Shown here: positions 1-14,468 of the stretch, one piece after another
Layout of the letters: each line of letters opens with the position of its first letter
Numbering within the stretch: the first letter of the stretch is position 1
UHGV virus genome: UHGV-0284478
Reading direction: 5' to 3' (one strand)
From: a virus
Length of the DNA stretch: 14,468 nucleotides
Made by a program: the position numbers and the translations under genes
The notes under the pieces: model-generated
The model's database searches: none
What the model was told of the DNA's origin: nothing
The model's input: only the letters and a program-made list of their open reading frames with translations

Positions 1-1
1 C

Positions 2-820
2 GACACGCTGCAGAACACGCAGCTGCAGAGCGCCATTGTGAAGGCGATGTATGCCGCCACCATTGAGAGTGAGCTGGATACGCAGTCAGCGATGGATTTT
101 ATTCTGGGCGCGAACAGTCAGGAGCAGCGGGAAAGGCTGACGGGCTGGATTGGTGAAATTGCCGCGTATTACGCCGCAGCACCGGTCCGTCTGGGAGGCG
201 CAAAAGTGCCGCACCTGATGCCGGGGGACTCACTGAACCTGCAGACGGCTCAGGACACGGATAACGGCTACTCCGTGTTTGAGCAGTCACTGTTGCGGTA
301 TATCGCTGCCGGGCTGGGTGTCTCGTATGAGCAGCTTTCCCGGAATTACGCCCAGATGAGCTACTCCACGGCACGGGCCAGCGCGAACGAGTCGTGGGCG
401 CACTTTATGGGGCGGCGAAAATTCGTCGCATCCCGTCAGGCGAGCCAGATGTTTCTGTGCTGGCTGGAAGAGGCCATCGTTCGCCGCGTGGTGACGTTAC
501 CTTCAAAAGCGCGCTTCAGTTTTCAGGAAGCCCGCAGTGCCTGGGGGAACTGCGACTGGATAGGCTCCGGTCGTATGGCCATCGATGGTCTGAAAGAAGT
601 ACAGGAAGCGGTGATGCTGATAGAAGCCGGACTGAGCACCTACGAGAAAGAGTGCGCAAAACGCGGCGACGACTATCAGGAAATTTTTGCCCAGCAGGTC
701 CGTGAAACGATGGAGCGCCGCGCAGCCGGTCTTAAACCGCCCGCCTGGGCGGCAGCGACATTTGAATCCGGACTGCGACAATCAACAGAGGAGGAGAAGA
801 GTGACAGCAGAGCTGCGTAA
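2..820 (+). CDS. B: Portal protein, C-terminal part (5' end lies upstream of the window; reading phase starts at base 2)
   Basis: Open frame runs from the window edge to the stop at 818-820; translation (…MYAATIESELDTQSAMDFILGANSQEQRERLTGWIGEIAAYY…) is recognisable as the C-terminus of lambda portal protein gpB; lies immediately upstream of the C/Nu3 homologue as in lambda. Confidence 0.9.
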   Translation, partial: DTLQNTQLQSAIVKAMYAATIESELDTQSAMDFILGANSQEQRERLTGWIGEIAAYYAAAPVRLGGAKVPHLMPGDSLNLQTAQDTDNGYSVFEQSLLRYIAAGLGVSYEQLSRNYAQMSYSTARASANESWAHFMGRRKFVASRQASQMFLCWLEEAIVRRVVTLPSKARFSFQEARSAWGNCDWIGSGRMAIDGLKEVQEAVMLIEAGLSTYEKECAKRGDDYQEIFAQQVRETMERRAAGLKPPAWAAATFESGLRQSTEEEKSDSRAA

Positions 821-2120
821 TCTCCCGCATATTGCCAGTATGGCCTTTAATGAGCCGCTGATGCTTGAACCCGCCTATGCGCGGGTTTTCTTTTGTGCGC
901 TTGCAGGCCAGCTTGGGATCAGCCGCCTGACGGATGCAGTATCCGGCGACAGCCTGACTGCCGGAGAGGCACCCGCGGCGCTGGCGTTATCCGTTGATGA
1001 TGACGGACCACGACAGGCCCGCAGTTATCAGGTCATGAACGGCATCGCCGTGCTGCCGGTGTCCGGCACGCTGGTCAGTCGGACGCGAGCGCTGCAGCCG
1101 TATTCGGGGATGACCGGTTACAACGGCATTATCGCCCGTCTGCAACAGGCTGCCAGCGACCCGATGGTGGACGGCATTCTGCTCGATATGGATACGCCAG
1201 GCGGGATGGTGGCAGGGGCATTTGACTGCGCTGACATCATCGCCCGTGTGCGTGACATAAAGCCGGTATGGGCGCTGGCCAACGACATGAACTGCAGTGC
1301 AGGTCAGTTGCTTGCCAGTGCCGCCTCCCGGCGTCTGGTCACGCAGACCGCCCGGACAGGCTCCATCGGCGTCATGATGGCTCACAGTAATTACGGTGCT
1401 GCGCTGGAGAAACAGGGTGTGGAAATCACGCTGATTTACAGCGGCAGCCATAAGGTGGATGGCAACCCCTACAGCCATCTTCCGGATGACGTCCGGGAGA
1501 CACTGCAGTCCCGGATGGACGCAACCCGCCGGATGTTTGCACAGAAGGTGTCGGCATATACCGGCCTGTCCGTGCAGGCTGTGCTGGATACCGAGGCTGC
1601 AGTGTACAGCGGTCAGGAGGCCATTGATGCCGGACTGGCTGATGAACTTGTTAACAGTACCGATGCGATCACCGTCATGCGTGATGCACTGGATGCACGT
1701 AAATCCCGTCTCTCAGGAGGGCGAATGACCAAAGAGACTCAATCAACAACTGTTTCAGCCACTGCTTCGCAGGCTGACGTTACTGAGGTGGTGCAAGCGA
1801 CGGAGGGCGAGAACGCCAGCGCGGCGCAGCCGGACGTGAACGCGCAGATCACCGCAGCGGTTGCGGCAGAAAACAGTCGCATTATGGGGATCCTCAACTG
1901 TGAGGAGGCTCACGGACGCGAAGAGCAGGCACGCGTGCTGGCCGAAACCCCCGGTATGACCGTGGAAACGGCCCGCCGCATTCTGGCAGCTGCACCACAG
2001 AGTGCACAGGCGCGCAGTGACACTGCGCTGGATCGTCTGATGCAGGGGGCACCGGCACCGCTGGCTGCAGGTAACCCGGCATCTGATGCCGTTAACGATT
2101 TGCTGAACACACCAGTGTAA
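801..2120 (+). CDS. C: Prohead protease / capsid assembly protein C (ClpP/SppA-like serine protease family), GTG start
   Basis: GTG at 801 preceded by a strong Shine-Dalgarno GAGGAGGAG (789-797); translation from 801 (TAELRNLPHIASMAFNEPLMLEPAYARVFF…) matches lambda gpC N-terminus; length 439 aa equals lambda gpC; overlaps the end of B by 20 nt. The ORF-track start at 687 is an in-frame upstream Met inside B and is not used. Confidence 0.88.
   Translation: MTAELRNLPHIASMAFNEPLMLEPAYARVFFCALAGQLGISRLTDAVSGDSLTAGEAPAALALSVDDDGPRQARSYQVMNGIAVLPVSGTLVSRTRALQPYSGMTGYNGIIARLQQAASDPMVDGILLDMDTPGGMVAGAFDCADIIARVRDIKPVWALANDMNCSAGQLLASAASRRLVTQTARTGSIGVMMAHSNYGAALEKQGVEITLIYSGSHKVDGNPYSHLPDDVRETLQSRMDATRRMFAQKVSAYTGLSVQAVLDTEAAVYSGQEAIDAGLADELVNSTDAITVMRDALDARKSRLSGGRMTKETQSTTVSATASQADVTEVVQATEGENASAAQPDVNAQITAAVAAENSRIMGILNCEEAHGREEQARVLAETPGMTVETARRILAAAPQSAQARSDTALDRLMQGAPAPLAAGNPASDAVNDLLNTPV
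1515..2120 (+). CDS. nu3: Scaffolding protein Nu3, translated from an internal in-frame start within C (shares C-terminus and stop with C)
   Basis: In-frame ATG at 1515 (MDATRRMFAQKVSAYTGLS…), 714 nt downstream of the C start, which is the same offset I recall for lambda Nu3 within C; nested in-frame arrangement is established for lambda. Confidence 0.7.
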   Translation: MDATRRMFAQKVSAYTGLSVQAVLDTEAAVYSGQEAIDAGLADELVNSTDAITVMRDALDARKSRLSGGRMTKETQSTTVSATASQADVTEVVQATEGENASAAQPDVNAQITAAVAAENSRIMGILNCEEAHGREEQARVLAETPGMTVETARRILAAAPQSAQARSDTALDRLMQGAPAPLAAGNPASDAVNDLLNTPV

Positions 2121-2129
2121 GGGATGTTT

Positions 2130-2462
2130 ATGACGAGCAAAGAAACCTTTACCCATTACCAGCCGCTGGGCAACAGTGACCCGGCACATACGGCAACCGC
2201 GCCCGGCGGATTGAGTGCGAAAGCGCCTGCAATGACCCCGCTGATGCTGGACACCTCCACCCGTAAGCTGGTTGTGTGGGATGGCACCACCGACGGTGCT
2301 GCCGTTGGCATTCTGGCGGTTGCTGCTGACCAGACCAGCACCACGCTGACGTTCTACAAGTCCGGCACGTTCCGTTATGAGGATGTGCTCTGGCCGGAGG
2401 CTGCCAGCGACGAGACGAAAAAACGGACCGCGTTTGCCGGAACGGCAATCAGCATCGTTTAA
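2130..2462 (+). CDS. D: Head decoration protein D
   Basis: Translation [43 protein letters not shown]… is recognisable as lambda gpD; 110 aa as in lambda; second ATG (2130) chosen over 2124 because the homologue starts MTSKETF; GGGA 7-10 nt upstream. Confidence 0.92.
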
Positions 2463-2482
2463 CCTTACCCTTCATCACTAAA

Positions 2483-2504
2483 GGCCGCCTGTGCGGCTTT
2501 TTTT
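2483..2504 (+). terminator. Intergenic stem-loop plus T7 run between D and E (partial or attenuating intrinsic terminator)
   Basis: GCCGC (2484-2488) pairs with GCGGC (2493-2497) around a CTGT loop, followed directly by TTTTTTT (2498-2504); a second T-run (2511-2517) precedes the E start codon. Confidence 0.5.
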
Positions 2505-2517
2505 ACGGGATTTTTTT

Positions 2518-3543
2518 ATGTCGATGTACACAACCGCCCAGCTGCTGGCGGCAAATGAGAAGAAATTTAAGTTTGATCCGCTGTTTCTGCGTCTCTTTTT
2601 CCGTGAGAGCTATCCCTTCACCACGGAGAAAGTCTATCTCTCACAAATTCCGGGACTGGTAAACATGGCGCTGTACGTTTCGCCGATTGTTTCCGGTGAG
2701 GTTATCCGCTCCCGTGGCGGCTCCACCTCTGAATTTACACCGGGATATGTCAAGCCGAAGCATGAGGTGAATCCGCAGATGACCCTGCGTCGCCTGCCGG
2801 ATGAAGATCCACAGAATCTGGCGGACCCGGCTTACCGCCGCCGTCGCATCATTCTGCAGAACATGCGAGACGAAGAGCTGGCCATTGCTCAGGTCGAAGA
2901 GATGCAGGCCGTTTCTGCCGTGCTTAAGGGCAAATATACCATGACCGGTGAAGCCTTCGATCCGGTTGAGGTGGATATGGGCCGCAGTGAGGCGAATAAC
3001 ATCACGCAGTCCGGCGGCACGGAGTGGAGCAAGCGTGACAAGTCCACGTATGATCCGACCGACGATATCGAAGCCTACGCGCTGAACGCCAGCGGAGTGG
3101 TGAATATCATCGTGTTTGATCCGAAAGGCTGGGCGCTGTTCCGTTCCTTCAAAGCCGTCAGGGAGAAGCTGGATACTCGTCGCGGCTCTCATTCCGAGCT
3201 GGAGACAGCGGTGAAAGACCTGGGCAAAGCGGTGTCCTACAAGGGGATGTATGGCGATGTGGCCATCGTCGTGTATTCCGGACAGTACGTGGAAAACGGC
3301 GTCAAAAAGAACTTCCTGCCGGACAACACGATGGTGCTGGGGAACACTCAGGCACGCGGTCTGCGCACCTATGGCTGCATTCAGGATGCGGACGCACAGC
3401 GCGAAGGCATTAACTCCTCTGCCCGTTACCCGAAAAACTGGGTGACCACCGGCGATCCGGCGCGTGAGTTCACCATGATTCAGTCAGCACCGCTGATGCT
3501 GCTGGCTGACCCTGATGAGTTCGTGTCCGTACAACTGGCGTAA
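2518..3543 (+). CDS. E: Major capsid protein E (HK97-fold major head protein)
   Basis: Translation from ATG 2518 (MSMYTTAQLLAANEKKFKFDPLFLRLFFRESYPFTTEKVYLSQIPGLVNMALYVSP…) is recognisable as lambda gpE; 341 aa as in lambda. The ORF-track start at 2491 adds 9 non-homologous residues and overlaps the upstream hairpin, so it is rejected. Confidence 0.93.
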   Translation: MSMYTTAQLLAANEKKFKFDPLFLRLFFRESYPFTTEKVYLSQIPGLVNMALYVSPIVSGEVIRSRGGSTSEFTPGYVKPKHEVNPQMTLRRLPDEDPQNLADPAYRRRRIILQNMRDEELAIAQVEEMQAVSAVLKGKYTMTGEAFDPVEVDMGRSEANNITQSGGTEWSKRDKSTYDPTDDIEAYALNASGVVNIIVFDPKGWALFRSFKAVREKLDTRRGSHSELETAVKDLGKAVSYKGMYGDVAIVVYSGQYVENGVKKNFLPDNTMVLGNTQARGLRTYGCIQDADAQREGINSSARYPKNWVTTGDPAREFTMIQSAPLMLLADPDEFVSVQLA

Positions 3544-3546
3544 TCG

Positions 3547-3570
3547 TGGCCCTTCGGGGCCATTTTCTCT
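3547..3570 (+). terminator. Intergenic GC stem with TTCG tetraloop followed by a T-rich tract, between E and FI
   Basis: TGGCCC (3547-3552) / TTCG loop / GGGCCA (3557-3562), followed by TTTTCTCT (3563-3570); sits 5 nt after the E stop. Confidence 0.4.
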
Positions 3571-3584
3571 ATGTGGAGGAGTCC

Positions 3585-3980
3585 ATGACGAAAGGTGAAC
3601 TGATTGTCCGTCTCCGGTCGCTGGGTGAGCAACTGAACCGTGATGTCAGCCTGACGGGGACGAAAGAAGAACTGGCGCTCCGTGTGGCAGAGCTGGAAGA
3701 GGAGCTTGATGACACGGATGACGCTGCCGGTCAGGATACCCCTCTCAGACCGGAAAATGCGCTGACCGGACATGAAAATGAGGTGGTATCAGCGCAGCCG
3801 GATACCATGATTGATACGGCTGCTCTGGTCACGGTCGTGGCACTGGTGACGCTGCATACTGATGCACTTCACGCCACGCGGGATGAACCTGTGGCATTTG
3901 TGCTGCCGGGAACGGCGTTTCGTGTCTCTGCCGGTGTGGCAGCCGAAATGACAGAACGTGGCCTGGCCAGAATGCAATAA
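3585..3980 (+). CDS. FI: DNA-packaging / head assembly protein FI
   Basis: Translation from ATG 3585 (MTKGELIVRLRSLGEQLNRDVSLTGTKEELALRVAELEEELDD…) is recognisable as lambda gpFI; GGAGGAG Shine-Dalgarno at 3574-3580. Confidence 0.88.
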   Translation: MTKGELIVRLRSLGEQLNRDVSLTGTKEELALRVAELEEELDDTDDAAGQDTPLRPENALTGHENEVVSAQPDTMIDTAALVTVVALVTLHTDALHATRDEPVAFVLPGTAFRVSAGVAAEMTERGLARMQ

Positions 3981-3991
3981 CGGGAGGCGCT

Positions 3992-4345
3992 GTGGCTGAT
4001 TTCGATAACCTGTTCGATGCTGCCATTGCCCGCGCCGATGAAACGATACGCGGGTACATGGGAACGTCAGCCACCATGACATCCGGTGAGCAGTCCGGCG
4101 CAGTAATACGTGGTGTTTTTGATGACCCTGAAAATATCAGCTATGCCGGACAGGGCGTACGCGTTGAAGGCTCCAGCCCGTCCCTGTTTGTCCGGACTGA
4201 TGATGTGCGGCAGCTGCGGCGCGGCGACACGCTGACCATCGGTGAGGAAAACTTCTGGATAGACCGGATTTCGCCGGATGATGGTGGAAGCTGTCATCTC
4301 TGGCTTGGGCGGGGCGTACCGCCTGCCGTTAACCGTCGCCGCTGA
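3992..4345 (+). CDS. FII: Head-tail connector (head completion) protein FII, GTG start
   Basis: 117-aa translation MADFDNLFDAAIARADETIRGYMGTSAT… is recognisable as lambda gpFII (same length); GGGAGG upstream at 3982-3987. Confidence 0.9.
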   Translation: MADFDNLFDAAIARADETIRGYMGTSATMTSGEQSGAVIRGVFDDPENISYAGQGVRVEGSSPSLFVRTDDVRQLRRGDTLTIGEENFWIDRISPDDGGSCHLWLGRGVPPAVNRRR

Positions 4346-4356
4346 AAGGGGGATGT

Positions 4357-4935
4357 ATGGCCATAAAAGGTCTTGAGCAGGCCGTTGAAAACCTCAGCCG
4401 TATCAGCAAAACGGCGGTGCCTGGTGCCGCCGCAATGGCCATTAACCGCGTTGCTTCATCCGCGATATCGCAGTCGGCGTCACAGGTTGCCCGTGAGACA
4501 AAGGTACGCCGGAAACTGGTAAAGGAAAGGGCCAGGCTGAAAAGGGCCACGGTCAAAAATCCGCAGGCCAGAATCAGGGTTAACCGGGGGGATTTGCCCG
4601 TAATAAAGCTGGGTAACGCGCGGATTGTCCTGTCCCGACGCAGGCGTCGTAAAAAGGGGCAGCGTTCAGCCCTGAAAGGTGGCGGCAGCGTGCTTGTGGT
4701 GGGAAACCGTCGTATTCCCGGCGCGTTTATTCAGCAACTGAAAAATGGCCGGTGGCATGTCATGCAGCGTGTGGCCGGGAAAAACCGTTACCCCATTGAT
4801 GTGGTGAAAATCCCGATGGCGGTGCCGCTTACCACGGCGTTTAAACAGAATATTGAACGGATACGGCGTGAACGTCTTCCGAAAGAGCTGGGCTATGCGC
4901 TGCAGCATCAACTGAGAATGGTAATAAAGCGATGA
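4357..4935 (+). CDS. Z: Tail completion / minor tail protein Z
   Basis: 192-aa translation MAIKGLEQAVENLSRISKTAVPGAAAMAINRV… is recognisable as lambda gpZ (same length); AAAGGGGG Shine-Dalgarno; follows FII. Confidence 0.9.
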   Translation: MAIKGLEQAVENLSRISKTAVPGAAAMAINRVASSAISQSASQVARETKVRRKLVKERARLKRATVKNPQARIRVNRGDLPVIKLGNARIVLSRRRRRKKGQRSALKGGGSVLVVGNRRIPGAFIQQLKNGRWHVMQRVAGKNRYPIDVVKIPMAVPLTTAFKQNIERIRRERLPKELGYALQHQLRMVIKR

Positions 4936-5327
4936 AACATACTGAACTCCGTGCAGCCGTACTGGATGCACTGGAGAAGCATGACACCGGGGCGACGCTT
5001 TTTGATGGTCGCCCCGCTGTTTTTGATGAGGCGGATTTTCCGGCAATTGCCGTTTATCTCATCGGCGCTGAATACACGGGCGAAGAGCTGGACAGTGATA
5101 CCTGGCAGGCGGAGCTGCATATTGAAGTTTTCCTGCCTGCTCAGGTGCCGGATTCAGAGCTGGATTCGTGGATGGAGTCCCGGATTTATCCGGTGATGAG
5201 CGATGTCCCGGCACTGTCAGATTTGATCACCAGTATGGTGGCCAGTGGCTATGACTACCGGCGCGACGATGATGCGGGCCTGTGGAGTTCAGCCGATCTG
5301 ACTTATGTCATTACCTATGAAATGTGA
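4932..5327 (+). CDS. U: Tail terminator (tail tube terminator) protein U
   Basis: 131-aa translation [45 protein letters not shown]… is recognisable as lambda gpU; ATGA start/stop overlap with Z. Confidence 0.9.
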
Positions 5328-5334
5328 GGACGAT

Positions 5335-6075
5335 ATGCCTGTACCAAATCCAGTAATGCCGGTGAAAGGGGCCGGGACCACACTGTGGGTTTATAAGGGG
5401 AGCGGTGACCCTTATGCGAACCCGCTTTCAGACGTTGACTGGTCGCGTCTGGCAAAAGTTAAAGACCTGACGCCCGGCGAACTGACCGCTGAGTCCTATG
5501 ACGACAGCTATCTCGATGATGAAGATGCAGACTGGACTGCGACCGGGCAGGGGCAGAAATCTGCCGGAGATACCAGCTTCACGCTGGCTTGGATGCCCGG
5601 AGAGCAGGGGCAGCAGGCGCTGCTGGCGTGGTTTAATGAAGGTGATACCCGTGCCTATAAAATCCGCTTCCCGAACGGCACGGTCGATGTGTTCCGTGGC
5701 TGGGTCAGCAGTATCGGTAAGGCGGTGACGGCGAAGGAAGTGATTACCCGCACGGTGAAGGTCACCAATGTGGGACGTCCGTCGATGGCAGAAGATCGCA
5801 GCACGGTGACGGCGGCCACCGGCATGACGGTAACGCCAGCCAGTGCTTCCGTAGTGAAAGGGCAGAGCACCACGCTGACCGTGGCCTTCCAGCCGGAAGG
5901 GGCAACCGACAAGAGCTTCCGTGCGGTGTCTTCGGATAAAACAAAAGCCACCGTGTCGGTCAGTGGTATGACCATCACCGTGAACGGCGTTGCTGCAGGC
6001 AAGGTCAACATTCCGGTTGTATCTGGTAATGGTGAGTTTGCTGCGGTTGCAGAAATCACCGTCACCGCCAGTTAA
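5335..6075 (+). CDS. V: Major tail tube protein V with C-terminal bacterial Ig-like (Big_2-type) domain
   Basis: Translation from ATG 5335 ([42 protein letters not shown]…) is recognisable as lambda gpV; 246 aa as in lambda; GAGGA Shine-Dalgarno at 5326-5330. The ORF-track start at 5305 lies inside U and is rejected. Confidence 0.92.
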
Positions 6076-6090
6076 TCCGGAGAGTCAGCG

Positions 6091-6513
6091 ATGTTCCTGA
6101 AAACAGAATCATTTGAACATAACGGTGTGACCGTCACGCTTTCTGAACTGTCAGCCCTGCAGCGTATTGAGCATCTCGCCCTGATGAAACGGCAGGCAGA
6201 ACAGGCGGAGTCAGACAGCAACCGGAAGTTTACTGTGGAAGACGCCATCAGAACCGGCGCGTTTCTGGTGGCGATGTCCCTGTGGCATAACCATCCGCAG
6301 AAGACAAAGCTGCCTTCCATGAATGAAGCCGTTAAACAGATTGAGCAGGAAGTGCTTACCACCTGGCCCACAGAGGCAATTTCTCATGCTGAAAACGTGG
6401 TGTACCGGCTGTCCGGTATGTATGAGTTTGTGGTGAATGATGCCCCTGAACAGGCAGAGGACGCCGGGTCTGCAGAGCCTGTTTCTGCGGGAAAGTGTTC
6501 GACGGTGAGCTGA
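6091..6513 (+). CDS. G: Tail assembly chaperone G (zero-frame product)
   Basis: 140-aa translation MFLKTESFEHNGVTVTLSELSALQRIEHLALMKRQAEQ… is recognisable as lambda gpG; same length. Confidence 0.9.
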   Translation: MFLKTESFEHNGVTVTLSELSALQRIEHLALMKRQAEQAESDSNRKFTVEDAIRTGAFLVAMSLWHNHPQKTKLPSMNEAVKQIEQEVLTTWPTEAISHAENVVYRLSGMYEFVVNDAPEQAEDAGSAEPVSAGKCSTVS

Positions 6514-6929
6514 GTTTTGCCCTGAAACTGGCGCGTGAGATGGGGCGACCTGACTGGCGCGCCATGCTTGCCGGGATGTCATCCACAGAGTATGCCGACT
6601 GGCACCGCTTTTACAGTACCCATTATTTTCATGATGTTCTGCTGGATATGCACTTTTCCGGGCTGACGTACACCGTGCTCAGCCTGTTTTTCAGCGATCC
6701 GGAGATGCATCCGCTGGATTTCAGTCTGCTGAACCGGCGCGAGGCTGACGAAGAGCCTGAAGATGATGTGCTGATGCAGAAAGCGGCAGGGCTTGCCGGA
6801 GGCGTTCGTTTTGGCCTGGACGGGAATGAAGTTATCCCCGCTTCCCCGGATGTGGCGGACATGACGGAGGATGACGTAATGCTGATGACAGTATCAGAAG
6901 GGATCGCAGGAGGAGTCCGGTATGGCTGA
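6091..6929 (+). CDS. T: Tail assembly chaperone G-T fusion, made by programmed -1 ribosomal frameshift at 6489-6495 (G frame 6091-6495, then T frame 6495-6929)
   Basis: The -1 frame is open from 6495 to the stop at 6927-6929 with no plausible independent start or ribosome-binding site; the slippery heptamer G_GGA_AAG lies at the junction; the T-frame stop overlaps the H start codon. The G-T frameshift is established for lambda. Confidence 0.8.
6489..6495 (+). promoter_or_regulatory. Slippery heptanucleotide G GGA AAG for the G-T -1 frameshift
   Basis: Read directly: in the G frame GCG-GGA-AAG encodes A-G-K (6487-6495); the same heptamer is the lambda G-T frameshift site. Confidence 0.8.
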
Positions 6930-9495
6930 ACCGGTAGGCGATCTGGTCGTTGATTTAAGTCTGGATGCGGCCAGATTTGACGAGCAGATGGCCAGAGTCA
7001 GGCGTCATTTTTCCGGTACGGAAAGTGATGCGAAAAAAACAGCGGCAGTCGTTGAACAGTCGATGAACCGGCAGGCGCTGGCTGCACAGAAAGCGGGAAT
7101 TTCCGTCGGGCAGTATAAAGCCGCCATGCGTATGCTGCCTGCGCAGTTCACTGACGTGGCCACGCAGCTTGCAGGCGGGCAAAGTCCGTGGCTGATCCTG
7201 CTGCAACAGGGGGGGCAGGTGAAGGACTCCTTCGGCGGGATGATCCCCATGTTCAGGGGGCTTGCCGGTGCGATCACCCTGCCGATGGTCGGGGTCACCT
7301 CGCTGGCGGTGGCGACAGGTGCGCTGGTGTACGCCTGGTACCAGGGAGATTCCACGCTTTCAGCGTTTAATAAAACCCTGGTTCTTTCCGGTAATCAGTC
7401 CGGACTGACTGCCGATCGTATGCTGACTCTCTCAAGAGCCGGGCAGGCAGCAGGGCTGACGTTTAACCAGGCGAGAGAGTCACTGGCAGCCCTGGTGAAT
7501 GCCGGTGTGCGTGGTGGTGAACAGTTTGATGCCATCAACCAGAGTGTCGCGCGTTTTGCGTCTGCATCCGGTGTGGAGGTGGATAAAGTCGCTGAAGCCT
7601 TCGGGAAGCTGACCACTGACCCGACGTCGGGACTGATGGCGATGGCGCGCCAGTTCCGTAACGTGACGGCAGAGCAGATTGCGTATGTTGCACAGCTGCA
7701 GCGTTCCGGAGACGAGGCCGGGGCATTGCAGGCGGCGAACGATATCGCCACGAAAGGCTTTGATGAGCAGACCCGTCGCCTGAAAGAAAACATGGGAACA
7801 CTGGAGACCTGGGCGGATAAAACAGGGAAGGCATTCAAATCGATGTGGGATGCCATTCTGGATATCGGTCGTCCTGAATCCTCAGCGGATATGCTCGCCA
7901 GTGCGCAGAAGGCATTTGATGAGGCGGATAAAAAATGGCAGTGGTACCAGAGCCGGAGCCAGCGCCGGGGAAAGACCTCCTCTTTTCGTGCGAACCTTCA
8001 GGGGGCATGGGATGACCGGGAAAATGCCCGTCTGGGTCTGGCAGCGGCCACGCTGCAGTCGGATATGGAAAAAGCCGGTGAACTGGCGGCAAGGGACCGG
8101 GCTGAGCGTGAGGCGTCACAGCTGAAGTATACCGGAGAGGCGCAGAAGGCGTATGAGCGCCTGCAGACGCCGCTGGATAAATATACCGCCCGTCAGAAAG
8201 AGCTGAATAAGGCCCTGAAAGACGGAAAAATCCTGCAGGCGGATTACAACACGCTGATGGCGTCGGCAAAAAAGGATTATGAATCGACGCTGAAAAAGCC
8301 GTCAGGTGTGAAGGTGTCTGCCGGTGAGCGCCAGGAAGACCGGGCGCATGCAGCCATGCTGGCGCTTGAAACCGAGCTCAGGACGCTGGAAAAACACAGC
8401 GGTGTGAATGAGAAAATCAGCCAGCAGCGCCGGGATTTATGGGAAGCGGAAAATCAGTATGTGGTCCTGAAAGAGGCCGCCACGAAACGGCAGTTATCTG
8501 AGCAGGAAAAATCCCTGCTGGCCCATGAGAAAGAAACGCTGGAGTACAAACGCCAGCTTGCTGAGCTGGGCGACAAGATTGAACACCAGAAACGGCTGAA
8601 TGAGCTGGCACAGCAGGCGGCGCGGTTTGAACAGCAGCAGAGCGCGAAGCAGGCGGCAATCAGCGCAAAAGCCCGCGGCCTCACTGACCGTCAGGCGCAG
8701 CGGGAGTCGGAAGAGCAGCGCCTTCGTGAGGTGTACGGTGATAATCCGGCTGCGCTGGCGAAGGCCACATCTGCACTGAAGAACACCTGGTCTGCGGAGG
8801 AGCAGCTTCGTGGAAGCTGGATGGCCGGGATGAAGTCCGGCTGGGGCGAGTGGGCGGAAAGTGCGACGGACAGTTTTTCGCAGGTTAAAAACGCGGCCAC
8901 GCAGACCTTTGACGGTATTGCACAGAATATGGCAGCGATGCTGACCGGCAGCGAACAGAACTGGCGTGGTTTCACCCGTTCTGTGCTGTCCATGCTGACA
9001 GAGATTTTTCTGAAGCAGGCGATGGTGGGGATAGTCGGGAGTATCGGCAGCGCCATTGGCGGGGCTGTTGGTGGCGGCGCATCCGCGTCAGGCGGTACAG
9101 CCATTCAGGCTGCGGCGGCGAACTTCCATTTCGCGACCGGGGGATTTACGGGGACGGGGGGTAAATATGAACCTGCGGGGATTGTTCATCGCGGGGAGTT
9201 TGTCTTCACGAAGGAGGCGACCAGCCGGATTGGTGTCGGCAATCTGTACCGCCTGATGCGGGGCTATGCGGAAGGTGGTTATGTCGGCGGTGCCGGAAGT
9301 CCGGCGCAGATGCGGCGGGCGGAAGGCATTAATTTTAATCAGAACAATCACGTGGTGATTCAGAACGACGGCCCCAACGGGCGGGCAGGGCCGCAGCTGA
9401 TGAAAGCGGTGTATGAGATGGCCCGCAAGGGGGCACAGGATGAACTCCGGCTGCAGTTGCGTGATGGCGGTATGTTATCAGGGAGCGGTGGATGA
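6922..9495 (+). CDS. H: Tail tape measure protein H (857 aa)
   Basis: N-terminus MAEPVGDLVVDLSLDAARFDEQMARVRRHFSGTESDAKKTAAVVEQS… and the Gly-rich hydrophobic C-terminal segment (GIVGSIGSAIGGAVGGGASASGG…) are recognisable as lambda gpH; position between G-T and M; ATGA overlap with M. Confidence 0.92.
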   Translation: MAEPVGDLVVDLSLDAARFDEQMARVRRHFSGTESDAKKTAAVVEQSMNRQALAAQKAGISVGQYKAAMRMLPAQFTDVATQLAGGQSPWLILLQQGGQVKDSFGGMIPMFRGLAGAITLPMVGVTSLAVATGALVYAWYQGDSTLSAFNKTLVLSGNQSGLTADRMLTLSRAGQAAGLTFNQARESLAALVNAGVRGGEQFDAINQSVARFASASGVEVDKVAEAFGKLTTDPTSGLMAMARQFRNVTAEQIAYVAQLQRSGDEAGALQAANDIATKGFDEQTRRLKENMGTLETWADKTGKAFKSMWDAILDIGRPESSADMLASAQKAFDEADKKWQWYQSRSQRRGKTSSFRANLQGAWDDRENARLGLAAATLQSDMEKAGELAARDRAEREASQLKYTGEAQKAYERLQTPLDKYTARQKELNKALKDGKILQADYNTLMASAKKDYESTLKKPSGVKVSAGERQEDRAHAAMLALETELRTLEKHSGVNEKISQQRRDLWEAENQYVVLKEAATKRQLSEQEKSLLAHEKETLEYKRQLAELGDKIEHQKRLNELAQQAARFEQQQSAKQAAISAKARGLTDRQAQRESEEQRLREVYGDNPAALAKATSALKNTWSAEEQLRGSWMAGMKSGWGEWAESATDSFSQVKNAATQTFDGIAQNMAAMLTGSEQNWRGFTRSVLSMLTEIFLKQAMVGIVGSIGSAIGGAVGGGASASGGTAIQAAAANFHFATGGFTGTGGKYEPAGIVHRGEFVFTKEATSRIGVGNLYRLMRGYAEGGYVGGAGSPAQMRRAEGINFNQNNHVVIQNDGPNGRAGPQLMKAVYEMARKGAQDELRLQLRDGGMLSGSGG

Positions 9496-9821
9496 AAACC
9501 TTTCGCTGGAAAGTGAAGCCGGATATGGAGGTGAACTCGCAGCCATCGGTGCGTGAAGTGCGTTTTGGTGACGGGTACTCACAGCGTATGGCGGCAGGGC
9601 TGAATGCTGACCTGAAAACATACAGGGTGACGCTTTCCGTGACCCGGGAGGAGGCCCGGCATCTGGAAGCGTTCCTGGCAGAGCACGGTGGCTGGAAGGC
9701 ATTTTTGTGGAAGCCACCCTATGCATACCGGCAGATAAAGGTGACCTGTGCCGGGTGGTCTGCGCGGGTCGGGATGTTGCGCGTTGAGTTCAGCGCGGAG
9801 TTTAAGCAGGTGGTGAACTGA
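9492..9821 (+). CDS. M: Tail tip protein M
   Basis: 109-aa ORF (same length as lambda gpM) directly after H with ATGA overlap; lambda gene order. Confidence 0.85.
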   Translation: MKTFRWKVKPDMEVNSQPSVREVRFGDGYSQRMAAGLNADLKTYRVTLSVTREEARHLEAFLAEHGGWKAFLWKPPYAYRQIKVTCAGWSARVGMLRVEFSAEFKQVVN

Positions 9822-10519
9822 TGCAGGATATTCGAGAAGAAAGTCTGAACGAGTCGGTTAAGTCAGAGCAGTCACCGCGGGTGGTACTCTGGGAAATCGA
9901 CCTGACGGTACAGGGTGGTGAGCGGTATTTTTTCTGTAATGAGCTGAATGAAAAAGGGGAGCCGGTCACCTGGCAGGGGCGTAAGTATGAGGCATACCCG
10001 ATTGACGGCAGCGGCTTTGAGATGAACGGCCGGGGCAGCAGTGCCAGACCGTCGCTGACGGTGTCCAATCTGTTCGGTCTGGTCACCGGGATGGCGGAAG
10101 ACCTGCAGAGTCTGGTGGGGGCCACGGTGGTCCGCCGCCGGGTGTATGCCCGTTTTCTGGATGCGGTGAATTTCGTTGCGGGCAATCCGGAGGCGGACCC
10201 GGAGCAGGAGCTGAGTGACCGCTGGGTGGTGGAGCAGATGTCGCAGCTGACAGCCATGACGGCCTCGTTTGTGCTGGCTACACCGACCGAGACGGACGGG
10301 GCGCTGTTTCCCGGTCGCATCATGCTGGCGAACACCTGTATGTGGGATTACCGGGGAGATGAATGCGGGTATAACGGTCCTGCGGTGGCGGATGAGTTCG
10401 ACAACCCCACCACGGATATCCGTAAGGACAGATGCAGCAAGTGCATGCGCGGGTGTGAACTGCGCAGGAATGTCGGCAATTTTGGCGGTTTCCTTTCCAT
10501 TAATAAACTTTCGCAGTAA
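9821..10519 (+). CDS. L: Tail tip protein L (C-terminal cysteine cluster)
   Basis: 232-aa ORF (same length as lambda gpL); TGATG overlap with M; C-terminal cysteines (CMWDYRGDECGY … CSKCMRGC) consistent with the Fe-S-binding tail of gpL; lambda gene order. Confidence 0.85.
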   Translation: MQDIREESLNESVKSEQSPRVVLWEIDLTVQGGERYFFCNELNEKGEPVTWQGRKYEAYPIDGSGFEMNGRGSSARPSLTVSNLFGLVTGMAEDLQSLVGATVVRRRVYARFLDAVNFVAGNPEADPEQELSDRWVVEQMSQLTAMTASFVLATPTETDGALFPGRIMLANTCMWDYRGDECGYNGPAVADEFDNPTTDIRKDRCSKCMRGCELRRNVGNFGGFLSINKLSQ

Positions 10520-10529
10520 ATCCCGGTTT

Positions 10530-11273
10530 ATGACACAGACTGAATCAGCGATTCTGGCGCATGCCCGGCGGTGTGCGCCTGCGGAGTCGTGCGGCTTCGT
10601 GATAAGCACGCCGGAGGGGGAGTGGTATATCCCTTGTGTGAATATTTCTGCAGAGCCGGAGGCGTATTTTCGTATCGCACCGGAAGACTGGCTGCGGGCA
10701 GAGATGCAGGGGGAGATTGTGGCACTGGTCCACAGTCATCCCGGTGGGCTGCCCTGGCTGAGCGAGGCTGACCGGCGGCTGCAGATAAAAAGCGCACTGC
10801 CCTGGTGGCTGGTCTGCCGGGGTGACATTCACAAATTCCGCTGCGTGCCGCACCTGACGGGACGGCGCTTTGAGCACGGGGTGACGGACTGTTACACCCT
10901 GTTCCGGGATGCATACCATCTGGCGGGGACTGAAATGCCGGATTTTCATCGCGAGGATGACTGGTGGCGCCACGGTCAGAACCTTTACCTGGACAATATG
11001 GCGGTCACCGGCTTTTACCGGGTGCCCCTGTCCTCTGCACAGGCGGGCGATATTCTGCTGTGCTGCTTTGGTGCTTCGGTACCGAACCATGCCGCCATTT
11101 ACTGCGGCAACGGTGAGCTGCTTCACCATCTGCCTGAACAACTGAGTAAACGGGAGAGGTATTCCGAAAAATGGCAACGACGAACGCATTCTGTCTGGCG
11201 TCACCGCCACTGGCACGCATCTGCCTTCACGGGGATTTGCAACGATTTGGCCGCCGCCTCAGCCTGTATGTGA
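10530..11273 (+). CDS. K: Tail tip assembly protein K (JAB/MPN metallo-isopeptidase motif followed by an NlpC/P60-like region)
   Basis: Translation MTQTESAILAHARRCAPAESCGFVISTPEGEWYIPCVNIS… is recognisable as lambda gpK; contains the JAMM-type motif HSHPGGLPWLSEAD (HxH-x7-S-x2-D) with a Glu about 50 residues upstream; ATG at 10530 is the first in-frame ATG after the L stop. Confidence 0.85.
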   Translation: MTQTESAILAHARRCAPAESCGFVISTPEGEWYIPCVNISAEPEAYFRIAPEDWLRAEMQGEIVALVHSHPGGLPWLSEADRRLQIKSALPWWLVCRGDIHKFRCVPHLTGRRFEHGVTDCYTLFRDAYHLAGTEMPDFHREDDWWRHGQNLYLDNMAVTGFYRVPLSSAQAGDILLCCFGASVPNHAAIYCGNGELLHHLPEQLSKRERYSEKWQRRTHSVWRHRHWHASAFTGICNDLAAASACM

Positions 11274-11851
11274 ACACGGCAGCGGAAGCCATTCGCGCCC
11301 TGTCGATGCAGATGCCGGGCTTTCGCCGTCAGATGAACGAAGGCTGGTACCAGATACGTATTGCCGGTGATGACACGGCACCGGAGGCGGTGTATGCCCG
11401 TCTTCACGAACAGCTGGGTGAGGGAACGGTCATCCACATTGTGCCGCGACTGGCCGGGGCCGGAAAGGGTGGACTGCAGATTGTGCTGGGGGCGGCAGCC
11501 ATCGTGGGCTCTTTCTTCACGGCCGGAGGCTCGATGGCGTTATGGGGTACAGCCCTGAGTGCCGGTGGTTTTTCTGCCACCACGATGCTGTTTTCACTGG
11601 GTGCCAGCATGATACTGGGCGGAGTGGCCCAGATGCTGGCCCCGAAGGCAAAAACACCGGATTACCGCGCAACGGATAACGGCAGACAGAACACGTACTT
11701 TTCCTCGCTGGATAACATGATTGCCCAGGGGAACCCGATGCCGGTGCCTTACGGGGAAATGCTGGTTGGCTCCCGCCGTATATCCCAGGACATCAGCACC
11801 CGTGATGAAGGCGGGGGCGGAAAGGTCGTGGTTATCGGGCGGCAGGGGTAA
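11171..11851 (+). CDS. I: Tail tip assembly protein I
   Basis: 226-aa translation (…ARICLHGDLQRFGRRLSLYVNTAAEAIRAL … GNPMPVPYGEMLVGSRRISQDISTRDEGGGGKVVVIGRQG) is recognisable as lambda gpI; overlaps the 3' end of K by 103 nt in another frame, as in lambda. Confidence 0.88.
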   Translation: MATTNAFCLASPPLARICLHGDLQRFGRRLSLYVNTAAEAIRALSMQMPGFRRQMNEGWYQIRIAGDDTAPEAVYARLHEQLGEGTVIHIVPRLAGAGKGGLQIVLGAAAIVGSFFTAGGSMALWGTALSAGGFSATTMLFSLGASMILGGVAQMLAPKAKTPDYRATDNGRQNTYFSSLDNMIAQGNPMPVPYGEMLVGSRRISQDISTRDEGGGGKVVVIGRQG

Positions 11852-11856
11852 AAAGA

Positions 11857-11896
11857 ATAAAAAAATCCCGCAGTGATCGCGGACAGGAACTGCGGG
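11857..11896 (-). terminator. Intrinsic (rho-independent) terminator on the minus strand, convergent with the end of I
   Basis: Minus-strand RNA would read CCCGCAG-(16-nt loop)-CUGCGGG then A-UUUUUUU-AUUCUUUU; stem arms at 11867-11873 and 11890-11896, U-tract complementary to the A-run at 11856-11866 on the + strand. Confidence 0.5.
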
Positions 11897-11955
11897 AGAG
11901 TTACGAAGATTAAGTGTAAGGAATTATTCTTATATCACGACAAAAAAATTAACGC
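11857..11955 (-). ncRNA. Candidate ~100-nt small RNA (moron-like), from the predicted sigma70 promoter to the minus-strand intrinsic terminator
   Basis: Promoter and terminator are in the correct order and spacing on the minus strand; the interval has no ORF with a ribosome-binding site; it lies in an AT-rich island between I and J. Transcript ends are predictions only. Confidence 0.3.
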
Positions 11956-11961
11956 AGAGAA

Positions 11962-11989
11962 ATTATACGCGCCACAGTCAGTGTGTGAA
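11962..11989 (-). promoter_or_regulatory. Sigma70-type promoter on the minus strand: -35 TTCACA, 16-bp spacer, -10 TATAAT
   Basis: Reverse complement of 11984-11989 is TTCACA (5/6 match to TTGACA); reverse complement of 11962-11967 is TATAAT (6/6); spacer is 16 bp; predicted start near 11953-11955. Confidence 0.4.
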
Positions 11990-12062
11990 AATGTGAAGAT
12001 ATTCAGAATTTTTATGCCATTACCGGTTTTAACCAACAGGATTATCGGTGGGCATGAAAGAA

Positions 12063-12097
12063 AACCCCGGTATCTGCTGATACCGGGGTTTCTCTTT
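12063..12097. terminator. Strong 12-bp hairpin with T-rich tracts on both sides (bidirectional terminator-like element) within the I-J island
   Basis: AACCCCGGTATC (12063-12074) / TGCT loop / GATACCGGGGTT (12079-12090); + strand then reads TCTCTTT; on the minus strand the stem is followed by TTTTCTTTC. Confidence 0.45.
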
Positions 12098-12194
12098 AGC
12101 ATGGCAGAAATGTGTTTCATGCTTTTCGGGCGAAGGATATCCGACTTCTGTACGGAATGGCAAGTGGCGGTTAATTTATTCAGGGGAAGGCTGT

Positions 12195-14353
12195 ATGGGA
12201 AAAGGTGGCGGTAAGGCACACACGCCTCGTGAGGCGAAGGATAATCTCAAATCCACGCAGATGATGAGTGTGATTGATGCGATTGGTGAGGGACCGATAG
12301 AAGGTCCGGTGAAGGGACTGCAGAGTATTCTGGTGAACAAAACCCCGCTGACGGACACGGACGGTAATCCCGTGATACACGGTGTGACCGCGGTCTGGCG
12401 TGCCGGGGAGCAGGAGCAGACACCACCGGAAGGCTTTGAGTCCTCCGGAGCTGAAACCGGACTGGGCGTGGAAGTGACGAAGGCAAAATCGGTGACGCGC
12501 ACCATTACGTCCGCGAACATTGACCGCCTGCGGGTTACCTTCGGGGTGCAGTCACTGGTGGAGACCACCTCAAAGGGTGACCGTAACCCGGCAACCGTCC
12601 GCCTGCTGATTCAGTTACAGCGTAACGGTAACTGGGTGACAGAAAAGGACGTCACCATTAACGGCAAGACCACCTCACAGTTCCTGGCCTCGGTGATTCT
12701 GGATAATCTGCCTCCCCGGCCCTTTAACATCCGGATGGTCAGGGAGACGGCGGACAGCACCACGGACCAGCTGCAGAATAAGACGCTGTGGTCGTCATAC
12801 ACCGAAATCATCGATGTGAAACAGTGCTACCCGAACACGGCCATTGTGGGGCTGCAGGTGGATGCGGAGCAGTTCGGCGGCCAGCAGATGACGGTGAACT
12901 ACCATATCCGCGGTCGTATCATCCAGGTGCCGTCAAACTATGACCCGGAAAAACGCACGTACAGTGGTATCTGGGACGGCAGTCTGAAACCGGCATACAG
13001 CAACAACCCGGCCTGGTGCCTGTGGGACATGCTGACTCACCCGCGCTACGGCATGGGAAAACGTCTGGGGGCGGCGGATGTGGACAAGTGGGCGCTGTAT
13101 GCCATCGGGCAGTACTGCGATCAGACGGTCCCGGATGGTTTCGGGGGGACCGAGCCGCGGATGACCTTTAATGCGTACCTGGCACAACAGCGTAAGGCGT
13201 GGGACGTTCTCAGTGATTTCTGCTCTGCGATGCGCTGTATGCCGGTATGGAACGGTCAGACGCTGACGTTCGTTCAGGACCGCCCGTCGGATGTGGTGTG
13301 GCCGTACACCAACAGCGATGTGGTGGTGGATGATAACGGCGTGGGATTCCGCTACAGCTTCAGTGCCCTGAAGGACCGGCACACGGCGGTGGAGGTGAAT
13401 TACACCGACCCGCAGAACGGCTGGCAGACCTCCACGGAACTGGTGGAAGACCCGGAAGCCATACTGCGCTACGGACGCAACCTGCTGAAGATGGACGCGT
13501 TCGGCTGTACCAGCCGCGGTCAGGCCCACCGTGCCGGACTGTGGGTGATAAAGACCGAACTGCTGGAAACGCAGACGGTGGATTTCACGCTCGGGTCTCA
13601 GGGGCTGCGGCACACACCCGGTGACATCATTGAAATCTGTGATAACGACTATGCCGGGATCCTGACCGGCGGACGTGTCCTGTCCATTGATGCTGCCACC
13701 CGCACCCTGACGCTGGACCGTGAAGTGACACTTCCGGAGACCGGTGCCGCCACGGTGAACCTGATTAACGGCAGCGGTAAGCCAGTGAGTGTGGACATCA
13801 CCGAACACCCCGCGCCGGACCGGATACAGGTCAGTACCCTGCCTGATGGTGTGGAGACATACGGGGTGTGGGGACTCTCCCTGCCGTCACTGCGCCGTCG
13901 CCTGTTCCGCTGTGTCTCCGTCCGGGAAAACACGGACGGCACCTTTGCCATCACGGCGGTGCAGCACGTACCGGAAAAAGAAGCCATCGTGGATAACGGT
14001 GCCCGCTTTGAGCCGCAGTCAGGTTCCCTGAACAGCGTCATCCCACCGGCAGTGCAGCACCTGACGGTGGAGGTGAGCGCAACTGACGGCCAGTATCTGG
14101 CGCAGGCGAAATGGGACACGCCGCGGGTGGTGAAGGGTGTGCGCTTCAGTCTGCGCCTGACCAGTGGTAAGGGAACGGATGCCAGACTGGTGACCACCGC
14201 CATCACCGCAGACACGGAGCACCGTTTCAGCGGCCTGCCGCTCGGGGAATACACCCTGACGGTGCGGGCGATAAACAGCTATGGCCAGCAGGGTGAACCT
14301 GCCACCACCACCTTCCGGATTGCCGCACCGGCAGCACCGTCGCGGATTGAGCT
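12195..14353 (+). CDS. J: Host specificity / central tail fibre protein J, N-terminal ~720 codons; 3' portion absent and replaced by an inverted duplication
   Basis: Translation MGKGGGKAHTPREAKDNLKSTQMMSVIDAIGEGPIEGPV … through …TFRIAAPAAPSRIEL is recognisable as lambda gpJ; the frame stays open to the window end but after ~14353 the sequence is the reverse complement of upstream J sequence, so the apparent C-terminus is not genuine J. Confidence 0.85.
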
Positions 14354-14468
14354 GCCGGTGCGGCAATCCGGAAGGTGGTGGTGGCAGGTTCACCCTGCTG
14401 GCCATAGCTGTTTATCGCCCGCACCGTCAGGGTGTATTCCCCGAGCGGCAGGCCGCTGAAACGGTGCT
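14218..14468. repeat. Perfect inverted repeat: arm 14218-14335 is the reverse complement of arm 14351-14468, with a 15-bp spacer (14336-14350)
   Basis: Checked by hand over the full 118 bp of each arm; the right arm runs into the window edge, so the true arm length is unknown. The minus-strand ORF 14227-14424 encodes the same peptide as J for this reason. Confidence 0.9.

What the first reader, a model, noticed from the sequence alone, without database searches (positions are those of the whole stretch)
11852..12194. AT-rich island between tail genes I and J carrying a candidate minus-strand small RNA gene
I ends at 11851 and J starts at 12195, leaving 343 bp of non-coding sequence where I recall only a short gap in lambda itself. 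The interval is compositionally foreign: my hand count gives 33 G+C in 11901-12000, against a visibly GC-rich flank. On the minus strand it has a near-consensus sigma70 promoter (TTCACA-16 bp-TATAAT, 11989-11962) followed about 100 nt downstream by a stem-loop and U-tract (11896-11857), oriented convergently with I. No ORF in either strand has a credible ribosome-binding site or sensible composition. This is the architecture of a phage moron carrying a small regulatory RNA, expressible in the lysogen independently of the late operon. Small Hfq-binding RNAs and anti-sRNAs encoded in lambdoid prophages of pathogenic E. coli have been reported, but I cannot say from memory whether any maps to this position.
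Basis: partly seen in the sequence, partly recalled or inferred. Interest (0 to 1): 0.75.

Follow-up and report, generated by a model that had tools for sequence, protein, structure and literature searches.

The report
Prophage small RNA gene, PasB family

Summary
The interpretation, a moron carrying a minus-strand sRNA, is supported.

- **What it is:** window 11859-11941 (-) is a member of the PasB/EcOnc22 family of Hfq-dependent sRNAs. These sit in the I-J spacer of lambdoid prophages, antisense to the tail genes.
- **Published evidence for relatives:** PasB is 83 nt, Northern-verified, Hfq-dependent, with 37 RIL-seq partners. It is about 100-fold more abundant than genes I and J in an EPEC lysogen. 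EcOnc22 is about 85 nt, Hfq-crosslinked and destabilised in a hfq deletion strain.
- **Membership test:** a covariance model built only from other alleles hits the window locus at 50 bits (E about 1e-8).
- **What is new:**
  - The window allele is only 72% identical to PasB. It would be missed by the BLAST settings of the 2026 PasB survey. It occurs in about 640 of 5426 complete E. coli genomes, never annotated.
  - PasB and EcOnc22-24 are one family, a link the papers I read do not make.
  - All alleles keep a CRP-like TCTGA-N6-TCACA box.
- **Right half (12016-12194):** a separate, exchangeable module with a strong terminator-like hairpin.

Interest is low to moderate.

The parts
11852..12194 (.). 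I-J intergenic spacer, 343 bp. It is composite: an sRNA cassette on the left and a separate 'long' module on the right.
   Evidence: ORF ends. Mosaic structure. Lambda has only 60 bp here.
11859..11941 (-). Mature sRNA by homology, about 82 nt: a PasB/EcOnc22-family allele of the window type.
   Evidence: The published PasB 5' and 3' ends map to 11940 and 11859. A covariance model built without window-type alleles matches 11941..11859 over its full length at 50.1 bits, E 9.8e-09.
11859..11896 (-). Rho-independent terminator and presumed Hfq-binding 3' module. Stem 11896-11890 / 11873-11867, 16-nt loop, then A and U7 (11865-11859).
   Evidence: whole sRNA -18 kcal/mol, z -2.8. The stem and U-tract are identical in PasB.
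11905..11924 (-). Unstructured conserved core UUCCUUACACUUAAUCUUC, the candidate seed. The (G/A/C)UUAAUCUUC part is the best-conserved stretch of the body across alleles.
   Evidence: no conserved structure 5' of the terminator. Zhu et al. place the PasB seed in the single-stranded stretch just upstream of the terminator.
11923..11931 (-). A-rich AAG-AAU-AAU run (three A-R-N triplets), a possible Hfq distal-face site. Other alleles have AAC-AAA-AAC-AAC or AAA-AAU-AAC here.
   Evidence: Read directly from the sequences. The function is inferred from the known A-R-N preference of Hfq (abstract).
11946..11951 (-). Downstream -10-like hexamer TAATTT (TAnnnT). It implies a start at about 11938-11941, matching the published size of the relatives.
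   Evidence: T-A-N3-T is kept in 69 of 69 distinct alleles while N3 varies.
11962..11989 (-).
   Evidence: 11/12 match. At the -10 position, 37 alleles have TATAAT, 14 AATAAT, 7 TATCAT, 2 CATAAT, 2 GATAAA and 2 GTGCAT; 5 have lost it.
11992..12007 (.). CRP-like palindrome, TCTGA-ATATCT-TCACA on the minus strand, a 9/10 match to the TGTGA-N6-TCACA core.
   Evidence: It is one of only 2 matches in the window with up to 1 mismatch (0.39 expected). Both half-sites are invariant in 64/64 alleles that have the promoter block, while N6 has 6 variants.
12016..12194 (.). 'Long' upstream module, exchangeable with an unrelated 'short' module. It includes the J ribosome-binding region.
   Evidence: All four combinations of sRNA body type and upstream module exist. 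Only 38/190 aligned columns are shared with the E2348/69 spacer here. The module hairpin is present in 1445/5426 genomes.
12061..12092 (.). Strong hairpin (10-bp GC-rich stem CCCCGGUAUC, loop of 4) with an A-tract on one side and a U-tract on the other, so it looks like a terminator on both strands. It lies inside a 47-bp indel (12059-12105).
   Evidence: Fold -31.9 kcal/mol, z -6.9 on the minus strand and -30.8, z -5.5 on the plus strand. The indel is absent from L026 and L088. It is not a dispersed repeat.

Best explanation
The left half of the I-J spacer (about 11852-12015) is a self-contained moron.

- **The gene.** It encodes an Hfq-dependent, trans-acting base-pairing sRNA of about 82 nt (11941/11940 to 11859, minus strand). 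It belongs to the PasB/EcOnc22-24 family.
- **When it is made.** It is transcribed in the lysogen from its own promoter, against the direction of the silent late operon. It ends at a Rho-independent terminator with a U7 tail, 8 nt from the I stop codon.
- **How it is likely to act.** The 5' 45-58 nt are unstructured. They carry an A-R-N run and a conserved UCCUU...UUAAUCUUC core. This core is the likely seed that pairs with mRNAs on Hfq.
- **Why this allele may differ.** Its seed region is only about 60% identical to PasB, so its target set may differ.
- **Likely regulation.** A host factor probably controls transcription through the invariant TCTGA-N6-TCACA box. The best candidate is cAMP-CRP acting as a class I activator of the downstream TAnnnT promoter.
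- **The right half.** 12016-12194 is a separate exchangeable module. Its hairpin probably insulates the cassette and J from read-through.

**Shown here:** homology, position, strand, anatomy and the conservation pattern.
**Shown in the literature for relatives:** expression, size and Hfq dependence.
**Inferred:** expression of this particular allele, CRP control, which start site is used, and the seed.
For: - **Homology to PasB.** The promoter block is 49/51 identical and the terminator stem and tail are identical to E2348/69 PasB, which lies between I and J on the antisense strand.
- **Independent model.** A covariance model built from 15 alleles of other types finds only this locus in the window, at 50.1 bits and E about 1e-8.
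- **PasB experiments.** PasB is 83 nt. It was confirmed by Northern blot. Its stability depends on Hfq. It has 37 RIL-seq interactions.
- **Independent expression.** PasB baseMean is 482 and 1082, against 4.8 for I and 15 for J.
- **EcOnc22 experiments.** EcOnc22 is about 85 nt, Hfq-crosslinked and destabilised without Hfq. Its probe maps to the I-J spacers of Sakai Sp15, Sp14 and Sp11 on the antisense strand.
- **Consistent position.** 165 of 192 terminator matches in viral contigs lie between I and J homologues, and all 165 are antisense.
- **Structure.** The consensus fold is a terminator hairpin only; the 5' part is unstructured.
- **CRP-like box.** The half-sites are invariant in 64/64 alleles while the spacer varies. 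The distance to the -10 elements is essentially fixed.
- **Expression pattern.** PasB is higher in overnight LB than in exponential DMEM. CRP-repressed Spot 42 behaves the opposite way.
Against: - No transcript data exist for this allele or this strain.
- The body is only 28/47 identical to PasB, so function and targets cannot simply be transferred.
- No target of any family member has been validated; the function of PasB is still unknown.
- The 5' end of PasB was deduced from coverage and Northern size, not mapped. The start site is therefore open: 11955 followed by processing, or about 11939-11941.
- The CRP centre at -60.5 is one base off the textbook -61.5.
- The LB-versus-DMEM difference fits stationary phase or low oxygen equally well.
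- The Sakai Sp12 spacer (PasB-2 body with the long module) gave no called Hfq peak in Tree et al..
Confidence: 0.85

Rival explanations
1. The RNA works mainly in cis. It is perfectly complementary to the I-J spacer of the late polycistronic mRNA. It could create an RNase III substrate that separates I from J-lom-stf. Alternatively, its convergent promoter could interfere with late transcription. This does not exclude a trans role.
For: The gene lies fully inside the late operon on the opposite strand in all 165 placed copies. Its position directly after the I stop is fixed across alleles.
Against: - The RNA does not overlap the I coding sequence or the J ribosome-binding site, so it cannot directly block translation.
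- PasB forms chimeras with many unlinked core and accessory transcripts on Hfq.
- Late genes are almost silent when the sRNA is abundant.
- Q-modified polymerase ignores terminators and would probably silence the sRNA promoter during lytic growth. This last point is an inference.
Confidence: 0.25
2. The promoter-like and terminator-like sequences are chance features of an AT-rich, non-functional spacer or of a decayed insertion.
For: AT-rich DNA makes -10-like hexamers common.
Against: - The family keeps the box, the TAnnnT hexamer, the core and the terminator across at least 65 alleles, while the sequence between them varies.
- Two independent laboratories detected the homologous RNAs.
- The cassette is found in about 1600 complete E. 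coli genomes.
Confidence: 0.03
3. The spacer encodes a small protein: the 113-aa + strand ORF 11873-12214 or the 94-aa - strand ORF 11935-12219.
For: Frame 0 of the + strand is open across almost the whole spacer. One phage record annotates a hypothetical protein here (H12).
Against: Neither ORF has a Pfam match. The ORFs break in the 91%-identical PPompW spacer, in E2348/69 and in Sakai. Alleles differ by 2-, 4-, 5- and 47-bp indels.
Confidence: 0.02
4. The sRNA is made from the reader's strong upstream promoter (start G11955) as a primary transcript of about 97 nt. It is then trimmed in the U-rich leader to the roughly 82-nt form. On this view the invariant GUUAnnnU(U)n is an RNA processing or Hfq site, not a second -10.
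For: TTCACA-16-TATAAT is an 11/12 match. Most alleles keep a usable -10 at that position. A related sRNA, PasA, is reported to be cut from a longer transcript.
Against: - Two allele groups have lost the upstream -10 yet keep TAnnnT.
- Northern sizes are 83-85 nt, and no longer species is mentioned for PasB or EcOnc22.
- The CRP-like box would sit at -44.5, which is not a standard activating position.
Confidence: 0.35

Closest known systems
PasB (E2348CN_0006) of EPEC O127:H6 E2348/69 prophage PP6. Sources: Pearl Mizrahi et al. 2021, Sci Adv (PMC8550237); Zhu, Shabalina and Storz 2026, bioRxiv 10.64898/2026.05.13.724894.
   Same: Same site (between the I stop and J), same antisense strand, and a nearly identical promoter block (49/51). 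The terminator stem and U7 tail are identical, and the length is about 82-83 nt. Both share the UCCUU...AUCUUC core.
   Different: The body is 28/47 identical, and the terminator loop is 16 nt against 11 nt. Overall identity is 64/89 aligned columns. blastn with word size 28 gives no hit; word size 11 covers only 30% of the query. The survey's stated filters therefore would not count this allele. The module upstream of the promoter is unrelated to that of E2348/69. No experimental data exist for this allele.
EcOnc22/23/24 of EHEC O157:H7 Sakai prophages Sp15, Sp14 and Sp11. Source: Tree et al. 2014, Mol Cell (PMC4104026).
   Same: Same I-J spacer position and antisense strand, and the same architecture. 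They share the GUUAAUCUUC core and the terminator stem. EcOnc22 is about 85 nt, Hfq-bound and destabilised without Hfq.
   Different: A third allele type, with a weaker upstream promoter (TTCCGG ... AATAAT) and a different 5' body (GAUGCCUGAAAAAUAACUCCAUAACG). In the papers I read, these RNAs are not linked to PasB.
AgvB and AsxR anti-sRNAs of EHEC prophages (Rfam RF02702, RF02703)
   Same: They are also prophage moron-borne, Hfq-binding short RNAs expressed in lysogens.
   Different: They lie downstream of PR' next to the Q and moron-CDS region, not in the tail operon. They are 51-60 nt and act by sponging GcvB and FnrS. They show no sequence or Rfam similarity to the window.
CRP-controlled core sRNAs of E. 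coli (CyaR and McaS activated, Spot 42 repressed). This comparison rests on my own knowledge.
   Same: A TGTGA-N6-TCACA-type box upstream of an Hfq-dependent sRNA promoter. The expression pattern of the relative is opposite to that of Spot 42.
   Different: CRP binding and CRP dependence are untested for any PasB-family member. There is no sequence relationship.

Membership tests
PasB/EcOnc22-24 family of I-J spacer sRNAs | Gene lies between the tail genes I and J of a lambdoid prophage, on the strand opposite to the tail genes | tested here: met
   Window position. PasB. EcOnc22-24. All 165 placed copies in viral contigs are antisense.
PasB/EcOnc22-24 family of I-J spacer sRNAs | Sequence and structure homology of the RNA itself | tested here: met
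   A covariance model built from 15 alleles of other types matches 11941..11859 over its full length at 50.1 bits, E 9.8e-09. It is the only significant hit in the window.
PasB as delimited in the 2026 survey (blastn with the 83-nt E2348/69 query, word size 28, query cover above 75%) | Passes that BLAST filter | tested here: not met
   In a local blastn, word size 28 gave no hit. Word size 11 gave only the 25-nt terminator, with query cover 30%. The method is quoted.
PasB/EcOnc22-24 family of I-J spacer sRNAs | Rho-independent terminator with a long U tail, preceded by an unstructured conserved core | tested here: met
   The core (G/A/C)UUAAUCUUC is described.
PasB/EcOnc22-24 family of I-J spacer sRNAs | Expressed as an RNA of about 83-85 nt whose stability depends on Hfq | not testable with these tools
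   This is known only for the E2348/69 and Sakai alleles.
CRP class I-activated promoter | TGTGA-N6-TCACA site centred near -61.5 | tested here: inconclusive
The core matches 9/10 and the right flank TCACATTT is perfect. The half-sites are invariant across alleles. Binding has not been tested.
AgvB/AsxR anti-sRNA family | Located at the PR' moron site, 51-60 nt long, with a conserved 3' region matching RF02702 or RF02703 | tested here: not met
   The window locus is in a different place and has no Rfam match at any threshold.
Any Rfam 15 family | Match at the gathering score | tested here: not met
   There were 0 hits for the window and 0 hits for the E2348/69, Sakai, PPompW and sodC-type loci.

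The most novel reading that the evidence does not exclude
The I-J spacer of lambdoid prophages is a dedicated slot for a hypervariable family of Hfq sRNAs. All members are wired to one host signal, cAMP-CRP, through an invariant TCTGA-N6-TCACA box. Their seed regions diversify and recombine between phages. They also duplicate into arrays of 2-3 copies or become linked to sodC. Each prophage would then add a different carbon-status-dependent regulon to its host. The window allele, found in about 12% of complete E. coli genomes (mostly human, animal and environmental isolates) and missed by the published survey, would be an uncharacterised regulator. One of its targets might be the Shine-Dalgarno region of the lambda-type head gene D, which would imply control of phage late genes or of superinfecting phages.
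Probability: 0.2. Interest if true: 0.55.

Novelty: new member of a known kind. Interest (0 to 1): 0.3.

Why it matters
The element shows that a common, never-annotated regulator sits inside the tail operon of prophages in roughly a quarter to a third of sequenced E. coli.

- About 960 genomes carry PasB proper and about 640 records carry the window type.
- The family has been seen twice under different names without being joined.
- Joining PasB with EcOnc22-24, and adding the window-type allele, enlarges the family.
- The alignment supplies a testable promoter model with a CRP-like box and two candidate start sites.
- It also gives natural seed variants for working out what these sRNAs regulate.

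For genome annotation, the element is a clear candidate for an Rfam family.

Tried and rejected
- **Rfam.** Gathering and permissive searches of the window, and gathering searches of four homologous loci, found nothing credible. The weak hits are generic terminator resemblance.
- **AgvB/AsxR lead.** Rejected, because those RNAs map to the PR' moron site.
- **Genome-contig scan.** The pattern CCCGCAGN{8,20}CTGCGGGATTTTT was too generic.
- **Covariation in the terminator.** Not assessable, because the stem was fixed by the search pattern. All 7 pairs are invariant.
- **Protein-coding reading.** Rejected.
- **Hairpin 12061-12092 as a dispersed repeat.** Rejected. It has a median of one copy per genome, in the same 1445 genomes that hold the long spacer.
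- **Gene D as a target.** There is a 12-bp helix with the gene D Shine-Dalgarno region, and it is the best of 17 start regions. However, 7% of shuffled seeds do as well, and two non-start sites in the window score better.
- **Sakai coordinates.** Positions in the 2014 table are offset by about +139 to +146 from the current record, judged from the AgvB1 anchor. I therefore relied on the probe sequence instead.
- **Literature sequence search.** A full-text search for fragments of the sRNA sequence found no paper.
- **Upstream-extended PasB transcript.** A search of the RIL-seq tables for chimeras upstream of PasB found none, but the tables are truncated in the held copy.

Full report
**The observation.**
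- I ends at 11851 and J starts at 12195, leaving 343 bp.
- G+C in 11901-12000 is exactly 33. The left 164 bp of the spacer are 36% GC against 58% for the window.
- On the minus strand, TTCACA-16-TATAAT lies at 11989..11962, an 11/12 match.
- The hairpin CCCGCAG/CUGCGGG (11896-11890 / 11873-11867) is followed by A and U7, ending at 11859. That is 8 nt from the I stop.
- Lambda itself has only 60 bp between I and J.
- Rfam has nothing here.

**What it is.** The spacer is widespread. All or part of it occurs in 1669 of 5426 complete E. coli genomes and in Stx-converting and other lambdoid phages. It is never annotated.

The decisive lead came from the literature.
- Pearl Mizrahi et al. 2021 list PasB on the minus strand of NC_011601.1, from 1466343 to 1466261, 83 nt long. 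It lies in prophage PP6 between E2348C_1436 and E2348C_1437. Its probe is AATCCCGCAGTGATCGCGGAGCT.
- Those two genes are I (ending at 1466255) and J (starting at 1466496).
- The first 20 nt of the probe match window 11864-11883 exactly.
- In the alignment of the two spacers the promoter block is 49/51 identical. The terminator stem and tail are identical. The body is only 28/47 identical.
- The PasB ends map to window 11940 and 11859.

A second, older name applies to the same family.
- Tree et al. 2014 list EcOnc22 (Sp15; about 85 nt on Northern; destabilised in a hfq deletion) with homologues EcOnc23 (Sp14) and EcOnc24 (Sp11).
- These coordinates fall in the I-J spacers of the three Sakai prophages, on the strand opposite to the tail genes.
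- The table's coordinates are offset from the current record, so I checked the probe. Its reverse complement matches 23 nt exactly (GTTAATCTTCATCGTTCTCTCCC) in the sRNA body of all three spacers.
- Pearl Mizrahi's table names EHEC homologues for PasA and PasD but none for PasB. Zhu et al. 2026 never mention EcOnc. The link therefore seems not to have been made.

**Membership.** I built a covariance model from 15 alleles that exclude the window type: PasB, PasB-2, the Sakai type and others.
- It finds one significant hit in the window, 11941..11859 on the minus strand. The match is full length, 50.1 bits, E about 1e-8.
- The allele fails the operational filter of the 2026 survey (word size 28, query cover above 75%).
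- In a local blastn, word size 28 gives nothing and word size 11 gives only the 25-nt terminator.
- In complete E. coli genomes, PasB proper occurs in 960. The window-type allele occurs at 95% identity or more in about 640 records.

**Anatomy of the family.** Two scans of viral contigs gave about 190 copies and 69 distinct alleles.
- Of 192 terminator matches, 165 could be placed between I and J homologues, and all 165 are antisense.
- Spacer sizes fall into classes:
  - about 240-250 bp, with the short upstream module;
  - about 345 bp, with the long module, as in the window;
  - about 430 bp, with two cassettes;
  - about 857 bp, with a sodC gene plus its terminator followed by the sRNA body;
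  - about 920 bp, with three tandem copies.
- The sRNA body type and the upstream module assort independently, so recombination occurs in the conserved promoter block.
- The consensus fold is the terminator alone. The 5' 58 nt are unstructured and A/U-rich, with a conserved UCCUU...(G/A/C)UUAAUCUUC core.

It is degraded in others (AATAAT, TATCAT, CATAAT, GATAAA, GTGCAT) and lost in the sodC-linked group. The -35 position varies widely.
- Two other elements are invariant.
  - A TAnnnT hexamer 14 nt downstream (window 11951..11946) is kept in 69/69 alleles while its middle varies. It predicts a start at about 11938-11941, which matches the published 83-85-nt sizes.
  - The palindrome TCTGA-N6-TCACA (window 11992-12007) is kept in 64/64 alleles that have the promoter block, while N6 has six variants.
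- The palindrome is a 9/10 match to the CRP core, with a perfect TCACATTT flank. It is one of two such matches in 14.5 kb, against 0.39 expected.
- Its centre is at -60.5 from the downstream start, close to the class I position.
- Its invariance across prophages argues for a host factor rather than a phage repressor. This is an inference.
- PasB is higher in overnight LB than in exponential DMEM, while CRP-repressed Spot 42 is five-fold higher in DMEM. That fits CRP activation but does not prove it.
- The PasB 5' end was deduced, not mapped. Processing of a longer transcript starting at 11955 therefore remains a live alternative.

**Independence from the late operon.** In the EPEC RNA-seq tables pasB has baseMean 482 (activating condition) and 1082 (non-activating). 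I has 4.8 and J has 15.

**The right half.** 12016-12194 is a separate module, unrelated to the E2348/69 spacer (38/190 aligned columns).
- It holds a very stable hairpin at 12061-12092, with an A-tract and a U-tract, so it resembles a terminator on both strands (z -6.9 and -5.5).
- The hairpin lies in a 47-bp indel that two loci lack. It is not a dispersed repeat.
- The short module and lambda's own 60-bp spacer also carry a + strand hairpin with a T-run just before J. A structure at this place therefore predates the sRNA cassette. Its role is not known.

**Rejected or weak ideas.**
- The two ORFs crossing the spacer have no Pfam match and are not conserved.
- The 12-bp complementarity of the seed to the Shine-Dalgarno region of the lambda-type gene D (2114-2125) is the best of 17 start regions. 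Even so, 7% of shuffled seeds reach it.
- The genome-contig scan was wasted on too generic a pattern.

**Verdict.** The element is a diverged, unnamed and unannotated allele of a known, experimentally detected prophage sRNA family. No target or function is yet known for any member of that family. I classify it as a new member of a known kind, with interest of about 0.3.

Noticed in passing
window 14218-14335 and 14351-14468: The last 118 nt of the window are a perfect inverted copy of the preceding J sequence, with 15 nt between the arms. As a result the J reading frame leaves homology after about 14321 and stops at 14459. This looks like a fold-back assembly artefact or a real inversion junction.
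   Followed up: partly
window 12059-12105: The strong hairpin of the long module sits in a 47-bp segment that loci L026 and L088 lack exactly. The segment is flanked by a TTTCT direct repeat, so it is an insertion or deletion inside the module. It is not a dispersed repeat.
   Followed up: partly
L300 3779-4635 (also L302, L217, L228, L256, L259, L264, L268, L271, L277, L286, L291): In one group of phages the I-J spacer is about 857 bp. It holds a Cu/Zn superoxide dismutase (sodC) gene on the sRNA strand, with its own terminator. A window-type sRNA body follows directly, but it lacks the CRP-like box and the upstream -10.
   Followed up: partly
L254 324-1026; L250 454-702; L246 4420-4675; L219, L231, L260, L278 upstream of the box: Some spacers carry two or three tandem, diverged copies of the sRNA cassette. 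Others carry an upstream related cassette with a different terminator stem (CTCCCG...CGGGAG).
   Followed up: partly
window 2114-2125: sRNA nucleotides 17-28 (AUUCCUUACACU) can form a 12-bp helix with AGUGUAAGGGAU. That sequence covers the Shine-Dalgarno region of the lambda-type head decoration gene D, whose true start is at 2130. It is the best of 17 start regions, but 7% of shuffled seeds do as well.
   Followed up: yes
L310 1246-1305 (lambda 15445-15504): Lambda's own 60-bp I-J spacer contains a + strand hairpin plus T-run (AACCGCCTGCGGGCGGTTTTG). It occupies the same relative position as the hairpins of the short and long modules.
   Followed up: no
L309 1004-1344 (Sakai prophage Sp12): Sakai Sp12 carries a PasB-2-type body with the long module. 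However, no EcOnc peak is listed for it in Tree et al. Table S2.
   Followed up: no
window 1899-1914: This is the only other match in the window to TGTGA-N6-TCACA with one mismatch (TGTGAGGAGGCTCACG). It lies inside a head-gene region.
   Followed up: no
Sakai NC_002695.2 against the Tree et al. 2014 coordinates: Coordinates in the 2014 supplementary table are shifted by about +139 to +146 relative to the current RefSeq record near 1.94 Mb, judged from the AgvB1 anchor. EcOnc positions cannot be read directly onto the current sequence.
   Followed up: yes

What the first reader, a model, noticed from the sequence alone, without database searches (positions are those of the whole stretch)
12056..12100. 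Second, bidirectional terminator-like hairpin upstream of J
A 12-bp GC-cored stem (12063-12074 with 12079-12090, TGCT loop) is flanked by T-rich tracts on both strands. It lies upstream of the predicted minus-strand promoter and is therefore not part of the candidate sRNA. It could insulate the island from read-through in either direction, terminate an antisense transcript entering from J, or be the 3' end of a second small transcript. Late-operon transcription must pass through it to express J, which is feasible under Q-type antitermination.
Basis: seen in the sequence. Interest (0 to 1): 0.45.

Follow-up and report, generated by a model that had tools for sequence, protein, structure and literature searches.

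The report
Terminator hairpin before tail gene J
The hairpin is real and looks like an ordinary two-way transcription stop signal, and comparison with other phages suggests it is the local version of a stop signal that many lambda-like phages, including lambda itself, keep just in front of tail-tip gene J, with accessory genes such as the PasB small RNA inserted upstream of it.

Summary
Positions 12062-12091 form a perfect 13-bp stem with a TGCT loop. It has a T-rich tail on the + strand (TTTCTCTTT) and on the - strand (TTTTCTTTC), and it is the only perfect hairpin of 9 bp or more in the 14.5-kb window.

The neighbouring minus-strand sRNA is a homologue of the published PasB (EcOnc22-24). The hairpin does not belong to that sRNA unit. 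Related prophages with the same PasB promoter region carry an unrelated hairpin at the same place, with a T run on the + strand only and compensatory changes. Phage lambda, Serratia phage Stoker and Klebsiella phage 020009 have a GC hairpin plus T run just upstream of J without PasB, as do all 80 HK022-type loci examined. In the HK022 type, seven unrelated upstream contexts precede it, six of them inserted DNA.

Best reading: a conserved pre-J intrinsic terminator. It would stop ordinary RNA polymerase moving rightward and be read through by Q-modified polymerase. Its minus-strand competence is particular to this variant.

No evidence for a second sRNA was found. Termination in vivo is untested. 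This is an ordinary kind of element, and the positional pattern is mildly interesting.

The parts
12062..12091 (.). Perfect 13-bp inverted repeat with TGCT loop. The GC core is 12065-12074 with 12079-12088. This is the terminator hairpin of the finding.
   Evidence: Sequence. Fold of -21.7 kcal/mol with z about -7 on both strands. Only perfect hairpin of 9 bp or more in the window.
12089..12097 (+). T tract TTTCTCTTT directly after the GC core on the + strand. The predicted release zone for rightward transcripts is roughly 12095-12098.
   Evidence: Sequence. 6 of the first 8 bases after the core are T. All positional counterparts in other phages have 5-7 T of 8 on this strand.
12056..12064 (-). 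GAAAGAAAA on the + strand, which reads TTTTCTTTC on the - strand. It is the T tract for leftward transcripts, with predicted release near 12056-12058. This tail is found only in this (class 1) variant.
   Evidence: Sequence. 7 of 8 T on the minus strand, against 0-5 of 8 in the other pre-J hairpins.
12010..12059 (+). Second, imperfect hairpin just upstream of the terminator hairpin on the + strand. It is specific to the class 1 module and its role is unknown.
   Evidence: Fold of 12000-12062 on the + strand: -18.6 kcal/mol, z -4.1, 0 of 200 shuffles as good. The module hardly varies, so covariation cannot be tested.
12016..12194 (.). The class 1 module: the segment between the shared PasB-upstream anchor and the J start codon. 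It carries the hairpin and is replaced by unrelated sequence in class 2 islands.
   Evidence: Alignment A1. At least 99% identical in 1442 of 1451 E. coli records that hold it, and never seen outside I-J islands. 13 phage records hold it.
11984..12015 (.). Anchor sequence shared by class 1 and class 2 islands (TGTGAAAATGTGAAGATATTCAGAATTTTTAT). It holds the -35 element of the PasB promoter and the AT-rich DNA upstream of it.
   Evidence: Alignment A1. Pattern scan of IMG/VR.
11962..11989 (-). Sigma-70-like promoter of the PasB homologue (TTCACA, 16 bp, TATAAT).
   Evidence: Promoter scan, 11 of 12 matches. This is a consensus match only.
11859..11955 (-). PasB / EcOnc22-24 homologue, a minus-strand Hfq-dependent sRNA with its own terminator (stem 11883..11867, then a T run). 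By homology with the 83-nt E2348/69 RNA the 5' end would be near 11941. The promoter prediction places it near 11955.
   Evidence: The published PasB probe AATCCCGCAGTGATCGCGGAGCT matches 11865-11884 in its first 20 bases. E2348/69 locus L006. EcOnc22 in Sakai Sp15 after a +136 coordinate correction.
11270..11851 (+). Tail assembly gene I. An upstream ATG at 11171 is also possible, as in lambda. The stop codon is at 11849-11851.
   Evidence: Pfam Lambda_tail_I. RefSeq annotation of the identical locus L001.
12195..14468 (+). Tail tip / host specificity gene J. It runs off the end of the window.
   Evidence: Pfam FNIII-A_GpJ, Ig_J and Phage-tail_3. RefSeq gpJ annotation.

Best explanation
The hairpin is the local version of a pre-J intrinsic terminator, a Rho-independent stop signal that many lambda-like siphoviruses keep between tail assembly gene I and tail-tip gene J.

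Proposed mechanism on the + strand: an unmodified RNA polymerase moves rightward, either from gene I, across the antisense of PasB, or from any promoter active in the lysogen. It transcribes the GC-rich stem (12062-12091), pauses on the U tract (12089-12097) and is released before J. In lytic growth, polymerase modified by the Q antiterminator at the late promoter (outside the window) ignores the signal and expresses J.

The I-J junction is a hotspot for accessory insertions (morons). These insertions, here the PasB sRNA gene, sit between the I stop codon and this terminator. Rightward insertions therefore get a ready-made terminator, and J stays shielded from transcription in the prophage state.

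This variant is also symmetrical, with an A tract upstream and a U tract downstream. It should therefore stop leftward (antisense-to-J) transcription just before the PasB promoter as well. I treat that as a variant-specific extra and not the conserved job.

Shown: the structure, its statistical significance, its positional conservation, covariation in the counterpart families, and the + strand bias.

Inferred: actual termination in vivo, read-through by Q-modified polymerase, and the biological benefit.
For: 1. The hairpin has canonical terminator anatomy and is highly non-random.

2. Class 2 islands (E2348/69 PP6; Sakai Sp11, Sp14 and Sp15; many IMG/VR loci) share the PasB promoter-upstream anchor. 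They then carry an unrelated hairpin, ACAGGCA(T/C)CC-loop-GG(A/G)TGCCTGT, followed by TGTTTTT on the + strand only. Across 14 distinct variants 98.6% of cells pair. One pair switches between C-G and U-A, with U.G intermediates.

3. Phage lambda has no PasB, but its 60-bp I-J gap holds AAACCGCC-TGCG-GGCGGTTTTGTCATTT, 35 nt before the J ATG.

4. Serratia phage Stoker, HK544 and Klebsiella phage 020009 have a GC hairpin plus T6-7 directly before J.

5. All 80 IMG/VR loci with an HK022-type J have GCCACC-NNNN-GGTGGC plus T6-8 about 14 nt before the J ATG. The DNA upstream of the hairpin falls into 7 unrelated types: the I stop codon directly, or different inserted DNA. Four of the six inserted types hold a rightward reading frame of at least 130 aa that ends just before the hairpin (a fifth, 95 aa, does too), and one holds a leftward frame.

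6. In that set plus lambda, Klebsiella phage 020009 and Stoker, 98.5% of cells pair. There are 5 double-change cells, a value reached by 0 of 500 shuffles. Five inner wobble pairs are valid only in the + strand RNA.

7. Every version has a T-rich tail on the + strand. Only the window's version has one on the - strand.

8. The complete relative PPompW has an annotated Q late-gene regulator upstream in the same orientation as the head and tail genes.
Against: - No transcript 3'-end data could be read for any of these hairpins, so termination is a prediction.
- The class 1 hairpin itself is nearly invariant. Its own covariation cannot be tested, and its link to the other versions rests on position and anatomy, not homology.
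- It lies 104 nt from the J start. The distance is about 14-55 nt in the other versions.
- The element is not universal. ES18, mEp044 and Midgardsormr38 have I-J gaps of 8-13 bp with no room for it.
- The sodC-carrying class 3 islands have no obvious hairpin before J, judged by eye from the sequence.
- One class 1 locus (L197) has lost the hairpin by a 47-bp deletion.
- In class 2, two loci carry a C.A mismatch on the + strand that would be a wobble pair on the - strand. The strand argument is therefore a majority trend and not absolute.
- No promoter that would feed rightward transcripts into the hairpin in a lysogen was identified. The only promoter-like matches nearby are on the minus strand.
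Confidence: 0.6

Rival explanations
1. The main job is on the minus strand. The hairpin would be an upstream insulator for the PasB sRNA gene. It would stop antisense transcripts coming out of J, or from leftward cargo genes beyond J, before they run over the PasB promoter.
For: The minus-strand tail TTTTCTTTC is as good as the plus-strand one. The hairpin lies about 75 bp upstream of the PasB -35 element. Relatives such as PPompW carry leftward effector genes beyond J.
Against: Class 2 islands have the same PasB promoter region but no T tail on the minus strand (2 of 8 T), so PasB does not need such an insulator. PasB is abundant in E2348/69, which has a class 2 island. Lambda and HK022-type phages have the hairpin without PasB. 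No minus-strand promoter above chance level was found inside the J portion of the window. The one candidate nearby, at 12163..12134, scores 9 of 12, the scan's minimum, and the number of sites found in the window equals the number expected from shuffles.
Confidence: 0.15
2. The hairpin acts inside the read-through late mRNA rather than, or in addition to, as a terminator. It could be a 3'-protective stem that stabilises the upstream tail-gene message after cleavage. The extended helix of about 24 bp, which forms only in read-through RNA, could be an RNase III site, by analogy with lambda sib/tI retroregulation.
For: In read-through RNA the flanks extend the helix: 12050-12105 folds to -30.8 kcal/mol with about 24 pairs, one bulge and one internal loop. 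Similar terminator-like hairpins follow the major capsid gene in both this window (3546-3563) and lambda (7163-7180). Differential mRNA stability is a plausible purpose there.
Against: The uninterrupted T6-8 runs in the HK022, Klebsiella and Serratia versions are the hallmark of release signals and are not needed for a stability stem. The extended helix is particular to class 1 and is absent from class 2. There is no processing data.
Confidence: 0.12
3. The hairpin is the terminator of a second small RNA encoded in the class 1 module. One candidate is a + strand RNA of about 88 nt with two hairpins (about 12010-12098), divergent from PasB. The other is a - strand RNA of about 70 nt starting near 12127.
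For: The + strand 12010-12059 folds into a significant hairpin directly before the terminator, giving an sRNA-like two-stem layout. A weak promoter-like match exists on the minus strand at 12163..12134.
Against: No + strand promoter was found at the scan's threshold. My reading of GATATT (11998-12003) with CAGTCA as a promoter gives only 7 of 12 matches, and that hexamer is GAGTTT in Sakai Sp15. The minus-strand match scores 9 of 12, at chance level. Nothing is listed in the space between PasB and J in the EPEC RIL-seq tables as held here, or in the Sakai Hfq candidate list, though those strains carry class 2. Counterpart hairpins in lambda and HK022-type phages leave no room for an RNA gene.
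Confidence: 0.07
4. The 30-bp perfect palindrome works at the DNA level, as a binding site for a dimeric protein or a recombination or module-exchange point. Alternatively it simply lies inside a small protein-coding gene (the 66-codon frame 12014-12214).
For: It is a perfect palindrome. One phage record annotates a hypothetical protein over the region. Two deletions and an IS insertion have end points in or near it.
Against: The counterpart families tolerate G.U wobble pairs and keep one-sided T runs, which points to an RNA-level signal. The 66-aa frame has no Pfam family and no Shine-Dalgarno sequence before its ATG. It is broken by natural 1-bp indels in L078/L137 and L117. The sequence is not dispersed in genomes like REP elements; every match is in an I-J island.
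Confidence: 0.04

Closest known systems
Hairpin in the I-J gap of phage lambda (J02459 about 15461-15490)
   Same: Same position, between the I stop codon and the J ribosome-binding site. Same anatomy on the + strand: a GC stem with a 4-nt loop and a T-rich tail. It lies within a Q-dependent late operon.
   Different: No detectable sequence homology with the window's hairpin. The stem is shorter (8 bp, -9.6 kcal/mol) and the minus-strand tail is poor (4 of 8 T). It lies 35 nt from the J ATG rather than 104 nt. No PasB island lies upstream. I found no paper or record annotation that names it as a terminator.
Pre-J hairpin of HK022/HK544-type phages, Klebsiella phage 020009 and Serratia phage Stoker
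   Same: A positionally fixed hairpin plus T run immediately before J, with accessory DNA inserted upstream of it. That is the same layout as PasB here.
   Different: Different sequence (GCCACC...GGTGGC). One-directional, with an uninterrupted T6-8 run. Only about 14 nt from the J start. Backed by covariation, which the invariant class 1 hairpin lacks.
Class 2 I-J islands (EPEC E2348/69 PP6; EHEC Sakai Sp11, Sp14 and Sp15) carrying PasB / EcOnc22-24
   Same: Same I gene, PasB gene, promoter-upstream anchor and J gene, with a strong GC hairpin in the same slot.
   Different: The hairpin module is not homologous, is about 100 bp shorter, and has a T tail on the + strand only.
Bidirectional intrinsic terminators of E. 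coli (A tract, hairpin, U tract; described mainly between convergent genes; from my own knowledge of full-length RNA end-mapping studies)
   Same: A symmetrical A-tract/U-tract hairpin able to stop polymerase from either side.
   Different: Here the annotated neighbours (PasB leftward, J rightward) point away from the hairpin. It therefore does not sit between convergent genes. On the + strand it interrupts an operon.
Morons: accessory units with their own promoter and terminator in phage late operons (Juhala et al. 2000, as summarised in PMC3594210)
   Same: The I-J island is a moron site. PasB has its own promoter and terminator. Terminators inside late operons are tolerated because of antitermination.
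   Different: The hairpin is not PasB's terminator. It lies upstream of PasB's promoter and exists in phages with no insertion, so it belongs to the recipient operon rather than to the moron.
Insulator terminator at the edge of Tn916 (PMC11658703, abstract seen)
   Same: The concept is the same: an intrinsic terminator that keeps outside or untimely transcription from entering element genes, and that is overcome by a dedicated antitermination system.
   Different: Different element, host and antitermination mechanism. The insulator role here is inferred, not tested.

Membership tests
Canonical intrinsic (Rho-independent) terminator | GC-rich stem of about 5-14 bp with a short loop (3-8 nt) | tested here: met
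   13-bp perfect stem with 6 G-C pairs in the 10-bp core and a 4-nt loop; -21.7 kcal/mol.
Canonical intrinsic (Rho-independent) terminator | U-rich tract of about 7-9 nt immediately 3' of the stem | tested here: met
   + strand TTTCTCTTT (7 of 9 T). - strand TTTTCTTTC (7 of 9 T). Both directly abut the GC core.
Canonical intrinsic (Rho-independent) terminator | Lies at the 3' end of a transcription unit | tested here: inconclusive
   On the + strand it follows gene I and the antisense of PasB but sits inside the late operon. On the - strand nothing annotated ends there.
Canonical intrinsic (Rho-independent) terminator | RNA 3' ends in the U tract in vivo, or termination in vitro | not testable with these tools
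   Term-seq data for EHEC Sakai are deposited at GEO (PMC7547250). They are not readable here, and Sakai's three PasB-family (EcOnc22-24) islands are class 2.
Bidirectional terminator | A tract upstream mirroring the U tract downstream, so that both strands read hairpin plus U tract | tested here: met
   GAAAGAAAA / hairpin / TTTCTCTTT. Both strands fold equally well.
Bidirectional terminator | Placed between convergent transcription units | tested here: not met
   The flanking units, PasB (leftward) and J (rightward), diverge from it.
Pre-J terminator of lambda-like tail operons (a grouping proposed here, not an established family) | Hairpin plus + strand T run located between the I stop (or inserted DNA) and the J start | tested here: met
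   Window positions 12062-12097 lie between PasB and J. The same slot is filled in lambda, HK022-type, Klebsiella 020009, Stoker and class 2 islands.
Pre-J terminator of lambda-like tail operons (a grouping proposed here, not an established family) | Sequence homology or covariation linking this hairpin to the others | tested here: not met
   No sequence similarity to the class 2, lambda or HK022 versions. The class 1 module is at least 99% identical in 1442 of 1451 records, so covariation is not available. Membership rests on position and anatomy only.
Part of the PasB moron (promoter-gene-terminator cassette) | Co-occurs with and is transcribed as part of the PasB unit | tested here: not met
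   It lies upstream of the PasB promoter. Class 2 islands pair the same PasB region with a different hairpin. Phages without PasB have a hairpin at that place.
Hfq-dependent sRNA 3' module (a second sRNA) | Own promoter and a discrete Hfq-bound transcript ending at the hairpin | tested here: inconclusive
   No promoter above chance. No entry at the equivalent position in the EPEC RIL-seq tables as held here or in the Sakai Hfq candidate list, both from class 2 strains. There are no data for a class 1 strain.
Known Rfam RNA families | Score at or above a family's gathering threshold | tested here: not met
   No match at gathering thresholds in the whole window. The best sub-threshold hit over the hairpin is STnc310 at 19.4 bits against a threshold of 40, a generic terminator resemblance.
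Dispersed palindromic repeats (REP/BIME-like) | Many copies scattered in intergenic regions of a genome | tested here: not met
   Median of 1 copy (range 1-4) per genome that has it, each covering the whole 179-bp module of an I-J island. The second place reported in each phage record is most likely the palindrome matching itself on the other strand, as it does within the window.

The most novel reading that the evidence does not exclude
The class 1 module (12010-12100) may be more than a stop signal. It has two adjacent stems: hairpin A (12010-12059) and the terminator (12062-12091). Part of hairpin A's 3' arm (GATTATCGGTGGG, 12040-12052) partly resembles the terminator's 3' arm (GATACCGGGG). 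This could make a conditional attenuator or retroregulator that gates J and downstream cargo expression. An alternative pairing or RNase III cleavage of the extended helix could do this, possibly in response to translation or to pairing of PasB with the late mRNA. Alternatively the module could encode a second structured RNA of about 88 nt, divergent from PasB.
Probability: 0.08. Interest if true: 0.55.

Novelty: new member of a known kind. Interest (0 to 1): 0.25.

Why it matters
The hairpin itself is a routine intrinsic terminator. What the comparison adds is a pattern: lambda, HK022-type phages and the PasB-bearing E. coli prophages keep a terminator fixed at the left edge of gene J. The accessory insertions seen at the I-J junction sit upstream of it: the PasB sRNA and several unknown genes. 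The sodC insertion is the exception, because it replaces that stretch and leaves no obvious hairpin.

If the terminator works as predicted, it would explain two things. It would explain why this junction tolerates insertions, because inserted genes get a terminator and cause no polarity under Q antitermination. It would also explain how J and the virulence cargo beyond it stay silent in lysogens.

There is a practical use as well. The hairpin is a landmark for annotating PasB-type sRNA islands in pathogenic E. coli prophages.

Tried and rejected
- Rfam. No family reaches its gathering threshold in the window. Sub-threshold hits over the hairpin are generic terminator look-alikes.
- Known EHEC prophage sRNAs. 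The anti-sRNAs such as AsxR and AgvB lie downstream of the late promoter PR', not in the tail region. HnrS (EcOnc10-12) lies in the lysis region of Sp10. Both were rejected. The neighbouring sRNA is instead PasB / EcOnc22-24.
- A second Hfq-bound RNA at the hairpin. The EPEC RIL-seq tables as held here and the Sakai candidate list have nothing in the PasB-to-J spacer. Those strains are class 2, so this is only weak negative evidence.
- Dispersed repeat, or borrowed terminator of a host gene. All matches to the 179-bp module are whole I-J islands. The extra place in each phage record is most likely the palindrome matching itself.
- Small protein. The 66-codon frame has no Pfam family and is broken by natural indels.
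- Covariation in the class 1 hairpin itself. This is impossible because the module is essentially invariant. Only singleton changes occur, in L010/L133, L060, L078/L137, L117 and L136.
- Published 3'-end data. [quoted passage not shown] A lambda RIL-seq preprint does not mention the I-J region. Literature searches for a named lambda I-J terminator found nothing.
- Genome-wide species scan with protein I. It returned only 5 loci, three of them probable E. coli contamination in unrelated assemblies.
- The consensus terminator scan. It misses both this hairpin and lambda's, probably because stem extension uses up the T run. I replaced it with my own scan and table.
Full report
**1. The observation**

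The window is the late (head and tail) operon of a lambda-like prophage on the + strand. Pfam identifies the major capsid protein E (2491-3543), tail tube V, tape measure H, M, L, K, I (11270-11851) and J (from 12195). An identical E. coli locus is annotated the same way.

Between the I stop codon (11849-11851) and the J start (12195) lie 343 bp with no annotated gene. The perfect stem is one pair longer, 12062-12091.

The GC core is followed by TTTCTCTTT on the + strand and by TTTTCTTTC on the - strand. The hairpin folds at -21.7 kcal/mol, with z about -7 on either strand. It is the only perfect inverted repeat of 9 bp or more (loop 3-8 nt) in 14.5 kb. A stem of 12 bp or more occurs in 1% of dinucleotide-preserving shuffles.

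The consensus terminator scan does not list the hairpin. Probably the stem is extended through the A/T tracts, leaving too few T after it. The lambda counterpart was missed as well.

**2. The neighbour is a known sRNA**

The minus-strand unit next to the hairpin has a promoter-like site at 11989..11962 and a terminator at 11883..11867. It matches the published northern probe for PasB, an 83-nt Hfq-dependent sRNA of EPEC E2348/69 prophage PP6 that lies between genes E2348C_1436 and 1437. Those genes are I and J.

In EHEC Sakai the same RNA was listed as EcOnc22, 23 and 24 in prophages Sp15, Sp14 and Sp11, at about 85 nt and destabilised without Hfq. To place EcOnc22 I derived a +136 offset between the two versions of the Sakai genome record, using the published StxS 3' end. 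Other prophage sRNAs do not match. The anti-sRNAs such as AsxR and AgvB lie near the late promoter, and HnrS lies in the lysis region.

**3. The island comes in classes, and the hairpin module is separable**

The island occurs in 1669 of 5426 complete E. coli genomes. I examined 80 IMG/VR loci recovered with protein I, further loci recovered with a conserved anchor pattern, and several E. coli records. They fall into three classes.

- **Class 1 (about 343 bp, the window's type).** The 179-bp module from 12016 to the J start is at least 99% identical in 1442 of 1451 records, and it is never found outside I-J islands. This holds even where the PasB body differs by 13-19%.
- **Class 2 (234-250 bp; E2348/69, and Sakai Sp11, Sp14 and Sp15).** It shares I, PasB and a 32-bp anchor just upstream of the PasB -35 element. 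Unrelated sequence then follows. That sequence contains a different strong hairpin, ACAGGCA(T/C)CC-loop-GG(A/G)TGCCTGT, followed by TGTTTTT on the + strand only.
- **Class 3 (851 bp; Sakai Sp10 and others).** The PasB promoter and everything up to J are replaced by a leftward Cu/Zn superoxide dismutase gene with its own terminator. By eye, no obvious hairpin precedes J.

Among 14 distinct class 2 hairpin variants, 98.6% of cells pair. One pair alternates between C-G and U-A with U.G intermediates. Six wobble cells are valid only in + strand RNA, against one mismatch that would be a wobble on the other strand.

**4. The hairpin belongs to J's upstream edge, not to the PasB island**

Phage lambda has no PasB. 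Its 60-bp I-J gap nevertheless contains AAACCGCC-TGCG-GGCGGTTTTGTCATTT, 35 nt before the J ATG. Three other phages have a GC hairpin with T6-7 directly before J, although their J N-termini are only 33-40% identical to the window's: Serratia phage Stoker, HK544 and Klebsiella phage 020009.

All 80 IMG/VR loci with an HK022-type J carry GCCACC-NNNN-GGTGGC plus T6-8 ending about 14 nt before the J ATG. The DNA just upstream of that hairpin falls into seven unrelated types. One is the I stop codon itself. The other six are different inserted DNA. Four of them hold a rightward reading frame of at least 130 aa that ends just before the hairpin, a fifth holds a 95-aa rightward frame that does the same, and one holds a leftward frame.

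An alignment of these hairpins with the lambda, Klebsiella and Stoker versions has 98.5% of cells paired. It has five double-change cells, a value reached by 0 of 500 shuffles. Five inner wobble pairs exist only in the + strand reading.

Every version has 5-7 T among the 8 bases after the stem on the + strand. Only the window's version also has a T-rich tail (7 of 8) on the - strand.

The element is not universal. ES18, mEp044 and Midgardsormr38 have I-J gaps of only 8-13 bp.

**5. Most likely mechanism**

I read the hairpin as the local version of a pre-J intrinsic terminator. Unmodified polymerase moving rightward would form the stem, stall on the U tract and release before J. Polymerase modified by Q would read through. 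The complete relative PPompW has an annotated Q late-gene regulator upstream of the head and tail genes in the same orientation.

The I-J junction is a moron site (concept in PMC3594210). Insertions sit upstream of the terminator. That gives rightward insertions a terminator and keeps J shielded in lysogens.

The symmetry of the class 1 hairpin predicts that it also stops leftward transcription before the PasB promoter. That property is absent from class 2, where PasB is nevertheless well expressed. I therefore rank it as a variant-specific extra.

What is shown: anatomy, non-randomness, positional conservation, covariation in the counterparts, and strand bias. What is inferred: termination in vivo, read-through by Q-modified polymerase, and the benefit to the phage. 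Confidence is about 0.6.

**6. Rival readings**

- **Message stability stem or RNase III site in read-through late RNA.** The flanks extend the helix to about 24 pairs. This cannot be excluded, but it does not explain the clean T runs of the counterparts.
- **A second sRNA.** A significant second hairpin at 12010-12059 on the + strand precedes the terminator. No promoter above chance level was found. No Hfq-bound RNA is listed in the equivalent space in class 2 strains.
- **A DNA-level palindrome or a small gene.** This is unlikely given the wobble pairs and one-sided T runs in the counterparts, the lack of any protein family, and natural frameshifting indels.

**7.

One class 1 locus (L197) has a 47-bp deletion between two AGAAA repeats (12059-12063 and 12106-12110) that removes the hairpin. 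One degraded prophage has a deletion ending inside the hairpin. Three loci (L054, L056, L127) carry an IS element at about 12043. The hairpin is therefore dispensable for carriage of the prophage, but it is intact in about 1450 of 1451 records.

**8. Comparison with what is known, and verdict**

By its features the hairpin is a canonical, symmetrical intrinsic terminator. It is not a typical bidirectional terminator by context, because its neighbours diverge from it. It is not part of the PasB moron. It matches no Rfam family.

I found no paper or record annotation naming the lambda I-J hairpin as a terminator. Terminators inside Q-dependent late operons and at morons are well known. I therefore rate it a new member of a known kind, with low to moderate interest. 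The positional conservation of a pre-J terminator, with a moron hotspot upstream of it, is the part worth recording. Direct 3'-end mapping is the missing test.

Noticed in passing
window 11859-11989 (- strand): The candidate sRNA next to the finding is a homologue of the published PasB (EPEC E2348/69) and EcOnc22-24 (EHEC Sakai). Its body is the most variable 100 bp of the region, at 80-87% identity in bins where the flanks are 96-100% identical. That fits a rapidly evolving seed region.
   Followed up: yes
L077 1783-2633, L095 8485-9335 (Sakai Sp10); class 3 islands: A leftward Cu/Zn superoxide dismutase (sodC) moron replaces the PasB promoter. The breakpoint falls between the -10 element and the predicted start site. 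The PasB body and terminator remain downstream of the sodC terminator, so PasB could then be made only by read-through or processing of the sodC transcript.
   Followed up: partly
window 11984-12015: A 32-bp anchor upstream of the PasB -35 element is conserved across class 1 and class 2 islands, while both flanks diverge. On the minus strand it reads ATAAAAATTCTGAATATCTTCACATTTTCACA, with a repeated TTCACA. It could be an UP element or a regulator site. PasB is reported to be higher under non-activating conditions in EPEC.
   Followed up: no
window 12010-12059 (+ strand): An imperfect but significant hairpin (-18.6 kcal/mol, z -4.1) lies directly upstream of the terminator hairpin. Part of its 3' arm (GATTATCGGTGGG) resembles the terminator's 3' arm (GATACCGGGG), so an alternative pairing with the terminator's 5' arm is conceivable.
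   Followed up: partly
L054, L056, L127 (insertion at about window 12043): An IS3-family insertion sequence sits in the class 1 module between the PasB promoter and the hairpin in these three loci.
   Followed up: no
window 3546-3563 and 867-888 (+ strand); lambda 7163-7180 and 4484-4505: Two other terminator-like hairpins in the late operon are shared with lambda. One lies right after the major capsid gene E. The other lies inside the window's Peptidase_S49 gene (687-2120), at the position matching lambda gene C. Together with the pre-J hairpin and those after J and lom in lambda, they suggest that the late operon is punctuated by several stop-like signals.
   Followed up: partly
L113, L121 (class 2, between hairpin and J): The heptamer CAGACAT varies in copy number (2, 3 or 4 copies) in the J leader of class 2 islands.
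   Followed up: no
L089, L091, L093 (genome contigs): Near-identical E. coli prophage I-J sequence appears on short contigs in assemblies labelled Streptomyces flavalbus, Parendozoicomonas haliclonae and a Clostridiales MAG. This is most likely contamination of those assemblies.
   Followed up: no
Sakai NC_002695.1 versus NC_002695.2: Coordinates published against version 1 of the Sakai genome (EcOnc list, StxS ends) are 136 bp lower than in version 2 at 2.9 Mb, and the shift appears to be the same at 2.17 Mb. Without this correction EcOnc22 would be wrongly placed on the class 2 hairpin.
   Followed up: yes
window 12062-12091; lambda L308 about 15461-15490: The consensus terminator scan misses hairpins whose upstream A-rich or G-rich bases can pair with the T run, apparently because the extended stem uses up the tail. 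Symmetrical terminators are therefore likely to be under-reported by that scan.
   Followed up: yes

What the first reader, a model, noticed from the sequence alone, without database searches (positions are those of the whole stretch)
14218..14468. J is interrupted by a perfect 118-bp inverted duplication with a 15-bp spacer at the window end
Bases 14351-14468 are the exact reverse complement of 14218-14335. J homology runs through ...AAPAAPSRIEL (to about 14353) and then the sequence folds back on itself. The mirrored minus-strand ORF 14227-14424 and the apparent J C-terminus (PVRQSGRWWWQVHPAGH…) are consequences of this. Long perfect palindromes are poorly tolerated in enterobacteria (SbcCD-mediated cleavage), so the most economical explanation is a fold-back or chimeric read at a contig end, meaning the true distal part of J and downstream genes are missing. 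Less likely alternatives are a genuine inversion or deletion junction leaving a defective prophage.
Basis: seen in the sequence. Interest (0 to 1): 0.55.

Follow-up and report, generated by a model that had tools for sequence, protein, structure and literature searches.

The report
Fold-back artefact ending a prophage contig
The last 114 bases of this window are the preceding piece of a lambda-like phage tail-tip gene (J) copied backwards, most likely a sequencing or assembly fold-back at a contig end and not a feature of the genome.

Summary
Bases 14351-14468 are the exact reverse complement of 14218-14335, with a 15-nt spacer, and the right arm runs to the last base of the window. The window is an ordinary lambda-like late operon, from the portal C-terminus to J. 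J (start 12195) differs from the intact 1157-codon J of complete E. coli genomes such as Z1002 by 1 base in 2160, up to base 14354 (codon 720). There the real gene continues GAGCTG|ACGCCGGG, while the window turns back onto its own complement, GAGCTG|CCGGTGCGG. The turn uses a 4-nt microhomology (GCTG 14351-14354 pairing with CAGC 14332-14335). The junction is absent from 5,426 complete E. coli genomes, and from the phage, plasmid, viral, species-representative and metagenome collections. A de Bruijn graph simulation shows that a hairpin-loop unitig at k=119 is exactly 14218-14468, so the perfect right arm is not independent evidence. The same simulation shows that this geometry cannot separate an artefact from a real junction. 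Best reading: a fold-back chimera at a contig end (about 0.8). A genuine in vivo fold-back junction stays possible (about 0.13). Only the reads can decide. Interest is low.

The parts
12195..14354 (+). Genuine 5' part of the lambda-like tail-tip gene J (codons 1-720 of 1157)
   Evidence: 1 mismatch in 2160 nt against gpJ of E. coli Z1002 (L001 1596-3755). Pfam FNIII-A_GpJ, Phage-tail_3 and Ig_J; PHROG 31 'central tail fiber J'.
14218..14335 (+). Left arm of the inverted repeat; ordinary J coding sequence (end of the Ig_J domain)
14332..14335 (+). CAGC, upstream partner of the 4-nt junction microhomology
   Evidence: Read from the alignment and the sequence
14336..14350 (+). 15-nt spacer ACCGTCGCGGATTGA; genuine J sequence, not self-complementary; it would be the hairpin loop
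14351..14354 (+). GCTG, the last 4 bases shared by real J and by the reverse-complement copy; the inferred snap-back priming site
   Evidence: real J continues ACGCCGGGC, the window continues CCGGTGCGGC; matches to genomes end at 14354 or 14357.
14355..14468 (+). Fold-back segment: reverse complement of 14218-14331, replacing the true distal 1314 nt of J; runs to the window end
14227..14424 (-). Spurious mirrored ORF (65 aa) created by the inverted copy; its weak Ig_J hit is the copied J sequence

Best explanation
The terminal 114 bases are not part of the genome's gene order. A DNA strand whose 3' end lay at J position 14354 (...GAGCTG-3') folded back. Its last four bases, GCTG, paired with CAGC 16-19 nt upstream, leaving a 15-nt loop, and a polymerase copied the strand's own sequence backwards. 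This could have happened during end-repair or fill-in in library preparation, during amplification, or as an unsplit template/complement read. The resulting chimeric molecule or read was used by the assembler to extend a contig that was ending in J. In a de Bruijn graph such a molecule forms a loop from an edge to its own reverse complement. The assembler walks the loop, writes k-1 bases of the mirror image and has to stop. That gives a flawless arm that ends exactly at the contig end. The truncated 754-aa 'J' and the mirrored minus-strand ORF are by-products. The real prophage most likely has an intact J followed by lom and tail-fibre genes. Shown: the palindrome, the exact breakpoint, the microhomology, the absence of the junction elsewhere, and the graph geometry. 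Inferred: that the event happened in vitro or in silico and not in the cell.
For: (1) The window up to 14354 is collinear with prophages of complete E. coli genomes (98% of the window covered). Bases 10600-14354 differ from Z1002 by 2 bases in 3755. In those genomes J runs on for another 1314 nt and is followed by lom and a tail-fibre gene. (2) No place in 5,426 complete E. coli genomes covers at least 80% of a 121-nt probe across the junction, although 2,272 genomes match its halves separately. The same holds for 50,697 phage records and 72,556 plasmids. A 35-mer and a 21-mer across the junction give no J-related hit in viral, species-representative or metagenome contigs; the single 21-mer hit is a chance match in an unrelated gene. 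(3) The junction has the anatomy described for fold-back chimeras: inversion onto nearby upstream sequence, primed at a few complementary bases. In MDA, 85% of chimeras were inversions and 76.8% were primed on at least 2 complementary bases, up to 21 (PMC1855051). Chimeric Illumina reads at inverted repeats are described in PMC10908179, and long-read foldbacks in PMC12870357. (4) The fold-back adds no new sequence and reaches the last base of the window. In simulation, the hairpin-loop unitig at node-centric k=119 ends exactly at 14468 and, if no real J continuation is in the data, is exactly 14218-14468. (5) Both window ends fall inside genes (portal at base 1, J at the end), and J-like sequence occurs at a median of 2 and up to 17 places per E. 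coli genome. This is a typical place for short-read contigs to break.
Against: No reads, coverage or assembly graph are available, so the in vitro origin is inferred. The simulation shows that a real fold-back junction would give the same contig end. It also shows that if the real J continuation had been well covered, the graph would branch at 14354 and most assemblers would drop a rare chimeric branch. For the contig to run through, the true continuation must have been missing, poorly covered or tangled in a repeat. At k=119 the junction k-mers span 232-251 nt. With 150-nt reads that needs several molecules sharing the junction, which would favour a real junction; a single molecule is enough only with reads of at least about 232-250 nt. 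The 4-nt microhomology is not special: 9% of 3' ends in J have one within 25 nt. Real J has no notable hairpin at this site. An interrupted palindrome of this size is biologically tolerable. I could not confirm that the window end is a contig end.
Confidence: 0.8

Rival explanations
1. A genuine in vivo fold-back (snap-back) inverted duplication. During replication or break repair a nascent 3' end at 14354 annealed to CAGC on its own or the sister strand and copied backwards. This would create a real inverted duplication of the late operon centred on the 15-nt spacer, like the first junction of a tandem inversion duplication or U-turn rearrangement, and would inactivate J. The assembler then stops because the arm collapses onto itself.
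For: The contig geometry is identical to what a real junction gives (scenario B). The contig runs through 14354 without switching to the normal J continuation. Junctions at short interrupted inverted repeats are the hallmark of TID/ODIRA and U-turn events (PMC4689423; PMC4417113). Interrupted palindromes with 20-24-bp centres are viable in rec+ sbcCD+ E. coli. Defective prophages are common (general knowledge).
Against: The junction is seen in none of 5,426 complete E. coli genomes or any other collection searched, while near-identical prophages have intact J. A circular chromosome needs a second junction, and none is visible. The arm is unbranched for at least 14.3 kb in the contig, so a real duplication would be either very long with a 15-bp centre, causing a chronic SbcCD break and expected to be quickly remodelled (PMC4689423), or short enough that paired reads would normally carry the contig beyond it. 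By my own estimate, such events are far rarer in assemblies than chimeric reads.
Confidence: 0.13
2. A real but short interrupted palindrome (about 251 bp or slightly more) inside a deleted or rearranged J, with unrelated DNA beyond it. On this reading the contig or window simply stops there for an unrelated reason.
For: Its size and centre resemble the viable 246-bp interrupted palindrome studied in lacZ. The arm length is only a lower bound, because it is cut by the window end.
Against: It needs a coincidence: the sequence would have to stop exactly while still perfectly mirrored. There is no example in any collection. A repeat shorter than the insert size is normally bridged by paired reads (inference).
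Confidence: 0.04
3. A physical hairpin-capped DNA end in the sample, such as a processed double-strand break in an induced or degrading prophage, or a hairpin telomere, read around the turn.
For: Hairpin-capped ends do form in E. coli, but at palindromes and in sbcCD recA mutants (PMC3315005). Reads around a closed hairpin would give this sequence.
Against: The site has no pre-existing palindrome or stable hairpin. It lies in the coding sequence of a gene that is continuous in relatives. No protelomerase or recombinase is present in the window. A minority molecular species would not normally win the assembly.
Confidence: 0.02
4. A programmed invertible segment or other site-specific switch of tail-fibre specificity (Gin/Cin/Pin-type).
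For: Tail-fibre genes of some phages carry invertible segments (general knowledge). The feature lies in a host-range gene.
Against: The 'segment' between the arms is 15 nt. The arms are 118 nt or more of the coding sequence itself, not short crossover sites. No invertase is encoded in the window. Relatives show a continuous J with no inverted copy.
Confidence: 0.01

Closest known systems
Fold-back (snap-back, inverted-duplicate) chimeric reads and the hairpin-loop contig ends they create in assembly graphs
   Same: The sequence switches to the reverse complement of sequence a few bases upstream. There is a short complementary priming site (4 nt here; 2-21 nt in PMC1855051) and a small unpaired loop. 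No new sequence is added. The fold-back sits at the end of the sequence, and its arm length fits k-1 for k=119.
   Different: Read support, the feature that actually defines an artefact, could not be examined. The library type and assembler are unknown.
Tandem inversion duplication, ODIRA and U-turn rearrangements (real replication-based fold-backs at short interrupted inverted repeats)
   Same: The junction architecture is the same: short inverted repeats (CAGC...GCTG) separated by a small spacer become the centre of a long palindrome.
   Different: Those events have a second junction, a copy-number gain, and usually selection for amplification. None of these is visible or testable here. A 4-nt repeat is shorter than the 7-bp repeats counted for ODIRA or the 5-bp-or-more threshold used for U-turns.
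The 246-bp interrupted palindrome model in E. coli lacZ (Leach laboratory)
   Same: Almost the same size: about 246 bp in total with a 24-bp centre, against 251 bp with a 15-nt centre. If real, this sequence would be an SbcCD substrate at each replication and would be repaired by RecABCD.
   Different: That palindrome is engineered and flanked by unique DNA on both sides. Here one side is missing, and the arms may be far longer.
Bacteriophage lambda gpJ (tip attachment / central tail fibre protein)
   Same: The N-terminal 720 residues carry the FNIII-A, Phage-tail_3 and Ig_J domains, differ by 1 residue in 720 from annotated gpJ of E. coli prophages, and follow genes M, L, K and I.
   Different: The C-terminal 437 residues, which in lambda J carry receptor binding (general knowledge), are replaced by 34 nonsense residues read from the antisense copy.

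Membership tests
Fold-back chimeric read / assembly hairpin-loop artefact | The sequence continues as the exact reverse complement of immediately preceding sequence | tested here: met
   14351-14468 is the reverse complement of 14218-14335 at 100%
Fold-back chimeric read / assembly hairpin-loop artefact | Short complementary priming site at the turn | tested here: met
   GCTG (14351-14354) pairs with CAGC (14332-14335). This is weak evidence: 9% of 3' ends in J have such a match within 25 nt.
Fold-back chimeric read / assembly hairpin-loop artefact | Lies at a contig end with no unique sequence beyond, and its arm length is set by k-mer or read length | tested here: inconclusive
   The arm reaches the last base of the window, and the geometry fits a k=119 loop unitig. 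I could not show that the window end is a contig end, and one free parameter fitted to one number is not a test.
Fold-back chimeric read / assembly hairpin-loop artefact | The junction is supported by few or duplicate reads, while the true continuation is supported by the bulk | not testable with these tools
   No reads or assembly graph are available
Fold-back chimeric read / assembly hairpin-loop artefact | The junction is absent from independent assemblies of the same element | tested here: met
   0 of 5,426 complete E. coli genomes, and 0 phage, plasmid, viral, species-representative or metagenome records
Real fold-back inverted duplication (TID / ODIRA / U-turn) | Inversion junction at a short interrupted inverted repeat | tested here: met
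   CAGC-N15-GCTG
Real fold-back inverted duplication (TID / ODIRA / U-turn) | [quoted passage not shown] | not testable with these tools
   The window ends inside the arm, and there are no depth data
Lambda gpJ tail tip protein | N-terminal and central J domains, in the gene order M-L-K-I-J | tested here: met
   Pfam and PHROG hits and synteny; 1 mismatch in 2160 nt against annotated gpJ
Lambda gpJ tail tip protein | Complete protein including the C-terminal receptor-binding part | tested here: not met
   The reading frame leaves J after codon 720 of 1157
Site-specific invertible tail-fibre segment (Gin/Cin/Pin/Hin type) | Short crossover sites flanking a gene-sized invertible segment, with an adjacent serine invertase | tested here: not met
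   The spacer is 15 nt, the arms are J coding sequence, and no recombinase domain is found in any window ORF. Sequence downstream of the window is not available.
Hairpin telomere of a linear prophage (N15-type) | A dedicated palindromic tel site and a protelomerase | tested here: not met
   The arms are J coding sequence that is continuous in relatives. There is no protelomerase in the window.

The most novel reading that the evidence does not exclude
The junction is real. A natural E. coli strain carries a spontaneous snap-back inverted duplication centred in prophage gene J, made by a 4-nt microhomology template switch. That would be an untouched, still perfectly symmetric first-step junction of the kind postulated, but rarely caught, for tandem inversion duplications. 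It would be maintained despite SbcCD cleavage at every replication.
Probability: 0.12. Interest if true: 0.4.

Novelty: not a real feature. Interest (0 to 1): 0.08.

Why it matters
The main value is quality control. The 754-aa 'J' protein, the 65-aa minus-strand ORF and any call of a 'truncated J / defective prophage' from this record would be wrong if the end is an artefact. The last 114 bases should be trimmed before annotation or host-range inference. The case also shows that a perfect palindrome at a contig end carries almost no independent information, because the mirrored arm is the same k-mers written twice. If the junction were real, it would be a rare natural snapshot of a symmetric fold-back junction in a bacterial chromosome.

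Tried and rejected
(1) I tried to find the source contig or any independent copy of the junction. Exact 35-mer and 21-mer scans of viral, species-representative and metagenome contigs found nothing relevant. The one 21-mer hit (L003) is a chance match in an unrelated gene, and it shares only those 21 nt with the window. (2) Exact-protein look-ups of the chimeric 754-aa J and of the tape-measure protein found no record, so the source assembly could not be identified. (3) I tested for a natural hairpin hotspot in real J at the turn. Folding the real sequence gave z = 0.03, nothing special. (4) I rejected a programmed inversion or hairpin telomere: there is no recombinase or protelomerase domain in the window, and J is continuous in relatives. 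(5) I considered numerology. 251 nt equals a 2x251 MiSeq read and also 2(k-1)+15 for k=119. Both fit, the two readings point to different pipelines, and neither can be tested, so I draw no conclusion from them. (6) A literature search for papers describing hairpin contig ends in bacterial short-read assemblies gave only general work on palindromes in bidirected graphs (PMC9528984). (7) An Rfam scan of the window at gathering thresholds gave no hit.

Full report
**Observation.** Bases 14351-14468 are the perfect reverse complement of 14218-14335, with 15 nt (ACCGTCGCGGATTGA) between the arms. No other direct or inverted repeat of at least 24 nt exists in the window. The 251 nt fold as a single hairpin of -183 kcal/mol, against -52.5 +/- 3.5 for shuffles (z = -37). 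The right arm ends on the last base of the window, so 118 nt is a lower bound. The quoted peptides...AAPAAPSRIEL followed by PVRQSGRWWWQVHPAGH...*, and the mirrored ORF 14227-14424 are confirmed.

**Context.** The window is a standard lambda-like late operon on the + strand:
- the portal C-terminus, cut by base 1;
- S49 protease (C), D, E, FI, FII, Z, U and V (with a Big_2 domain);
- G and T, tape measure H, M, L, K (JAB + NlpC/P60), I and J.

J starts at 12195 and carries the FNIII-A_GpJ, Phage-tail_3 and Ig_J domains (PHROG 31). The whole window up to 14354/14357 is collinear with prophages in thousands of complete E. coli genomes.

**Breakpoint.** Against the annotated gpJ of E. coli Z1002 and WP5-S18-ESBL-08 (3474 nt, 1157 codons, followed by a lom-family gene and a tail-fibre gene), window 12195-14354 has 1 mismatch in 2160 nt. 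The 1595 nt upstream also have 1 mismatch. The alignment shows that real J reads ...CGGATTGAGCTG|ACGCCGGGCTATTTTCAG..., while the window reads ...CGGATTGAGCTG|CCGGTGCGGCAATCCGG.... The true gene order therefore ends at 14354, codon 720. The bases GCTG (14351-14354) are shared by the real gene and by the mirrored copy. They are complementary to CAGC at 14332-14335. A strand ending in ...GCTG-3' can therefore fold back over a 15-nt loop and prime on itself. Copying the template backwards from 14331 gives exactly what follows. The 4-nt match is not remarkable in itself: 9% of 3' ends in J have one within 25 nt and 25% within 60 nt. The real sequence has no special hairpin at this site.

**Is the junction seen anywhere else?** No.
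- A 121-nt probe across the junction finds its two halves separately in 2,272 complete E. coli genomes, but no place covering at least 80% of it in any of 5,426 genomes.
- The same holds for phage records and plasmids.
- Exact junction 35-mers and 21-mers are absent from IMG/VR contigs, from one genome per species (GTDB) and from JGI metagenome contigs.
- The one exception is a chance 21-mer inside an unrelated gene that shares nothing else with the window.
- The chimeric 754-aa product is not on record either.

**What the geometry does and does not say.** I simulated a node-centric de Bruijn graph of the locus.
- For any k, the k-mers of the window up to 14335 form one unitig (1-14335).
- A fold-back adds a loop unitig that ends k-1 bases after the spacer.
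- At k=119 that unitig ends exactly at 14468.
- If no normal J continuation is in the data, the loop unitig is exactly 14218-14468, which is 251 nt, or 2(k-1)+15.
- If the normal continuation is present, the loop unitig is 14237-14468 and the graph branches at 14354.

Three consequences follow.
- The flawless right arm is simply the same k-mers written a second time. Only the few bases around the turn are new information.
- The contig end looks the same whether the fold-back molecule was made in the cell or in the tube.
- For the contig to run through 14354, the normal continuation must have been absent, thinly covered or tangled. J-like sequence occurs at a median of 2 and up to 17 places per genome.

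The 251-nt total also equals a 2x251 MiSeq read. A single snap-back insert read end to end would be perfectly symmetric by construction, and because its two mates give the same canonical k-mers it would count twice. I cannot choose between these technical routes.

**Biology of palindromes.** The experimental record is more nuanced. A 246-bp chromosomal palindrome with a 24-bp central asymmetry, and a 480-bp one with a 20-bp centre, are cut by SbcCD at each replication. They are nevertheless repaired, and rec+ cells grow and survive almost normally. A perfect 460-bp palindrome kills even rec+ cells (PMC4245961; PMC4213011; PMC3315005). With its 15-nt asymmetric centre, the present sequence is of the tolerated kind, so biology alone does not exclude it. 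Real fold-back events at short interrupted inverted repeats are documented: TID and ODIRA (PMC4689423) and U-turn inversions (PMC4417113).

**Weighing.** Several points favour an artefact.
- The junction anatomy matches what is described for polymerase fold-back chimeras. In MDA, 85% of chimeras were inversions, mostly onto nearby sequence, and 76.8% were primed on at least 2 complementary bases, up to 21 (PMC1855051). Illumina chimeric reads at inverted repeats are described in PMC10908179, and long-read foldbacks in PMC12870357.
- The fold-back sits at the very end of the sequence and adds nothing new.
- Essentially identical prophages have an intact J.
- The junction is unique to this record.
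- Both window ends fall inside genes of a multi-copy prophage family, where short-read contigs typically break.

Several points keep a real junction possible.
- The contig geometry would be identical.
- The contig runs through the branch point at 14354.
- An interrupted palindrome is viable.

Against a real event:
- a circular chromosome needs a second junction;
- the arm is unbranched for at least 14.3 kb;
- perfectly symmetric junctions are expected to be remodelled quickly.

I put the artefact at about 0.8, a real in vivo fold-back duplication at about 0.13, and other real structures at under 0.1 together. A programmed invertible segment or a hairpin telomere is rejected: the spacer is 15 nt, the arms are coding sequence, and no recombinase or protelomerase is in the window.

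**Consequence.** Bases 14355-14468 should be treated as untrustworthy and trimmed. The 754-aa J and the minus-strand ORF 14227-14424 are not genes. No statement about a defective prophage can be made from this record. The decisive data are the reads and the assembly graph.

Noticed in passing
window 11852-12194: There is a 344-bp AT-rich spacer (GC 0.38-0.45, against about 0.6 around it) between tail genes I and J. It is not annotated as a CDS in RefSeq relatives, and the mechanical ORF 11873-12214 has no Pfam or PHROG hit. It holds a near-consensus minus-strand promoter-like site (11989->11962, TTCACA-16-TATAAT), a minus-strand terminator-like hairpin with a T-run (11883-11867), and a strong hairpin at about 12059-12093. 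It could be a moron or a small antisense RNA of about 70-90 nt. There is no Rfam hit at gathering score.
   Followed up: partly
window 6489-6495: The slippery heptamer GGGAAAG lies at the end of the G-like chaperone ORF (6091-6513), overlapping the T-like ORF (6495-6929). This is the expected lambda G/GT -1 frameshift site.
   Followed up: partly
window 1-820: The window starts inside the portal gene. ORF 38-820 matches only positions 235-354 of the lambda-family portal profile, and genome matches start at base 1. The left end is therefore also an abrupt cut inside a gene.
   Followed up: partly
window 1-14354: The window looks mosaic. The best complete genomes match it at only 94.6% overall (2 pieces), yet 10600-14354 is 99.95% identical to Z1002. 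The head and proximal tail genes therefore come from a different lambdoid lineage than the I-J end.
   Followed up: no
L003 6935-6955 (metagenome contig Ga0315540_10003933): The 21-nt junction probe has one exact match inside an unrelated ORF (...GKAIELPVRQGTHGPP...). This is a chance hit, and no other similarity to the window was found.
   Followed up: yes
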